This document shows positions 1-64,000 of a stretch of 64,000 nucleotides of DNA, one piece after another. A program made the translations under genes and the position numbers. Source of the DNA: a virus. The notes under the pieces were generated by a model. The model searched no databases. It saw only the letters and a list, made by a program, of their open reading frames with translations, and was not told the DNA's origin. Numbering within the stretch: the stretch's first letter is position 1; each line of letters opens with the position of its first letter. The stretch spans positions 1-64,000 of IMG/VR virus record IMGVR_UViG_3300034378_000186; one strand, given 5' to 3'.

Positions 1-788
1 AAGACATATAAATTTCGTCTTTACCCAACAAAAGAGCAAGAAGTGCTTTTAAATAAGCATTTTGGACATTCTCGTTGGGTGTATAATCATTTCTTAAATG
101 AACGCAAAGAACAATATCAGGCGGATAAAAAATCTGACAATTATTACAAACAAGCTGCCACACTGACAAAACTTAAAAAAGAAGAGGATACGAAATGGTT
201 AAAAGAAGTTAATTCTCAAACGTTGCAATTTGCTTTACGTTCTTTAGATACAGCTTTTCTAAACTTTTTTAGAGGTAATGCACAATTCCCAAAGTTTAAA
301 TCTCGGAAACATAAAAATACTTTTACTGTTCCCCAATTTGGAACTTTAGTTGACAATAAAATATCAATACCTAAATTCAAAGAAGGTATTAAAGTGAAAT
401 TGCATAGAGAGGTTAAGGGTAAAATTGGTAAAATGAGTATAATCAAAACACCTACTGGAAAATATTTTGTTTCAATTTTAACCGAAGAGCAATATCAGCT
501 TAAAGAAAAGACTGGTGCTGTTTGTGGTGTGGATTTAGGATTGAAAGACTTTGCCATTACTTCTGATGGGATTAAATTCAAAAATAACCGATATACTAAG
601 AAATATGAAAGAGATTTAGCGAAAGCACAAAAACATCTTTCTCGTAAACAAAAAGGTGGCAGTTCGTTTGAAAGACAAAAACGAAAAGTTACCAACATAC
701 ACGAGAAAATATCTAACACAAGACAAGATGTATTGCATAAGGTATCACATCAGCTTGTATCTGACTATGACATAATTGCCTTAGAAGA
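1..788 (+). pseudogene. tnpB: TnpB 5' part (start upstream of window), broken just after RuvC-II Glu
   Basis: KTYKFRLYP, WLKEVNSQTLQ, FPKFKS, GVDLGLKDFAITSDG, ends DIIALE then unrelated sequence. Confidence 0.92.
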
Positions 789-815
789 AAAAGAATTTTC
801 TATATATTTATAGGT

Positions 816-1865
816 ATGAATATAGTTGATAAAAATATAGGCGGTTTGGTTGGCGGATTACTCATTGACAGCAGAGTTGATAATTATTCAATGGATAACC
901 GAAATTATAATTGTACTTGTGAGTGTGGAAACAAGATTGTAAAGTCATTTAACGCTTTAAATTTAGCTATTCGTAGGAAGAGTTATTCTACTTGTGGCTG
1001 TAAGAAGAGTGGTAAAAATATGGTTGATAAATACATTAGCAAACATATTTCCAATGTTAAAATATTAGGAAGAGTTGAAAACTATTCAATTGAAAATCAA
1101 AAGTATGATTGTTTGTGTGATTGTGGTAATAGAACAACAAAAGATTATGCTGTACTCTTTCATTCATTAAAATACGGACATAAAGTAAGTTGTGGTTGTA
1201 TTGTAACTGGTACTTGGAATAAGGGCAACTTTAATGATACATATGCAAAATCTAAAATAGGTGAAAAACACAATGAGTTATCTATAATTGGGATAGAGAA
1301 AAATAACCCACACGGGTATAAAATGATTTGCGATTGCGAGTGTGGAAATATGACGAAACAAATATATGCCGACCTTAAAAGAGGTAAAGTTAAGAGTTGT
1401 GGTTGTTATGGCAAAGAACAACAAAGTAAGTCGGGTTCTAAGTATGGGTTAAATAATGGCACTATAAATTGCTCAAAAAGAAAATGGGGTGTTGAAAAAG
1501 ATGGTAAGTTTATTAGAATGCGTTCTGGTTTTGAAGTTATGTACGCTATGATTCTTGAAAAGGAAAACATAAAATGGGAGTATGAACCCAAAAGATTTAA
1601 ACTTTCAGATGGTTTGAGATATACACCAGACTTTTATTTACCACATCAAGACCTTTGGATTGATGTTAAAGGTCATATAACAGAAAAACATAAAAAGAAA
1701 CATAGGTTATTTAGAGAACTTGGACAGAATCTTAATTTAGTTATGATTGATGAGCTACAAGAAAGATTAGGTATGAGTTACTATATGTTTAAAAAACAAT
1801 GGGATATTAAAGCCGAGTCAGACAATGTGGAAACACCTCGTATGGTAGCTGCGAGTACAGAATAG
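816..1865 (+). CDS. PD-(D/E)XK endonuclease with three CxCxCG...CGC zinc-binding repeats, inserted in tnpB
   Basis: Repeats CTCECGN/CLCDCGN/CDCECGN; C-terminal RSGFE..WEYEP..YTPDFYLP..WIDVKG. Confidence 0.8.
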   Translation: MNIVDKNIGGLVGGLLIDSRVDNYSMDNRNYNCTCECGNKIVKSFNALNLAIRRKSYSTCGCKKSGKNMVDKYISKHISNVKILGRVENYSIENQKYDCLCDCGNRTTKDYAVLFHSLKYGHKVSCGCIVTGTWNKGNFNDTYAKSKIGEKHNELSIIGIEKNNPHGYKMICDCECGNMTKQIYADLKRGKVKSCGCYGKEQQSKSGSKYGLNNGTINCSKRKWGVEKDGKFIRMRSGFEVMYAMILEKENIKWEYEPKRFKLSDGLRYTPDFYLPHQDLWIDVKGHITEKHKKKHRLFRELGQNLNLVMIDELQERLGMSYYMFKKQWDIKAESDNVETPRMVAASTE

Positions 1866-1937
1866 GCGTTCTAATCATTTTAAATGATACTACACAAACA
1901 ACAATTAAAAACAGGCTTTAAAATCTCATTAAATAAA

Positions 1938-2231
1938 AATGTAAAAGGGATGATGAGCAATAGAAAACTATCAAAGCATATTGCAGATGCAAGTTGGGGT
2001 ACATTTGTGAGGTTTTTAGAGTACAAAGCAGATTGGAATGACAAAAGAGTGGTTAAAATAAACCGCTTTTACCCCAGTTCAAAAACGTGTAACGTCTGTG
2101 GGTGGATAAATCAAGACTTAAATCTTTCAGTTCGTGAATGGACTTGCAAAAATGGACATCACTTAGATAGGGATGAAAATGCTGCAAAAAACATTCTAAA
2201 TGAAGGATTAAAGATAATATCGGCTGGAACT
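1938..2231 (+). pseudogene. tnpB: TnpB 3' part (zinc ribbon, RuvC-III)
   Basis: NVKGMM..IADASW..LEYKA..PSSKTCNVCG..WTC..DRDENAAKNI..ISAGT. Confidence 0.92.
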
Positions 2232-2265
2232 TTACAAACTAAATAATATTCCGTATATTTGAACT

Positions 2266-2850
2266 ATGAATACGAATACACAGAAATATAAAGTTTGTTA
2301 TAAATGTAGAAAGAAATTACCGCTTACAAGTGAGTATTTTTCAAAGCAGAAAAAATCCTCTGATGGTTTTGATGGTAGATGCAAGTCTTGTGTAAACTTA
2401 ATATCTAAGAAGTATCGTAAAGAAAAAGGTGAACAATATAGGATTGATAACATTACTAAGGCTAAGGAGCAACAACAAAAAAGAATAGCAAAAAGACAAT
2501 GTAGGCACTGCTCAACTAATAGACTATCAAATAGCGATACACTATGTGAAAAACATTGGTTTCAATACGCTTCTAAACGTCATCTTGGGACAATGAAAAG
2601 AGGGGGTGAACTGAAAGCATTATTGGAAAGGCAGAATTATAAATGTGCTTATACAGGATTGATTTTAACACCTGCATTAGATGCAGGCGTTGACCATATT
2701 ATTGCTCTTTCAAATGATGCGGGGCAACATAATAAAATAGAAAATCTTCAATGGGTACACTCTGAAATAAACAGAATGAAGAATAACCATACAGAAGAAG
2801 ATTTTTTGAAATACATTAAACTAATCTATGAAAATAGATTGAGTGGGTAG
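2266..2850 (+). CDS. HNH endonuclease with N-terminal CxxC zinc motifs
   Basis: CYKC..CKSC; QNYKCAYTG..VDHIIA..NLQWVHSEINRMKNN. Confidence 0.85.
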   Translation: MNTNTQKYKVCYKCRKKLPLTSEYFSKQKKSSDGFDGRCKSCVNLISKKYRKEKGEQYRIDNITKAKEQQQKRIAKRQCRHCSTNRLSNSDTLCEKHWFQYASKRHLGTMKRGGELKALLERQNYKCAYTGLILTPALDAGVDHIIALSNDAGQHNKIENLQWVHSEINRMKNNHTEEDFLKYIKLIYENRLSG

Positions 2851-2975
2851 GGACTATCCACTATACACGGGTGGAGCTATAAATAAGACTTCTTTCGAGA
2901 AGCATAAAGCTGTGAAACCCGAAGCCCGTTTGTCTTTAGTAAATGGGTAGTTCACCGAACTGAGATGAATTTAAT
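2842..2975 (+). ncRNA. omegaRNA (TnpB guide RNA) scaffold plus ~20-nt flank-derived guide
   Basis: 5' hairpin AGTGGGTAG-GGA-CTATCCACT, CGGGT/ACCCG pairing, TTCT-TTCG-AGAA hairpin, RE hairpin, TCAC at 2952-2955. Confidence 0.75.
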
Positions 2976-3057
2976 TAGTAGCATAAATAATAATTAACCA
3001 GCCAACACCGCAATGGATGCTACATGTTGTTAGGTGCTGGCGCAATACTTTAATAAA

Positions 3058-3342
3058 ATGGACGAAATGTCAAAAGCTTGTACAAAAGAAAGCCGCCCTG
3101 AGTTTGCGGAATTGTTAGAAGCATTCAAAGAGCAATTAAACTACATGGATGAAAACTCAAGTATTATTAACGAAAAGGTGAACACGATTAAAGATTTACA
3201 TTTTCCTGAAAAAGAACCAAGCCTGGAAGAAATTCAATCGAGTGGCGTATTAGGTGAACTGTGGGGATGCGTGGCAAAAATGCGCGAGTACAACAACACG
3301 CTTAATGAAAGCAAAAAAAGTTTGGTTAGGTTCATTGGTTAA
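3058..3342 (+). CDS. hypothetical helical protein flanked by inverted repeats
   Basis: ORF; ATG at 3058 preferred over GTG 3034. Confidence 0.7.
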   Translation: MDEMSKACTKESRPEFAELLEAFKEQLNYMDENSSIINEKVNTIKDLHFPEKEPSLEEIQSSGVLGELWGCVAKMREYNNTLNESKKSLVRFIG

Positions 3343-3460
3343 ATGGATAGCGTGCAGGCGTGGGTCGGCTGCGCTTGCACCTAATGAATGGTAATGATAA
3401 GAAACAGGAGAAGATCTTGTCAAAAATTATCACTTTAAAAAACACTAAAAGGAAATAATT

Positions 3461-3790
3461 ATGGATGAAAATAAAAAAATAAATCAGGTAAAAGCAGGAG
3501 ATGTAAATCTTGATGTTCAATTGGATGGTGATAAATTAGTTATCAAACCATTAGATCTTGTTTCAGGATTAAAAATGATTGGTATTATATTTAAAGAAGA
3601 AGAGGTAGAAGGAAAAGATGAATATTGGAGTGATGCCTATCAGGCTACATTTCAATTTAAGGATGGTGTATTCTCTGTAAAACCAACCAGGCCAATTAAA
3701 CTGCTTCAGGTAAGTGTTCATGTTCAAACTGATATTGTTATTAGTCCTGATGAAGAAGATAAGCCTTATAAAGAAGATTTAAATAAGTAA
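3461..3790 (+). CDS. hypothetical protein
   Basis: ORF with A-rich leader. Confidence 0.75.
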   Translation: MDENKKINQVKAGDVNLDVQLDGDKLVIKPLDLVSGLKMIGIIFKEEEVEGKDEYWSDAYQATFQFKDGVFSVKPTRPIKLLQVSVHVQTDIVISPDEEDKPYKEDLNK

Positions 3791-3854
3791 CGTAAAGATA
3801 ATAGATTAGTAGAGTTAAGAAATGAGGGGTTTAATGTATGGGGATGGATGCTAT

Positions 3855-3898
3855 ATATAAATGTTATATGTCAGATTGAAAAATTTTTATTATATTTA
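3855..3898 (+). promoter_or_regulatory. palindrome ATATAA-N3-TTATAT upstream of TATATTTA box
   Basis: ATATAAATGTTATAT 3855-3869; TATATTTA 3891-3898. Confidence 0.5.
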
Positions 3899-3924
3899 TT
3901 GAAAATGTTTATTAAAATGCTATT

Positions 3925-5001
3925 ATGGGTAAGAAAAATTCGGTGGTACAGATTCCAGATTTTGTAAAAGAAAAAGGAGAATCTGCACAAAAGTCTTATA
4001 TTCAATGGGTTAAGATTACGGATGAAATTCATAATCATCCTAAAAGGTATATGAGGGTGCCTTCAAAAGAAGATCCAGAGGAGTTTATTGAGGTAGATTG
4101 CATACAAGCAATCAATCATGTTCGTAAAAAGGTTATACATTGTACGAAAGATATCAGGGATTTAGTTGAGATTAATTGGAAAGAAATTCAAAAGCTTAAA
4201 ATCAAAAAAGGACAGATTAGAAGGGAATGGGATAACATTGTTTATTCTAAACCTGATGAGGGAGGGATATTTGATGTAAAGAGAACTGACATAATAGAAT
4301 TGTTTGGGCAGTATAAAACTGTGAATGAGGTTAAAAAGATAATTACAGAAGAATGGGGTTATCAGATTTCAACACACAAGGTTAAATCATTTTATCTGGC
4401 AAATAAGGAAAGGGTTACAGAACTAAGAAAGGAATGGGCTGATGATTATACAGATTTTGATGTGGCTCATAAAAGAGGTAGATTGGAGAAATTAGCTTAT
4501 CTGGCAACAACTCAGATGGATAAATACAGGGAGAAGCATTCAATACCTCACTCTAGGGAAGTTAGAGCTATATTGGAACAGATCAGACATGAAATAGAAG
4601 GGGAAGAAATCCGGGTAAATATTAAAGGTGAAATTGATATTCAACAAACCATATTAGTTAATCAATCTATTAATCAGGTCACCAGGAAAGTGAATTTGAA
4701 TTCATTTATAGTAGGATTGGTAGCTGCTCAAAGGGGATTGGATGTGGGTAAGTTTATGAATATATTACAGAATTCTTATTATGCTAAATATACTGGATTT
4801 GGAAGTAAGAAGGCTGTAAAAGGAGAAGAAATAAATTATCCAAGTAAAATTATATATAATTGGAATGAAATTGATGATATAAATAGTGAAGGGGTGGAAG
4901 ATATTTCACATACAGAAGAGGTTACATTTGAACCTGAAAATGATCTCAGGGCAAAATTAATAAATAGGGTTAAAGAGAAAAGTAAAAACGTAAAAACTTA
5001 A
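3925..5001 (+). CDS. hypothetical protein, possibly terminase small subunit-like (DUF2280-like)
   Basis: HTH-like region then VAHKRGRLEKL..ILEQIRHEIEG; weak resemblance only. Confidence 0.4.
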   Translation: MGKKNSVVQIPDFVKEKGESAQKSYIQWVKITDEIHNHPKRYMRVPSKEDPEEFIEVDCIQAINHVRKKVIHCTKDIRDLVEINWKEIQKLKIKKGQIRREWDNIVYSKPDEGGIFDVKRTDIIELFGQYKTVNEVKKIITEEWGYQISTHKVKSFYLANKERVTELRKEWADDYTDFDVAHKRGRLEKLAYLATTQMDKYREKHSIPHSREVRAILEQIRHEIEGEEIRVNIKGEIDIQQTILVNQSINQVTRKVNLNSFIVGLVAAQRGLDVGKFMNILQNSYYAKYTGFGSKKAVKGEEINYPSKIIYNWNEIDDINSEGVEDISHTEEVTFEPENDLRAKLINRVKEKSKNVKT

Positions 5002-5003
5002 TC

Positions 5004-5219
5004 ATGGACGAAAAACATAAGGAAATTATTCTTAAATTTATAGATCAATTAATTTTAGTATCTGAATTCAATGAAATAAGGATGAAGAAAGTTGAGGCAG
5101 TAGAAAGACAGGATTATGCATTAGCCTCAGAATTAAGAAAAAAGGAATTAGAGATTTCTAATAAAATACCAAATATTCAAGATCTAAAAAACATTAGGGA
5201 AGAAATTAAAAACATTTAA
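5004..5219 (+). CDS. small protein with UVR-like coiled coil
   Basis: KKVEAVERQDYALASELRKKE resembles UvrB/UvrC (UVR) motif. Confidence 0.55.
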   Translation: MDEKHKEIILKFIDQLILVSEFNEIRMKKVEAVERQDYALASELRKKELEISNKIPNIQDLKNIREEIKNI

Positions 5220-5220
5220 A

Positions 5221-5760
5221 ATGGATGCAAAAGAATTTTTAAAAAGTGAAGGATTAATCGCAAAAGGTAAATCCGATTTTATAATTAAATATCCGGATGG
5301 GAAAGAAGTTTCATTGGTGAATCTGATGAATATGTTTTTGAATGCTTCCCTTCCAAGTGTGGAAAAGATATTTAAACAATATCCTCCTATTATAGAAGTA
5401 GAAGTAACTCAAGATGCTGCCATGTATTTGGATGAATTTAGGGATGAATTGATGAGATATATGAAGCAAAAGGAATTATATAAAGATTGTCCAGTATTTG
5501 TATTATTGGGTGAACAATCTGAAATTAAGCTTCATTCAGTATTAAAAGAAGGGTTTAAAGAATTTCAGATTATCAAAAAGGATCTTGAAAAATTAATGGA
5601 AAAAGTAAAACAAAAAGAAGATGAAAAATCAAAAAAATCAGGAGAATTGGGTAAAGGAAACAAATCCAAGGGAGGAAGTAAAAATAGCTCAAAAGGTTCT
5701 GAAAAAGATAAAGGAAAACAGAAAAGGGAAAAAGTTCAAGATGATAAAAGTGATGGATAA
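5221..5760 (+). CDS. hypothetical protein, Lys-rich tail
   Basis: ORF in operon. Confidence 0.7.
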   Translation: MDAKEFLKSEGLIAKGKSDFIIKYPDGKEVSLVNLMNMFLNASLPSVEKIFKQYPPIIEVEVTQDAAMYLDEFRDELMRYMKQKELYKDCPVFVLLGEQSEIKLHSVLKEGFKEFQIIKKDLEKLMEKVKQKEDEKSKKSGELGKGNKSKGGSKNSSKGSEKDKGKQKREKVQDDKSDG

Positions 5761-5826
5761 GCCATTAACATATAAGGAAGTTGAGGTTTTGAATTAGTTT
5801 GTTGTTTCCATACTAATTTAAGGGTT

Positions 5827-5861
5827 GAGGGGTTCTAAGCGGTTGGAATCCCTCTTTTTTT
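5827..5861 (+). terminator. intrinsic terminator
   Basis: GAGGGGTTCTAA-GCGG-TTGGAATCCCTC followed by T-run. Confidence 0.8.
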
Positions 5862-5914
5862 AGCTTTAGTAGTAGTAGAAAGGTAAAAAAAATGATTTTT
5901 TTGTAAAAAAAACA

Positions 5915-5967
5915 ACATATAATTTTTATATATAAAGAAAAATTAGTATATTTGTAATGGATATTAA
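5915..5967 (+). promoter_or_regulatory. conserved promoter: palindrome plus Bacteroidota -7 box
   Basis: ATATAATTTTTATAT at 5917, TATATTTG at 5947; near-identical block at 15809. Confidence 0.75.
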
Positions 5968-5992
5968 TATTAACAATTTAAAACAATACAAA

Positions 5993-6589
5993 ATGGAAAC
6001 TTTAGTTGGTTTATGGTGTAATTTATTCAGAGCTATTGAAATAGCTAAAACAGGTGAATATTCGATTTCAATTTATTTTGACCAAGAATATAAAAAGGGG
6101 TTTGACGATTATAGGTCAATCAAGGCATTCTGTAAGGGTTGGTTTGATAAATTTGTTTCAGATGGTGATATAAAGATAGAGATTGTGAAGCCACAGTCTT
6201 ATGAACAAAAAAGTAAATATGAAACTTTAGAAGATATTTCACTAAGAGTAGAAAAATCTTTACAATTCCAAAAACCAGAATTAAACCTATGTAATGCTTC
6301 TGAATCTTTATTAGAAACAACTACTCAAAGATTAGATTTATCACTTTCACAAGTTGAAAAGATAAAACAAATAGCTGCTACCATTGCACAGATGGATTTT
6401 TCTGAAACTATACAAGCACAACACATAGCTGAATCAATTCAGTATTCATTTATGTATAACGATACGGGTTATAATGCAGAAGAGGAGTCTATAATGTTTG
6501 GGGACATGATTCAGATAAAATTAGGTAAAATAGACAGCGAAACGATTAAATCGGCTATTGATTATCTCAACGGGGTGCTGCTGTCTTAA
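5993..6589 (+). CDS. ComM/YifB (Mg-chelatase-related)-like protein lacking the ATPase core
   Basis: FRAIEIAKTG; DIKIEIVKP; RLDLS..KIKQIAATIA..SETIQAQHIAESIQY; no Walker A/B. Confidence 0.65.
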   Translation: METLVGLWCNLFRAIEIAKTGEYSISIYFDQEYKKGFDDYRSIKAFCKGWFDKFVSDGDIKIEIVKPQSYEQKSKYETLEDISLRVEKSLQFQKPELNLCNASESLLETTTQRLDLSLSQVEKIKQIAATIAQMDFSETIQAQHIAESIQYSFMYNDTGYNAEEESIMFGDMIQIKLGKIDSETIKSAIDYLNGVLLS

Positions 6590-6648
6590 ATGCCCCTTAA
6601 CTCCGATATAAACGCCATTTAAAATTTTATGTTTAAAGGTAAATAATC

Positions 6649-6948
6649 ATGAAAAAATCATTTATAATATTAATAGGTCTGCTCTTGGGGTTGGGATTAT
6701 CAGCTCAGGAACCACCTCAGATCATATCTGAGACTGACACAACACTTACCTATATAAATCAGGATGGTGATACATTAACTGTTCAAACTTGGAGTCAAAA
6801 GGATAATCCAGGAATTGATTATAAGGAGTTCTATTCAGGTACTCCTGTTGATACAGTTATATTATATCATAATATTACCCCTGTTAAATATATGGAAAGT
6901 TATAGAGAAAAAGAACAGGAGGAAGATCCTGGAAATTCCGATTATTAG
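6649..6948 (+). CDS. secreted hypothetical protein
   Basis: Signal peptide MKKSFIILIGLLLGLGLSA-Q. Confidence 0.7.
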   Translation: MKKSFIILIGLLLGLGLSAQEPPQIISETDTTLTYINQDGDTLTVQTWSQKDNPGIDYKEFYSGTPVDTVILYHNITPVKYMESYREKEQEEDPGNSDY

Positions 6949-6969
6949 AAACCAATAAAACATACAATA

Positions 6970-7341
6970 ATGGAAACAACAGAAATTATTCAAAGGAAAG
7001 AAAATTTTAAACAGGTTTGTGTATGGCCTGGAACTACAATGGGAGATTCAAAACCTGAAGAATTTGAAGAATTTTTTATGGAAAATTTTGAAACCAGAAC
7101 TCAATTTTTGGAAGAGGTTACTACACTTCCTGATAGAAATGAGATGGGGGATATAATCCCTGAAACAGGAGGAAGGATTGATATTTTATTTGCAGTCCAT
7201 GATGAAGACATTTCTAAATTTTCAGTCAGTAGGCTTTCAATGGGTATTAGATGGATTGAAGATGCTGTTTCAAACATTAATAATCCAAATGGGATTATAT
7301 ATGATGAAAGGATTCTTCAATATAAAGAATGGGAGGCTTAA
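6970..7341 (+). CDS. hypothetical phage protein
   Basis: ORF in operon. Confidence 0.75.
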   Translation: METTEIIQRKENFKQVCVWPGTTMGDSKPEEFEEFFMENFETRTQFLEEVTTLPDRNEMGDIIPETGGRIDILFAVHDEDISKFSVSRLSMGIRWIEDAVSNINNPNGIIYDERILQYKEWEA

Positions 7342-7343
7342 AA

Positions 7344-7535
7344 ATGAATATATATGATTACATAAAAGCCATGGAGGTAATTCTCCAGGATAACAGGCTG
7401 ACAGATGCTCAAAAGGTTGATAATGTGAAGGCCTTAATCAAAAGGGTACCTGCAGAAAATCATGAAAGAAAATGTGAAGAGGAAATCCCTACCCAAACAA
7501 AGGAAGGGTTTGATCTCAGGTTTTTAAAGAATTAA
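7344..7535 (+). CDS. hypothetical protein
   Basis: ORF in operon. Confidence 0.6.
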   Translation: MNIYDYIKAMEVILQDNRLTDAQKVDNVKALIKRVPAENHERKCEEEIPTQTKEGFDLRFLKN

Positions 7536-7548
7536 ATTTTTACTATTA

Positions 7549-7776
7549 ATGAAAAAGAAATTAGAACTATTAGGAAAGTTATCAAGGGAAACTCAATATG
7601 CGAGTTTCCAACTTTCTTGTTTAAAAAATGGTAAATGGAAGATATATTTTCCTAATATGGTTTATGGTAATAATTTAGAAGGGGATGATTCAGAAGAGGT
7701 AATTGATAGAGCTATTAATTTCCTTAAAAAGAAAAGACATAAAACAACTTCATTTGAAAAACAATATTCCCTATGA
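7549..7776 (+). CDS. hypothetical protein
   Basis: ORF in operon. Confidence 0.65.
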   Translation: MKKKLELLGKLSRETQYASFQLSCLKNGKWKIYFPNMVYGNNLEGDDSEEVIDRAINFLKKKRHKTTSFEKQYSL

Positions 7777-8006
7777 ATGTAAAATATAAATATGTTCGGT
7801 TAAAGAGTTTTGATTCTATTGTGATATTTCCTGAGGTAATATAGCATAAAAGAATGAAATATCTGGGAGAAATTATTTCTGCAGGATTTTGTTATATAGG
7901 AGAAAAGGGTGTAGAATGTTTTGGAGAAAGTGTTTCACTTGGGTTACCTTCAAATCCGGAAGAGGATAGCAAATTAGCAACAAGGCAATTTTTTAAACAT
8001 TATTAA
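7773..8006 (+). pseudogene. small phage gene with one in-frame TAG (7842-7844)
   Basis: ATGA overlap with upstream stop; IVIFPEVI*HK..ISAGFC..CFGESVSLGL reads as one frame filling the gap. Confidence 0.75.
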
Positions 8007-8009
8007 TAT

Positions 8010-8552
8010 ATGGAAACAATTAATTTAATTTCATGTCATCATTGTTCAACAGGAACACAATTTTCATTTAAAAATATTTTGAGTGCCCTGAATAATCCAA
8101 ATAAATCCTTTTCATATGAATTGGCTGGATTATCAGGTGAAAAGATGAATAGAAATATAATAGTGGATAGAGTTAATATTGGAGCTGTTATTCAAATTCA
8201 TGGAGAAAATCTTGAATTAGATAATACTATATTCAAAAAGAAAGATCCAGGATTAAGAGATGTATGGTTTTTGAATGAAAAATGTATTGTTCAGTTTATG
8301 AAGTATCCCCAGGGAAGAACTGCAATTTTACTCAGGGTGAAAGAAACAGGTGAACCAATGGCAAAAGCTACTATTAATATTCCTTATGAGAAACAGGAAG
8401 AGGGTGAAGTATTCATTAAGGATTATTCTGAGAATGAGGGAATGGTGAAAGCTTTATATGAGTCAGGGATTATTGATATACCTCATAGATATATAAATAA
8501 CGGAAGAACTGAAATCCCGGTTTGTAAATTAAAAGTAAAACCTCAAGTATAA
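8010..8552 (+). CDS. hypothetical phage protein (DUF4313-like C-terminus)
   Basis: ATINIP..GEVFIKDYSENEGMVKAL..GII. Confidence 0.55.
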   Translation: METINLISCHHCSTGTQFSFKNILSALNNPNKSFSYELAGLSGEKMNRNIIVDRVNIGAVIQIHGENLELDNTIFKKKDPGLRDVWFLNEKCIVQFMKYPQGRTAILLRVKETGEPMAKATINIPYEKQEEGEVFIKDYSENEGMVKALYESGIIDIPHRYINNGRTEIPVCKLKVKPQV

Positions 8553-8806
8553 TGGAAGGAAAGAATTTTAGAGATGGTGTAATACAGAGTTCGCCAATTG
8601 ATGGTTTTTACAAGTACAATAAGTTTAAAACTTCAAAAGAGGCTGCAAAGCATATTAAGAATTTTAGAACTAAAGAAATTGCTGCTATTGAAATGAAAAT
8701 TCAAAAGTTAAGAAAAAAGCAAGAATGGTTGGTTAAAACAAAGCCTGTATTAACTGATATTGTTGGTACGTATGAACAAATTGAAAAAGCAGGAAAGTCA
8801 TGGTAA
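8552..8806 (+). CDS. hypothetical protein
   Basis: ORF, coupled. Confidence 0.65.
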   Translation: MEGKNFRDGVIQSSPIDGFYKYNKFKTSKEAAKHIKNFRTKEIAAIEMKIQKLRKKQEWLVKTKPVLTDIVGTYEQIEKAGKSW

Positions 8807-9003
8807 TATTTTTGATTATATTTGGAGTAGTTTTATTGGTGGGATTAATTATAAGGGGTTTAAATAGGTTCAGAAAAGATAATCCTGGTTACTTCTGCCC
8901 ATTTTATAAAAATGATGGATGCTTACATGTTGATGGGTATTTATGTGATATAAATGATTGTTCAATTTTAAAAAAATACAGTGATGTTAAAAATTTATTA
9001 TGA
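8800..9003 (+). CDS. small membrane protein with Cys-rich tail
   Basis: N-terminal TM; CPF..C.HVDG..C...C. Confidence 0.6.
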   Translation: MVIFLIIFGVVLLVGLIIRGLNRFRKDNPGYFCPFYKNDGCLHVDGYLCDINDCSILKKYSDVKNLL

Positions 9004-9322
9004 ACGGAGCTATGTTAGAATATAAAGCAAAGTGGAACGGAGTTAATATTCTAAAGATCGGAAGGTTTGAACCCAGCTCGAAGCAATGTTCAAACTGTGG
9101 ATACCTCAATAAAAAATTAACACTAAAAGACCGTAAATGGACTTGTCCTGAATGCGGTTTTGTTCTTAATCGTGATGTTAATGCTTCCATAAATATTAAA
9201 AACTTTGCTTTAAACAACCATTTGTGTACGGAACATACACTTAAAAATCATGGTACGTTGTCTTCGTTGGAAGGAGCTTTGACCCATGAAGCCCACCGAT
9301 CTTTAGTCGGTGGGTAGTTCAC
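9002..9322 (+). mobile_element. tnpB: internally deleted IS200/IS605 element: LE stub, tnpB 3' fragment, omegaRNA, RE
   Basis: TTAT|GAACGGAGC joined to MLEYKA..PSSKQC..NRDVNAS; ends GGGTAGTTCAC. Confidence 0.85.
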
Positions 9323-9345
9323 GATATCAATGGTAAATTGGAATA

Positions 9346-9585
9346 ATGAAAGCGATTAAATTATTTTTTCAACTTTTAGTGATTGGAGTAATTACTACAT
9401 TATTCTTATCCTTTTTTGTGATTCACGGAGATGGTCCAAGAATCAAAATAGAAGTTAAAAGAGATACGTTGATTTTAGTTCCAATTGAAGCATTGATCTT
9501 AGGAGATCATTTAATGTTAACTTATGATGAAATTAATTGGCAGGAATTTGATACAATTTTAATAAAGAACGCATCGAAGGATTAA
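9346..9585 (+). CDS. small membrane protein
   Basis: N-terminal hydrophobic helix. Confidence 0.6.
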   Translation: MKAIKLFFQLLVIGVITTLFLSFFVIHGDGPRIKIEVKRDTLILVPIEALILGDHLMLTYDEINWQEFDTILIKNASKD

Positions 9586-9674
9586 AAATATAGGTAAATA
9601 TTTTTGTATGTAAAAAGGAATTGGTATATTTATGGATTATTATTCTATTTTCGGTATTATCAAATAGATTCCAA

Positions 9675-10382
9675 ATGAGACAAATTATTGAAACTAAAGA
9701 AATCGCAAGAGAAGATTTCGATAGAATGGTCAAATCTGAAGGCCTTGAAACTTTTAATCATCAACAATTTTCTTTATTTACCAGTCAGATAAACAACCTC
9801 ATCCAAAAATCTGAAAACTACGAACAATTATCTGAAGATGAAAAGTCAGAGTTTGAAAAAGCTCAGGAAGAAATTTTATCTTTAAATAAGCATGTGGTAT
9901 TAGATTGGGTAGGAGGAAAGATTGTTAAATCTGCAATGTATACCAGACCAGAACAAGTTGATTGGGAAAGGGATGAAAAGAATGTGGCAGAATTAAAGGA
10001 AGCCAGATCAAAGATTTCTAAAGCTGAAGAATTGGGGTTTAAGATAAATGAGAATAATGAAATTCTTGGTAGTCCTAAACAAATGGCTGATAAACTAAAT
10101 AATAACTTTAATAAAGGTTACATTGATGATAATATGATGGAGACTGCTTTTAGGGAATTGGATGGATTGATAAGTAAGGCAGGAGGACATAAGTACATTA
10201 GAAGGGAAGGAACACCCGGTAATTATCGTTATATTTATACTCTGGAAGACGCAAAAAAATCCCCTTCTACTTCAACCACTAATGATACTAAAGAAAAAAA
10301 ATCTGGAGAGAAACCTAAAGTTAATTTATCTTCTATTTCTTCTCATAAAGAAGGTGGTAGTGATAAAGAATATGGTGAATAA
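9675..10382 (+). CDS. putative internal head protein with KAGGHKYIRREG module
   Basis: Shares ~50 aa with 12647..13636; upstream of portal. Confidence 0.6.
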   Translation: MRQIIETKEIAREDFDRMVKSEGLETFNHQQFSLFTSQINNLIQKSENYEQLSEDEKSEFEKAQEEILSLNKHVVLDWVGGKIVKSAMYTRPEQVDWERDEKNVAELKEARSKISKAEELGFKINENNEILGSPKQMADKLNNNFNKGYIDDNMMETAFRELDGLISKAGGHKYIRREGTPGNYRYIYTLEDAKKSPSTSTTNDTKEKKSGEKPKVNLSSISSHKEGGSDKEYGE

Positions 10383-10428
10383 TAAAAATAATAATTATTA
10401 ACATACGAAATATAAATCTTTCAATAAT

Positions 10429-10932
10429 ATGAAAACAATCGTTTTAAGAAACACAGACAGTTCAGTAAGGGTAGAATACCTGACTGACTTAATTGGAAAG
10501 AATCAGGAATTAACTGTATATACTCAAAATGGAACTCCTAATGGATTATCTGAAACAGAAATAGCTTTAGGTTTAGATTTGGGTGTTGATGAGTATAATG
10601 TTAAGGATGTGGAAGCCTTATCTGAAGAAAAAGAATTGTTTATGGAGATTTATGAAAATGGACAAGATTCATTCTTATTTACTCCTCAAACTTTACCGGA
10701 TGGAAGTAACGGTGTAGGTTATGATAAAACAATCACTCCTTCAGGTGGTGTTGGTGATAAAGTGATGGAAGAACTTACTGGAACTGATTTAGTAGCAGGA
10801 TTATCATTTAATAATGCAACAGGTCAAGTATCTGGAACTCCATCAGCAACAGGAACATGTAAATTGATTGTTAAAGCTACAGATGAAAATGGAGTTTCAA
10901 TAATTTGCGCTTATAAATTTGAAATTGCTTAA
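10429..10932 (+). CDS. Ig-like domain virion protein
   Basis: LPDG..GVGY..SGG..GLSFNNATGQVSGTP..VKATD (He_PIG-like). Confidence 0.7.
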   Translation: MKTIVLRNTDSSVRVEYLTDLIGKNQELTVYTQNGTPNGLSETEIALGLDLGVDEYNVKDVEALSEEKELFMEIYENGQDSFLFTPQTLPDGSNGVGYDKTITPSGGVGDKVMEELTGTDLVAGLSFNNATGQVSGTPSATGTCKLIVKATDENGVSIICAYKFEIA

Positions 10933-10949
10933 ATTCTTTCCTTTTAAAT

Positions 10950-12644
10950 ATGCCTGATAATACCAAACCGGAAAAAAAAGAAAGGACTTTTCAAGAGATT
11001 GATGGAGAAATCGATCGATTGAAGACTGAAAAGTCTCTTCTTTTTAATGATTTTGTTAGTTCAAATGATATTGATAAAATCATCAAAGCTGAAAAGTATG
11101 TAAAAGATAAAACTGGTGTAGGAGGTGGAAACAAAACTCCTGGATTAATTAAGGGTTATCTATTTTCTCCGGAAAGGGAATTCTACACAGGCCTTGGTTA
11201 TAAATCCTCTCTAAAATCAATTACATATGATCTGCTCAGGAAAATGGGTCATGTACCTATTATCCATTCTGTAATATCAACCAGGATTGAACAGATTGAG
11301 AATTTCATGAATTTTAGTAATGATTTTGAAAGGGAAGGATGGACCATAAGGAAAAAGCTTTCAAGGTTTGATAGTTATAAAAAGGATTATAATCTCACAG
11401 ATGTTGATAAAAAGATAATCGAAAAGATTGCTAAATTTTTAGAGGATGGGGGGACTTATAATAAATGGGAGATGACTGATGATTTGGATATATTTATAAA
11501 GAAACTTGTTAAGGATTCTTTAGAATTAGATCAGGCATGTTTTGAAATTGAAAGAAATAGAAGAGGGGATTTACTTGGATTTACTTGTATGGATGGGGGG
11601 ACAATGAGATTATTAGAATCCATAGATGATAAATCAGTTGAAAGGTTAAAGTTTGATAAACAAAACGGATTCCCTCCTATTTATGCACAGGTTCATAACC
11701 AACAGATTTTAAAGAACCATATTACAAAAGAACCAGTAGTTTATTATCCTTGGGAATTATGTTTCATGACCAGAAATAAATCTACCTATATAAGAAGGAA
11801 TGGTTATGGAAAATCTGAATTGGAGATTTTAATGGAGATTATTACTTGGTTGTTATGGGGAATGCAATATAATGGTAATTTCTTTAAACAGGGAAGTAAT
11901 CCAAAGGGATTCTTTACAATTGATGGTGGAGTAGATCAGGATATGTTAAATGAATTTAGATCTGCCTGGAGACAGACAGTTTCAGGTGTTATGAATTCAC
12001 ATAAAATTCCAGTATTTGAAGGAGATAAGATTAATTGGGTAGATATGCAGCATTCTAATAAGGATATGGAATTTCAATTATGGAATGAATTTCTTACTTT
12101 GATTACTTGTTCAGTATTCAAAATAGATCCTTCAGAACTTGGATATAATTTCCGTCAGCAATCTCAATTATTTGGTCAACAAGGACAAAAGGAAAGATTA
12201 GAGCATTCCAAGAACAAAGGATTAAAACCAATTCTTAAATCAGTCCAAAAAGAGGTTAACAAATATATTGTTTCAGAAATGAATGATAGGTTTGAATTTA
12301 TTTGGACTGGTGTAAGCCTGGAAGATGAATCTGAGATGCTTGAAAACGATGTTAAGAAAGCTAATGCAGGTTTTGTTTCTCAGGAAGATATGTTTGAGAA
12401 ATATTCTCACAGAGAATTTGATTCTGAAAAAGATACAATTCTTAATACTGTATATCAACAAGCTCAACAAGCAAAAATGTTTGGAGGAGCAGAAAGTAAT
12501 GAGGCAGTAGATCAGATGACAGGAGAAGAAGGTGATTGGAATCCATTTGATGAATATGAGAAAGCAATGAAAGATAATCCAATTGCTGCTGCCTCCATAG
12601 ATTACATAAATAAATCAATGTTCGATCATTCTAATTCTAAATAA
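10950..12644 (+). CDS. portal protein
   Basis: ISTRIEQ, DSLELDQ, GYGKSELE, FFKQGSNPKG, KDMEF, IDPSELG, SKNKGLKP. Confidence 0.92.
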   Translation: MPDNTKPEKKERTFQEIDGEIDRLKTEKSLLFNDFVSSNDIDKIIKAEKYVKDKTGVGGGNKTPGLIKGYLFSPEREFYTGLGYKSSLKSITYDLLRKMGHVPIIHSVISTRIEQIENFMNFSNDFEREGWTIRKKLSRFDSYKKDYNLTDVDKKIIEKIAKFLEDGGTYNKWEMTDDLDIFIKKLVKDSLELDQACFEIERNRRGDLLGFTCMDGGTMRLLESIDDKSVERLKFDKQNGFPPIYAQVHNQQILKNHITKEPVVYYPWELCFMTRNKSTYIRRNGYGKSELEILMEIITWLLWGMQYNGNFFKQGSNPKGFFTIDGGVDQDMLNEFRSAWRQTVSGVMNSHKIPVFEGDKINWVDMQHSNKDMEFQLWNEFLTLITCSVFKIDPSELGYNFRQQSQLFGQQGQKERLEHSKNKGLKPILKSVQKEVNKYIVSEMNDRFEFIWTGVSLEDESEMLENDVKKANAGFVSQEDMFEKYSHREFDSEKDTILNTVYQQAQQAKMFGGAESNEAVDQMTGEEGDWNPFDEYEKAMKDNPIAAASIDYINKSMFDHSNSK

Positions 12645-13690
12645 AAATGGAAAATTCATTTGTTCAAGAGGTAATTGATAGAAATAATAAAATTGAGAAA
12701 GCTTGGAATGGTAAAGAATCACTTTCTAAAAAAGATCAATATGCCATTGCATATATGACCAATAAAGTGAATGAAAATTTTGAAAAGGGATTAATTGATG
12801 AAGGTATAGTAGAAAAGGCCTTTGAACAATTGGATGATATAATTGAGAAAGCTGGTGGTCATAAATATATCCGCAGAGAAGGAACTCCAGGGAAATATAA
12901 ATATGTGTATGCAGAACCTCATGGAAAATCTGGAGGGTACACTGAAGAATCAGAATTTAAAGAAGGTGATTTTGTTAAATATGGTGACAATGAAATGAAG
13001 GTTACTGAAGTTCAAAATAAAAAAGATGGGATTTATTTAGGGCTTGATCATAGTAAACATTTAATTAATTCAAAATATGTTGAGAAAATACCAAAATCTA
13101 AAGGTTATAAAGATGTTTCTCAATATTTTGATGAGCATATTAATAATCCGCAATCAAAATATTTTAGTAACATTGGGTTAAAAACTGAGGATGTATTTGA
13201 TATGATTGAATATCATGATGCGTATAGGGATTTATATCCAAACTATTCTGATGAAAACGAATATGAAGAAGATTATTATTTTCCAACAATACAAGATGCT
13301 TACAATGATGTTAATGAAACATTAGAGTTTTTTAATACATTACCAAATCCAATACCAATTTATCGCTCAATAAAAATTAAATCAATGGATGATATTAATT
13401 TTGATTATTTAGGTGATTCTTGGTCATTTGATAAACAATCTGCTATTAATTTCGCTAAAAACCAAGCAGGTGGTAATGTATTATTAATTGGTAAAACCAA
13501 ATTTGATAATGTGGATTGGAATAACACAGTAAAATTATGGTATCTATTTTCAAGAATTTATGATGGTTATGATGAAAATGAGATTAACATCATTGATTCT
13601 GATGAAATATTTGATATTAAAACGGAAAGAATATAAATTTGTGTGGTTGGAAAAATAAATCAATGTTCGATCATTCTAATTCTAAATAAA
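12608..13690. repeat. 38-bp perfect direct repeat (12608-12645 and 13653-13690)
   Basis: AAATAAATCAATGTTCGATCATTCTAATTCTAAATAAA twice; duplicates portal 3' end. Confidence 0.95.
12647..13636 (+). CDS. putative head-packaged protein with C-terminal ADP-ribosyltransferase-like domain
   Basis: KAGGHKYIRREG module; IYR...SWS...ENEI pattern (R-S-E ART). Confidence 0.55.
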   Translation: MENSFVQEVIDRNNKIEKAWNGKESLSKKDQYAIAYMTNKVNENFEKGLIDEGIVEKAFEQLDDIIEKAGGHKYIRREGTPGKYKYVYAEPHGKSGGYTEESEFKEGDFVKYGDNEMKVTEVQNKKDGIYLGLDHSKHLINSKYVEKIPKSKGYKDVSQYFDEHINNPQSKYFSNIGLKTEDVFDMIEYHDAYRDLYPNYSDENEYEEDYYFPTIQDAYNDVNETLEFFNTLPNPIPIYRSIKIKSMDDINFDYLGDSWSFDKQSAINFAKNQAGGNVLLIGKTKFDNVDWNNTVKLWYLFSRIYDGYDENEINIIDSDEIFDIKTERI

Positions 13691-13698
13691 TTGGTAAT

Positions 13699-13908
13699 GT
13701 GGGAACAGCAAATCAAATAAAGGCAGTTCAACATGTGATTAAAAATAGTAAACCTGATGCTAAAGATATTGCAAATAATTTGAATGAATCTGGACTTGGT
13801 TATAGAGATTGGAAAGGAGAAGAAACAAAAGATGGTTTTGTATTAAAAACAAAAGATCCTTGGGGTAATGCTAAATCTATAATCATAAGGAAAAAGGATG
13901 TAGAATAA
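13699..13908 (+). pseudogene. possible orphan 3' remnant of a displaced gene
   Basis: Coding-like frame starting just after the direct repeat, only a GTG start. Confidence 0.4.
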
Positions 13909-13919
13909 AAAATAACTTC

Positions 13920-14546
13920 ATGAAAAAATTATTAACATTCGGTTTATTTTTAGTCTTCCTGTCAGGATGTATGACTAAAAAGAATTTACCTGAGCATATG
14001 GTGAAGTACAGGGAACAGGCAGCAGAAACTTGTATGCAGATGTTCTCTCCTAATGATTCATCATCTACCATTATTAAGACTATAATTGAATACAGAGATA
14101 CCTCATCAAAGGTAGCTTTAAATGATTCAATGGATATTGATAGTGCAGAAGTTTTACCAGGAAATATGACTGAATTAACTAATCAATTAGGATTTAATCC
14201 ATGTGATAGTTGTTTCAGTGATACTATTAATGTAGAAACTGATGTTGCTAAAAGTAGTAGTTGGGTAGAGAGTGGAAAGGTATATAATAAGATTGAAAAT
14301 AAGGATAGTGTAGAAATCAAATATAAAGCCCTGGTAATTAAACATGAAAAGTTAGAAAAAACATACAGGGAATTTGAAAGGGATTGTATTGCTAAAGAGG
14401 AGAAGATTAAAAGGATTGAAAGAGAAAATATTGAATTAGATCTAAAAAATAAATCAAAACGTAAAACCATTTTTTGGTTAATTGGTGTAATTGCTGCTTT
14501 GGCAGGGTTAAATTATTTGCAATGGAAGTTAAAGCTCCAAAAGTAA
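13920..14546 (+). CDS. lipoprotein with C-terminal TM helix (unimolecular spanin-like)
   Basis: Lipobox LSGC; coiled coil; TIFWLIGVIAALAGL. Confidence 0.55.
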   Translation: MKKLLTFGLFLVFLSGCMTKKNLPEHMVKYREQAAETCMQMFSPNDSSSTIIKTIIEYRDTSSKVALNDSMDIDSAEVLPGNMTELTNQLGFNPCDSCFSDTINVETDVAKSSSWVESGKVYNKIENKDSVEIKYKALVIKHEKLEKTYREFERDCIAKEEKIKRIERENIELDLKNKSKRKTIFWLIGVIAALAGLNYLQWKLKLQK

Positions 14547-14722
14547 AAACGGTATTACAACCGAAGAACAAAGGCGGAGGTCAAAAGAATTATAAAGATC
14601 CTCCAAGATATCCAAATGTGATAAATGGATATGAGAACCAAGCAAAAAGAAATTATGCAAATACATTACAGAAAACCATTAACGATCTAACTAAAGAAAT
14701 GGTAAAGATGAAAAAGAATTAA
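14522..14722 (+). CDS. small basic hypothetical protein
   Basis: ATG at 14522 in listed ORF. Confidence 0.55.
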   Translation: MEVKAPKVKTVLQPKNKGGGQKNYKDPPRYPNVINGYENQAKRNYANTLQKTINDLTKEMVKMKKN

Positions 14723-14801
14723 AGAAGCTTCAGAGAAGCAATTTTTTCATGGTTTTTAGGGTTAATAATTAGATGTGATTTGTAAAGTTGGAATGTGAGG
14801 T

Positions 14802-14836
14802 GATAGGGTGATTCTGGTAAATCACCCTATCCTTTT
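14802..14836 (+). terminator. intrinsic terminator
   Basis: GATAGGGTGATT-CTGGTA-AATCACCCTATC then CTTTTT. Confidence 0.8.
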
Positions 14837-14851
14837 TAAAAAAGAAAATTT

Positions 14852-15763
14852 ATGATATTTACACCAAATCAGACACAAGATTTTTTAAAAATAATAGAAG
14901 CAAACCATATATTTTATGGGGCGATGAATATTGGGGATGATGTTTTGACAAGTATGGATAAGGATTTGTTAAGAGGATATGGTATAGATATTGATAAAGT
15001 TAAAACTGATTATTCACCATTTGAACAATCATTTTATTGGGGTAGATTATCTGGTGCCCTTTCTGATCTGCAAGCAAAGAAGGTAACATATTCAAATTTT
15101 CAGAATTACTTGAAATCTGGTCAATATATTCCATTGAATCAAAGGGAAAAGGATATGTTGGATGTGGCCAAAAATAAAACTTATATGAAAATTAAGGATC
15201 TGGGAAAGAATGTTGCTTCAGATTCAAACAATATTATTTTAGCAGAAGCCAGAAGAAAAGTGATAGCTGATAGTTTGGAACAGGGTATAAAAACCGGAGA
15301 CTCCCTAAAATCAATTGTGAGTGAAATTGGTCATAAAACTGGAGATTGGCAAAGGAATTTAGGAAGGATAGTAGATACAGAATATAACAATATATTTCAG
15401 GAGGGAAGGGCTCAACAACTTATTAGAGATTTTGGAGTAGAAGTAGAAGTTTATAAACAGGTTTATGATGGAGCATGTAGGCACTGTATTAGGTTGTATT
15501 TAACCTCAGGAGTAGGAAGTCAACCTATTATATTTAAATTGGAGGATCTGATTGCTAATGGAACTAATTATGGATTAAAAGTAGTAGATTGGAAAGCAGT
15601 AGTAGGAAGTACTCACCCTCATTGCAGGTGTAACTTGTATAGAAAACACCCTGATAAGGTTTGGGATGATAAAAAGAAAGAATTTGTGTTCCCTGAAGAA
15701 CATGAACCAATGGAAAGGAAAAAGAACAGATTAATGATTGGAGATCAGGAATTTTGGGTGTAA
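14852..15763 (+). CDS. head morphogenesis protein (SPP1 gp7/MuF-like)
   Basis: RIVDTE, ACRHC, HPHCRC. Confidence 0.8.
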   Translation: MIFTPNQTQDFLKIIEANHIFYGAMNIGDDVLTSMDKDLLRGYGIDIDKVKTDYSPFEQSFYWGRLSGALSDLQAKKVTYSNFQNYLKSGQYIPLNQREKDMLDVAKNKTYMKIKDLGKNVASDSNNIILAEARRKVIADSLEQGIKTGDSLKSIVSEIGHKTGDWQRNLGRIVDTEYNNIFQEGRAQQLIRDFGVEVEVYKQVYDGACRHCIRLYLTSGVGSQPIIFKLEDLIANGTNYGLKVVDWKAVVGSTHPHCRCNLYRKHPDKVWDDKKKEFVFPEEHEPMERKKNRLMIGDQEFWV

Positions 15764-15808
15764 ATTGGTTAAAATGCGAAAAAAAACACATTTTTTTTGA
15801 TTTTTTTT

Positions 15809-15861
15809 ACATATAATTTTTATATATAAGATATTTTCATTATATTTATAGTGGATATTAA
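15809..15861 (+). promoter_or_regulatory. conserved promoter: palindrome plus TATATTTA box
   Basis: ACATATAATTTTTATATATAA identical to 5915; TGGATATTAAT also shared. Confidence 0.75.
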
Positions 15862-15876
15862 TTAAAACACAAACCA

Positions 15877-16035
15877 ATGGAATCAATCATTATTTACCAG
15901 GCAAAACACTTCTTCAGGGGCACACACCTGACAAAGAAGGAATTCATCAAGGTCTTCAGGAAGGTATTTGGTAAAACTATCCTTAGAAAGGATGAGATAA
16001 TCAGTAAAGTTTATCAACCAATAATGGCTATATAA
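15877..16035 (+). CDS. small hypothetical protein (52 aa)
   Basis: ORF directly after promoter. Confidence 0.6.
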   Translation: MESIIIYQAKHFFRGTHLTKKEFIKVFRKVFGKTILRKDEIISKVYQPIMAI

Positions 16036-16037
16036 TC

Positions 16038-16370
16038 ATGGGAAAGATAACTAAACAAAAACAGAAGGAATTTCTTAGGACTAAGCTTGGTTCAAATCCA
16101 AAATGGGCTCTGAGGGGTTTAATGGTAATTTATAATTACCAGACTGAAGATGAGAAAGTATCTGAAACCATTCGTGAATATAATAATGTAGGTTTTACAG
16201 GGGTGGATAGAAATATTCTCACCAGTTTTGCAAACCAATATATGCGCAGGAGATTTCTGTCTGAGAAACAAATGGAACTTCTGTTTAAAAAAATGCCAAA
16301 ATACTGGAAGCAACTTTTGGCTGTATCAGATGAAAATATTCTTAATTCTCAAATCTTAAATACACAGTGA
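16038..16370 (+). CDS. hypothetical phage protein
   Basis: IYNYQTEDE..NNVGF..LSEKQ..KYWKQL. Confidence 0.75.
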   Translation: MGKITKQKQKEFLRTKLGSNPKWALRGLMVIYNYQTEDEKVSETIREYNNVGFTGVDRNILTSFANQYMRRRFLSEKQMELLFKKMPKYWKQLLAVSDENILNSQILNTQ

Positions 16371-16415
16371 ACTACCCACCCACATTCTGATGGGTGGGTT
16401 TTTACGCTCTATTTT
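16367..16415 (-). mobile_element. 49-bp minimal IS200/IS605 derivative (PATE-like)
   Basis: minus strand TTTAT|AAAATAGAGCGTAAAAACCCACCCATCAGAATGTGGGTGGGTAGTTCAC. Confidence 0.85.
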
Positions 16416-16562
16416 ATAAAACTACTACTCTGAGGGAAGGAAGATTCGTTGGAATGCTTTACAAACCCCATGTTTTTAATTAATATCCATTTTATGTGTT
16501 TTAGGCTTGGTCAATTTGATCGGGGTTTTTTTTTATATGTGGATAATTTTTATTACTTTTAT

Positions 16563-16775
16563 AAATTGAGTGTAAAACCAAATTATTTTTAGTGGTTTGG
16601 ATGTAAGCGACAAAAGTAGTATATTTGTATTGTCAGTATAAGACATTAAAACCTCGTAAGGGACTTGCGAGTATACGTATGGAGCGACAGTAAGACTTCT
16701 AACTCTTTGGAGCAGTAAGCAAGTTGCTGTGAAGTACGAAGCACATTCATCACGAAGTGTGGATGTGTAGTTCAC
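16563..16775 (+). mobile_element. 213-bp protein-free IS200/IS605 derivative: LE, promoter, omegaRNA, RE
   Basis: TTTAT|AAATTGAGTGTAAAACC..GGATGTAAGCGAC; TATATTTG 16620; ends TAGTTCAC. Confidence 0.85.
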
Positions 16776-16795
16776 AAAATATATATATTTGGTAA
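16653..16795 (+). ncRNA. stand-alone omegaRNA
   Basis: CTCGTAAG-GGA-CTTGCGAG hairpin; CGTAT/GTACG; AGCGAC/GTTGCT; TAAGAC and GCTGTGAA shared with 2842-2955. Confidence 0.75.
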
Positions 16796-16815
16796 TTAAT
16801 GGAATTTTTTCGCGA

Positions 16816-17313
16816 ATGAATTTTCAGGATGAAATCAGACAAAAAAATCTTGAAAGGGTTAATAGTATTTATTATCAGTTTATAGAAGATGATCTGAAAA
16901 AATCCTTGTCTACTTCTACTACTTTTGGAGAATCAAAAGATATTTTAGGGAAGGATATAATCAAATCTTTAAATTCTGAATTGGAAAATAAAGAAATTGA
17001 TTTGAATGTGGAAAAAAATAAGATCCAGAAATCCATAAATGGAATTGGAATTCTCCCTAATTGTTACCCTGAAAATTATATATCTGAAAACTGGAAGGGT
17101 CAAATTGATGTTCCCTTTAATATGTATTCATATAGTCAAATTTATTCAGAGGGGAATGATAAGGCCAATATGATGAAATCTTTTAATGATTCTTTGAAGA
17201 GTTTTATATCTGATACTATTAACAATAAAAAATTGGAGATTGTAATTAGTCATATCCCGGAGGATAAGAATTATAATTTACCAATGGGATTAGTTAAAAA
17301 ATTAAATCTGTAA
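16816..17313 (+). CDS. putative head-associated protein
   Basis: In head module; LKKS, IIKS, IQKS motifs. Confidence 0.55.
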   Translation: MNFQDEIRQKNLERVNSIYYQFIEDDLKKSLSTSTTFGESKDILGKDIIKSLNSELENKEIDLNVEKNKIQKSINGIGILPNCYPENYISENWKGQIDVPFNMYSYSQIYSEGNDKANMMKSFNDSLKSFISDTINNKKLEIVISHIPEDKNYNLPMGLVKKLNL

Positions 17314-17317
17314 TACC

Positions 17318-20191
17318 ATGATAGAATTAATAAAAAAAGCTATAGGTCCAATTTCTAAACAAGATAAGATTGATGAATATCTTAAATTGGAAAAGGAATT
17401 GGAATTAAATAAAGCTGAAATAGATCAATTGGCTGAAAGGTATAATAGATTTAATAAGGAATATCAGAATGGATTAGAACAAAATGGGGAAGATGAAATT
17501 ATTAAAAGTAAACTTCAAAAAAGACATGATACTTTTCTTTCTGAATATTTAATAGATCTGGGAAAGGTTAAAAAGAAAAAGGAAAAAATTGATAAAATGA
17601 TGGGACGCCTAATCAAAGGTGAATCTGATATTATTAGTGAAATTAAAGAAGAAAGAAGGGAACAGGCCTTTATGAATATTAAAGGAATGTATAAAGGCGG
17701 AAAAATCAGTGCAAGTAAATATAACCAAATATGTAAGGCAATGAATTCAGGGGTTACTATGTATAGTGATGTTCTGGTTTTTAATAATAAGGGTGAACTA
17801 CTGCTACTAAAAAGAAATGAGAATGCTTCTTATGAACCTGGAGTTTATTGTTTGCCTGGTGGTCATGTTGATCCAGGGGAATCACATGAACAGGCTGGTT
17901 ATAGAGAATTGATGGAAGAAACTTATTTAACTCCTGGAGATTTAGATCATATAGGGGAATTGAAAAATAAAGATGTTCATATTTGTTATTACAGATGTGA
18001 TTTATTTGATAATGTGTATGATGCTGGAGATCCAGTAATCACCCTACAACATGACGAACATACTGATTTTGAATGGGTGAATCCTTTTGAATTAAGGGAT
18101 TATAAAATGATCAAAGATTCTCAAAATGTTGTATTTGATATTTTATATCCTCATCATAAGGAGGTTGTTAAAATAACTAAATCTTTCCTTACAGGGGAAG
18201 TTAATGAAGATATTTATTTAAGGACTTTAGAAAAGGCAGGATATAAGGATAAGATTGAGGCAATCAAAAAAATGAAAGATCCTGATAATATTTCAGGAGG
18301 GGTGGCAGATGGTAAAACTATAAAAGATGTAATGGATAAATATAATCTTTCAGAAGATGATGTAAAAAAGATTTGTGAGGAAGGCACCAAACATGAAATG
18401 GAACATACTGATGATGAGAATATAGCAAGGGAGATTGCCAGGGATCATATTTGGGAAGATAAGGACTATTATAAAAAACTAAAAAAAATTGAAAAATCTG
18501 ACAATAATTCTAATCCAATAGAAAATACTGTAAAGGAAAGTTTAAAGGTTTTGGTTGTATGTCACAATCAAGGGGTGATACCTCAATCAGTTTTAGAAAA
18601 GGCAATTCAAAATGCTGATGAGATTTTAAAAAGTAATGATTGGACAATTGAAGAATTGGAAGATCAAATGGAAAAAGAGGGATTGTTTGAAAAAGCAATT
18701 ACTATTCAGGAAGATGACATCATTGAACAGGATTCAGTATATGATGAATTTGATTTATATAAAGCCCTTGATACTACTAAACTTGTTTCAAAAAAGGTTA
18801 ATATCCAAAGGAAAGATGGAACTTCCTATATGGCTATTCGTTGGGTGAATCCTGATACAGGGGAATCTTATAAATTTTATGGAACACCTCCAGATCAGGT
18901 AGAATCTGTGGAACAACTTCAACAATTGATAGATTCAGATATGCCTAATGTCAAGAAATATAAAATGATGATCGATGCAGGTATTTATAATAAACATATG
19001 CTGGCAAGGTTAATTAATACTACTCCTTCTAATGCATATCAATATCTCAAACAATCAGATTTTACAGGGGATCAAATTAAAAAATTTTCAGCAGAAAATA
19101 TGGGAAGTGGTATTGTTCCCCCTGCAGAAATAAATGAAGAAACTGGAGAGATTGAAACAGATCCAGATCTTGCCAGTCAAATTGAACAGGAAATCCAGGC
19201 TTTAATTGAGGCTGATGGTTTGAATTTTGATGATTCAGATCTACATAAAATAAATCCTCAAACAGGTAAAGATGTAGTTGATACTGTAATGGATAAGTTT
19301 GTGGATATGGTTGCTAAAAAAGAAGCAAAACTTGCAATGTTTTATGGTACTGGTGGAGTTGGTAAAACTTATGGGGTGAAACAGGTTCTTACTAATCCTG
19401 AAACAATCAATGGAGATACAGGTGAACCATTTGGTAACAAATTGGTAGAATATGAGGCAGAACTTCAACCAAATGAAGATCAATATGATTTCATTAAAAT
19501 TACCGGAAAAGTTTCTCCTTCTAAACTTTATAAAACATTATATGAACATAATGGGAAACTCCTTATGATTGATGATGCTGATGCAGTACTGGAGGATGGA
19601 ACAGCAATTGATATGTTAAAGGGTGCCACTGATACTACTTTGGAAGAAATTTCATGGGATGGTCAACCTATTAAATTAACTGATGGATCTGGTAATGTTC
19701 CTATTAGGTTTAAATTTACAGGGGGTGTGGTAATCATATCAAATCTTTCAGAAAAGAAATTAAGGGAATATGCTCAACCACTTTTGGAATCTAGGGTACT
19801 TTCCTTGGATGTTTCCAGGACGATGGAAGAAACCATTGATAAACTGGATAGGATTAAAGATAAAATGCCATTTGAGGATCGTGATGGTAATCCAATTGAG
19901 GTATCTCAAAAACATAAAGATGTTGCAATTGAATTCATTAAAAAATATAAGAACCATATGCCTGTTGTTCAGGTAAATGGTAGGACATTAGGAAAACTTG
20001 CTCTGATTCATAAAAGAGAATCAAGGAATTATAAAACTGATGTAGATTTTTATAAATCTTATGCTGCCAGATCTTTAATGAATGTTAAAGATCACCAAAT
20101 TAAGGCATTCCATAAAAACAGATTATTGGATGAGGTTAAACAAAGAAAGCAACAAAAATTATTGGTTGATTCTATAAATAATAAAATGTAA
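17318..20191 (+). CDS. multidomain protein: NUDIX hydrolase, HExEH (DUF5661-like) domain, P-loop AAA ATPase
   Basis: GGHVDPGESHEQAGYRELMEET; HEMEHT..AREIARDH..YYKKL; GTGGVGKT, LLMIDD. Confidence 0.85.
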   Translation: MIELIKKAIGPISKQDKIDEYLKLEKELELNKAEIDQLAERYNRFNKEYQNGLEQNGEDEIIKSKLQKRHDTFLSEYLIDLGKVKKKKEKIDKMMGRLIKGESDIISEIKEERREQAFMNIKGMYKGGKISASKYNQICKAMNSGVTMYSDVLVFNNKGELLLLKRNENASYEPGVYCLPGGHVDPGESHEQAGYRELMEETYLTPGDLDHIGELKNKDVHICYYRCDLFDNVYDAGDPVITLQHDEHTDFEWVNPFELRDYKMIKDSQNVVFDILYPHHKEVVKITKSFLTGEVNEDIYLRTLEKAGYKDKIEAIKKMKDPDNISGGVADGKTIKDVMDKYNLSEDDVKKICEEGTKHEMEHTDDENIAREIARDHIWEDKDYYKKLKKIEKSDNNSNPIENTVKESLKVLVVCHNQGVIPQSVLEKAIQNADEILKSNDWTIEELEDQMEKEGLFEKAITIQEDDIIEQDSVYDEFDLYKALDTTKLVSKKVNIQRKDGTSYMAIRWVNPDTGESYKFYGTPPDQVESVEQLQQLIDSDMPNVKKYKMMIDAGIYNKHMLARLINTTPSNAYQYLKQSDFTGDQIKKFSAENMGSGIVPPAEINEETGEIETDPDLASQIEQEIQALIEADGLNFDDSDLHKINPQTGKDVVDTVMDKFVDMVAKKEAKLAMFYGTGGVGKTYGVKQVLTNPETINGDTGEPFGNKLVEYEAELQPNEDQYDFIKITGKVSPSKLYKTLYEHNGKLLMIDDADAVLEDGTAIDMLKGATDTTLEEISWDGQPIKLTDGSGNVPIRFKFTGGVVIISNLSEKKLREYAQPLLESRVLSLDVSRTMEETIDKLDRIKDKMPFEDRDGNPIEVSQKHKDVAIEFIKKYKNHMPVVQVNGRTLGKLALIHKRESRNYKTDVDFYKSYAARSLMNVKDHQIKAFHKNRLLDEVKQRKQQKLLVDSINNKM

Positions 20192-20195
20192 AGTT

Positions 20196-20333
20196 ATGTA
20201 CGAACATGCATTTCAACACATGACAGATCAGGAGCTTAGAAATATATATTTCACTATGCTCAAGACTAACTCTGTTCATTCCTGGTCATTTAAAGAAATA
20301 ACCAAAGAGATGGAGAAAAGGGTACTTCAATAA
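20196..20333 (+). CDS. small hypothetical protein (45 aa)
   Basis: ORF filling gap. Confidence 0.5.
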   Translation: MYEHAFQHMTDQELRNIYFTMLKTNSVHSWSFKEITKEMEKRVLQ

Positions 20334-20377
20334 TTAAATCATTGGTGAATAAATTATTTAGAATAAGTAAATTTGAT

Positions 20378-21424
20378 ATGGAAAATACTAAAGATCAAGA
20401 ATTTGGTTTACCAGATACAGCAGTTGATATTCTGAATAAAGGATTACAAGACGGGGTTTTAAAAGAGGATATTATATTTAAAGGTAGGGTAGAAATAGGA
20501 AAAGTTAGGAATTGGGGTGGAAGGGAAATGAAAAAAGTTGCTGAAGGAAAATGGGTACCTGTTAAAGAAGGGAAGAAAGGAAAGAAAGAGGAAGATTCAA
20601 AGAAAACAGATCAACCTAAAAAAGAACTTCATGAACATGCTCAATCTGCATCTGAGGGAGCTTTACAATCTGCAGCAAAAAATGCAAAGGATTCTGAAGT
20701 GAGAACTGCTGCTAATACAGAACTGGATAGAAGGGATAAACAAGAAAAGGTTGAATTTGATGAATCTAAAAAAGATGAAGATTCTGTATTATCTACTAAA
20801 GTAAAAGAATACAGGAACAAAATAAAAGGATGGTCTGATAAACAGAAAAGTTTTTTTAAAGAGGGTCATCATAAACCAGGATCTGAGACAAGAAGAGGGT
20901 TAGCTAAATTATTAAAAGATAAGGGAGCAGGTATTGTTAAAGCTGTAAAACATGAAATTGATGATTTCAAAATGGCAGGGATAGCAATTGGTAAAATGTT
21001 CAGTGGTAAAAAACCGGATAAGAAAGAAATGAAAGCTTTAAAAACTGCTGGAAAACATTTGGCTTTGACAGTGGGTACTATTGCTTTGACTGGTGGAACT
21101 GGTCATTTAATCCATAAAGGAGCTGCTGGAGCTTTAAAAGGATTATTCACTCATTATATGGAACATGTGGGGGCTACTACTTTAGGAAGGGCTTTAATAT
21201 TTGCGAGTGATGATCAGGATTTTCCTGAAGAAGAATATAATGCTGAAGAAATGTTTACTCAATTATTAATGGGGTTTGCAGAATATTTAGAGAATTCAGA
21301 TATACCAATTGATGAATGGGTTAATATAATTGGACAAAATGAAGAGAGTGAAGATGAAGCTGCATTAATGGAAGCTTTGGAAGGGGAAGAGGAAGATACT
21401 ACATTAGAAAAAGAAAAATTATAA
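20378..21424 (+). CDS. putative internal head protein
   Basis: IFKG then GKVRNWGG..KKVAEGKWV; Gly/Ala-rich hydrophobic segment. Confidence 0.55.
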   Translation: MENTKDQEFGLPDTAVDILNKGLQDGVLKEDIIFKGRVEIGKVRNWGGREMKKVAEGKWVPVKEGKKGKKEEDSKKTDQPKKELHEHAQSASEGALQSAAKNAKDSEVRTAANTELDRRDKQEKVEFDESKKDEDSVLSTKVKEYRNKIKGWSDKQKSFFKEGHHKPGSETRRGLAKLLKDKGAGIVKAVKHEIDDFKMAGIAIGKMFSGKKPDKKEMKALKTAGKHLALTVGTIALTGGTGHLIHKGAAGALKGLFTHYMEHVGATTLGRALIFASDDQDFPEEEYNAEEMFTQLLMGFAEYLENSDIPIDEWVNIIGQNEESEDEAALMEALEGEEEDTTLEKEKL

Positions 21425-21426
21425 AT

Positions 21427-22284
21427 ATGAAAACAATAGGAAAAGACGATTTTAATTTCTTTATCCCTGTTGAATTTGAAAAAGCAGGTAAAACTGATAA
21501 AGATGGATTACCTGAAAAATTATTTATCAAAGGTGTTGCAAGTACCAGTGATGAAGATTCAGATAGAGAAACCCTTGAACCAAGTGGATATGATTTAAAT
21601 AGGTTCCTTAGGTATGGATTTTTAAATCTGGAACATAAGGCAAAGCAAGATCATAGTTTTATTGTGGGTGAACCAGTTGATGCTAAAGTTGTAAATAATG
21701 AACTTGTTTTAAAGGGATTATTATATAAATCTAATCCAAAGGCTGTTTCGATATGGAAAACTGCTGAAATGTTAAAATCTGAAGGATCAAAAAGGAAATT
21801 AGGGTTTTCAATTGAGGGGAAAGCAATAGAAAGAGATCCTTCTAATCCAAGAAGAATAACTAAAGCTGAAATTACCCATTGTGCCATTACTGCTTCTCCT
21901 AAAAATGTAAATACATTTCTGGATATTATGAAGGGGGAATATGAAGAAGCATTCATAAATCAGGAGTTTGATGATTCAGCAGATGGAGGGGCTGTTTATT
22001 TATTAGATCTAACAAAACCTGATGGTACCAGGATTATAGTTGATAAAGAATTCAATATTACTGTAAATAAGGCCATGAATGCAGGTCATCAAACTGGTAG
22101 AGAATTAACAGGTAAAAATACAAATGGGGCGGCTTTAAAGACTGAATCCCTGGATAAGAAGATGAGAAATCTTCAATATGAATTTAAAGAGGCAATTGTA
22201 AAAATTGCTGATCAACATAAGAAAAAACCATTTAATGATGAAATTTTGAAAAAAATTAAAAATAATATTAAAAAGTTTTTTTAA
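21427..22284 (+). CDS. prohead (maturation) protease
   Basis: IKGVAST..D.D.E, NLEH, LGFSIEG, CAITASPKN. Confidence 0.9.
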   Translation: MKTIGKDDFNFFIPVEFEKAGKTDKDGLPEKLFIKGVASTSDEDSDRETLEPSGYDLNRFLRYGFLNLEHKAKQDHSFIVGEPVDAKVVNNELVLKGLLYKSNPKAVSIWKTAEMLKSEGSKRKLGFSIEGKAIERDPSNPRRITKAEITHCAITASPKNVNTFLDIMKGEYEEAFINQEFDDSADGGAVYLLDLTKPDGTRIIVDKEFNITVNKAMNAGHQTGRELTGKNTNGAALKTESLDKKMRNLQYEFKEAIVKIADQHKKKPFNDEILKKIKNNIKKFF

Positions 22285-22355
22285 TTAAGTAAAAAATGTT
22301 TATTTTTATGGTTAAAGATATTTTTTAAGAATATTTGTAACTAAAATTTTAGAAA

Positions 22356-23075
22356 ATGAAAAACGATAATAATAAAATCGAGAATCCGGAACTCATAAAA
22401 GCTCTCCAAACTATATTTTCTGAAGATGAATTAAAAGAAATGGAAGCTGATCTTTCCAAGGCTGAAAAAGCTGAAGTAGAAGTAGAAATTAATTCAGAAG
22501 AAGAGGAAGATGATGATATGGAGAAGGCTTATAAAAAAGCTGAGGCAGAAGCTGAAGAGCTTGAAAAAGCTTTGAAAGCTAAATCTGATGAATTGGCTGG
22601 ATTAAAGGAAAAAATGAAAAAGGGTTGTGATGCGAAAATTGAAAAAGCTGAAAAAGAAGATATTTCTTTTGAAGTAAATGATGACTTGAAAAAGGCATTA
22701 GAAGAATCAACTGCAAGGAATGCTGAAATTCTTAAATCTGTTCAGGACCTCCGTGAGGAAAATCAACAGATGAAAGAAGAACTTCAAAAAATTGGTAATC
22801 AACCCCAGGGGAGAAAAGGTTATCAAAATTTGAATGTTATTGAAAAGGCTGATGGATCAATACAGGATGAAGATTCTGGTAAAACTATTCTTTCAGTTAA
22901 AAAGAACAAAGGTCAGGTTGAAAAACTAATGGACACTGTTATTAAAAAAGCTGAAGATCCTGAATTGAAAACAAAATGGGAAAATGAACTTATCGGTTTT
23001 AATGCCGGTTCAGCTCCTTTCTCAAAATCTCTGCAAAATGAGATTGAAAAAGAGGGTGTTATTTTAACTGCTTAA
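22356..23075 (+). CDS. scaffolding protein
   Basis: Acidic coiled coil between protease and capsid, many KA/KS/KG sites. Confidence 0.8.
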   Translation: MKNDNNKIENPELIKALQTIFSEDELKEMEADLSKAEKAEVEVEINSEEEEDDDMEKAYKKAEAEAEELEKALKAKSDELAGLKEKMKKGCDAKIEKAEKEDISFEVNDDLKKALEESTARNAEILKSVQDLREENQQMKEELQKIGNQPQGRKGYQNLNVIEKADGSIQDEDSGKTILSVKKNKGQVEKLMDTVIKKAEDPELKTKWENELIGFNAGSAPFSKSLQNEIEKEGVILTA

Positions 23076-23147
23076 TATATAAATATATATAAGTAGGAAC
23101 GATATACTAATTTTTATAAAATATTCGTAATTAAAATTTTTAACAAA

Positions 23148-24656
23148 ATGGAACCAAATTTAGATATTTATAATTTCAACAATGTTGAAACCGGTGCTTT
23201 CCAACAGGATAAAGTATTTGATCTCATGAAGGCTATGAATGCAGGAGATCAAACCGGTCGTGATCTTGATGGTGTTGACACTGCTGGTGCAGCACTGAAA
23301 ACTGAATCCCTTGATCCAACACTGAGGGTATTAACTAACCGTGATAAGCATATCGTTTTCTGGAAGTCAATTCCGAAACAAAAGGCTTACAATACCGTTG
23401 AAGAATACAACCAATTGGTTGATTATGGCCTGGAGACAGGAATCTTCAATGGTGAAGGTGAAACTCCTCAGTTTACAGATTCTATCTACCGTAGGGAATC
23501 TGTACTGATTAAGTATATGGGAATCTCTGGTGAGGTTACTCATCCATATACATTGGTCAACCTTGGTTCAGGTGTTGGGAATGCCCTAGCAAAAGAGGTT
23601 CAGAATAAGACACAATTCCTGCTTCGTGCCATAAATCAGTCACTTCCTACTGGAGACAGTGAAATGGTTGATAATGAATTTGACGGAGTTTTCAAACAAC
23701 ATTACGTTGGTGTAACCGGTGGTCTGGCTGTAAACTGGGATGGTTATTTTAATGACAGTACTGTAATCGATAACAGGGGTGAAGCTCTGAACGATGATCA
23801 GGTTGAGGATGGTACTCAGGCTGTTGTTAATGACAACTTTGGTATGGTCAGTAAAATTCTTGCGAATCCTATTGTTTTCAATGACTATGTGAAGAGATTC
23901 CACGAAAGCAAGCGTGTGAATGTTGGTCAGCCTGGAGCAGTTCAGGGAGCAACAATGGGTCAATCAGTCAACAAAATTACCACTCAGTTTGGTGATGTTG
24001 ATATTATGAATGACATTTTCTTTGATCGTGCAAGATTGATCGGTAAAGTATATAATGCCGGTGCAACTGGCGGAGGAAAAGCTCCTGCAGCTATTACTCC
24101 AGATGGATCTACTCCTGTAGCTGTTGTCACTGACGCTGCCACTAAATTTACTGATGGTGCAGGTGATTACTTCTATGCTGTTACATCCAAAAACAGATAT
24201 GGAGAATCTGCAATGACTATCCTGGACACTACAGCAATTTCTGTATCGGCTACTCAGTCTGTAAATTTGAAATTCACAATTACAAACAATTCTTTCCCTG
24301 CAGAAAGTTTTGTTATCTACAGAACTCAGAAAGATGCTGCTGATTATACAACTGCCCTATTCTATCCAATTCTCACAGTAAGTATTGCCCAACATACTTC
24401 AGGTTATGATGGTGGTGCTGCTGGACTGGTAAGGGACAGAAACAGATTTTTACCAAATACAACCAGTGCTTTGATCTTTGATCCAACTGAGGAAATCCTT
24501 TGTTTCAAGCAATTGGCCCCAATGATGAGAATGGATCTGGCTCGTACCAGTCCTTCCTTCAGGTTTATGGTCCTTTGCTATGGTACTCCATTACTTGGAA
24601 TACCTAAACGGGTTTCAAGGATCGTCAACATTGGTAGAACGATAACTACTTCTTAA
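23148..24656 (+). CDS. major capsid protein
   Basis: GAALKTESLD, AYNTVEEY, KQLAPMMRMDLA, LCYG; high-expression codon bias. Confidence 0.92.
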   Translation: MEPNLDIYNFNNVETGAFQQDKVFDLMKAMNAGDQTGRDLDGVDTAGAALKTESLDPTLRVLTNRDKHIVFWKSIPKQKAYNTVEEYNQLVDYGLETGIFNGEGETPQFTDSIYRRESVLIKYMGISGEVTHPYTLVNLGSGVGNALAKEVQNKTQFLLRAINQSLPTGDSEMVDNEFDGVFKQHYVGVTGGLAVNWDGYFNDSTVIDNRGEALNDDQVEDGTQAVVNDNFGMVSKILANPIVFNDYVKRFHESKRVNVGQPGAVQGATMGQSVNKITTQFGDVDIMNDIFFDRARLIGKVYNAGATGGGKAPAAITPDGSTPVAVVTDAATKFTDGAGDYFYAVTSKNRYGESAMTILDTTAISVSATQSVNLKFTITNNSFPAESFVIYRTQKDAADYTTALFYPILTVSIAQHTSGYDGGAAGLVRDRNRFLPNTTSALIFDPTEEILCFKQLAPMMRMDLARTSPSFRFMVLCYGTPLLGIPKRVSRIVNIGRTITTS

Positions 24657-24680
24657 TCTACTGAATTCTCCTGTAATCCC

Positions 24681-24711
24681 AAGGGCGGGCAATAACTGCT
24701 CGCCCTTTTTT
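24681..24711 (+). terminator. intrinsic terminator after capsid gene
   Basis: AAGGGCGGGCA-ATAAC-TGCTCGCCCTT then T-run. Confidence 0.9.
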
Positions 24712-24758
24712 ATGAATTGAAACATTTAAAATTAAATATTAATTAAAATTCGATAATT

Positions 24759-25274
24759 ATGAAAATTATCTCAACAAAAGAAAACCATAGGGGAAAAGAT
24801 ATTAGAATCCTCAATGAAAAGGTTAAATTTGATACTAAGTTAGAGGCTGATGTTAGTGATAAACTTGGTAAACAAATAATTAAAGAATTACCTGAAGTTT
24901 TCTACGAAAAGGGTAAAGCCCCTTCAAAAGTAGAAGCTAAAAATTCTGAAGAATTGGATAAGGCAAATAAAGAATTGGAAGTGGAAATGAAGAAAAAAGA
25001 TGAAAAGATTGCCGACCTGGAAGCTCAATTGGAAGAAAAAGAAAAAGGGAATGCCAATACAGAAATTGCTCCTGAAGATATGAATATCATTTATGATGTT
25101 TGTATGACAGAAGAGCAAAAACTGAAGGAAACCTGTGAAAGTTTAAAATTCCCTAATAAAGAATGGAAAAAACTTGACCACAAAAGATTAGCTTTCTATG
25201 TGATCAATAAAACCATGAATAAAGAAGAAAATCCAGGGGAAGAAGAAACAACAGAAGAACAACCTAAAGAATAA
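24759..25274 (+). CDS. hypothetical virion-module protein
   Basis: Position after capsid. Confidence 0.6.
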   Translation: MKIISTKENHRGKDIRILNEKVKFDTKLEADVSDKLGKQIIKELPEVFYEKGKAPSKVEAKNSEELDKANKELEVEMKKKDEKIADLEAQLEEKEKGNANTEIAPEDMNIIYDVCMTEEQKLKETCESLKFPNKEWKKLDHKRLAFYVINKTMNKEENPGEEETTEEQPKE

Positions 25275-25278
25275 GTGA

Positions 25279-26073
25279 ATGCCTTCGTTAACTCTGACAG
25301 CAGTATATGAGAAAAATAAGGGACTTATTTTCTCTCCTGAAGAATTGTTTAATATCTATTTTTATGGTATAAACATTCAAAGTAAAGATTGTACTGAATT
25401 GTCAGATGAAACGATTAAGTTTTACTTAAGGACTGCTCAAGGGGAAATTGAAAAATCTCTTGGAATAAGGCTGTTTACAGAACTGATTTCAGAAAATTAT
25501 GATTATTTTCGTGATGATTACGAAAACAATTTCCCTTTTATAAGAACCTCCCTTCCTGTTAGAGATACAAAAACTCTAATAGGAAGGTTAAATGGGGTTG
25601 AACAGATCAGGTACCCAGAACAATGGTTAGCTGAGAAATTTTATAGATCAGGATTACCCTATAGACAATTTGGGGTAGTTCCAAATGGATCTGTTATTAA
25701 TGCAGATGCAGATGTTATTTTAACAGGAGTCAGTAGTTATTATGGATTAAGATCTTATCCTCAGATACCTAATTATTGGTTTGTTCAGTTTATTACTGGA
25801 TTTGAACCAGGAAAAGTACCTGAGGAGTTAATGAATATTATAGGAATGTGGGCAGCAATACCAATACTTGCAATTGCAGGTGATTTAATATTAGGAGCTG
25901 GTATTGCAAGTCAAAGTTTAAGTATAGATGGGTTGAGTCAATCAATTAGTTCAACTTCATCTGCTACTAATGCTGGATATGGGGCAAGAATAGTGGAATA
26001 TAGGAAAACCGTAAAAGAATCCCTTTCCAGATGGAAAAGGGCCTACTCAGGAGTTAGATTTGCGTCACTTTAA
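25279..26073 (+). CDS. head-tail adaptor/neck protein
   Basis: IAGDLILGAGIASQSLSIDGLSQSISST..YGARI. Confidence 0.8.
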   Translation: MPSLTLTAVYEKNKGLIFSPEELFNIYFYGINIQSKDCTELSDETIKFYLRTAQGEIEKSLGIRLFTELISENYDYFRDDYENNFPFIRTSLPVRDTKTLIGRLNGVEQIRYPEQWLAEKFYRSGLPYRQFGVVPNGSVINADADVILTGVSSYYGLRSYPQIPNYWFVQFITGFEPGKVPEELMNIIGMWAAIPILAIAGDLILGAGIASQSLSIDGLSQSISSTSSATNAGYGARIVEYRKTVKESLSRWKRAYSGVRFASL

Positions 26074-26084
26074 AATTATATATT

Positions 26085-26531
26085 ATGAAAACTTTAGAAA
26101 TTTTTTTATTTAGTATCTTACAGGTAGATACTACAACTGCTTTGAAAGATATGTCTTTCAAAGAATTGTTTTTTGGAGATCAATTAAGTGGAACACTTAT
26201 TCTTTTTTCATATTTCTTGTTTTTCCTTGGGATTGTGTTAACAATGTTTTTGGATGTTAGATTGGCAGCAATCAATACTAAAAGGAAAAAGGGGGTTTGG
26301 AAATTTACCTGGAAATATTGGTGGAAGGATAATAGCACCCGGTTTATTTTTAATATATTGGTAGGGGTGATTGGTTTATATGTTCTTCTTAGATTTCCAA
26401 ATCAGTTTATGGAAAAGAGTTTTGAAATTTGGATGCCTTTAGTAGCAGGAGCAGGTTTAGATCTATTTATTATAGTTCTAAGAAGGTTCACCAATATAAA
26501 TATTTTCAATAATAAGCAAGTTTCAAAATAA
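26085..26531 (+). CDS. three-TM membrane protein, holin candidate
   Basis: Three hydrophobic segments. Confidence 0.5.
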   Translation: MKTLEIFLFSILQVDTTTALKDMSFKELFFGDQLSGTLILFSYFLFFLGIVLTMFLDVRLAAINTKRKKGVWKFTWKYWWKDNSTRFIFNILVGVIGLYVLLRFPNQFMEKSFEIWMPLVAGAGLDLFIIVLRRFTNINIFNNKQVSK

Positions 26532-27370
26532 TGTCAAAGGCTATTACAAAATCAGCTCCACCCAACTTAGTTGGGCAACCAAGTGTTAAGTTTGATCTTG
26601 ATACTTTTGAAGCTGCTTTGTGGAATAAAGGATATGATATTATTCTTGAAAAGGCTGTTAGATGTCCTTGTCAGGATAGGGATGCTGCGGCTAAATTAAC
26701 TTGTCATAATTGCCTGGGAACTGGATGGGTGTTTTTAAATGCTCTTCAAACTAAGGCAATTATAACAGGTATAAATAAAACAACTGCTTATAAAAATTGG
26801 TCACAGGAACTTTTAGGAACTGTTGCTGTTACAACAAGGGCTGTTGAAAAATTGGGTTTTATGGATAGGATCACTTTAATTAATGATACTAATACCTATA
26901 ATACTTCTATTTATTCTGAAATATTAAGGGTGAGAGATGTTGCAGGAACTCCTTTTGTATTTCTGAGTTATAAACCTTATGAACTGGAAAAAATGAAGGT
27001 TTATGCTTTCCAAGGGGATGAATTACCTCTTATAAAACTTCCTGTTTCAGGATATTCGATAAGTTCAAATAATCCTTATGTATTGGAATTTTCTTATGAT
27101 TTTTCAACTATAGGATCTTTTAATGGGATAATTAGTGTTACTTATGAGCATGAAATTCAATATCATATTTTGGATTTGCCTCATGATGTTAGAAATTCAA
27201 CAACAGTTAATGCTTGTGGGCAGGAAAGGCAAATTGAATACCCTATTAATGCGATAGCCAGGAAAGCCCATAATGTATTTGAAAAAGCTGATAGGGATGG
27301 AACAGGATTAATTAATAATTCAGATCCAAACTTTGAAGGACCTGAAATTGATGATAATTGTAAAACATAA
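26531..27370 (+). CDS. neck/head-closure protein
   Basis: EKAVRCPC..CHNCLGTGW..LGFMDRIT. Confidence 0.7.
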   Translation: MSKAITKSAPPNLVGQPSVKFDLDTFEAALWNKGYDIILEKAVRCPCQDRDAAAKLTCHNCLGTGWVFLNALQTKAIITGINKTTAYKNWSQELLGTVAVTTRAVEKLGFMDRITLINDTNTYNTSIYSEILRVRDVAGTPFVFLSYKPYELEKMKVYAFQGDELPLIKLPVSGYSISSNNPYVLEFSYDFSTIGSFNGIISVTYEHEIQYHILDLPHDVRNSTTVNACGQERQIEYPINAIARKAHNVFEKADRDGTGLINNSDPNFEGPEIDDNCKT

Positions 27371-27375
27371 AAAAA

Positions 27376-30300
27376 ATGAAAAGAATATTATTTGGTATAT
27401 TGTTGATTCTATTAGGGGTGTTAGTTAATGCCCAAGATCAACCAGTTTTGGCTTTACCAAACAGAGGTGCCCCTTCTAATTCTGATGTGTATTATTTAAG
27501 TAGTGCAGCAGGGACAGATTATAAGATTCAACATTCTGATATCTGGAATGATATTTATCAAAATTATGTTTTGAGATTAACAGATACAGGGGTAATTGAT
27601 ACTTCCTATTATATAATGATAAACAACGGAACTAAAACTTATAAGGTGAAATATAAGGTATTGGTTTCAGATCTTGATACAGTATTGTATGCTTATTTTG
27701 CTGGATATGCTTATTTTGCTGGATATGCTTATAATGTAGATACTGCTCAGGATAATATGTTTGTAAAAGATACAATGTTTATAAATTATGGTAGGTTACT
27801 TGATATTAAAGATTCAATAGATGTTGGATATTATATTGAAAGTGATTTTGTATTAAGTGATAACTTTTTCACAAATGGGGATTTTAAATTTAATGATTCT
27901 TCTTGGTGGAATGGAACAGGGAATCAGGTGTTTAAGATATATGATGAAAGGGCAAATTATTTTCAGGATGGTTCTCAAGGTTTTCAAACAAATCAATTTT
28001 CATTAGTAGATATTGATATAACAAAAGAACATTATTTTAGTTTTGAAATGGGTGGGGTTTCAAATGATCCTTTGACTTTACAATTTTTGGATAAAGATAA
28101 CAATGTTTTATTTACTAAAGTTATTCCTACTGCTTATACAGGGATTTTTGATACAATTTTGACTGTGACTGCAGATATTGAAGTAATGAATATTCAAGGG
28201 TTTTCAAGTCCTGGAGCAAGTTTTTGGTTTGATAATTTTTATTTAAGTGAAAGAAGTTATAAACCAATTCTGAAATATGATACAACGGTAGTTTTTGAAA
28301 ATATTCAATTTCAAAATTTACGATTGGATGAATTATTATCAAGTAGGGTTGGATATTTAGGTGATGCAATAGTAAGGGATACGATATTTTCAAAATTAGA
28401 TATTGGAGGATTTAAACCTATTATTCCTTTAAATGAATCAAATTTTGATTCAGTGGGATTGTGGGATGTGGCAGGAGGTATTATAAGTGGGGGTAAATTT
28501 CAGAATGTTGCAAATCCTCTTACTATTTATGCAAATTATCCTGTTGATTTACAAGCAGGAGATTCAGTATATGTTGAAATTTATTTTGATGTAAAAGATG
28601 GATTTGGAGGGGGAAGTATACAAGTAAGTTTTAATACAGATTCTTTAGATACTATTTTTATTCCAGATAATTGGCATACAAATTATAAATGGGTTACAAG
28701 ATTTCATACTTTAAATTCTCCTTCTACTCAATTTTCTTTTTCAGGAGTAAGGGAAGAATCATCTATTATGAATTTAGGTATTGATAGAATTATAGTTGGT
28801 AAATATGAACAGGGTGCTGTTAGAGATTTGGCTTTTGATAAACCAATTGGATTAAAAAATGTTATTGTTCATAGTGATCAAATTTCAAGTATTGAGGCGG
28901 AAAAGGTTGATGGTAAAGTAGATAGTTCTTATTATTCAGATATTGCAGGAGAATTATTAAATGGCCTTAAAGATGATACAGTTTTTACAAATTATATTTT
29001 CCCTTATCAATCTGGAACTTCTTTAGAAATTGGTCATGATACTACTGAAACTGAAGTTTTATTTTCTGATAAATTATTGTTAAAAGGAGATAGAACTTTA
29101 GGAGATACAACAATTCAATTTAAAGTTACTGAAATTGAAACTGATTATACTGGACTAGAGATGTATGGTTGGATCTATGAGAATTGGTCAGGGAATGATG
29201 ATCTTCATAAGTTTTTTGAGTGGGATGGTTATTATCATACTCTGATGATTGGTCACGAGGGGAATGATAGACAGTACTTAGATGTATCGGAGTTTGACTT
29301 ATTGATGGGTGGACAAGATAACTCAATAGATCTTGGTGGATATAGTATGAGCTTAGGTGGTAAATCTAATAATATAACTACTGGATATTATAGAATCTCT
29401 ATAGGTGGTAATAGTAATTCACTTTCAGGATCAACTACTTTTGATGCAGGGGCGATTATAATCGGAGGTTATGATAATGACTTGAATGGGAATTCTGAAT
29501 CTCCAATAATCATAGGTGGTAATACCAATACTTTAGGGAATGGTAATGATTACTCCATGATTTTGAATGGAAAAGATAATACAATCTCTGGAGATTTTAA
29601 TACTTATAATACTATCATATCAGGAGAAGGTAATATACTTAGTGGAACTTATAACATAGTAGGAGGTTATTATAATTCAATATCTGGTAATTATAATATT
29701 TCTACGGGTGGTGGTAATTCACTTGGTAGTAATTGCGACAATTCAATAGCAGTAGGGGAATATGTCAATATTGATAATTCGTATATTGGTAGTGCAGGAT
29801 TTGGAGAAGAGATATTTATAGACGGAGAAGGTAACCTTGTTTCAGGTTACTATAATAGTATTACCGCTGATTATTCAGCCATAGCAGGTGGTAGTGAATC
29901 GAGTATTAGTAGTTTTGGGTCTAATTGTTTTATTGGTGGAGGTTATGATGCCAGTATTCAAGGAGGGTCTAATTGTTTTATTGGTGGAGGTTATGATGCC
30001 AGTATTCAAGGAGGTTCTGGTAATTTTATAATAGGAGGAGAGGAGTTGCAAGTTCAAAATTCTAATAGTAACTATTCAGGAGTGATAGGAGGTTATCAAA
30101 ATGTTTTGGATGATTGTGAGAATTCAATAATACTTGGAGGACAGGGGAATAATATAGGTAATGGTACTTATGAAGCTTTTTTGGGAGGTGGTTATAATAA
30201 TGATATTGGGGGTAGTTCAGGATCTAATAGATCTGTAATACTTGGGGGAGATGAAAATCAATTAAATGGCGGGGGAAAATCTGCTATGATTGCTACCGAA

Positions 30301-31170
30301 TCAAGTATTTTCTCTAAAGGTAATTATTCTTTAATGGGGGCTACTTCTAATTCTGAAATGAGTTTTAATAATGGCGGCGGCGGTTGTATTATATTAGGAG
30401 GAGATTATAATTATATGGGGGCGTCAGGAACTTATGATATTTCAGGAGGGGTAATGTTAGGAGGAGATTCTAATTATTATGAGAACGGAAATTATGGGGC
30501 AATAATTGGAGGATTAAATCATGTTATTGATTCAGGGCAAAGTATAATTTTATTAGGGGGTACAGATTTAATAGGTCATTCTAATAATACAACAATTACT
30601 GGAAAATATAATAATCAAGGCCAATATTTAAGTGATAGTGTTTTGTTTGTGGTTGGTAATGGAACAGCTTTTGATATGAGATCAGATGTTTTTTGGGTAA
30701 ATGAAAATGGTCATGGTTATATTAATGGTAAATTGAATTTTGGAGCTAAAGATTCTGCTAATATATATTTTCGTGAGGTGGGAGATGGAACAGATACTTT
30801 ATATGTAAATTGTTATTCAGGGGTTGTAAAAATTGGGAATAATTCTTTGATTGTTGATCAATCAGGGAATGTTAATATATCTGGTAATTTAACTGTAAAT
30901 GGTACTACAATAGGTGTTGATACAAGTTCTTTTTCAGAAACGTTACCACAAATTAACGGATTAAGGTATAAACAGAAATCTTCAGGTATTACTACAACTT
31001 TATGGGCAAGTCCTCTTGAGGGTGATTTGATAGTAATTTTTAACAGGGGTGGAGGAAGTAATACTATTAACGGTAATGGAAATAATATAGAAGGCAGTGC
31101 TACTACCTCTTTAAATAATGGGGAAACTCTTCATTTAAGATTTATTGATGGTGAATGGTTAATCGAATAA
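27376..31170 (+). CDS. large fibre/adhesin-like protein with signal peptide and Gly-Asn beta-roll repeats
   Basis: MKRILFGILLILLGVLVNA-Q; many IGGxxN repeats; LFVVGNGT..RSDVF. Confidence 0.7.
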   Translation: MKRILFGILLILLGVLVNAQDQPVLALPNRGAPSNSDVYYLSSAAGTDYKIQHSDIWNDIYQNYVLRLTDTGVIDTSYYIMINNGTKTYKVKYKVLVSDLDTVLYAYFAGYAYFAGYAYNVDTAQDNMFVKDTMFINYGRLLDIKDSIDVGYYIESDFVLSDNFFTNGDFKFNDSSWWNGTGNQVFKIYDERANYFQDGSQGFQTNQFSLVDIDITKEHYFSFEMGGVSNDPLTLQFLDKDNNVLFTKVIPTAYTGIFDTILTVTADIEVMNIQGFSSPGASFWFDNFYLSERSYKPILKYDTTVVFENIQFQNLRLDELLSSRVGYLGDAIVRDTIFSKLDIGGFKPIIPLNESNFDSVGLWDVAGGIISGGKFQNVANPLTIYANYPVDLQAGDSVYVEIYFDVKDGFGGGSIQVSFNTDSLDTIFIPDNWHTNYKWVTRFHTLNSPSTQFSFSGVREESSIMNLGIDRIIVGKYEQGAVRDLAFDKPIGLKNVIVHSDQISSIEAEKVDGKVDSSYYSDIAGELLNGLKDDTVFTNYIFPYQSGTSLEIGHDTTETEVLFSDKLLLKGDRTLGDTTIQFKVTEIETDYTGLEMYGWIYENWSGNDDLHKFFEWDGYYHTLMIGHEGNDRQYLDVSEFDLLMGGQDNSIDLGGYSMSLGGKSNNITTGYYRISIGGNSNSLSGSTTFDAGAIIIGGYDNDLNGNSESPIIIGGNTNTLGNGNDYSMILNGKDNTISGDFNTYNTIISGEGNILSGTYNIVGGYYNSISGNYNISTGGGNSLGSNCDNSIAVGEYVNIDNSYIGSAGFGEEIFIDGEGNLVSGYYNSITADYSAIAGGSESSISSFGSNCFIGGGYDASIQGGSNCFIGGGYDASIQGGSGNFIIGGEELQVQNSNSNYSGVIGGYQNVLDDCENSIILGGQGNNIGNGTYEAFLGGGYNNDIGGSSGSNRSVILGGDENQLNGGGKSAMIATESSIFSKGNYSLMGATSNSEMSFNNGGGGCIILGGDYNYMGASGTYDISGGVMLGGDSNYYENGNYGAIIGGLNHVIDSGQSIILLGGTDLIGHSNNTTITGKYNNQGQYLSDSVLFVVGNGTAFDMRSDVFWVNENGHGYINGKLNFGAKDSANIYFREVGDGTDTLYVNCYSGVVKIGNNSLIVDQSGNVNISGNLTVNGTTIGVDTSSFSETLPQINGLRYKQKSSGITTTLWASPLEGDLIVIFNRGGGSNTINGNGNNIEGSATTSLNNGETLHLRFIDGEWLIE
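27688..27732 (+). repeat. 18-bp in-frame tandem repeat x2.5
   Basis: TATGCTTATTTTGCTGGA (YAYFAG). Confidence 0.9.
29917..30012 (+). repeat. 48-bp perfect in-frame tandem repeat x2
   Basis: GSNCFIGGGYDASIQG encoded twice identically. Confidence 0.9.
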
Positions 31171-31180
31171 ATTAGAAATT

Positions 31181-31564
31181 ATGTCTTTAATAAGTAGATC
31201 AATATCAGTTGGAGCAAGAGGTTGTAATTTTAAAACTTTAAAAGAAGTTTGTGATTCCATTACAGATAGTGGACCAACTAAGCCTTGTGAAATTATTGGA
31301 TATACAGAAGTATTTACTGAAGATCCTTTTACTATTCCTGCTCATACTGTTTTGAATTTAAGGAATTTTATTTTAACTCCAAATAACAATTCTGCAGATT
31401 TTATAACTATGAGTGATGCCTCTGTTATAAGATTTGCAAAAAGAATTGATGCTCCTACAACATCTGGAGCTGCTGTTCTTTTGAATGGATTTATAACAGG
31501 AAATGTTGCTATAATTAATCTTAAAGCAAGATATGCAAAATGGTGTGATGGAGGTTATATTTAA
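31181..31564 (+). CDS. short tailspike/pectin-lyase N-terminal-like protein, possibly truncated
   Basis: VGARGCNFKTLKEVCDSITDS resembles beta-helix cap. Confidence 0.4.
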   Translation: MSLISRSISVGARGCNFKTLKEVCDSITDSGPTKPCEIIGYTEVFTEDPFTIPAHTVLNLRNFILTPNNNSADFITMSDASVIRFAKRIDAPTTSGAAVLLNGFITGNVAIINLKARYAKWCDGGYI

Positions 31565-31585
31565 TAACTAAAAAATAAAAATATT

Positions 31586-31996
31586 ATGAAAAAATTTGTT
31601 ATATTGTTTATGTTTTCAATTATTTGTATGATTGGAAAAGCTCAAACTCCAATGATAATTGATGTTTCAAATTTATCTGGGGCTGATACAACAAAGAAGA
31701 TTACTTTTTCAACAAGCGGTCCTTTTACTATTCAGGTAGAAAGTCAGGGATTAACAGGAACATTAAATGGGGTTTTTACTATTTATCAAAGAGTGAAAGG
31801 GTCAAGAAGGTGGAATCCTATTAATGTTCCAGGAAATCCTAAAACAATAGATGCTGCTGATGATAGTTGGCAGTTTGAAGATAAAGTTGGAAATTCTACT
31901 TCTGAATATTTAATTAGATATGAAAAGAATGAAACAACTGGAGGGTATTTGATTGTAAATATTCAAGAATTATCAGTACGAACCTCAAATAGATAA
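31586..31996 (+). CDS. secreted beta-rich protein
   Basis: Signal peptide ..MIGKA-Q. Confidence 0.65.
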   Translation: MKKFVILFMFSIICMIGKAQTPMIIDVSNLSGADTTKKITFSTSGPFTIQVESQGLTGTLNGVFTIYQRVKGSRRWNPINVPGNPKTIDAADDSWQFEDKVGNSTSEYLIRYEKNETTGGYLIVNIQELSVRTSNR

Positions 31997-31999
31997 ATT

Positions 32000-33466
32000 A
32001 TGAAAAGAATATTGTTTTTGTTGATATTATATCTACCATTATTTTTATATGGTCAAGATTATAGCGATAATAAGGTTATTGATATTAATCCTGGAGGTGG
32101 AGGAGGTCCTGACAGCACGTGGGTAACCATAACTACTGACACATTAAAAGTTAATGAACACCTGGAAGTCAGTGGAACTGCCACAATAGCAGAAATGGAA
32201 GTGACCGGCGCATCGTCGGTCGACGCCAACTTCTCGATTACCGGGGAGAACTATATGAGCCTCGACTATTGGTTAGAGAGCGCATTGCCGAGTTCCTCCA
32301 GTGGACCGAAATCCTTTATCGCGTCCAAGACAGACGGGGGTGGCAACCCTTATCTGTGGCACGTACAAGACCTTGGCACGTATAAGATACTGGACGAGTA
32401 CTACTTAGAGGTGGAAGGTGCCGGTCTGGTGAAGTACTTCACACCAACAGGCACGAACGACCTGGCGGAGTTCGAGCTGTACTGCACGTACCAGATGGCC
32501 AAGGGACAGCCTGCGTACATATACGACCCTAGCGACAACGGACTGGACATACAGTACCCGTCGGCGACTGGCAAAAGTTACAACAGACTGCCGTGGATCG
32601 GCGTGTCAACGGACGGGGACGACGCTCCACGAATTAGGATAGATAGCGGAACGCTGTTCAGCCAGATGGGAATAAAGAACTTCAGCATAGACGTGTTCGG
32701 TGACATAACGATACACTCGTACGGCGCGGAGATGGACTTCGCCAACGTCTACATCAAGAAGAACGCCAAGATAACGATAAGTGGCTCGGGCAAGTTCAAG
32801 TTCTACCGGCTCAAGACCTATTCCTCGACCGGGATAAGCAGGATGAACATAAAAAACATGGCTAACATGTACATAACTTACTTCTTGACCGTCGGCCCCA
32901 GCGGCATAGACTTGCAGATAGAGGACGGCGGGGTGCTCGACATAGGCAAGGGCGACGACAAAGTGGAGATTCACGTGGGATACAACTTAGGAACGCCACA
33001 GAACGACGCGAGGCTCAGCGTCGCGGATTACAACAACATAGACTCGGTGGTCGTCCACGGGGACAGGTGCATAGTGGAATTAACGAACTGCGACGCACTG
33101 GACATCAGACCCACAGCGGACGCAACGACTGTGATAGGAAACGGCAACGTCGTGAACGACGGAGGAACTAACAGCGTAATCCTGGAGGACATCGCTGATG
33201 GCAAGATGCCGGCCGACACGTCTTCGCTGGGCGAGACCATACCCCGCATGAACGAGCTGGTGTACAAGCAGAAGGGCAACGGTATAACCACCACGCTCTG
33301 GGCGAGTCCCGAGGAGGGTGACAACCTTGTGATAATAAACAGGGGCGGTGGCAGCAACACGATTTCGGGAAACGGGAACAACATCGAGGGGTCGGCGACC
33401 ACGACGATTAACGACGACGAGAGCTTCAGCCTCGTGTACATTAACGGCGAGTGGCTGATATATTAA
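32000..33466 (+). CDS. fibre-like protein with signal peptide, high-GC body; C-terminus paralogous to 27376..31170
   Basis: ..LFLYG-Q; DTSS..YKQK..GITTTLWASP.EGD..NRGGGSNTI.GNGNNIEGSATT..GEWLI in both. Confidence 0.75.
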   Translation: MKRILFLLILYLPLFLYGQDYSDNKVIDINPGGGGGPDSTWVTITTDTLKVNEHLEVSGTATIAEMEVTGASSVDANFSITGENYMSLDYWLESALPSSSSGPKSFIASKTDGGGNPYLWHVQDLGTYKILDEYYLEVEGAGLVKYFTPTGTNDLAEFELYCTYQMAKGQPAYIYDPSDNGLDIQYPSATGKSYNRLPWIGVSTDGDDAPRIRIDSGTLFSQMGIKNFSIDVFGDITIHSYGAEMDFANVYIKKNAKITISGSGKFKFYRLKTYSSTGISRMNIKNMANMYITYFLTVGPSGIDLQIEDGGVLDIGKGDDKVEIHVGYNLGTPQNDARLSVADYNNIDSVVVHGDRCIVELTNCDALDIRPTADATTVIGNGNVVNDGGTNSVILEDIADGKMPADTSSLGETIPRMNELVYKQKGNGITTTLWASPEEGDNLVIINRGGGSNTISGNGNNIEGSATTTINDDESFSLVYINGEWLIY

Positions 33467-33514
33467 AAAACTTTATTAAAAATTAAATAATTACTAATTT
33501 AAACATAACAGAAA

Positions 33515-34081
33515 ATGAAATCAATTAAATTATTTATTATCGCATTAATTAGTTTGGTAACTTTTACAGTCGAAGCCCAAATGAGCGATAGTGCAATGGC
33601 TGTTTATGATTCTGCAGTTTGTCAGGATGCAATTAGTGATATTGGTAATCCTACATGTGCTAAATATGTAGATTATTTATATTATAATTGGAAAGGAGAT
33701 GTAAATGATTTTGATTCTCTTGAACAAATTAATTTTTGTACAGTAACAGGTACTTTAGTAACTGTTTATGGTGCTGATACTGTTGCATTAATTATTACAT
33801 GTCAAATAACTCAGGGTACTCCTGCAAGATTATTTAATATGAGTTTTAGTAAAAATAAAAGGAATGTTATGAATTTTGCAGAATTATTTACTTATTTTAT
33901 TGATTATTCACAAACAGGTTTAGATAAGGATTCTTTAATAGGAGAAAATGTTTATGGGTATGAGGTAGAGAATGGTAGAAAAAGAACAGGTACATTAGTA
34001 TATATAAATACTGAGGAAAAATATGGAGTAATTGAAAGAGGGAATAGAACCTACAAATGCAATTTATTTACTATCCACTAA
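33515..34081 (+). CDS. secreted hypothetical protein
   Basis: Signal peptide ..TVEA-Q. Confidence 0.65.
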   Translation: MKSIKLFIIALISLVTFTVEAQMSDSAMAVYDSAVCQDAISDIGNPTCAKYVDYLYYNWKGDVNDFDSLEQINFCTVTGTLVTVYGADTVALIITCQITQGTPARLFNMSFSKNKRNVMNFAELFTYFIDYSQTGLDKDSLIGENVYGYEVENGRKRTGTLVYINTEEKYGVIERGNRTYKCNLFTIH

Positions 34082-34287
34082 TGAGGTGGATAGTAATAAT
34101 ATTGGTTCTTTGTTTCTGTTCTTGTGTTAATCAATATCATGTTTTTCATGTGAATAGAAAATTCAGTGGTGAGGTTGAATATATTTTTATGAAAGGTAGG
34201 AAATCGATCACTGTAAAAACTGATACAATGCCTTATAAGAAAAATGAATTGATAACTTTAAGGCAAATCAAAAAGTTGGAAAAATGA
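34081..34287 (+). CDS. small lipoprotein
   Basis: MRWIVIILVLCFCSC. Confidence 0.55.
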   Translation: MRWIVIILVLCFCSCVNQYHVFHVNRKFSGEVEYIFMKGRKSITVKTDTMPYKKNELITLRQIKKLEK

Positions 34288-34487
34288 AACCTCCTAAAAA
34301 AGGAAAAATAGTAACAGGGGTAACGTTATTTAATATTTTACTTATTGCTGCTGTAACGGTGATAGGAGGTTTATTTATATGACGGAGCGTAAAACCAATT
34401 CATCGCTTTAGCGTGGATTGGATGTAAGCGACTTACTCTTCACTTACATTTTGTAATTTTGTAAAAGTTTAGACTATTTAATAATAT

Positions 34488-36395
34488 ATGCTTAAAGGAT
34501 TAAAATATCGCATTTACCCAACCAACTCACAAAAAGAGTTAATAGCCAAACATATTGGTAGTAGTCGTTTTGTGTATAACCTTGCATTAGAAACAAAAAA
34601 TACAGCATATTTAGGTTCTAAACATAACTTTTCTCCTTTTGATTTAATTAAGCAACTATCTGAACTTAAAAAAGAATATCCTTGGCTTAAAGAGGTTAAT
34701 AGCCAATCTTTACAGCAAGCTATCCAAAATATGGATATTGCTTTTAAGAAATTCTTTAAAGGGGCTGGTTTTCCTAAATTCAAGTCAAAGCATAGAGGAA
34801 AACAATCTTTTTCTATTCCACAAAATGTAATAGTAGAAAATGAAAAGTTAATTATTCCTAAATTCAAGGAAGGAATCGAAATTGTTTTGCACAGACCTAT
34901 TGAAGGAACAATCAAAAGTGCAACTATTAGTATTACTTCAACAGGGAAATACTTTGTTTCAATATTAGTTGAAACCAGTAAAGAGAAACCAAGTAAAGCA
35001 CCTATTAAAGAAAAAACAACTATTGGTATTAAGTTAGGCGTATTCCCAAATATGTTTTCTACAAATAATTTTTCCGTTAGCCCATTGGCTAATAGACGAT
35101 GCGGAACTTCCAGTTCCTCTACTGGCAGCAGTGCAACTCTCCCAAACAGCAATGATTTCTCCTGTTTCCTTGCTTCTTTGAATGACTTTCTTCTTGGAAG
35201 CCGCCCAAGCAGCTTGATGCAGTTTGGATATATGCTCGGCACTACGTTTTGCCCCCTTATTGGCTTTAGATATTTTTCTTCTTGTTTCAGCAGAGTGCGT
35301 TTTTCCAAAAAAGCCATTAAATTCTCCAACTCTGGTTTTAGCGCGGTTAGAAATAGCAGCACATTCGGATTGAGTTCTTTTTCTCCCCAAAGTGCTTCTA
35401 TGGGGTACGGTGCAAATATTATAGCCGAATTTCTTTTCGTTACTCCTAAAGAAGGAAATCCAAAAGCATTCTCTATCTTGAAGGCTTGCGTAATCCTCGA
35501 CAACTTCGATGATTTGGAAATCAAAAGCATCCCATCCGTACTTAGCAATAGCCTTGTAAAATGGAAAGTTGCTTTGCAAGTTCCTTTTTCTTCTGTGTTC
35601 AGCAAATCTAAGTTTGATATTGACGGATTGCCCAATGTAGCATTTACCGTTGATTGTGTTTCTGAAGATGTAAACTCCAGATACAGATGGGATGTCTTTG
35701 AACCTTGTTTGCATATTGCAAAGATACAAAAAGAAAACGATTTAAAACCTAATTGTTCAAAAAAAGACTTAGGAATAAAATCGTTTTTAGTTACTTCTGA
35801 TGGAGAAGAAATTGATAATCCCAAATACTTACGAAAAGCACAGAGTAGATTAAAATATGTACAACGTAAATATTCAAATAACAAAGGCAAGCGCACTAAG
35901 AAAAAACTTGCTAAGCTACACGAAAAAGTAGCTAACCAAAGAAAAGATTTTCTACATAAAACCTCAACTAAACTGATTCGTGAGAACCAAACGATAGCCA
36001 TTGAGGATTTAGCGGTTGCTAACATGGTCAAGAACCATAATCTTGCACAGGCAATTAGTGATGTTAGTTGGTCAACCTTTGTTTCAATGTTGGAATACAA
36101 AGCTGATTGGTATGGTAAAAATATCTTACAAATAGGACGTTTTGCACCATCATCAAAGACTTGTTCTTGCTGTGGGTATATCAATAAAGAACTAACACTA
36201 AAAGACCGTGAATGGACTTGTCCTAAGTGTAATTCTGTACTTGACCGTGATGTGAATGCTGCTGTTAACATTAAATCATTTGCATTAAAAAATATCTTAT
36301 CTGGAACGGATAGGAAAACTCGGAACGAACTGCCTCGGTTACGAGGAGTGTTGACTTCCGAAGCCCAACCCATCGGCTCTGCCGTGGGTGGGTAG
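34488..36395 (+). CDS. tnpB: TnpB with a 245-codon in-frame insertion directly before RuvC-I Asp (probably inactive)
   Basis: KTTIGI [735 nt] DLGIKSFLVTSDG; IAIEDL; DRDVNAA. Confidence 0.85.
   Translation: MLKGLKYRIYPTNSQKELIAKHIGSSRFVYNLALETKNTAYLGSKHNFSPFDLIKQLSELKKEYPWLKEVNSQSLQQAIQNMDIAFKKFFKGAGFPKFKSKHRGKQSFSIPQNVIVENEKLIIPKFKEGIEIVLHRPIEGTIKSATISITSTGKYFVSILVETSKEKPSKAPIKEKTTIGIKLGVFPNMFSTNNFSVSPLANRRCGTSSSSTGSSATLPNSNDFSCFLASLNDFLLGSRPSSLMQFGYMLGTTFCPLIGFRYFSSCFSRVRFSKKAIKFSNSGFSAVRNSSTFGLSSFSPQSASMGYGANIIAEFLFVTPKEGNPKAFSILKACVILDNFDDLEIKSIPSVLSNSLVKWKVALQVPFSSVFSKSKFDIDGLPNVAFTVDCVSEDVNSRYRWDVFEPCLHIAKIQKENDLKPNCSKKDLGIKSFLVTSDGEEIDNPKYLRKAQSRLKYVQRKYSNNKGKRTKKKLAKLHEKVANQRKDFLHKTSTKLIRENQTIAIEDLAVANMVKNHNLAQAISDVSWSTFVSMLEYKADWYGKNILQIGRFAPSSKTCSCCGYINKELTLKDREWTCPKCNSVLDRDVNAAVNIKSFALKNILSGTDRKTRNELPRLRGVLTSEAQPIGSAVGG
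35034..35714 (-). CDS. GIY-YIG homing-type endonuclease with NUMOD3/NUMOD1-like DNA-binding motifs
   Basis: SGVYIF.N.INGKCYIGQS.N...RF..H; GYN; FFGKTHSAETRRKIS. Confidence 0.92.
   Translation of the reverse strand: MQTRFKDIPSVSGVYIFRNTINGKCYIGQSVNIKLRFAEHRRKRNLQSNFPFYKAIAKYGWDAFDFQIIEVVEDYASLQDRECFWISFFRSNEKKFGYNICTVPHRSTLGRKRTQSECAAISNRAKTRVGEFNGFFGKTHSAETRRKISKANKGAKRSAEHISKLHQAAWAASKKKVIQRSKETGEIIAVWESCTAASRGTGSSASSISQWANGKIICRKHIWEYA
35719..35726 (-). promoter_or_regulatory. Bacteroidota -7 box for GIY-YIG gene
   Basis: TATCTTTG 4 nt before ATG. Confidence 0.7.
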
Positions 36396-36463
36396 TTCAC
36401 TGAACGTAGGGTTTCAGATGCAGTTTAGGATTAAAAAAAATAAATCTAATTCTTAATTAAAAG

Positions 36464-36862
36464 ATGATTGATATGACTCCAGAAGACAGACGATGGTTAG
36501 AAGAAATGGTAGGAAGAATTTCGGATAACATCGAAAACAATAAAGAAAATATTGATTTAAGAATCTTAGGGTTGTCTGGAGAGATGAAGAGTAATTTTAA
36601 CTTGACCAATTTTCAACTTGAGGAGATAAAGAAACAGGTTATATTGACAAACAGTAGGGTTAATAAATTGGAAGAAAAGGAGAAAGGATCTTATCCAAGA
36701 TTGGTTGCTGTTGAAAAAGAAATGAAAGGGATATTAAAAGAAACTGAAGAAGTTAGATTTTTTAATCGTCATCCGAGATTTTTAAAATTAATTCTTTGGT
36801 TGATAGGGTTAATATCTGCCGGATCTTTTGCTTTACAGATTATTCAGAAACTTATAAAATAA
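36464..36862 (+). CDS. coiled-coil protein with C-terminal TM (lysis-module, holin-like)
   Basis: Directly upstream of amidase. Confidence 0.5.
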   Translation: MIDMTPEDRRWLEEMVGRISDNIENNKENIDLRILGLSGEMKSNFNLTNFQLEEIKKQVILTNSRVNKLEEKEKGSYPRLVAVEKEMKGILKETEEVRFFNRHPRFLKLILWLIGLISAGSFALQIIQKLIK

Positions 36863-36868
36863 GTAATT

Positions 36869-37564
36869 ATGGATCTAACTAAATACAAAAATGTTCCAAG
36901 GGAATATCTAAAAGGAGATTCTAGGACTTGTCAGATCATAGATAATGGTCATGGAGGCATGAAAGATTATAAAAGATATGATTCTCCTTTAGCTTATTTA
37001 ACTCCTGAAATATATGGTAAAAAGGCAAATCATTATACCCATATATTTTTCGAGGGGACATGGAATAGGATTGTAGCTCTGGAAATTGCAAAAGTCTTAT
37101 ATGATATGAAATTGAATTATAAGATTATTGTTCCAGAGGAAGAAGATGTTTATTTATCAGAAAGATGCAGGAGGGCAAATGAATTTGCAAGTCAACATCT
37201 GAATCTTAAAACATTCTTTCATTCTATTCATGGTAATGCTTTTGGTTTAGAATCTGTAAAAGGTATTGAAGTTTACACTTCTATTGGTACCACAAAATCG
37301 GATGAAATTGCTACTATTTTCTATGAAAAATATAATGGTTATATTGGTTGGAATATGAGATCTGATTGGTCTGATGGTGATGCAGATAAGGAAGCAAAAT
37401 TTACTGTACTTACTCAAACCAATATGCCTGCTATTTTAAGTGAACTTGGTTTTTATACTAATCCTGATGAATGTTTGGAAATGTTACAAACCAAAAATAT
37501 TAAATTGATTGCAGAAACTATCGGTAAGGCACATAAGGAGCTTGAGGATAATAAAATATTGTGA
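36869..37564 (+). CDS. endolysin, N-acetylmuramoyl-L-alanine amidase (Amidase_3)
   Basis: IDNGHGG, FE, SIHGNA, PAILSELGFYTN. Confidence 0.92.
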   Translation: MDLTKYKNVPREYLKGDSRTCQIIDNGHGGMKDYKRYDSPLAYLTPEIYGKKANHYTHIFFEGTWNRIVALEIAKVLYDMKLNYKIIVPEEEDVYLSERCRRANEFASQHLNLKTFFHSIHGNAFGLESVKGIEVYTSIGTTKSDEIATIFYEKYNGYIGWNMRSDWSDGDADKEAKFTVLTQTNMPAILSELGFYTNPDECLEMLQTKNIKLIAETIGKAHKELEDNKIL

Positions 37565-37614
37565 AATTTTTCTTATATTTATAAATTAAAATCGGTTTTT
37601 AAAAAACTAAAATT

Positions 37615-37833
37615 ATGCAAGATTTTGAAAAAGAATTAAAACTGCGCAGAATTCAAGAAAGGGATCATATTGAAAAATCAACAGAAGAAAATCTGTATGA
37701 AAATCAAGCAAAAGCCCGTAAAATTCAAGATCAAAAAATTCATGCTTTGAATGTAATTCAAAAGGCTGTGAATGAGGGAGAACTTGAAAAGGATGTTTTT
37801 ATGAAGGCAGTTGGGAAAGTTGTTAATAATTAA
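37615..37833 (+). CDS. small putative head protein
   Basis: IEKS; IQKAVNEGELEKDVFMKA module. Confidence 0.55.
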   Translation: MQDFEKELKLRRIQERDHIEKSTEENLYENQAKARKIQDQKIHALNVIQKAVNEGELEKDVFMKAVGKVVNN

Positions 37834-38606
37834 TGGTACCAATTACTTTGGACATATCGGAAACGATCCAAGAGTTTTCCATGAATCAGGAACAAGCTCA
37901 AGGGTTAGCTTCTTTTTTGATTGAATCTATTGCAACTGAATATATGGATGCTTGGGAAAAGACGGTTGATAGTGAATTGACTCAAACTCAAGATGTTTAT
38001 AAATCTGCAATGAAGGTTGAATATCCAGATTATAAATCATGTGTATTTATATTGGAAGGGAAAGGAGATCGAAAGATGGCTTTAATGCTTGAAATGGGGG
38101 TAAGTCCTTTTGATATGAAGGATGGGTTTTCCAGAAGTTCAAAGAGAAAGAAAAGTAAAACAAGGCCCGGAGGTTGGTTTTTACATGTTCCATTTAGATT
38201 GGCAACGGCTCAGGCTTTAGCAACAAGTAATATTTTTTCAGGGCAAATGCCAAAACCAATTGAAAATCTTGCTAAGAATTTACCTGGAAAAAGTCAGTTA
38301 AAGATAGCTGATATTCCTGAAGAATTTCAAATAAAAGGTATGAGGAAAGAGATCGTAACTAAAGATACGATTTTTCCTGCTTATGTTCATAAATCAACCA
38401 TGTATGAAGGAATTCAACATTCACCTAAACAAAATCATGGTCAATATGTGAAATTTAGAACTGTAGCTAATACTGAAGGACAAGAAATGGCCTGGGTTCA
38501 TCCAGGATTTAAAGAATATAATTTAATGGGAAAGGCAATGGAAAAAATTAAATTGCCTATTTTATTTAGTCGTTCAATTGATCAATATTTACAGGGAACA
38601 CAATAA
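37833..38606 (+). CDS. neck/tail-completion protein
   Basis: EMGVSPFDMK..GGWFLHVPFR..YVKFRTV..WVHPG. Confidence 0.65.
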   Translation: MVPITLDISETIQEFSMNQEQAQGLASFLIESIATEYMDAWEKTVDSELTQTQDVYKSAMKVEYPDYKSCVFILEGKGDRKMALMLEMGVSPFDMKDGFSRSSKRKKSKTRPGGWFLHVPFRLATAQALATSNIFSGQMPKPIENLAKNLPGKSQLKIADIPEEFQIKGMRKEIVTKDTIFPAYVHKSTMYEGIQHSPKQNHGQYVKFRTVANTEGQEMAWVHPGFKEYNLMGKAMEKIKLPILFSRSIDQYLQGTQ

Positions 38607-39298
38607 TGATAATTGTACCTCAGATAAAAATAGAAAAAGTATTGGAAACATTAATCAAGTTTGTGGTTGATGATTACAATAATAAGATTTTTGCTACTCT
38701 TGAAACTGAGGCTTGGTTGTATAGGGTGTTTCATGGATTGAAGGTAAGAGAATTTGATTATTATATTCAGTCAATTGAAATGCTGGTAAATAGAGGTGAA
38801 AATAGTCCAAGGAGATTGGAAATAAGAAGAGATTTCGATCCTGAAAGGGCTACTCTTCCTACTATATTTATAAATACTCCAAGTGAAACACAACAGGGAG
38901 AAAATACTGTTGGGATGGGATTAGGTTCAACTACTGAGTTTTTTAATAATAATGATGGAACTCAAACAGAAACTTATTCAAGACATTTCAAAGGTATTTA
39001 TGAATTAATGATTACAAGTAATAATAAGGATGAGGCTGAATTATTATATAGATTTCTTCAGGCTGTTTTTATTGCTGCTGCAGATACTTTAAGTTTTACA
39101 TTTGCAGGAACATTTGAATGGTCAGGAAAACAATTAATGTCAAATCCGGAGTTGATAGAAACTCCATTATCGATTAGAGTTTTAACAATAACAATATATA
39201 ATGAAATTAGGGTACCAAGATTAATGACGAGTTCTTATGGGGATGATGTTGAATTCACTGGAACTCCTCTTGATCCTGATGCTATTCCTTCACCATAA
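38606..39298 (+). CDS. tail terminator-like protein
   Basis: Position before sheath. Confidence 0.5.
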   Translation: MIIVPQIKIEKVLETLIKFVVDDYNNKIFATLETEAWLYRVFHGLKVREFDYYIQSIEMLVNRGENSPRRLEIRRDFDPERATLPTIFINTPSETQQGENTVGMGLGSTTEFFNNNDGTQTETYSRHFKGIYELMITSNNKDEAELLYRFLQAVFIAAADTLSFTFAGTFEWSGKQLMSNPELIETPLSIRVLTITIYNEIRVPRLMTSSYGDDVEFTGTPLDPDAIPSP

Positions 39299-39310
39299 AA
39301 AATAAATATC

Positions 39311-39586
39311 ATGGCAGATCCAAAATCACCAAAAGAAAAAACTAAGGCAGAACAGGAAAAAATAATGAAAGAAAATAAGAGTTCTGATTCTGGGGAAGGT
39401 GTTAATATAACTCCTCCAAAACAAAAAACTCAATTTAGTGCTGATGAGATCGGTAATAAATTGCAATTAAATGTTTATCTTAGAGAATTTATAAAAAGAA
39501 AATATTCCAAAGGTCAACATAAAAATAAGTCTTACAAAATGGATGACTGGAAAAAAATGTTGAAAAAAGATGGTTTAGATTTATAA
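39311..39586 (+). CDS. hypothetical protein
   Basis: ORF. Confidence 0.65.
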   Translation: MADPKSPKEKTKAEQEKIMKENKSSDSGEGVNITPPKQKTQFSADEIGNKLQLNVYLREFIKRKYSKGQHKNKSYKMDDWKKMLKKDGLDL

Positions 39587-39650
39587 AAAGTGATATTTTT
39601 TTATTACTTTTATATATTATATTTTCGGTTTTTATTCAATTTTGAAAGAT

Positions 39651-41291
39651 ATGCCAACAATTCAATATTTTAACGGAAAAAGGGTTGTCCTTCCAGGTGT
39701 TTATTCAACAATTAAATCTGGTGTTCAAAACCCTCCTGAAGTTTCAGATTATAGCAAAATTCTTGTTATTGATACTGGTTCTCAAGCCGGTTATGGAGGT
39801 GGTTCAGGAATAAATGGAGCTATAAATAATGGATTGGATTCTGTTTATGAATTCCGTGATCTTGCAACATATAGAGAGTTTCTTAAAGGGGGAATCCTTT
39901 GGAAATGTGCAGAAGGATTGTTTAAACCTGACGGAGGAGATCCAGGAGCTTCAGTTGTTTATCATGTGAAAGCTGCAACTACCGAAAAATCTTCAATGGA
40001 CTTTTCTCCAACTGGAGGTGGTGACAATGGAGGTGTTTTCAATATTTCTCCAAAAGATGAGGGTGTTGGGGCTAATGGTGTTTTAGATGCTGGAAATAAT
40101 GACAACCTTTATAAAGGGTTTGCTTATTCAATTGAAGCAGGAATCAAAGATACGAATAAATGGATTTTCAAATTATGGAGAGGTTCCTATACAGGTCTTC
40201 ATACAGATAGTATTCCTTATGATGAGGTTGCTCAGGCTGATGCTTTTCCTATATTAATAACTCAATCTCCTGAATTTGATAATGTTCAGGAATTGATTGA
40301 TTGGGCAAATTCTGATGCTAATTTTGGAGATTATTTTATTTTAAATACTGGAACTGTTACTGGAACAGGTGCAGTAGTAGAAGGAGATATTCCTTCAGGT
40401 TATCAGGTTTCTGCTGGAGGTACTGAAACTTATGATGTTGCAGATTTAACTGCTGTTTTAGAAGCAATTAAAGATATTCAATATACTCATATTCTTTGTG
40501 ATAAGTGGGGTAAAGATGATTATGATGGGGCAACTGTAGGGGCAATTGTTTCTCATATTGAAACAGATGCTAAATTTAGCAAATATATGTTTTATGGTGG
40601 AGGTAAAGATAAAACTGAATTTACTCAGGCTGATGGTTCAATTGCTCAAGCTGCATTCTTTGATACTAAAAGAGTTTTGGTTGTTCATGGGGATGCTAAA
40701 AAAGCAAGTACTGCAGTTGCAGAAGGATTCAGAAGATGGCCTACAGTTTACAAATCTGCTGTTTGTGTGGGTAAAATTGCCGGTCTTGCTCCTCAGGTTC
40801 CAGGTACCTTTAAATCAATTGCAATTGATGGGGAATACCACAACCTTACTGATCTTGAGAAAGAAAGAGCATTGGAAGGTGGAGTTTTTGCAACATATTT
40901 TGATGCAGATTTTAATAACTTTGTTATGCTCCAGGCAATTAATTCGATTCAAAATAACATCAATTTAATTCTTCCTAATGGTGATTCATTTGAACATCAG
41001 ATTGAAAGGATTAAAACTCAATTGAATACTGATCTTAGTGTCAACGCTAAAAAACAGTTATTGGGTCAACCTAATGGTGTTAACAGAAATACTTTGAATG
41101 AAACCATTGTTAAAAACTGGACTGAAGGTTTCTTGGAAACTAAAAAAGCAACAGATAGTCAGGATAATTTGATTATCCGTTATCAATCTGTTACTGTTAC
41201 CAGGGATCAAGACACTTATAAAGTTACTTATGAGTTCGAACCTAATGGACCAATTAACAAGTTATTATTCACTGGATTTATAATTGATTAA
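39651..41291 (+). CDS. tail sheath protein
   Basis: FNGK...PGVYS; PGTFK; size and position. Confidence 0.9.
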   Translation: MPTIQYFNGKRVVLPGVYSTIKSGVQNPPEVSDYSKILVIDTGSQAGYGGGSGINGAINNGLDSVYEFRDLATYREFLKGGILWKCAEGLFKPDGGDPGASVVYHVKAATTEKSSMDFSPTGGGDNGGVFNISPKDEGVGANGVLDAGNNDNLYKGFAYSIEAGIKDTNKWIFKLWRGSYTGLHTDSIPYDEVAQADAFPILITQSPEFDNVQELIDWANSDANFGDYFILNTGTVTGTGAVVEGDIPSGYQVSAGGTETYDVADLTAVLEAIKDIQYTHILCDKWGKDDYDGATVGAIVSHIETDAKFSKYMFYGGGKDKTEFTQADGSIAQAAFFDTKRVLVVHGDAKKASTAVAEGFRRWPTVYKSAVCVGKIAGLAPQVPGTFKSIAIDGEYHNLTDLEKERALEGGVFATYFDADFNNFVMLQAINSIQNNINLILPNGDSFEHQIERIKTQLNTDLSVNAKKQLLGQPNGVNRNTLNETIVKNWTEGFLETKKATDSQDNLIIRYQSVTVTRDQDTYKVTYEFEPNGPINKLLFTGFIID

Positions 41292-41318
41292 AACATTCGA
41301 TAATATAATTTAGAAAAA

Positions 41319-41810
41319 ATGGCTCAAGATACAGATACTAGAACGTTAACTGCTCCTTTGGCAATTATCAAAATAAACAGAGAATCCAGTGGATTCATGA
41401 GAAATGTCCGTGTTACTGAAACTATACAGCGTGCAGATGTAAAAGGTATCAGTAATCTTTTGACACGGGAAGTTCCTGCTGTTGGTATTACTTGTTCGCT
41501 TTCCTGTGATTTCTTCTTTATTAGTCTGAAGAGACCTGAAATGAGGAAGTTCTTAATGAGAGATCAGGGGAAAGATATTCTTGTGAATACTTTGATATTA
41601 GGAGAAGTTCCGACGGAAATTCAGATCTTAAGAAAGGTTGGTGTTTTTGATCAATCAGGAGAATTAGTGATAGATCTGGACACTCCAAAAACAATTGCTT
41701 CAATTAATGATTTCTACGCTGAAACTCAGAATTTCGATATTACTGAAAATCAGGTTTCTGGCGCAAATATATCAGGAAGATATTTAACTCCAGTTTTCTT
41801 TAACGAGTAA
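41319..41810 (+). CDS. tail tube protein
   Basis: Follows sheath; ends GRYLTP. Confidence 0.8.
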   Translation: MAQDTDTRTLTAPLAIIKINRESSGFMRNVRVTETIQRADVKGISNLLTREVPAVGITCSLSCDFFFISLKRPEMRKFLMRDQGKDILVNTLILGEVPTEIQILRKVGVFDQSGELVIDLDTPKTIASINDFYAETQNFDITENQVSGANISGRYLTPVFFNE

Positions 41811-41835
41811 AAAATAAAATAAACAATATTAGGTT

Positions 41836-42216
41836 ATGAATAAAAAAGTAGAACTTTCGATTAAAAACAACAGTTATGTTGTTGATTTCCCTAATGCAGG
41901 TCAATTAGTTGATATTGAATTTTTAAAATCCACTCTAAGTAAAGGTATGTATGGAAGTATGATGGCAAGTAGAACTGTGGACAGTAATTTTGCTTTAGAT
42001 GTTATCGATACTGATGCTTATATGAGGATTCTGGTTCCAAGTTTAATAAAAGATTTAAAAATTGATTCAATTAAAGAATTATCTATTGAGGATATGATGG
42101 AATTGATTAAAGCTTTTAAAAATGATTTGGTACCTTTTATCAAGCAATGGAGAGACCTAATAAGGGAACATTATGAAGAATTGGTAAAAGAAACAAATCC
42201 AGAACCAGAAGGTTAA
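41836..42216 (+). CDS. tail assembly chaperone
   Basis: Position after tube. Confidence 0.65.
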   Translation: MNKKVELSIKNNSYVVDFPNAGQLVDIEFLKSTLSKGMYGSMMASRTVDSNFALDVIDTDAYMRILVPSLIKDLKIDSIKELSIEDMMELIKAFKNDLVPFIKQWRDLIREHYEELVKETNPEPEG

Positions 42217-42237
42217 TATTCAGTAAAATGAATCAGG

Positions 42238-42624
42238 ATGTGTTTTTTAAGAATATTCGGTAAAAAAAAGAAGAGCCAGGAGTATGAAATAAAAGGTATT
42301 TTAGATAAAAATCAGTTTATAAATTTCATATATAAATGGAATGTTGATAATCCTATAGACAGGTGGTGGAGAGAAAAACACGGAATTGCTTTCAATTCAC
42401 CTGAACATAGGATTTCTTGTTTTATAGATCAATTTATGGAATATCAGGAAGATAAGATCTATGATCAGATATTTGATAAAATTAAGGATGGTCGATATGA
42501 TCCTAAGAAAAGTAATTACTTAAAAGAACAAAAGGAGAAAGCTCAAGAATTAACTAATGAGGATTATATTAACGCATTTTTAAAAGCAGAGGATAAAAAA
42601 ATAAATAAAAATAAAGATGGCTGA
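42238..42624 (+). CDS. tail assembly chaperone-associated protein
   Basis: WN..NPIDRWWR.KH.IAFNS.EHR; precedes tape measure. Confidence 0.5.
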   Translation: MCFLRIFGKKKKSQEYEIKGILDKNQFINFIYKWNVDNPIDRWWREKHGIAFNSPEHRISCFIDQFMEYQEDKIYDQIFDKIKDGRYDPKKSNYLKEQKEKAQELTNEDYINAFLKAEDKKINKNKDG

Positions 42625-44467
42625 TGATAAGCAAATAAGGGTTGGTATTGATGATAGTGGAGTAAAATCCTATATTAGCAATATAAGACAACAAAACGAA
42701 TCTCTTGCTAGACAGGTTGAAGAAACCTCCAGGAAGATGATTCGTGATGCAAGGGCTTATACAACATCTGCCGCTGAAGTAAATAGATTTTTAAAAGAAA
42801 GAATTTCTCTACTTGAAAAAGAGGGTAGATTAAGAGAACAATATAATAGGGAAGAACTTAAGGGGGCACTTTCCGGTGGTCAAATTTCTCAACCAACTTA
42901 TGAAAGAAGAATGAGTGAAATGTCCTTTGAAAGGGGACAAGAAAAATTATTGGTTCAGGAATTAAAGGCTATTAGAGAAGCAATTCTTAAAACATCTAAG
43001 GATGAAATTATTTCAGATCGTGTTAATGTTGAGAAACAAGTAGCACAATCTGGATCTGTTGGAATGTTAAGACCTGGTGGAGATGAATATCAAATATTAA
43101 AGGAAACTTATCAACAGGCAGAATTAGAAAAATTAAAAGATTCAGAAGTAGTTCAACAAGGTGGTAGAAGGGCAATGTACGGAGGAGGGCAACAAGTTCC
43201 TGCATGGATGAATAATTTGGAACAATATTCTACTTTTGCTGGACTTACAACAGGAATTGTTTCTGGAGCTTCAAGGTGGGCACAAAGAGAAAGGGTTGGA
43301 ACATCTCAAAGTGTATTTGAAAAAAAAGCAGAAGATTTTCAAGATGTTATAAAAGATGTTGAAGTTGAGGCTACTGCTGCAGGATTCGGGGGAAGTCTTC
43401 CTATTGGGGTTCCTTTAGCTTTAATTGCTGCAGGTCTTGCAGTTGGATTTTCTACTACTCATGCTGCTGAACAGAATATGAGGGAAGCTGCAAGGGGTGG
43501 ATTTGGAAGAGGGAAATCTTTTATAGGGGCTGGATTAACTTCTTCTGAATGGGGTAGGGAAGCTTCACTTTTGGCAACTGCTGGAGGTGTTGGTTCTGGA
43601 TCTTTTCAAGCTGGAGAATTGGGTCAATTATATGCAATAACAAGAGGTAGTCCTGTTGGAGCAGGTCAACTTGGTCAATTAATGAGATTTAAGGAATTTT
43701 CAAGGGCATATGGAAAAGATTTTTCTACTATAGCAGCTTATAGTCAACTTGAAGCTGATTTGGTTGGGGATACTTGGTGGTATATATCAGGAAAGAAAAA
43801 GGGGCAAATAGGAAAGTTTGTTCCTTCTGAGTTTGGTATTGATGTAAATGCAATGCCTGAATATTTAGGTATGTTGTCAAATCTTATGATGGAGGATTAT
43901 ACTCAAACTGGAAATATAAGGGCTGGATCTGCTCAATCTTTGATGATGAATATGATGAGAACTGGGGCAAGAGGGGGGTTCCTTCAACATTTAATGCAAA
44001 GTTTTCAAGCTGGTAATATGAGGTCTCAGAATCCTCTAATTCAATCTATTCAATTTGAAGCTGCCAGAGCTGTTGCCGGAGAAGATGCAAGTTATTGGGA
44101 TGTTCAAAAAATAATGGCAGATCCTTTGAATACAGATTATCAAAGGGAATTGTTAAAAAGATACAGAGAAGTTTCCGGTGGAGGAGAAATGTATGAAAAG
44201 GTTTTGGCTGATGTATATGGAATTAATCCAAATGCTGCAGAAGAATTATCAAAACTTAAAATAAAAACTAAATATTCTGATGAATGGTTTCAAAAACAAC
44301 AAGAAATATTAGGAACTATTGCAGGATCAAGAATGTATACAGGATCTTTAACAGAATTGGAAGCAAGATTTAGAGAAGGGAAAGAAGATCTTTTTGTTGG
44401 GGCTATTCAAAAATTATCAGATCAAATAAATAATTTGGCTAAAAAAATTGAAAGGATGGGTTTATAA
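42617..44467 (+). CDS. tape measure protein
   Basis: Helical, Gly/Ala-rich, position. Confidence 0.7.
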   Translation: MADDKQIRVGIDDSGVKSYISNIRQQNESLARQVEETSRKMIRDARAYTTSAAEVNRFLKERISLLEKEGRLREQYNREELKGALSGGQISQPTYERRMSEMSFERGQEKLLVQELKAIREAILKTSKDEIISDRVNVEKQVAQSGSVGMLRPGGDEYQILKETYQQAELEKLKDSEVVQQGGRRAMYGGGQQVPAWMNNLEQYSTFAGLTTGIVSGASRWAQRERVGTSQSVFEKKAEDFQDVIKDVEVEATAAGFGGSLPIGVPLALIAAGLAVGFSTTHAAEQNMREAARGGFGRGKSFIGAGLTSSEWGREASLLATAGGVGSGSFQAGELGQLYAITRGSPVGAGQLGQLMRFKEFSRAYGKDFSTIAAYSQLEADLVGDTWWYISGKKKGQIGKFVPSEFGIDVNAMPEYLGMLSNLMMEDYTQTGNIRAGSAQSLMMNMMRTGARGGFLQHLMQSFQAGNMRSQNPLIQSIQFEAARAVAGEDASYWDVQKIMADPLNTDYQRELLKRYREVSGGGEMYEKVLADVYGINPNAAEELSKLKIKTKYSDEWFQKQQEILGTIAGSRMYTGSLTELEARFREGKEDLFVGAIQKLSDQINNLAKKIERMGL

Positions 44468-47283
44468 TGGCTGATAAATTATTAACTCCAAGATATTATA
44501 AATATTATAGGTATATCATTAAAGAACAGATTACTGTTCAAGAATTAGTTGATAGACCTAATGGAGTTTTTGAATCTTTTAAGAATGATATAAAGGCTCT
44601 TTTGGATTATTTTGTAGAATTAGATTATGGGAAAGAGGGTATAATAAAAGAAAGTAATTCTGATCGAATAAAATCTATGTATAATGAAAATCAAAAAAGA
44701 TGGTTTGATCAGGAATATAGAGCAGGAAGGTATGGAAATATAATTGTATTACCAAACTCCTTTTTATGGGTTTCTCATTCCAGGGTAACAAGTTCCTTGG
44801 CTGTTCAATATGGAGAAAATCTTTTTATTGAAACTACAGATCTTAATTATTTTTGGGCAGAAACTCAAAAATTAATAAATGATAACGTAGATTATTTTCC
44901 TATTCAAGGGGTTGGAGGTAGTAGATTATTTAATACTGAAAAATTTAATGTTATTCAAACAGAAGAAGAAGTTTCTGTTAAATGGTTTACTCCTTCTGAT
45001 ATAGGTTATTTTCCAAGAGAATTGAATGGAGTTATTCAAAGTTTATCTACTAATTCAATTATGGGAGGAGGGGGTAATTTTCAAATGAAATTATCAGAGG
45101 TGGAAAAAATTTTTGGTATTTTTCTGGGCTCATCTGTAACTACAAAAAATCTTGAATATGATGCAAGAAATGAACCTATTTATAATAAATTTATTCCTTT
45201 TTCTTATGCTAATGATATAGATTCTTTAGATACAAAAAGATCAGCTTCCATTTCTACAGGGGATAAAGGATTTTTAGAATTTCCTTCCGGAGATACAATA
45301 GTTAAAAATAATTTGGGTTTTATAGAAGGATCGATGGGGAAGGGTGATATTGTATTTATAAAATTTGAAAAACTTGTTTTAGAAGATGGGGAAGATGATT
45401 TAGTTTGTTCAAAAGAAGGATCTATAAAGATATGGGATATGATTGGTGTTATAGATACTGTTTCTGTTAATTATAATGCTGAATCTAATAACTATGAAAT
45501 AACTGTATCAGGTAGAGATGTAATGGGAATATTAGAAGATGATGCAAGTTATTTTTATCCATTGGCTTTTGCAAAAACAGATAAGACAGAATTGAATCTT
45601 CAAGATAGTTCAAATATATTTAAAAGAGCAGTAATAGGGGAAAATCAAGATGGAGGGTATGATGAATTTTTTACTAAAGAAAGAAGGTCTATTAGAGATT
45701 CTATCGGATTTGTAATAAATACTTTATCTAATCTTAGAATTGGAAATTGGTGTCAAATTGGGTATTATTATGATAAAGATAATAATACTATAAATACAGT
45801 AGATAGTAGGATAGGGAAAAGAAGAACCAAAAAATTAGCAATAACTGGTACAAGTAATAATGTTGCTTATAATGATATTAATAGAGAAGATCCTGTTGAA
45901 GATTCTTTTACTGCAGGAGTTGCAAATATAGATTATGTTGAGCTTCAGGGAATATGGGGGATTGTTGATTTTGTTATTGATCCTAAACTTGAAAATAGAA
46001 GGATAGTTAACAATATGTTGGTAAAATCAGAAGGAACTTTAATAAGTCATATGAATGAGATTTGCCAAAAACCTTTTGTTGAATTTTTCGGAGATACGTA
46101 TGGAGATAAATTTGTTTTTACAGCTCGTCAACCTCCTTTTAATAAACAAGGGGTTAGATCTTTTTTAAATCAACAATCTTATATTACTATTCCACCTGAA
46201 AAAGTTTATGGTTTTAATATCGAATGGGAGACAGAATTTTATAGCTGGTATGAAATTCAATATAATGATAATTTCCTGGGATATGATAAAGCTACTGTTT
46301 TAGGATATATTCCTATTGCATATTTTTCTGAATTTGCAGAAGATTATGGTAATAGTAGATATTTGATTTCAGATTCTTATGTTAGTAAGAAAGCTTTATC
46401 TCAAAAAGATAAAGATGTAATTGTAGATCCTCAAAGAGAAGCTATTTTAAATGATTTATTTTATGTTATTGAAAGCACCCTTTATCTTCCATTTACCAGG
46501 AGAGGAACAATTACAATAGTTGGGGATAGGAGAATTAAAAAAGGAACATTTATAAAATATGAATATACTAATGAAGTTTTTTATGTAGAGGGTGTTTCTC
46601 ATTCTTATACAGTTAATATGAATGCTATAGAGAGGGTTACAACTTTACAGGTTTCAAGAGGTATGTTTTGGGAGAATATATTTGATGAGAGATATAATTA
46701 TTTTAATATTGCAAATATAGATGCTTTAAAAAATGATTACAAAAAATTGTTTGATTATAAGGAAAAGAAACCTAATAAAAAAGTAACTATTGGAGATTCT
46801 AAATTTGCATTTGATAAATATATTTTAACTGATAATGATAAGCAAAAATTAAATAAACAGGTTATTCCAAGATTAAAGGAAGATCCTGAGCTTAAAATAA
46901 GTATTGAGGGTCATACTGATTGGGTTGGATCTGACGAATATAATATTGAGTTAGGATTAAATAGGGCAAAGGCTGTTTATAATTATTTTGTTGAACAGGG
47001 AATTGATAAGGGTAGAATGAGAATAAAAACATTTGGAGAAAGTAAACCTATTGCTTCAAATGAAACTGATGCAGGAAGAGCTCAAAATAGAAGAACTGAA
47101 GTAATTTTTATTGAACCTAAAAATTCTTCTCCAAGTGATGATAAATATTCAAAATCAGGAAAGAAAACTGAATCTTCTCAACCTATTTTAAATTATGATG
47201 TTTATATATATTTTAGAAAAAGAGCTGAAACTTATGTTGCATATACTAAGGGTGCTATAAAACAAAAAGGAAGGGTTTTATAA
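44467..47283 (+). CDS. baseplate hub-like protein with OmpA-like peptidoglycan-binding domain
   Basis: SGRD, PFVEFFGD, GTITIVGD..FYVEGVSH..RG; IEGHTDWVG..YN..L...RA..GESKP..NRR. Confidence 0.8.
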   Translation: MADKLLTPRYYKYYRYIIKEQITVQELVDRPNGVFESFKNDIKALLDYFVELDYGKEGIIKESNSDRIKSMYNENQKRWFDQEYRAGRYGNIIVLPNSFLWVSHSRVTSSLAVQYGENLFIETTDLNYFWAETQKLINDNVDYFPIQGVGGSRLFNTEKFNVIQTEEEVSVKWFTPSDIGYFPRELNGVIQSLSTNSIMGGGGNFQMKLSEVEKIFGIFLGSSVTTKNLEYDARNEPIYNKFIPFSYANDIDSLDTKRSASISTGDKGFLEFPSGDTIVKNNLGFIEGSMGKGDIVFIKFEKLVLEDGEDDLVCSKEGSIKIWDMIGVIDTVSVNYNAESNNYEITVSGRDVMGILEDDASYFYPLAFAKTDKTELNLQDSSNIFKRAVIGENQDGGYDEFFTKERRSIRDSIGFVINTLSNLRIGNWCQIGYYYDKDNNTINTVDSRIGKRRTKKLAITGTSNNVAYNDINREDPVEDSFTAGVANIDYVELQGIWGIVDFVIDPKLENRRIVNNMLVKSEGTLISHMNEICQKPFVEFFGDTYGDKFVFTARQPPFNKQGVRSFLNQQSYITIPPEKVYGFNIEWETEFYSWYEIQYNDNFLGYDKATVLGYIPIAYFSEFAEDYGNSRYLISDSYVSKKALSQKDKDVIVDPQREAILNDLFYVIESTLYLPFTRRGTITIVGDRRIKKGTFIKYEYTNEVFYVEGVSHSYTVNMNAIERVTTLQVSRGMFWENIFDERYNYFNIANIDALKNDYKKLFDYKEKKPNKKVTIGDSKFAFDKYILTDNDKQKLNKQVIPRLKEDPELKISIEGHTDWVGSDEYNIELGLNRAKAVYNYFVEQGIDKGRMRIKTFGESKPIASNETDAGRAQNRRTEVIFIEPKNSSPSDDKYSKSGKKTESSQPILNYDVYIYFRKRAETYVAYTKGAIKQKGRVL

Positions 47284-48179
47284 TGATTAATCATTGGAAA
47301 TCTGGTAAAAAAAATAGGGGTAAGGCTTTTATAGGTATTGCTCATATAATTATTCCTAAAGGAATATCCGGAGAAAATAGAGCTAAATTTATTGAAGATT
47401 CTTTAAGGGAAAATAAAGTATCTATTTTGGTTGAGAATGGAGGGGGTATTGCTCATGATTGTCCTATTACTTCAGAATGTTTAAATAATATCGATTTCCC
47501 TCTTGGTTATGGTCAATTAGGATCTCCTGTTTTATTTTATTTACATCCATTAAGCAATATGCCTATTGTTTTTGGAACACTTACTCAGGATCAAGATCTT
47601 AATTTTATTACAGAGGGTGATAGAACTTTAAGAGGGGATTTTTTACCATATAATTCATTTGCTGAAGTTATTGCTAAAGGGAAGGATGGAAAAGTACAAA
47701 TTAATGTTTATTCAGATCATGATACAGGAGGGGAGATTTTTATTAATGCTTCAACAAAAAATCAAAAAGGGAAATTAAAGATAAATATAATTGGTGAGTC
47801 AGATATATTTACAAAGGATAAATGTAGTATTACAAGTAAACAAGAAATATTTGTAAAGGTAACAGATCCGGAAGAAGGGGAAGATTTTGATGATAACGTT
47901 GATGATCCGGAGAAATTTAGCTCCATGAAAATAACCCCTGAAAAGATAGTTTTTAATGATGCTGCTAAAGAAAGTTATATACCTGACATAAATAAGTTGG
48001 TTGACAAAATAAATGCCTTAGAGGAAGATTTAAATGCCTTAAAACAGGCCTTTAATACTTGGGTACCTGTTGTCATGGATGGTGGAGCTGTTTTAAAGGC
48101 AGCAACTGCAACATGGGCAGCAGAATCATTTTTACCAACTGAGGTTGATGATATTAAAGATGAGAAACTTGAAAATTAG
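47283..48179 (+). CDS. baseplate spike-like protein
   Basis: Follows hub; OB-like N-terminus, beta-rich middle. Confidence 0.55.
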   Translation: MINHWKSGKKNRGKAFIGIAHIIIPKGISGENRAKFIEDSLRENKVSILVENGGGIAHDCPITSECLNNIDFPLGYGQLGSPVLFYLHPLSNMPIVFGTLTQDQDLNFITEGDRTLRGDFLPYNSFAEVIAKGKDGKVQINVYSDHDTGGEIFINASTKNQKGKLKINIIGESDIFTKDKCSITSKQEIFVKVTDPEEGEDFDDNVDDPEKFSSMKITPEKIVFNDAAKESYIPDINKLVDKINALEEDLNALKQAFNTWVPVVMDGGAVLKAATATWAAESFLPTEVDDIKDEKLEN

Positions 48180-48184
48180 ATATT

Positions 48185-48409
48185 ATGGCACTGGATAAAT
48201 CAAGATTAGCAGATAATATTGAGGATGCAATTACAGATATTGATCCTGCAGAACCTGATTTTCATAGACAAATTGCAGAGGCAATTGCTGATACAGTTAT
48301 TGATGAATTTAAAGATCATGGTGATGTAACTGTTGCTTCAGGAATACCTGTTCAAGTTGGAGCAGCGACAGGAGCAACAACTGCTCCAGGAACAGGAGGT
48401 ATAAGTTGA
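48185..48409 (+). CDS. small baseplate-associated protein
   Basis: MALDK..IAEAIA..GATTAPGTGGIS. Confidence 0.55.
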   Translation: MALDKSRLADNIEDAITDIDPAEPDFHRQIAEAIADTVIDEFKDHGDVTVASGIPVQVGAATGATTAPGTGGIS

Positions 48410-48450
48410 TTTTTATATGTCGTGAATTTTTATTATTTTTATAGATTGTA

Positions 48451-49284
48451 ATGGCTGATATTGAAAACATAATAAGTAGGTATAATCAAGAGATTTCTAA
48501 TATAGGAAGAGCTGGTTTACATGCTTTATTCCCAAGAGATATAGAATTTTATTCTATGGCTTTGGAATTGGTTGATATTGCAGGGAATTCTATTGATTAT
48601 TTTGTTTTTCCTATTATGCCATCTCAAATTAGAAAAAGTGAAGCTAACAGGAATACAGTTAAAAAAACGGCAAAGGCTACTGTTATTTTAGGATCTAAAT
48701 ATTTTACTCCTTCTCAAATTACAATGACTGGTAATTTTGGAAGAACTTTTAAGATATTAATTGGTAAACAACCTATTGTATTTAAAGGGTTAAGATTTAG
48801 TAGAAAATCAGGAGTTAATAAAGCTAGTGATTTAGAAACTTCAGGATTGGCAAAAATAAAGGCAGTTATTCCAGAATTTAATGTCAATATAAAAACTGGA
48901 TATGGGTGTATAAAGATTCTTCAATCTATGATTGATAAAGCTAGAGGGACAGATGCAGATGGAAATCCATTTAAACTTTATTTATATAATCAAGCATTAG
49001 GAGAATCATATTGGGTAGTTCCAAATAAACAACCATTAATATTATCTCAGGATGAAAATCAACAGAATATGATTTGGAATTATTCTTTAGATATGATAAT
49101 AGTTTCTGAGGATATTAGTGGGGAAATAGGGGAAAGTTCGTTATTAAATTTGTTAGGTCGTCCTGTTATCCAGAGAATTGTTAATCAAGTAGGAAGGGAT
49201 GTTTTTAATTTTGTTTCAAAGAAAAATATTTCAGATGTGATTCCTAAGAAATTATCTACAGCTATAAAATCTTCTAAAAAATAA
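48451..49284 (+). CDS. baseplate/tube-initiator-like protein
   Basis: FVFPIMPSQI..ITMTGNFG. Confidence 0.55.
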   Translation: MADIENIISRYNQEISNIGRAGLHALFPRDIEFYSMALELVDIAGNSIDYFVFPIMPSQIRKSEANRNTVKKTAKATVILGSKYFTPSQITMTGNFGRTFKILIGKQPIVFKGLRFSRKSGVNKASDLETSGLAKIKAVIPEFNVNIKTGYGCIKILQSMIDKARGTDADGNPFKLYLYNQALGESYWVVPNKQPLILSQDENQQNMIWNYSLDMIIVSEDISGEIGESSLLNLLGRPVIQRIVNQVGRDVFNFVSKKNISDVIPKKLSTAIKSSKK

Positions 49285-50210
49285 TGGAGACAATATTTGA
49301 AAAATATCGTAATATAACAGGAATAGATATTTCTGCTTATTTATTGACTTTTACTTTCTTTATTCAAGAAAGGTACCCAAATATTGTTAGTTATTATACT
49401 AAAGATACTCAATTAAAATCAAAGGATGTTGAACAATTAGAAGATCTCTATAAAGATTCAGGGATTATTTTAAAATCATTTGAAACTTACAAAACTAAAT
49501 TAAGTGAATTATTTGAATTTTGGGATTTACTTGATAGATGTGAAACAATAAATAATACCTTGGAGACAATTATAAATAGTCAAAGGTGGTTTAGAAGCAA
49601 TAAATCTTTAACTTTTGATGGAAAATTCCAAAGGGATTATGTTTTAAAACAGGGTCAAACTTTAAGTAATTTAGCTGGTAATTTAGGATATACTCAGGAG
49701 AATAATGATTGGGTTGATATTGCTCTTAGAAATAATTTACCTGAAGAGGAATATAATGTAGAAGGTGGAGCAATATTAAAAATTACTTTTCAAAATAATA
49801 TCTCTGTTACTATTAATAGTGTTATTGATGCTGTTACAGGAGAAAGTATATATGGTAAGGATGTTGATAGATCTTTTGTAATGGAGCAAGATGAAAACGG
49901 GGATTGGGATTTGAAAGTATTAAATTACAAAGATACAATTTATCAAACATACAATATTCTTTTAAAAACATTTAGAGGTAGTGTTCCAGAATTTCCTAAC
50001 GATGGGATTGAAAAAGATATTCTTGGGGGTAATGTTAATTCTGTTCAATACCCTGTTTTAGCAAGACAATTATCTGATTTGTTTTCAAAAGATGATTCTT
50101 TTAGGAATTTTAAAATTTTAAAGATTGACCCTAAACAGGATCATATAGAAATTGATGTTGAAGTTGAAACATATTTGGGATTAGTTCTTAATCAAACATT
50201 AGTGGTATGA
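49284..50210 (+). CDS. baseplate wedge protein (LysM-like plus gp25-like)
   Basis: LKQGQTLSNLA..W.DIA..N; GSVPEFP..G. Confidence 0.6.
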   Translation: METIFEKYRNITGIDISAYLLTFTFFIQERYPNIVSYYTKDTQLKSKDVEQLEDLYKDSGIILKSFETYKTKLSELFEFWDLLDRCETINNTLETIINSQRWFRSNKSLTFDGKFQRDYVLKQGQTLSNLAGNLGYTQENNDWVDIALRNNLPEEEYNVEGGAILKITFQNNISVTINSVIDAVTGESIYGKDVDRSFVMEQDENGDWDLKVLNYKDTIYQTYNILLKTFRGSVPEFPNDGIEKDILGGNVNSVQYPVLARQLSDLFSKDDSFRNFKILKIDPKQDHIEIDVEVETYLGLVLNQTLVV

Positions 50211-51388
50211 AAACAACTGTTTTAACAAATAATGAATTGAAACAGATTATTACTGAAATCTTTTTCAATAAACAAACAAAGGCTACAAAGATAACAGATG
50301 AATCTGTAAATAATGCAATATTTTTTGCTTCAGGTAGAGTGGGACAAAAAGCAATGAAGGATATTGCAGTTATTGAATCTATGATATTTCCTGTTTCAGC
50401 TCAAGGAAGTTATTTAGATCAATCTGCAGCTTTATTCGGAGGTATTGAAAGATATGGAGCCTCAGGAAGTAGTACTTATATTTTAGTTATTGCTGATAAT
50501 GGAACTTTATATCCACAAGCTTCAACTCAATTTAAAGCTACAAATGGACAAACATTTGAATTAGTGGAAGATTTAATTGTTGAAGAAAATGGTTTTGCTT
50601 ATGGGAAAATAAGAAGTACTGGGATTGGTAAATTAACAAATTCAGAAGCAAATACGATTACGAAAGTAGATCCTGCTCCTGCCGGTCATATTGCTCTTAC
50701 AAATGAATTTACAGCAACAGGGGGTAGAGATATTGAAACAGATGAAGATTTAAGAAATAGAATATTTTCTCACAACAATAAGATTTCACAAAAAACATTA
50801 CAATATTTATCTGAGATATTTAGGCAGACAAATGAGGATGTTTTATTTATTCAGAATTTGGGGTTTGATGAGCAGGGGTTGTTAAATATTTCAGTTGTAT
50901 TACAAAATGGTGCAGATCTTACAGAAAATGAAAGAAATAGTCTTTTAGATGCTTCCCAGGGGTATTTTGCATTAACTGATATAAATGTATTTGGGGATGA
51001 TCTTGGAATCAAATTAGTAAATCCAACTTGGTATGAAGTTGGGGGTAATACTGGAATTGATTTTAGGGTTGAGATTTATTCTAATTTTGACATTGATCAA
51101 GTAAGAAAAAATATTCAAATAGCAATGTCCAGATATTTTGATATAAGATATTGGACTGAAGATAGAAAGGTTGAATGGGATGATTTACTTCAGATTGTAA
51201 AACAAACTGAGGGGGTGAAATATGTTCCAGATGATTTCTTTAAACCTTCTGTTGATGAAATAGTTCCTTTAAACGAACTTCCTAGAATTAAGAAATTTGT
51301 GATGAGGGATATTGATGGTAATTTGATAAGTGACAATCAGGGAGTATTAACTCCAATTTTTTATCCATTAGAACAATTAGAATCATAA
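50207..51388 (+). CDS. baseplate J-like wedge protein
   Basis: AQGSYLD..A; GGRDIETDEDLRNRI. Confidence 0.85.
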   Translation: MKTTVLTNNELKQIITEIFFNKQTKATKITDESVNNAIFFASGRVGQKAMKDIAVIESMIFPVSAQGSYLDQSAALFGGIERYGASGSSTYILVIADNGTLYPQASTQFKATNGQTFELVEDLIVEENGFAYGKIRSTGIGKLTNSEANTITKVDPAPAGHIALTNEFTATGGRDIETDEDLRNRIFSHNNKISQKTLQYLSEIFRQTNEDVLFIQNLGFDEQGLLNISVVLQNGADLTENERNSLLDASQGYFALTDINVFGDDLGIKLVNPTWYEVGGNTGIDFRVEIYSNFDIDQVRKNIQIAMSRYFDIRYWTEDRKVEWDDLLQIVKQTEGVKYVPDDFFKPSVDEIVPLNELPRIKKFVMRDIDGNLISDNQGVLTPIFYPLEQLES

Positions 51389-53424
51389 TGGCAATTGTAA
51401 CGAAAACAGACATACCAGATGGAGCGATTTTAGAAATAAATTCTGTATTTAATCAAATTACAGTACAAAGTTTATTTGGTTTTTTAAATGACAATGCTTC
51501 AACCTATTATAATCAAGAATTCTGTTATTCTGTGGATGGTGGAACTTCATTTACATCTTATGTTGCTTTAACTGAATCAAATATAAGAAATGTTAATGCA
51601 AATCCTGCAAGTGATCTGGTTGTAAGATATAAGTATGTTCAAATTGCCAGTCCTGTGATAAATCAGGATATTGTTATAAAAGGTATTTATAGTGATTTAG
51701 TATATCCTTATTTTGAGAATTCTCTGTTTAAAGAATTCTTTGATTTTAATGATCATAATGTTTTGAATTGGGCTTTAAATGTTCTTGAGAAATTATATGA
51801 TCGTGGAATTACTCCTTTTTATGTTGATAGAAATAAAGGAGAGAATATATTTCAAGATGAAGATTATATAAGTATCTGGGTGACAATTTGTCATTTTTAT
51901 GCGATCTTAGTAATATACGGAAGGCAGTATTTAAATATAAGGGATAATGTAATTCTTTTAAGATTTTTCTTTGATTTCATTGGATTGTTTTATAATGCAA
52001 ATAATACATTGGAAGAACTTCAATATTTATTTGATAATTATATCCAGGAATTTAAAGATCGTGGAACAAATAAAATTCATGTTTTTAGGGATTCAGATAC
52101 AGAACCAAGTGGAGAATTATTAAGGTTGATAGATTATTTATATCCTGATGAATTTATATTTGCTCACTGTAAACCTGAAGCTGTAGGATGGAATATTGGG
52201 AATTCTTCTCCTTGTTATAGGGGTACTGAAAGTATAATCAATGCAATTAAGGGGTATGAATTTACTGATTTTGTGGAAGATCCTTCTAAATATCCTTTAG
52301 AAAATGATCAATATATTACCACTAATCATATTACAAATGGGGTTGATTTTGTAGATTCAAATATGGATGGATTAGCAGATGATTGGGTTGGTTCCGGATC
52401 TGGAAATACATATTCAATTGTTTCAGGTAATGGTTTTTCTGTAAAAGCTCAAAGGGTAGATTATCCTGGATTTTTACCTTCGTTTTTTGGAGTAATTCAA
52501 AATAATGTAGTTAATGCAGGATTTAAAGCAAAATTGAAATTTAAATATCGTTCTGATTCTCTTGTTCAGATAAAATTTGGATCTGTAACTGTGGCAAGTT
52601 ATCCAGTTAATGAAGGGGAAGCTAAAAGTGTTGAATTTGAATTTGTTCCCACAATGACAGGATCTATTTCTTTGGGAGCATTAAATGATATTGGTTATGC
52701 TGAATTTGGAGATATTTCACTTAATTGTGGATTGTTTATACAAGATATTCCGGATGGGGATTTCTCTGGAGTTTCAGAGGTAGAAGATGATACTAAGAAA
52801 ATAATTGTGTCACCTGAATTAAATTATGAGGTGAGTTTTAGAATAAAGAAAAATGATTCATTTGATAATGTTTCATTTGGAGTTCAGGCTTATGATGCTC
52901 AGGAAAATGCAATAAATTTGGTTTCAGTTATTGATGGATCTTCTTCTAATGATTTTTTTGTATCTAAAAATGTTACAAAAGTTACATCAGAAGAATATTG
53001 GGTAAGAGGGGTTATTTATAATAAAGATCAACCTGATGTTTCAGCAAATGATGCTTTATTAAATGTGGGATATGGAAAGAATTTAAGAATGGGTGAAAAA
53101 GTTGCTTTTATTATACCAAGAATAAGAATTAATGGTGATTTAGGTCCAAATCTTGCTTGCATTAGAGATATAAAAATAAGACCTGCAAATTTACCATTTT
53201 CTTTAGGATATTTAGGAGCTAAAAATTTTATTATAAATTGGGTTTTAAATAGAAGTGGGATTCCAAATGATAAGGTATCTCAGATAGTGAAACAATATTT
53301 AATACCATATAATAGCGTATATTTTCCAATTTATTTAACTGTAGAAAATTTAGGAACACAATTCTTAAAGTTGAATTCTGGAGGATATTTATTATTAAAT
53401 ACTGGTGGTCGAATAATACTTTAA
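51388..53424 (+). CDS. baseplate/tail protein
   Basis: Position; carbohydrate-binding-like insert. Confidence 0.6.
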   Translation: MAIVTKTDIPDGAILEINSVFNQITVQSLFGFLNDNASTYYNQEFCYSVDGGTSFTSYVALTESNIRNVNANPASDLVVRYKYVQIASPVINQDIVIKGIYSDLVYPYFENSLFKEFFDFNDHNVLNWALNVLEKLYDRGITPFYVDRNKGENIFQDEDYISIWVTICHFYAILVIYGRQYLNIRDNVILLRFFFDFIGLFYNANNTLEELQYLFDNYIQEFKDRGTNKIHVFRDSDTEPSGELLRLIDYLYPDEFIFAHCKPEAVGWNIGNSSPCYRGTESIINAIKGYEFTDFVEDPSKYPLENDQYITTNHITNGVDFVDSNMDGLADDWVGSGSGNTYSIVSGNGFSVKAQRVDYPGFLPSFFGVIQNNVVNAGFKAKLKFKYRSDSLVQIKFGSVTVASYPVNEGEAKSVEFEFVPTMTGSISLGALNDIGYAEFGDISLNCGLFIQDIPDGDFSGVSEVEDDTKKIIVSPELNYEVSFRIKKNDSFDNVSFGVQAYDAQENAINLVSVIDGSSSNDFFVSKNVTKVTSEEYWVRGVIYNKDQPDVSANDALLNVGYGKNLRMGEKVAFIIPRIRINGDLGPNLACIRDIKIRPANLPFSLGYLGAKNFIINWVLNRSGIPNDKVSQIVKQYLIPYNSVYFPIYLTVENLGTQFLKLNSGGYLLLNTGGRIIL

Positions 53425-53435
53425 AAATAGAAATT

Positions 53436-55628
53436 ATGTCAGGAAAAACAGGACAAGTTAATATTCAGAGAAATCTTTTTTTAGAAAAAGAAGAAGTTTC
53501 TGCGATGCAAGATTTTATGATTAGAAATATTCCATTGTTTTTGTTTGAAAACAGTACTCAGTCTTATGGTATTGTGGAAAATCAGGCTATTAGTGGAAAT
53601 GATTTTTTGATTGAAGTTGGAACTAATGCCGGAACAATAAAATGTCAATATGATAGTTATGCAATTGACAATGATATGTTCTTGATGTTTCTGCAGCAAT
53701 TCGATAATTTCCCTATTCCTGCACAAGATCTTTATTATTGGATAAGGGTAAGTCATGAAGATTATAGAGCTGAACCTGGAGAAGTATCTGTAACTATTGA
53801 TGGTCAAGTTACTGGGGTTGGAACAACGTTTACAGAATTATTAAGAGGTCAAAATGCTAAGGCCCCTACAAGGATAAGATTTTATAAAGAAGATGATGAG
53901 GGTAATGAAATTTCTGTTTCAAATCAGGCTACTTATGAAGTTATTTCTATAAACAGCGATACAAGTATGATTATATCAGGAGAATTTATTCCTGAGTCTG
54001 GAGTGAAATTTGTAGTAGTAGGAGCTTATACGCTTGGAACAATTTTATCTTCTGAACAAAAAGAGGGTTTATATAAATATGATTGGTGTAAGGTTGAAGC
54101 TATTCAGGAAGTTGATTTGAATACTCCTCCTACAGATCCTGGGAATGGATATGTTGAAAATAAGACATTTTATATTGCAAGGGTAAGATGGAGTAGTGAA
54201 ACTGGAGTAACAATTAAAGATAAAAGGGAAGATTATTGGAGGTTGAATTTTGGAGAAATTATTGTTGATACTAAGGCGGAAAGGGATGCAAGTAATTTAA
54301 CCAATCTCAATATATATGATTGGATGAATAAACTTGAAACATATAATATGTTAAATCAAGCTTTAAAATTATATGAAGAATCTGATAATTCTATTATTTC
54401 AGGATGTATTGAAAATGGAGGTACTATATCTGAAGGTTTGGTAGTTCTTGATGGGGAATTATTAAAGGTAGATTCTCATACAAAATCAGGTACCTATTTT
54501 GAGAAAGTAACTGTTTCAGATCTTCCAAGGGCAACAGTAACAGCAGCAAGTGGAAATTTAAAATTTGATGATAATTCATTTAAAACTGGAGTAAGAAGGG
54601 TTGAATTAACTCAAGTGGTTAGAAAGGGGGTTTTCGATGTTTCATCTATTATTACTCCTCCAGATGAAGAATGGAGAAGACTTTGTTCTTTCCCCGAAGA
54701 TTATATTGGGATGTTTGGACTTAGATTTGAAAGACTTCTTCCTATAATAGGGACTATTTCAACAGATGTTTTAATTACTGTTCAACAAATATCTGGATCT
54801 CCTTCTGTTGTAATTACAGCAACAGGATTATTAGGGGTTGGAGCTTTTAAAGTGGTTCAAGAAAGTGGAGAACTTCATATTGAACTTTTATTTTCTTTTG
54901 TAGAATCTAATTCTAAATTAGAATTATATCCAATATTTAGTTCAATAAATGATATTACTTTATATGAGGGGGAATTACCTGTAGGAAATCAACCAGGAGA
55001 AATAGTTATATATATATCTGATAATGAAGATTCTTTTGTTCATTCAGGAGATATTTCAGGGAGAAACATTAATGCAAATTTAAATGTAACTGGAGAAAAA
55101 TTTGTTGCAAATGATCCTGAAGGAGTTAATTGGGGGGATGGTTATGATTTAAGACAAGATTTATCGGGTCCTTGGATTGATCAACCTATCACTTTAGCAG
55201 GTTCAGATACGGGTGGAACTTATTTATTTGATCTTTCTGCTGATTCGGTAAACTTTCATTGGAAAAGGGTTGGGGGGAATATGGTGTTTATTCAATGTAA
55301 AATATCAAATGTTGAATTCCCAGCTACACCAGATGCAGGAGGATTAAAAATAAAAGATTTACCTTTCACTGCTGCATTTGGATGTTATGGAACTTTCACT
55401 CATCGATGTTTAAATTTTGATGAGCATCCTATTGTTCCTGGTAGAGTTAGAATGGAGGCAGGATGGGATTATATAGTTTTATTAAAACAGGCTTTACATA
55501 GTAGTAATTTAAGTTGGAATGATGGTTATAGATTTGATTCCTTACCAAGTATAACGGTTGCAACTCATACTAATTATCCTACAAGATTTGATATTCAGTT
55601 TGGATTTTTTGTAGCAATTAATAGTTAG
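53436..55628 (+). CDS. tail fibre/baseplate protein
   Basis: VTGVGTTFT; KAERDASNL; position. Confidence 0.6.
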   Translation: MSGKTGQVNIQRNLFLEKEEVSAMQDFMIRNIPLFLFENSTQSYGIVENQAISGNDFLIEVGTNAGTIKCQYDSYAIDNDMFLMFLQQFDNFPIPAQDLYYWIRVSHEDYRAEPGEVSVTIDGQVTGVGTTFTELLRGQNAKAPTRIRFYKEDDEGNEISVSNQATYEVISINSDTSMIISGEFIPESGVKFVVVGAYTLGTILSSEQKEGLYKYDWCKVEAIQEVDLNTPPTDPGNGYVENKTFYIARVRWSSETGVTIKDKREDYWRLNFGEIIVDTKAERDASNLTNLNIYDWMNKLETYNMLNQALKLYEESDNSIISGCIENGGTISEGLVVLDGELLKVDSHTKSGTYFEKVTVSDLPRATVTAASGNLKFDDNSFKTGVRRVELTQVVRKGVFDVSSIITPPDEEWRRLCSFPEDYIGMFGLRFERLLPIIGTISTDVLITVQQISGSPSVVITATGLLGVGAFKVVQESGELHIELLFSFVESNSKLELYPIFSSINDITLYEGELPVGNQPGEIVIYISDNEDSFVHSGDISGRNINANLNVTGEKFVANDPEGVNWGDGYDLRQDLSGPWIDQPITLAGSDTGGTYLFDLSADSVNFHWKRVGGNMVFIQCKISNVEFPATPDAGGLKIKDLPFTAAFGCYGTFTHRCLNFDEHPIVPGRVRMEAGWDYIVLLKQALHSSNLSWNDGYRFDSLPSITVATHTNYPTRFDIQFGFFVAINS

Positions 55629-55646
55629 TTATAAAAATAAATAAAG

Positions 55647-56228
55647 ATGAAAATATATTATACAACATCAGTTGGAACAGATGAAGAACAGAAGAATGCA
55701 AAACTTTCTTTAGGAGGTTTTAGATCTTCTTCAGTGGTTCCTAATTTAAGAATAGGAAATCTTTTTGGGGATATATCTGAGTATACAATTCAGATAGATC
55801 GTGATCAATATATTGCCCTGATGATAAGAAATGAAACAGAGGCGGATATAACAAATCTAAAGCTACATTTTGAATATCCAATAGACGATGAAGATAATAA
55901 TATTTCTGATACTTTATTTAAAATTGGAGCTGTTGAGCCTGGTGATGTTGATGGAGAAGAATATATTGAAAGATTACAAGATTTTTATTCAGCTCCTTAT
56001 TCAGTAGATTTTCATGAGGCAGATGGAATTGCAAATCAGGTCCTTTTAGGGGATCTTGCAAATAATACTTCCTTTGGATTATTTTTTTGTAGATCTTTAA
56101 AAAAAGATAAAATTTTGGAGGATTATCAAAATATGATTGAGAAGGATGAACCTGATAATTCTAATATTTATAGACAAAATGAACTACCTACAAAAGATGA
56201 AATCAAAATTGTTTTAAACTGGGATTAA
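55647..56228 (+). CDS. tail-associated protein
   Basis: SLGG..S....NLFGDIS. Confidence 0.55.
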   Translation: MKIYYTTSVGTDEEQKNAKLSLGGFRSSSVVPNLRIGNLFGDISEYTIQIDRDQYIALMIRNETEADITNLKLHFEYPIDDEDNNISDTLFKIGAVEPGDVDGEEYIERLQDFYSAPYSVDFHEADGIANQVLLGDLANNTSFGLFFCRSLKKDKILEDYQNMIEKDEPDNSNIYRQNELPTKDEIKIVLNWD

Positions 56229-56238
56229 AAAAGGTAGT

Positions 56239-56276
56239 ATATAATTTTTATATGTGGGTTTTTTTATGTATATTTG
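56239..56276 (+). promoter_or_regulatory. palindrome plus TATATTTG promoter
   Basis: ATATAATTTTTATAT at 56239, TATATTTG at 56269. Confidence 0.7.
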
Positions 56277-56288
56277 CTGTTATAATCA

Positions 56289-56825
56289 GTGGGTTATAAT
56301 AGTTTTTTTGTGATTGATGAATTTTTAAAATATTACGAGGGGATTTACAGGAATGCTACAAACATGAATATTGATGTTTTTAGGAATCCCAAAAATAGGA
56401 AACTTGTTAGTAATCTTCTGGAAAGATTAAATAATTTATACCCAAGCATAGATGGTAAATTTCTTTTTGATTTTATAATACTTCAATTTAATCATTATGA
56501 AAATTTTATATTGGCAAGAGGTAAAAATCGTTTACAGCTTTCATGGTTGGTTGGGGATAAAGCAATAGAAAGGTGGAAAAATAAAAGTGAGAATTGGAAT
56601 TATTTTAATAGGGAGTTTTGCAAAAAATATAGGATTAAGGCTCCTGAAAAAAAATATCAGGTAAATGAAGAAGGTAGAAAAGAATTTAGAAGCAGAGAAA
56701 GGAAAAGATTTTATAACACTGAAAGGGGATTAATTCATTGTATGGAATTAGAATTATTTGAAAGTCTGAATAGTCAGTGTTTAGAATGTAATTATAAGAA
56801 TATTTGCAATGGAAAAAGTAATTGA
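56289..56825 (+). CDS. hypothetical protein with C-terminal Cys cluster
   Basis: ORF; start uncertain. Confidence 0.65.
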   Translation: MGYNSFFVIDEFLKYYEGIYRNATNMNIDVFRNPKNRKLVSNLLERLNNLYPSIDGKFLFDFIILQFNHYENFILARGKNRLQLSWLVGDKAIERWKNKSENWNYFNREFCKKYRIKAPEKKYQVNEEGRKEFRSRERKRFYNTERGLIHCMELELFESLNSQCLECNYKNICNGKSN

Positions 56826-57225
56826 TAAATGTTCTAAATGTGGAAATAAAAGGGTAATTGTTAATAAGAAATATTATTTGTGTGATGAATGTAATTACTT
56901 TAGACTCCATGGGGAAACGAAATATGATTCATTTCGTAGAAAACAGAGGGAACAGAATAAGAAGAGGAAGCATAAGAAAACCGGGGAATGGGAATTGTTC
57001 ATGGAAATATGGGCAGAAAGAGAACATAAATGCCATAATTGTGGGATAAGAATTTTTGTACCAAAACCAATAAATTTTATGCATAAGAAAAGTAAAGGGG
57101 CTTCTCCAAGTTTAAGACTGAAAAAAAGTAATATAGAAATTGTTTGTAGGGATTGTCATTATGCGTATGATTTTCAGGGGATGGATAAGTATAACGAAAG
57201 AAAAGATTTATATGACGGAGCGTAA
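56809..57225 (+). CDS. HNH-like zinc-binding nuclease
   Basis: CHNCG..FMH..SKG....LRL...NI...CRDCH. Confidence 0.7.
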   Translation: MEKVIDKCSKCGNKRVIVNKKYYLCDECNYFRLHGETKYDSFRRKQREQNKKRKHKKTGEWELFMEIWAEREHKCHNCGIRIFVPKPINFMHKKSKGASPSLRLKKSNIEIVCRDCHYAYDFQGMDKYNERKDLYDGA

Positions 57226-57262
57226 AACCAATTCATCGCTTTAGCGTGGGTGGGTAATTCAC
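57214..57262 (+). mobile_element. 49-bp minimal derivative of the 34381-36400 element
   Basis: First 36 nt identical to that LE, fused to GTGGGTAATTCAC. Confidence 0.9.
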
Positions 57263-57269
57263 ATAGATA

Positions 57270-57821
57270 ATGGATAGAAAAAAGATAAAAAAGGTCACTG
57301 ATCAATATGATGCTTTAATAGGAGAAGGATTTCCTATTTCTCCTGTTGCAAAATCAGAAGTGGAAATAATTAAAGAATTAAGGGAAATATTTAAGAAAGT
57401 AAATTTTCATAATATAGTTTCAATCCTTGATGGATATAAAGATAAAGCTGATGAGGAAATCTCAAATGATTTATTGGAATTTAATACTAATTTTGAAAGT
57501 AATGTAAATGAAAATGAGGAAGAACCTCAGGAAGGTAGGGGTACTTCTGGTGGAAATATATTCACCAGGGTATTTATTAGAATTTTAGGAGGCCTGTATG
57601 AATTATCCTATATTTATAGTGTGGATAGGGAAAATAAATATGAAAATGAAGATAATTGTTATGTTTATTATATTATTCTGAATGAAATAGAAGATACAGG
57701 TAACAGATCTCTTTTTTATGCAAATAAGAGATTTAAGTTTTATAATGAGGAAGAAAGGGATGATGTTTATAATAGGATAGATAGAAATATCTCTTCAGAA
57801 AGAAACATCAAAATAATTTAA
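57270..57821 (+). CDS. hypothetical protein
   Basis: ORF. Confidence 0.7.
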   Translation: MDRKKIKKVTDQYDALIGEGFPISPVAKSEVEIIKELREIFKKVNFHNIVSILDGYKDKADEEISNDLLEFNTNFESNVNENEEEPQEGRGTSGGNIFTRVFIRILGGLYELSYIYSVDRENKYENEDNCYVYYIILNEIEDTGNRSLFYANKRFKFYNEEERDDVYNRIDRNISSERNIKII

Positions 57822-57832
57822 AATCGATAGTT

Positions 57833-58051
57833 ATGGGAAATATTATAAAAGAAAATTTGAATCTAACAGGGATGGTAAAATTTCTGAATGAAAAATTTGG
57901 GAATAAAAAAACAGGAAAGAAATTTACTACTCAGGATGTTCAGCAATATATTGAATTAGGATCTCTTCCTAAATATCTTGGATTGTATGATATTGAAAGG
58001 GTAAAAGGGATTCATTCAGTAAAATTATATAATATTATTAAAAGAAATTAA
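57833..58051 (+). CDS. small putative DNA-binding protein
   Basis: FTTQDVQQYIELGSLP; wHTH-like guess. Confidence 0.45.
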   Translation: MGNIIKENLNLTGMVKFLNEKFGNKKTGKKFTTQDVQQYIELGSLPKYLGLYDIERVKGIHSVKLYNIIKRN

Positions 58052-58052
58052 T

Positions 58053-59296
58053 ATAAACTACCCATCGGCTAAAGACCGAATGGGTTTTAGACAATAACTA
58101 AGAATGCAAAGAGCAATACATAATCTGTCTTTCAGGCGTGTTTATAGCCGCCCCAAGCAAAGAGATAACCTTAGAAGCATTAAAATCTGCATCAATGGTA
58201 TCTACTTCACAATTTGTGTTGGTGCATTTAAACACCTTGTTGGTTCGTTTTCCAATATGTTTACAAGAGCTGCACGTCTGCGAAGTATAGGCAGGTGGTA
58301 CAACGATGCATTTCACACCATTAAGCAAAGCTTTGTATTCAATATACTGTCTAAGCATAGAGAAATTCCATTTACCAAGTTTAGTCCGAAACTTCTTGTT
58401 TCTTTTTTTACTTGTAAATCGGATTCCAGTAAGGTCTTCAATAGCGATTCCCTTGCCTTGCTCCTTAGCAGATTGAACAATAGATTTTGCGATAGTGTGA
58501 TTAACAATTTGGGCGTGCGTTTTCTCCCTTCCCGAAAGCCTTTTCAAAAGTCGTTTAGAACTTCTTGTGCATTTGGACTGGATAGAACTCCGAACCTTTT
58601 GACGTTTTTCCTTATACCTATTAAGGGAGTTGTTGGTGTGTTTCTCACCATCACTTGTTTCAACAATAGATGTGATGCCGAAATCCACTCCCGTAAATTC
58701 GGAAACATCTTTAATATCTACATCTGGAATATCAACACATTGAAACAAGAAAAATTTCCCTTTCCTGTAGATAAGGTCGGCCTCCCCTTTTATGTATGGA
58801 AGATACTTTTTGTTGAAACATTTAAAAGGTATTTTTTGTCTGCCACCAATACACCATATAGAAACAATGTCTTTTTTGTAGGTAAGAATCCTACTGTCAT
58901 AAGTAATTGCTCCAAAAGGCTTGAAAACACGTTTTTTCTTCCTATCAAGTTTATAAGCATCGTTCACTTTTGCGATGGCACGAACAATTACTTGTGCAGA
59001 AAGATTAGAGTTTTCCTTGATTTGATGGTAAACAAGTTTATGTATTTTGAACTGATTAAAAACTTTGTTTTCCCAAGCTATATTAGAAATAGCGTTGCAA
59101 CTTTTATTCACCGATTTAATGGTGTTAAGGAGCATCTGTTTATGTTCTTCCGTGGGTTCAAGTTTTATTTTAAGAGTCAAAACCATAAGGCAAATATACA
59201 AAATATTTCTATATTTGAAAATTATTATTTAACCAAAGGGAGAGCCACTTTCCTCCCATCGACACTTTGTGACCAATGGGTTTCCGTGGCAGTTTT
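58053..59296 (-). mobile_element. IS200/IS605 tnpB-only element
   Basis: minus strand TTCAT|AAAACTGCCACGGAAACCCAT hairpin; RE CCCATTCGGTCTTTAGCCGATGGGTAGTTTAT. Confidence 0.88.
58098..59186 (-). CDS. tnpB: intact TnpB RNA-guided endonuclease
   Basis: GVDFG, IAIEDL, YTSQTCSSC, DADFNAS; TATATTTG 4 nt before ATG. Confidence 0.92.
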   Translation of the reverse strand: MVLTLKIKLEPTEEHKQMLLNTIKSVNKSCNAISNIAWENKVFNQFKIHKLVYHQIKENSNLSAQVIVRAIAKVNDAYKLDRKKKRVFKPFGAITYDSRILTYKKDIVSIWCIGGRQKIPFKCFNKKYLPYIKGEADLIYRKGKFFLFQCVDIPDVDIKDVSEFTGVDFGITSIVETSDGEKHTNNSLNRYKEKRQKVRSSIQSKCTRSSKRLLKRLSGREKTHAQIVNHTIAKSIVQSAKEQGKGIAIEDLTGIRFTSKKRNKKFRTKLGKWNFSMLRQYIEYKALLNGVKCIVVPPAYTSQTCSSCKHIGKRTNKVFKCTNTNCEVDTIDADFNASKVISLLGAAINTPERQIMYCSLHS

Positions 59297-59914
59297 ATGA
59301 AATTTGAGGCTAATTTTTTAACATTTGACCTGGAAACAGGGGGTTTAAAATCTGAAGAAAACCCTGTTTTGGAAGTTGCATTTTTTGCAATGGATAAAGA
59401 TCTTAATGAGATCGATAGTTATAATAGTTTGATAAAACCTTATGGTAAACTAAAAATCACAGATGGTGCTTTAAAGGCCAATGGATTAAATTTAGAAACA
59501 TTGGAAGAGAAAGGGAAAGAATGTAAAGAAGTAGCAGAAGATTTAGTTCAATTTTTTATAAAACATAAAAAAAGGAAAACATTACCTATTTTATGTGGGC
59601 ATAACATTGAACATTTTGATATTCCTTTTTTGGACCAATTTATGAATTTTTGTGGTAAAGATATTTCAAAGTTGGTTAATAATGATTTTATAATTGACAC
59701 ATTATGGTGGAGTAGAATAAGATGGGTTGAATCCATTAATTATAAATTGGTAACCTGTTGTGATAATGCAGGGATAGAATTAATAAATGCTCATAGGGCT
59801 GTTGCTGATACTAAAGCAAATCAAGAATTAGTTAGGTATTTTCTGAATAGTTTAAGATCTGGTCAATCATCAACAGTAATAGAAAAAAGATTTAGGGAAG
59901 AATTTGAATTTTAA
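59297..59914 (+). CDS. DEDDh 3'-5' exonuclease (DnaQ-like)
   Basis: FDLETGG, GHNIEHFD, IDT, AHRAVADT. Confidence 0.92.
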   Translation: MKFEANFLTFDLETGGLKSEENPVLEVAFFAMDKDLNEIDSYNSLIKPYGKLKITDGALKANGLNLETLEEKGKECKEVAEDLVQFFIKHKKRKTLPILCGHNIEHFDIPFLDQFMNFCGKDISKLVNNDFIIDTLWWSRIRWVESINYKLVTCCDNAGIELINAHRAVADTKANQELVRYFLNSLRSGQSSTVIEKRFREEFEF

Positions 59915-59917
59915 TAT

Positions 59918-59968
59918 ATAAACTACCCATCGGCTAAAGACCGAATGGGTTTCCTTGCCGAAAATACT
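59918..59968 (-). mobile_element. 51-bp minimal element sharing the RE hairpin of 58053
   Basis: ATAAACTACCCATCGGCTAAAGACCGAATGGGTTT identical to 58053; abuts ATGAA. Confidence 0.88.
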
Positions 59969-61636
59969 ATGAATCAGGACGAATCAACTATAGCATTAAC
60001 AAGAAAAGAATTGAGTAATATCCTGGAATATACTTATAATTTAATTGATTTTTTACCTGATGAAGCTTTAAGTGAATTATTAGAAGGGGATGATAAGAAT
60101 GTTGATAATTTGGTAGATGATATAATGAAAGCAATTCATGAGGTATTCCATTATAATAATCATACTATCAGGAATTTTGGAGGGTTGGAACATTTTGAAA
60201 AAAGTTTTGATGATGGATTAAAAATACTTTCTTATAATTATTTTAAAACTACAATGCTACCTAATTTTGAGCAGGGATGGAGAAATCTTGAATGGGGGAA
60301 TTTAATTCAATTATTCCCTTGGGCTGCATTTTTAGCTGCTCGTGGTCATGGTAAATCATTTGAGTTTTGTTTTGCAGCTCCATTATGGAGAATGTGGAGA
60401 TATAGAAGGCCTGGATTTTTACAGAAGGATACGATTGATAATAAGAATTCAAAAGAAACTGTAATAATTACAAATGAATCAAAACTGGCAAGAAAACACA
60501 TGGAAAAAGTTAATGAGGAAATCAGAATGAATGATTTGCTTTCCAGCGTTATGATACCAGATAAAATGACAGATCTTGGAAAAGATAAGATAATAAGTAG
60601 ATCTGGATCATCTTTAGAATTCAGAACGTATCAGGGATTTATAAGGGGTCTTCATGTTGGTTGTGTATTTGTGGATGACTTTTTAGATGAAAGCTGTTTA
60701 TATTCTGAAGATCAGAGATTAAAATTTCATGAGATATTTTATGGGGCAATAAAATCAATTGTGGAACCATACGGATATTTGATTGTTTCTGGAACACCAT
60801 TTCATGAAGAAGATTTATATGCAAAACTGAAAACAGATCCAATATTTAAGGTTTTTGAATATCCTGCTATTATGCCTGATGGAACTTTATTGGCTCCGGA
60901 TAGATTCAATTACAAATTATTAATGGATCTGAAAAAATCTTTAGGTTCAATTGTATTTACAAGGGAATATTTGGTTAAGCCTGTTAGTGATAGTTCTTCA
61001 TTGTTTCCATGGGAATTTCTTAATAAATCTTTTATTGGAATGGAAAATATCTCCCTGGTAGATAATATCGAATCTTTTCCTATTAAAATGAAAAGGGTGG
61101 TGATGGGGTGTGACTTTGCCATTTCTGGTAAAATAGGGGCTGATTACTCAGTTTTTTCAGTGTGGGGTATAGATAATGATAATAATTACTATTTATTGCA
61201 CGTATGGAGAAAACAGGGGGCTTCACATAGGGAACAGGTTGATGTTATAGTAAGATTAAATCAAATGTTTAAATGCAATAAGATTAAAGCTGAAAATAAT
61301 GGATTTCAAAGGATTATTGCAGAACTGGTAAAAGAGAGAGGGGTTAGAAATATTGAACCTTTTGAAACTACAGCAAAAGTAAAGAAAAATTCATACGAGG
61401 GATTACCTTCTTTGTCAGCCATGTTTGAAAGAGGAGAAATAAAGATACCATATAAAGACGGAAAAACCAGGGAGACAGCTTTATGGTTATGTGGGGAATT
61501 TAATTCGATAACGTTTTTAGAAGATACAGGTAAATTAGAAAGTGCAGGAGGGACAGATGATGGAGCAATGTCTACCTTTTTTGCAATAACAGAACTAAGG
61601 GAGAAAAAGTCCGGTTTTCGGGTTCATCATATTTAA
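59969..61636 (+). CDS. terL: terminase large subunit
   Basis: AARGHGKS, VFVDD, SGTPFH, GCDFA, DDGAM. Confidence 0.92.
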   Translation: MNQDESTIALTRKELSNILEYTYNLIDFLPDEALSELLEGDDKNVDNLVDDIMKAIHEVFHYNNHTIRNFGGLEHFEKSFDDGLKILSYNYFKTTMLPNFEQGWRNLEWGNLIQLFPWAAFLAARGHGKSFEFCFAAPLWRMWRYRRPGFLQKDTIDNKNSKETVIITNESKLARKHMEKVNEEIRMNDLLSSVMIPDKMTDLGKDKIISRSGSSLEFRTYQGFIRGLHVGCVFVDDFLDESCLYSEDQRLKFHEIFYGAIKSIVEPYGYLIVSGTPFHEEDLYAKLKTDPIFKVFEYPAIMPDGTLLAPDRFNYKLLMDLKKSLGSIVFTREYLVKPVSDSSSLFPWEFLNKSFIGMENISLVDNIESFPIKMKRVVMGCDFAISGKIGADYSVFSVWGIDNDNNYYLLHVWRKQGASHREQVDVIVRLNQMFKCNKIKAENNGFQRIIAELVKERGVRNIEPFETTAKVKKNSYEGLPSLSAMFERGEIKIPYKDGKTRETALWLCGEFNSITFLEDTGKLESAGGTDDGAMSTFFAITELREKKSGFRVHHI

Positions 61637-61683
61637 TTTTTTGGTATATTTAATTGGTTACAGGTAATAATAATATTTGAAAA

Positions 61684-63093
61684 ATGGGAGAATTTTTGAC
61701 TTCAGATTTCCTTTCGGAATTTTTAAAATTATGTTTTTTAAAGAGTTCAGTAATTGAAATAGCAAAAAGGTTTTTAAAATATCAATATATCCCTTCTGAA
61801 TTGGAAGAGGTAAAATTGATATATAAATCCATAACCACTTATTATGACGTGAATAATAAGTTACCTTCCTATGGTTATGTAAGTCAACAGTATTCAAATA
61901 ATATAAAAGTACAGGAATATCTTCAAAAAATAAAGGCCACAAAAACTCCAAATATAGATCAGGTATTATTGCAATTGGAAGATTATATTAAAAAGGTAAG
62001 ATTTCAGTTATTATATGAGGAAGTAAAAGAATTATACAATAAAGATAAACAGGATGATGCAATTGAATTAAGTGCTAAAGAAAGTGAGGAGATTGTTAGA
62101 TTTAATCTGAAGATGGAGAGTGGTAGGTTTATGAAAGTTTTTGAGGATTTTGAAGAAACTTTGAAGGATAAACAGATGAAAAGTCAGAGTGGAGATTTTG
62201 ATCATGATAAAGTCCCTACTGGAATAACTTTATTAGATGAAGAAATTCATGGAGGTATTGATGTAACTGACACCATGTGTTTTTTAGGTAGAAGTGGGGA
62301 AGGGAAATCTACTTTATTAAAATATATAGGGGTTTATGCTTGTAGATTGGGGTATGATGTTTTACATATTCAAGCTGAGGGAAGCAAAGATGAGGCTTTT
62401 GATAAATATACTCAGGCTTGGTCTGCTTTAAATTATACCACTATTAAATATGGTAATTTGAATTCTGAAATGCTTAATAGGGTTAATAAGGTTGTTCAGG
62501 GGATGAAAGCCAGGGAAAAAGATATATATATTTATGCTTTTGAGATGTTTGATGAGGCAACCTGTGTTGATGTAAGGAATCTTATTTTGGAATATGAAAA
62601 GATAAAAGGAAAATTTCCAGATCTTATAATTCTTGATTCTTTAGATTTGATTCATCCTGGTGATGGATTAAAATATGGGGTTGATACTAATTCAATAAAA
62701 TATAAAAAAGAAAATACCAGTAAAAAGATTAAGAATATGGCTACTGAATTTAGGACCAGATTTGTAACTGCAGATCAGGCTGATAATGTTCCAAAAGATC
62801 AATGGAATGATCCTGAATTTATAATGACCAGAAATAATATTAGTGGGGCGAAAAATTTGGCAAATGCCTTTAGTTATTTTATTACAATAAATAGAACTGA
62901 ATCTGAGGCAGAATCAGAAGTATTAAGATTGTATTTTGATAAATTGAGAAATTATTTTCCTCAAAATAGAATTTTAAGGGTTGCAACTAATTTTGCCCAT
63001 GGCAGGTTTTATGATCCTCAGGAAACAAAGAAAATGAATATGGGTAGAGTTTCACCTAATGGTCCAAGGGTAAAAAGTTTAAGAGATGATTAA
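61684..63093 (+). CDS. DnaB-like replicative helicase
   Basis: PTGITLLD..GG, GRSGEGKS, LIILDSLD, TADQ. Confidence 0.88.
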   Translation: MGEFLTSDFLSEFLKLCFLKSSVIEIAKRFLKYQYIPSELEEVKLIYKSITTYYDVNNKLPSYGYVSQQYSNNIKVQEYLQKIKATKTPNIDQVLLQLEDYIKKVRFQLLYEEVKELYNKDKQDDAIELSAKESEEIVRFNLKMESGRFMKVFEDFEETLKDKQMKSQSGDFDHDKVPTGITLLDEEIHGGIDVTDTMCFLGRSGEGKSTLLKYIGVYACRLGYDVLHIQAEGSKDEAFDKYTQAWSALNYTTIKYGNLNSEMLNRVNKVVQGMKAREKDIYIYAFEMFDEATCVDVRNLILEYEKIKGKFPDLIILDSLDLIHPGDGLKYGVDTNSIKYKKENTSKKIKNMATEFRTRFVTADQADNVPKDQWNDPEFIMTRNNISGAKNLANAFSYFITINRTESEAESEVLRLYFDKLRNYFPQNRILRVATNFAHGRFYDPQETKKMNMGRVSPNGPRVKSLRDD

Positions 63094-64000
63094 TCCAGAT
63101 AAAATAAAAGAAGAATTAAATTTGAAACCTTTTGGAGCAAAAGGATGGTGGGGTAATAAGAATTTAAAATGTCTTAAATGTGGAAGAGGTGATAAACTTG
63201 GAATTAAGTTTACAGATAAAGGAGGGGTAGTTCATTGTTTTTATGAAATAGGAGAAGGGGTTTCTATTTACAAATATTTGAGGGAAATTGGAAGGGATGA
63301 TTTAATATTAACTGAACCTAAAATAAGAAAGGCTGAATTTAAAATTGAAGATCTAAAAAAAGAAAAAGAATTAGATCTGGAATTACCAGAGAAAAAATTA
63401 CCAAGGGGATTTAAAAGGATTTATTTTGATGGATATTTAGATGATAGGGGATTTGAACCTCATCAATATAATCAGTTTAATATTGGGATTAGTACAGATT
63501 ATTTGTTAAAAGGATATTTAGTGTTTTTATTAAAACAGGAAGATAAAGTTGTAGGATGGGTTGCCAGAAGTAAAATGGAAAAGGAATGGCATGAGGAAAA
63601 TTTAAAAAAATTTAAAGAGGGGGAAGAAGGTTTAGTATTAAGATATAGAAATAGTAAGAATACAGATTTTAATAAAATATTAGGAGGGTTTGATGAAATA
63701 ACGGAAAACACAGAAGAAATTTGGATCGTAGAAGGAATATTTGATAAATCAAATTTGGATAATATTTATGGGTTGAATTCCCAGGAAAAAATAAAGTGTT
63801 GTTTTACATTTGGAAATAGGGTTACAGATCATCACCTGAGATTATTAAAGAAAAAAACCAATGTTAAGAAAATTATAATGTTGTATGATTTTGGAACCAC
63901 AAAACAAACAAAGAAACATAGCCTTCAGTTATCAAAGAATTTTGAGGTGATGATTGGTGAGTTTAAAGATGAAAATGTTGATGCAGGGAATGCTGATCGT
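63086..64000 (+). CDS. DNA primase (runs off window end)
   Basis: CLKC..HCF zinc finger; YLDDRG; TOPRIM IVEGIFD, MLYD. Confidence 0.85.
   Translation, partial: MINPDKIKEELNLKPFGAKGWWGNKNLKCLKCGRGDKLGIKFTDKGGVVHCFYEIGEGVSIYKYLREIGRDDLILTEPKIRKAEFKIEDLKKEKELDLELPEKKLPRGFKRIYFDGYLDDRGFEPHQYNQFNIGISTDYLLKGYLVFLLKQEDKVVGWVARSKMEKEWHEENLKKFKEGEEGLVLRYRNSKNTDFNKILGGFDEITENTEEIWIVEGIFDKSNLDNIYGLNSQEKIKCCFTFGNRVTDHHLRLLKKKTNVKKIIMLYDFGTTKQTKKHSLQLSKNFEVMIGEFKDENVDAGNADR

What the first reader, a model, noticed from the sequence alone, without database searches (positions are those of the whole stretch)
16563..16795. Protein-free transposon carrying its own promoter and a complete omegaRNA
Seen: LE hairpin, TATATTTG box (16620), then directly an omegaRNA with compensatory changes relative to 2842-2955 (CGTAT/GTACG versus CGGGT/ACCCG; different 5' stem, same GGA loop), RE and TCAC. 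No tnpB remnant. It is inserted at the TTTAT of a phage promoter-like box upstream of the head-cargo operon, so its guide (AAAATATATATATTTGGTAA) matches the empty promoter allele. Inference: a guide-only element that borrows TnpB in trans to cut competing empty-site phages, and may also supply transcription to the downstream operon.
Basis: partly seen in the sequence, partly recalled or inferred. Interest (0 to 1): 0.8.

Follow-up and report, generated by a model that had tools for sequence, protein, structure and literature searches.

The report
Gene-less TnpB guide-RNA mini-transposon in phage
The flagged 213 bases are a real protein-free miniature IS200/IS605 transposon in a phage that keeps both transposon ends, the old tnpB promoter and a complete TnpB guide-RNA scaffold; this kind of element is already described, so it is a well-documented new example, not a new system.

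Summary
Window 16563-16775 is an ORF-less IS200/IS605-type element. It has the target motif TTTAT (16558-16562), a left-end hairpin, a Bacteroidota-type promoter (TTTG-N20-TATATTTG), a 146-nt omegaRNA scaffold, and a right end reading ...GTAGTTCAC. The next 20 nt would be the guide.

It is one of about 50 distinct copies in metagenomes, IMG/VR phages and a few Bacteroidota genomes. All sit after TTTAT and have different flanks. On a tree they form one group nested inside the omegaRNAs of a phage-borne TnpB family, to which the window's tnpB at 1-2955 belongs. The RNA structure is strongly supported by covariation.

The "trans guide" reading is the accepted hypothesis for such elements (PATEs with omegaRNAs, standalone omegaRNAs), but it is untested here. 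Both cognate tnpB genes in this phage record are broken by endonuclease gene cassettes. No TnpA was found, no empty-site relative was found, and no RNA run was listed.

The phage promoter just upstream is intact, so the element's own promoter need not drive the operon.

This scan had already found and followed up the same family in other phage genomes, with the same verdict. Verdict: new member of a known kind, moderate-to-low interest.

The parts
16530..16561 (+). Phage promoter-like box TTTTTATAT-N15-TACTTTTA. Its last bases overlap the TAM, and the insertion leaves it intact.
   Evidence: the pattern TTTTTAT[AT][ATG]-N13-17-TAnnTTT[GA] occurs 9 times in the genome against 0.22 in shuffles, mostly just upstream of ORF starts. 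(family D4): 84% identity to 48405-48448, which lies directly before an ATG; a terminator-like hairpin at 16506-16533 lies just upstream.
16558..16562 (+). Transposon-adjacent motif (TAM / insertion target) TTTAT.
   Evidence: of 35 distinct copies with a recognisable left end, 30 have TTTAT within 22 nt upstream of it, each in a different upstream flank.
16563..16611 (+). Left end (LE): 5' segment, imperfect hairpin 16578-16600 and conserved core GGATGTAAGCGAC (16599-16611).
   Evidence: the same motif order (GTAAAACC, hairpin, GGATGTAAGCGAC) is found in the LE of tnpB#3 (34379-34432) and in dozens of family copies. The hairpin arms covary between copies.
16596..16627 (+). Internal promoter-like site: TTTG (16596-99), 20-nt spacer, TATATTTG (16620-27). 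This is the former tnpB promoter.
   Evidence: Sequence. TAnnTTTG is kept in 37 of 49 distinct copies, and 31 also have TTG/TTTG 15-25 nt upstream of it; intact tnpB#1-type elements carry ...AGTATATTTGTAAAC directly before the tnpB start. The match to the Bacteroidota -33/-7 consensus comes from general knowledge. No transcription data are available.
16630..16775 (+). OmegaRNA scaffold: small 5' hairpin 16631-16645; stem 1 16653-16671 (GGA loop); stem 2 16676-80 / 16734-38 enclosing two inner helices; candidate pseudoknot GUGAA 16729-33 with UUCAC 16771-75; right-end (RE) hairpin about 16741-16769; RE terminus GTAGTTCAC at 16775.
   Evidence: 160 bits with no non-standard pair; covariation; full-length collinearity with omegaRNAs beside tnpB genes.
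16776..16795 (+). Flank that would serve as the guide (AAAATATATATATTTGGTAA). It contains a second -7-like box TATATTTG (16784-91), 25 nt before the ATG at 16816.
   Evidence: no TTTAT plus guide-like target anywhere else in the 80.8-kb record.
2824..2955 (+). Closest omegaRNA in the window. It belongs to the broken tnpB#1 element (1-2955).
   Evidence: 82 bits over the full model; it groups with the mini clade (SH-aLRT 95 for the set of 38).
1..2246 (+). tnpB#1, the cognate type. It is split after ...IALE by a 1.15-kb cassette (ORF 816-1865) and is followed by an HNH gene (2266-2850) inserted in the omegaRNA stem-1 loop.
   Evidence: the two parts align to residues 16-278 and 279-377 of the intact relative in L130; no Rfam intron family in the inserts.
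34379..36400 (+). tnpB#3 element. It has the same LE type and TAM as the mini element but a different omegaRNA type, and is interrupted by an antisense GIY-YIG gene (35034-35729).
   Evidence: only 20 bits to the mini model.

Best explanation
Window 16563-16775 is a 213-bp non-autonomous, ORF-less derivative of a TnpB-carrying IS200/IS605-family insertion sequence. Such elements are called PATEs or 'standalone omegaRNA' elements.

**Origin.** It arose by loss of almost the whole tnpB reading frame. What remains is the left end, the former tnpB promoter, and the 3' ~146 nt that encode the omegaRNA scaffold and the right end.

**Shown here**
- The anatomy of the element.
- The TTTAT target motif.
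- Membership of a family of about 50 copies that forms one clade nested in the omegaRNAs of a phage-borne TnpB family.
- An RNA structure kept by compensatory changes.

**Inferred**
1. The internal TTTG-N20-TATATTTG site, and also the intact phage promoter just upstream, transcribe the scaffold together with the downstream flank.
2. A compatible TnpB made elsewhere binds and trims this RNA. Candidates are the host, a co-infecting phage, or the missing 27% of this genome.
3. The complex cuts DNA carrying TTTAT followed by AAAATATATATATTTG..., which is the same phage locus without the insertion.
4. Recombinational repair from an occupied copy then restores or spreads the element. The phage encodes RecA.
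5. Movement to new TTTAT sites needs a Y1 TnpA supplied in trans.

**My odds.** Identity as such an element is about 0.95. That it currently works as a trans guide in this phage is about 0.4.
For: **Anatomy and homology of the ends:**

**Family size and independent insertions**
- The stem-1 20-mer hits 52 metagenome, 7 genome and several IMG/VR loci.
- About 49 copies are distinct, with different flanks and guides.
- No true hit has a tnpB ORF upstream.

**RNA structure**
- 17-18 pairs show compensatory changes. 95.6% of cells are paired against 86.4% in shuffles, and 0 of 500 shuffles reach that value.
- The same helices covary in omegaRNAs linked to tnpB genes.
- Compared with its nearest relatives (L045, L069), mini1's two stem substitutions are both compensated: CGTGT/GCACG to CGTAT/GTACG, and GCCCAT/ATGGGT to GCACAT/ATGTGT.

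**Completeness of the scaffold:** the model matches omegaRNAs beside 48 intact tnpB#1-type genes over all 143 positions.

**Single origin:** the mini elements form one group (SH-aLRT 88). Holding them together as one clade is not rejected (AU p 0.49).

**Promoter:** the -7 box is kept in 37 of 49 copies and corresponds to the tnpB promoter of full elements.

**Possible partners:** cognate TnpB genes (68-83% identical) are common in phage contigs and occur in Bacteroidota genomes.

**Repair capacity:** the phage encodes RecA and a metallophosphatase of the Mre11/SbcD kind.

Against: - No intact cognate TnpB lies in the 80.8 kb held. tnpB#1 and tnpB#3 are split by endonuclease cassettes and tnpB#2 is a 3' fragment. 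The only intact tnpB (58098-59201, minus strand) is divergent, and its omegaRNA region scores only 17.5 bits.
- No Y1 TnpA is present in the record.
- A complete 114-kb phage carries a copy with only a 36%-identical TnpB whose omegaRNA does not match the model.
- Three of four bacterial genomes with copies show only fragmentary TnpB. Their copies have degraded -7 boxes.
- The left end of mini1 has about 7 uncompensated changes in 49 nt, so it may no longer be mobile.
- No empty-site relative was found.
Confidence: 0.72

Rival explanations
1. Inert relic. The element is a dead or dying MITE that spread recently using TnpA supplied in trans. Its omegaRNA part is conserved only because the copies are young, and it has no partner nuclease and no activity in this phage.
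For: - No intact cognate TnpB and no TnpA in the record.
- Mini copies occur without a cognate TnpB in a complete phage and in three bacterial genomes.
- The left end of mini1 is decayed.
- Copies in bacterial chromosomes have degraded promoters.
Against: - There are many compensatory changes within the ORF-less clade itself, in stems not needed for transposition (stem 2 and the inner helices).
- The promoter box is kept in 76% of copies.
- In mini1 the RNA stems stayed paired while the left end drifted.
Confidence: 0.25
2. Regulatory exaptation. The element is kept because its outward-reading promoter, or its RNA structure in the 5' leader, now controls the downstream operon (16816 onward), independently of any nuclease.
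For: - It lies between a phage promoter-like box and the operon's first ATG, in the same orientation, with no terminator after the right end.
- An upstream terminator-like hairpin (16506-16533) means the operon depends on promoters located here.
Against: - The phage promoter box 16530-16561 is intact and a second -7-like box follows the right end, so an extra promoter is not obviously needed.
- Across the family only about half of the copies have a same-strand ORF starting within 150 nt downstream. This is no clear orientation rule (a crude test).
Confidence: 0.1
3. The element encodes a small protein on the minus strand (open frame 16533-16775, 80 codons).
For: A stop-free minus-strand stretch of 55-77 codons is seen in most copies.
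Against: - No Pfam match.
- The frame begins exactly at the right-end terminus and has no conserved start.
- Copies differ by 1-nt and 23-nt indels that shift the frame.
- Substitutions follow RNA pairing.
- In the second mini element of this genome a reading frame entering at the same right-end sequence (GTGAAC...) stops after 7 codons.
Confidence: 0.02

Closest known systems
PATE-like minimal IS200/IS605 elements that encode omegaRNAs (Geobacillus stearothermophilus ISGst families; Meers et al. 2023, PMC10055086)
   Same: No protein gene. LE and RE with subterminal hairpins shared with TnpB-carrying relatives. A conserved TAM. An omegaRNA at the right end whose guide is the flank. Presumed dependence on TnpA and TnpB supplied in trans.
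   Different: A different TnpB lineage and TAM (TTTAT). Found in a Bacteroidota-type phage. The former tnpB promoter is retained directly in front of the scaffold. The copies form one widely dispersed clade rather than a few copies in one genome.
Standalone omegaRNAs of OMEGA systems (Altae-Tran et al. 2021, as summarised in PMC10691335)
   Same: Mobilised omegaRNA loci that lack an effector and a transposase. Reported to work in trans with compatible effectors of the same genome.
   Different: Here trans activity is untested, and the compatible effector genes in the same genome are broken. I could not read the 2021 paper itself.
TnpB-only IS200/IS605 elements (IS1341-type) with an omegaRNA overlapping the tnpB 3' end, e.g. 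ISDra2 TnpB
   Same: The scaffold ends at the RE boundary. A hairpin derived from the RE. A candidate pseudoknot next to the guide. The TAM lies 5' of the target.
   Different: The nuclease gene is deleted. Only the last ~135 nt of its frame survive, as RNA gene.
Homing of mobile elements between co-infecting phages ('transposon non-restorative homing', review PMC13565253; T4 seg/mob intronless homing)
   Different: No experimental or comparative evidence for it here. The nuclease would have to come from elsewhere.

Membership tests
Non-autonomous IS200/IS605 element (PATE) | Subterminal imperfect palindromes at both ends, homologous to those of full-length elements | tested here: met
   The LE motif order is as in tnpB#3 and L016. 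The RE hairpin plus GTAGTTCAC is as in tnpB#1, #2 and #3.
Non-autonomous IS200/IS605 element (PATE) | Insertion 3' of a fixed short motif, with no terminal inverted repeats and no target-site duplication | tested here: met
   TTTAT precedes the LE in 30 of 35 copies with a recognisable LE. The flanks of mini1 (...ACTTTTAT | AAAATATA...) show no duplication.
Non-autonomous IS200/IS605 element (PATE) | No protein-coding gene | tested here: met
   only a non-conserved antisense open frame with no family match.
Non-autonomous IS200/IS605 element (PATE) | Several copies at different sites (evidence of past mobility) | tested here: met
   About 49 distinct copies with different flanks. A second mini element with the same layout and two 49-51-nt LE-RE fusion elements lie in the same genome.
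Non-autonomous IS200/IS605 element (PATE) | Mobilised by a Y1 (HUH) TnpA in trans | not testable with these tools
   No Y1_Tnp match in the 80.8-kb record. Matches exist in 3 of 4 bacterial genomes that hold copies.
TnpB omegaRNA (standalone) | Homologous and collinear with omegaRNAs encoded at the 3' end of tnpB genes | tested here: met
   full-model matches of 50-99 bits beside 48 intact tnpB#1-type genes; the mini elements are nested among them.
TnpB omegaRNA (standalone) | Conserved secondary structure supported by covariation | tested here: met
   Stem 1 is invariant in alignment A3 only because it was the search pattern. It covaries in alignment A4 and in L043.
TnpB omegaRNA (standalone) | Transcribed, with the 3' guide taken from the flank | not testable with these tools
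   Only promoter-like motifs are available. No RNA holder was listed.
TnpB omegaRNA (standalone) | A compatible effector in the same genome | tested here: not met
   The cognate tnpB#1 and tnpB#3 are interrupted and tnpB#2 is truncated. The record is only 73% complete, so absence is not proven.
TnpB omegaRNA (standalone) | Loads a TnpB and directs cleavage of TAM plus target | not testable with these tools
   Needs an experiment.
Bacteroidota sigma-A type promoter | -33 TTTG and -7 TAnnTTTG about 19-21 nt apart (consensus from general knowledge of Bacteroides/Flavobacterium promoters) | tested here: inconclusive
   The motif is present with a 20-nt spacer and is conserved in most copies. In the whole genome TAnnTTTG is only about 1.9-fold enriched outside ORFs. 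No start-site data are available.

The most novel reading that the evidence does not exclude
The ORF-less clade may be an independently evolving 'guide-only' hyperparasite. It has a single origin and about 50 or more insertions, mostly on phage-like contigs. Its own promoter and RNA structure appear to be under selection, and it often sits in genomes with no matching nuclease. On this reading it would exploit a TnpB made by the host or by a co-infecting phage to drive its own locus, and the linked phage genes, into empty-site phages during mixed infection.
Probability: 0.2. Interest if true: 0.6.

Novelty: new member of a known kind. Interest (0 to 1): 0.3.

Why it matters
It is a clean, well-bounded example, with a covariance model and about 50 relatives, of a TnpB guide RNA that lives on without its nuclease in phage genomes.

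If the RNA is made and loaded by a foreign TnpB, such elements would be minimal RNA-only homing drives between phages. The family would also offer natural scaffold variants for a compact TnpB lineage that uses a TTTAT TAM.

As it stands, it mainly extends known PATE and standalone-omegaRNA biology to Bacteroidota phages.

Tried and rejected
- **Rfam:** no family at gathering score in the window. Only a chance miRNA match at E 4.7 around the element. Nothing in 700-3000 at E <= 1, so there is no support for self-splicing introns in tnpB#1.
- **Related phages:** blastn of 15800-17800 against GenBank phages gave no match. Relatives of the downstream 957-aa protein gave one distant locus, of no use for an empty-site comparison.
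- **Empty site:** an exact search for the reconstructed empty site in IMG/VR gave 0 hits.
- **Sequencing runs:** no RNA holder was listed. Only five DNA runs held a 0.04 share of the words, and I did not lay them.
- **Orientation:** I tested whether copies prefer to face a downstream gene. 23 of 44 do by a crude ORF test, which is no clear rule.
- **Minus-strand ORF:** rejected.
- **Apparent full-length parent:** the case in L046/L064 (LE core 1843 nt upstream) was a chance match. These loci are mini elements too.
- **Chance pattern hits:** three hits (L047, L049, L055) are chance matches inside a coding region.
- **Literature:** the 2021 OMEGA paper could not be read, so it is cited only through PMC10691335.
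- **TnpA DNA guides:** I looked for DNA 'guide' pairings for TnpA (GTAAA with TTTAT, GTGAA with TTCAC) by eye only. I make no claim from this.

Full report
**Setting.** The window is bases 1-64000 of an 80,792-bp IMG/VR virus record, classed as linear and 73% complete. It is a tailed-phage genome with mostly plus-strand genes. Just upstream of the finding lie a Mu-F-like head protein gene and others, and a 957-aa NUDIX-containing protein gene lies downstream.

Read directly, the sequence shows these features:
- The target motif TTTAT (16558-62).
- A left end (16563-16611) with the hairpin CCAAATTA/TGGTTTGG and the core GGATGTAAGCGAC.
- TTTG (16596-99), 20 nt, then TATATTTG (16620-27).
- A small hairpin (16631-45).
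- Stem 1, CUCGUAAG-GGA-CUUGCGAG (16653-71).
- Stem 2, CGUAU...GUACG (16676-80 / 16734-38), enclosing two inner helices.
- The right-end hairpin and ...GTAGTTCAC, ending at 16775.
- The flank AAAATATATATATTTGGTAA.

The fold has the same architecture as 2810-2975 next to tnpB#1, with different stem sequences.

**Other elements of the same transposon group in this genome.**
- tnpB#1 (1-2955).
- A 3' fragment, tnpB#2 (about 9000-9322).
- tnpB#3 (34379-36400). Its left end has the same motif order and TAM as the mini element.
- A second ORF-less element with the same layout of promoter plus scaffold, outside the window at genome 72040-72253 on the minus strand. It sits in the last codons of a metallophosphatase gene next to recA.
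- Two 49-51-nt elements that are a left-end start fused to a right-end terminus around a single hairpin, at 16367-16415 (minus strand) and 57212-57262.
- No Y1 TnpA gene.

**It is one copy of a large family.**
- A left-end 15-mer, a 20-mer from the 5' hairpin and the stem-1 20-mer recover the same architecture in IMG/VR contigs, in 52 metagenome loci and in 7 loci of four Bacteroidota genomes: a Chitinophagaceae MAG, Algoriphagus sp. MSM8 (three loci), a Bacteroidales MAG and Phaeodactylibacter luteus.
- After removing three chance hits, no copy has a tnpB ORF upstream. An apparent full-length case was a chance match.
- About 49 copies are distinct. 35 have a recognisable left end, 30 of those with TTTAT just before it. 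37 keep a TAnnTTTG box within 45 nt of stem 1.
- The 3' flanks, which are the guides, all differ. These are therefore independent insertions.

**The RNA structure is real and complete.**
- RNAalifold on 29 copies predicts 33 pairs, 17 of them with compensatory changes.
- With a candidate 5-bp pseudoknot added (GUGAA with the terminal UUCAC), 95.6% of cells pair. The figure is 86.4% in column shuffles (0 of 500 shuffles reach the observed value) and 33-43% when the partners are slid.
- Stem 1 is invariant in that set only because it was the search pattern. It covaries in L043 and in the tnpB-linked set.
- A covariance model built from the mini elements matches the omegaRNA beside tnpB#1 over the whole model (82 bits).
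- It also matches, over all 143 positions, the omegaRNAs at the 3' end of 48 uninterrupted tnpB#1-type genes from IMG/VR (50-99 bits).
- In those relatives the tnpB frame runs through the scaffold to the right end. The mini element therefore keeps the last ~135 nt of tnpB as an RNA gene and nothing else of it.
- The box AGTATATTTG that precedes the scaffold matches the box directly before the tnpB start in full elements. The 'own promoter' is therefore the old tnpB promoter, brought next to the omegaRNA by the deletion.

**Evolution.**
- On a tree of 78 scaffolds all mini elements fall in one group (SH-aLRT 88). The only two rows in that group labelled otherwise are a mini element carrying an HNH gene and a long-branch second hit in L180.
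- Holding the mini elements together as one clade is not rejected (AU p 0.49).
- The group is nested among tnpB#1-type omegaRNAs, with the window's tnpB#1 scaffold close by. The alignment is short (133 columns), so this is consistent with a single origin but does not prove it.
- The nearest relative of mini1 is L045 (95% identical).
- Relative to L045 and L069, mini1's two stem substitutions are both compensated. Its left end carries about 7 uncompensated changes in 49 nt, mostly C to T.

**Insertion site.**
- The genome has a promoter-like motif family, TTTTTATAT-N15-TAnnTTT(G/A). It occurs 9 times against 0.22 expected, mostly right before ORF starts (repeat families D4, D5 and D10).
- One member is 16530-16561. 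Its last bases are the TAM, so the element landed immediately after an intact -7-like box. That position is roughly at the transcription start and 254 nt before the ATG at 16816.
- A terminator-like hairpin (16506-33) precedes the box.
- A second -7-like box (16784-91) lies in the guide segment. The reconstructed empty site would also give TTTTTATTA-N15-TATATTTG.
However, the upstream promoter is not destroyed, and read-through from it could itself produce the omegaRNA precursor.

**Is there a nuclease to borrow?**
- In this record tnpB#1 is cut after ...IALE by a 1.15-kb cassette with an endonuclease-I-like ORF. Its two parts align to residues 16-278 and 279-377 of an intact relative.
- An HNH gene sits in the stem-1 loop of its omegaRNA.
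- tnpB#3 carries an antisense GIY-YIG gene.
- Rfam finds no intron in these inserts.
- The one intact tnpB (58098-59201, minus strand) is divergent.
- A 100%-complete 114-kb phage with a family copy has only a 36%-identical TnpB, and its 3' region does not match the model.
- Three of four bacterial genomes with copies show only TnpB fragments.
- On the other side, cognate TnpB genes are abundant in phage contigs (66 loci) and occur in Algoriphagus, Flavobacteriales, Chitinophagales and others. A partner from the host or from a co-infecting phage is therefore plausible.
- No TTTAT plus guide target exists elsewhere in the genome, so there is no self-targeting.

**Comparison with what is known.**
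- Meers et al. describe PATE-like elements without genes in G. stearothermophilus. [quoted passage not shown] - A 2026 review lists homing of transposons into co-infecting phages as a category (PMC13565253).
- The present element passes every sequence-level test for such an element. It fails only 'compatible effector in the same genome', in an incomplete record.
- Earlier follow-ups in this scan reached the same verdict for look-alike copies in other phage genomes.

**Verdict.** The finding is real and nicely complete, and it belongs to a large, probably single-origin, promoter-bearing guide-only family. In kind, however, it is already known. Function in trans, competition between phages and promoter donation remain inferences.

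Noticed in passing
window 16367-16415 (minus strand), TAM at 16416-16420: A 49-nt micro element: TTTAT, then a left-end start (AAAATAGAGCGTAAAA), one hairpin and the right-end terminus TAGTTCAC. Its hairpin plus T-run looks like the terminator of ORF 16038-16370, and the complement of its right end (GTGAAC) supplies that ORF's TGA stop.
   Followed up: partly
window 57212-57262 (plus strand), TAM 57207-57211: A 51-nt micro element of the same LE-RE fusion type. It is 96% identical over 49 nt to the left end of the tnpB#3 element (34373-34421).
   Followed up: partly
genome 72040-72253 minus strand (outside the window; L002:1336-1549): A second ORF-less element with the same layout of promoter plus scaffold (TTTAT, same LE, TATATTTG, shorter scaffold, RE hairpin like tnpB#3). 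It scores only 20 bits to the mini1 model, so it is probably a separate lineage. It sits antisense in the last ~12 codons of a calcineurin-like phosphoesterase (Mre11/SbcD-like) gene, just before a phage recA.
   Followed up: partly
window 2247-2862 and L034:3391-4240 (minus strand): The same HNH gene (82% identical protein) is inserted in the stem-1 loop of an omegaRNA twice: here behind tnpB#1, and in another phage inside a gene-less mini element. In both cases the cassette ends with its own replacement stem 1 (GUGGGUAG-GGA-CUAUCCAC), so a complete scaffold follows the HNH stop codon. It looks like a homing endonuclease cassette that targets omegaRNA DNA.
   Followed up: partly
window 789-1937 and 35031-35765: tnpB#1 is split exactly after ...IALE by a cassette with an endonuclease-I-like ORF (816-1865). 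tnpB#3 is interrupted by an antisense GIY-YIG/NUMOD3 gene, yet its plus-strand frame stays open for 635 codons (34488-36395). No Rfam intron family matches the tnpB#1 inserts at E <= 1 (700-3000); for the tnpB#3 insert only the window-wide gathering-score scan was run, and it found none.
   Followed up: partly
window 58098-59201 (minus strand): An apparently intact but divergent TnpB (367 aa, TNB domain E 3e-18). Its element boundaries and omegaRNA were not worked out.
   Followed up: no
window 5923, 15817, 16530, 44822, 48410, 56245; genome 64739, 68575, 76477: A phage promoter-like motif family, TTTTTATAT-N15-TAnnTTT(G/A): 9 copies against 0.22 in shuffles, mostly directly before ORF starts.
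   Followed up: partly
L081, L092 versus L088, L045 (metagenome loci): In orthologous loci of related contigs, the 21 nt directly after the right end of the mini element (the guide segment) are inverted between alleles. In L088 the TAM reads TTCAC instead of TTTAT. I have no explanation.
   Followed up: no
L125-L139, L158, L165, L172, L175-L178, L185-L186 (IMG/VR), about 100-180 nt before the tnpB start: Many tnpB#1-type elements do not have the GTAAAACC-hairpin-GGATGTAAGCGAC left end. They carry a different conserved upstream structure instead (...GTGAAAGTTTTTTACCCGAAGACGGAAACTTTTAC...). The same nuclease and omegaRNA therefore seem to ride on two kinds of left end.
   Followed up: no
window 29917-30012: A perfect tandem duplication of a 48-nt unit (family D12).
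   Followed up: no
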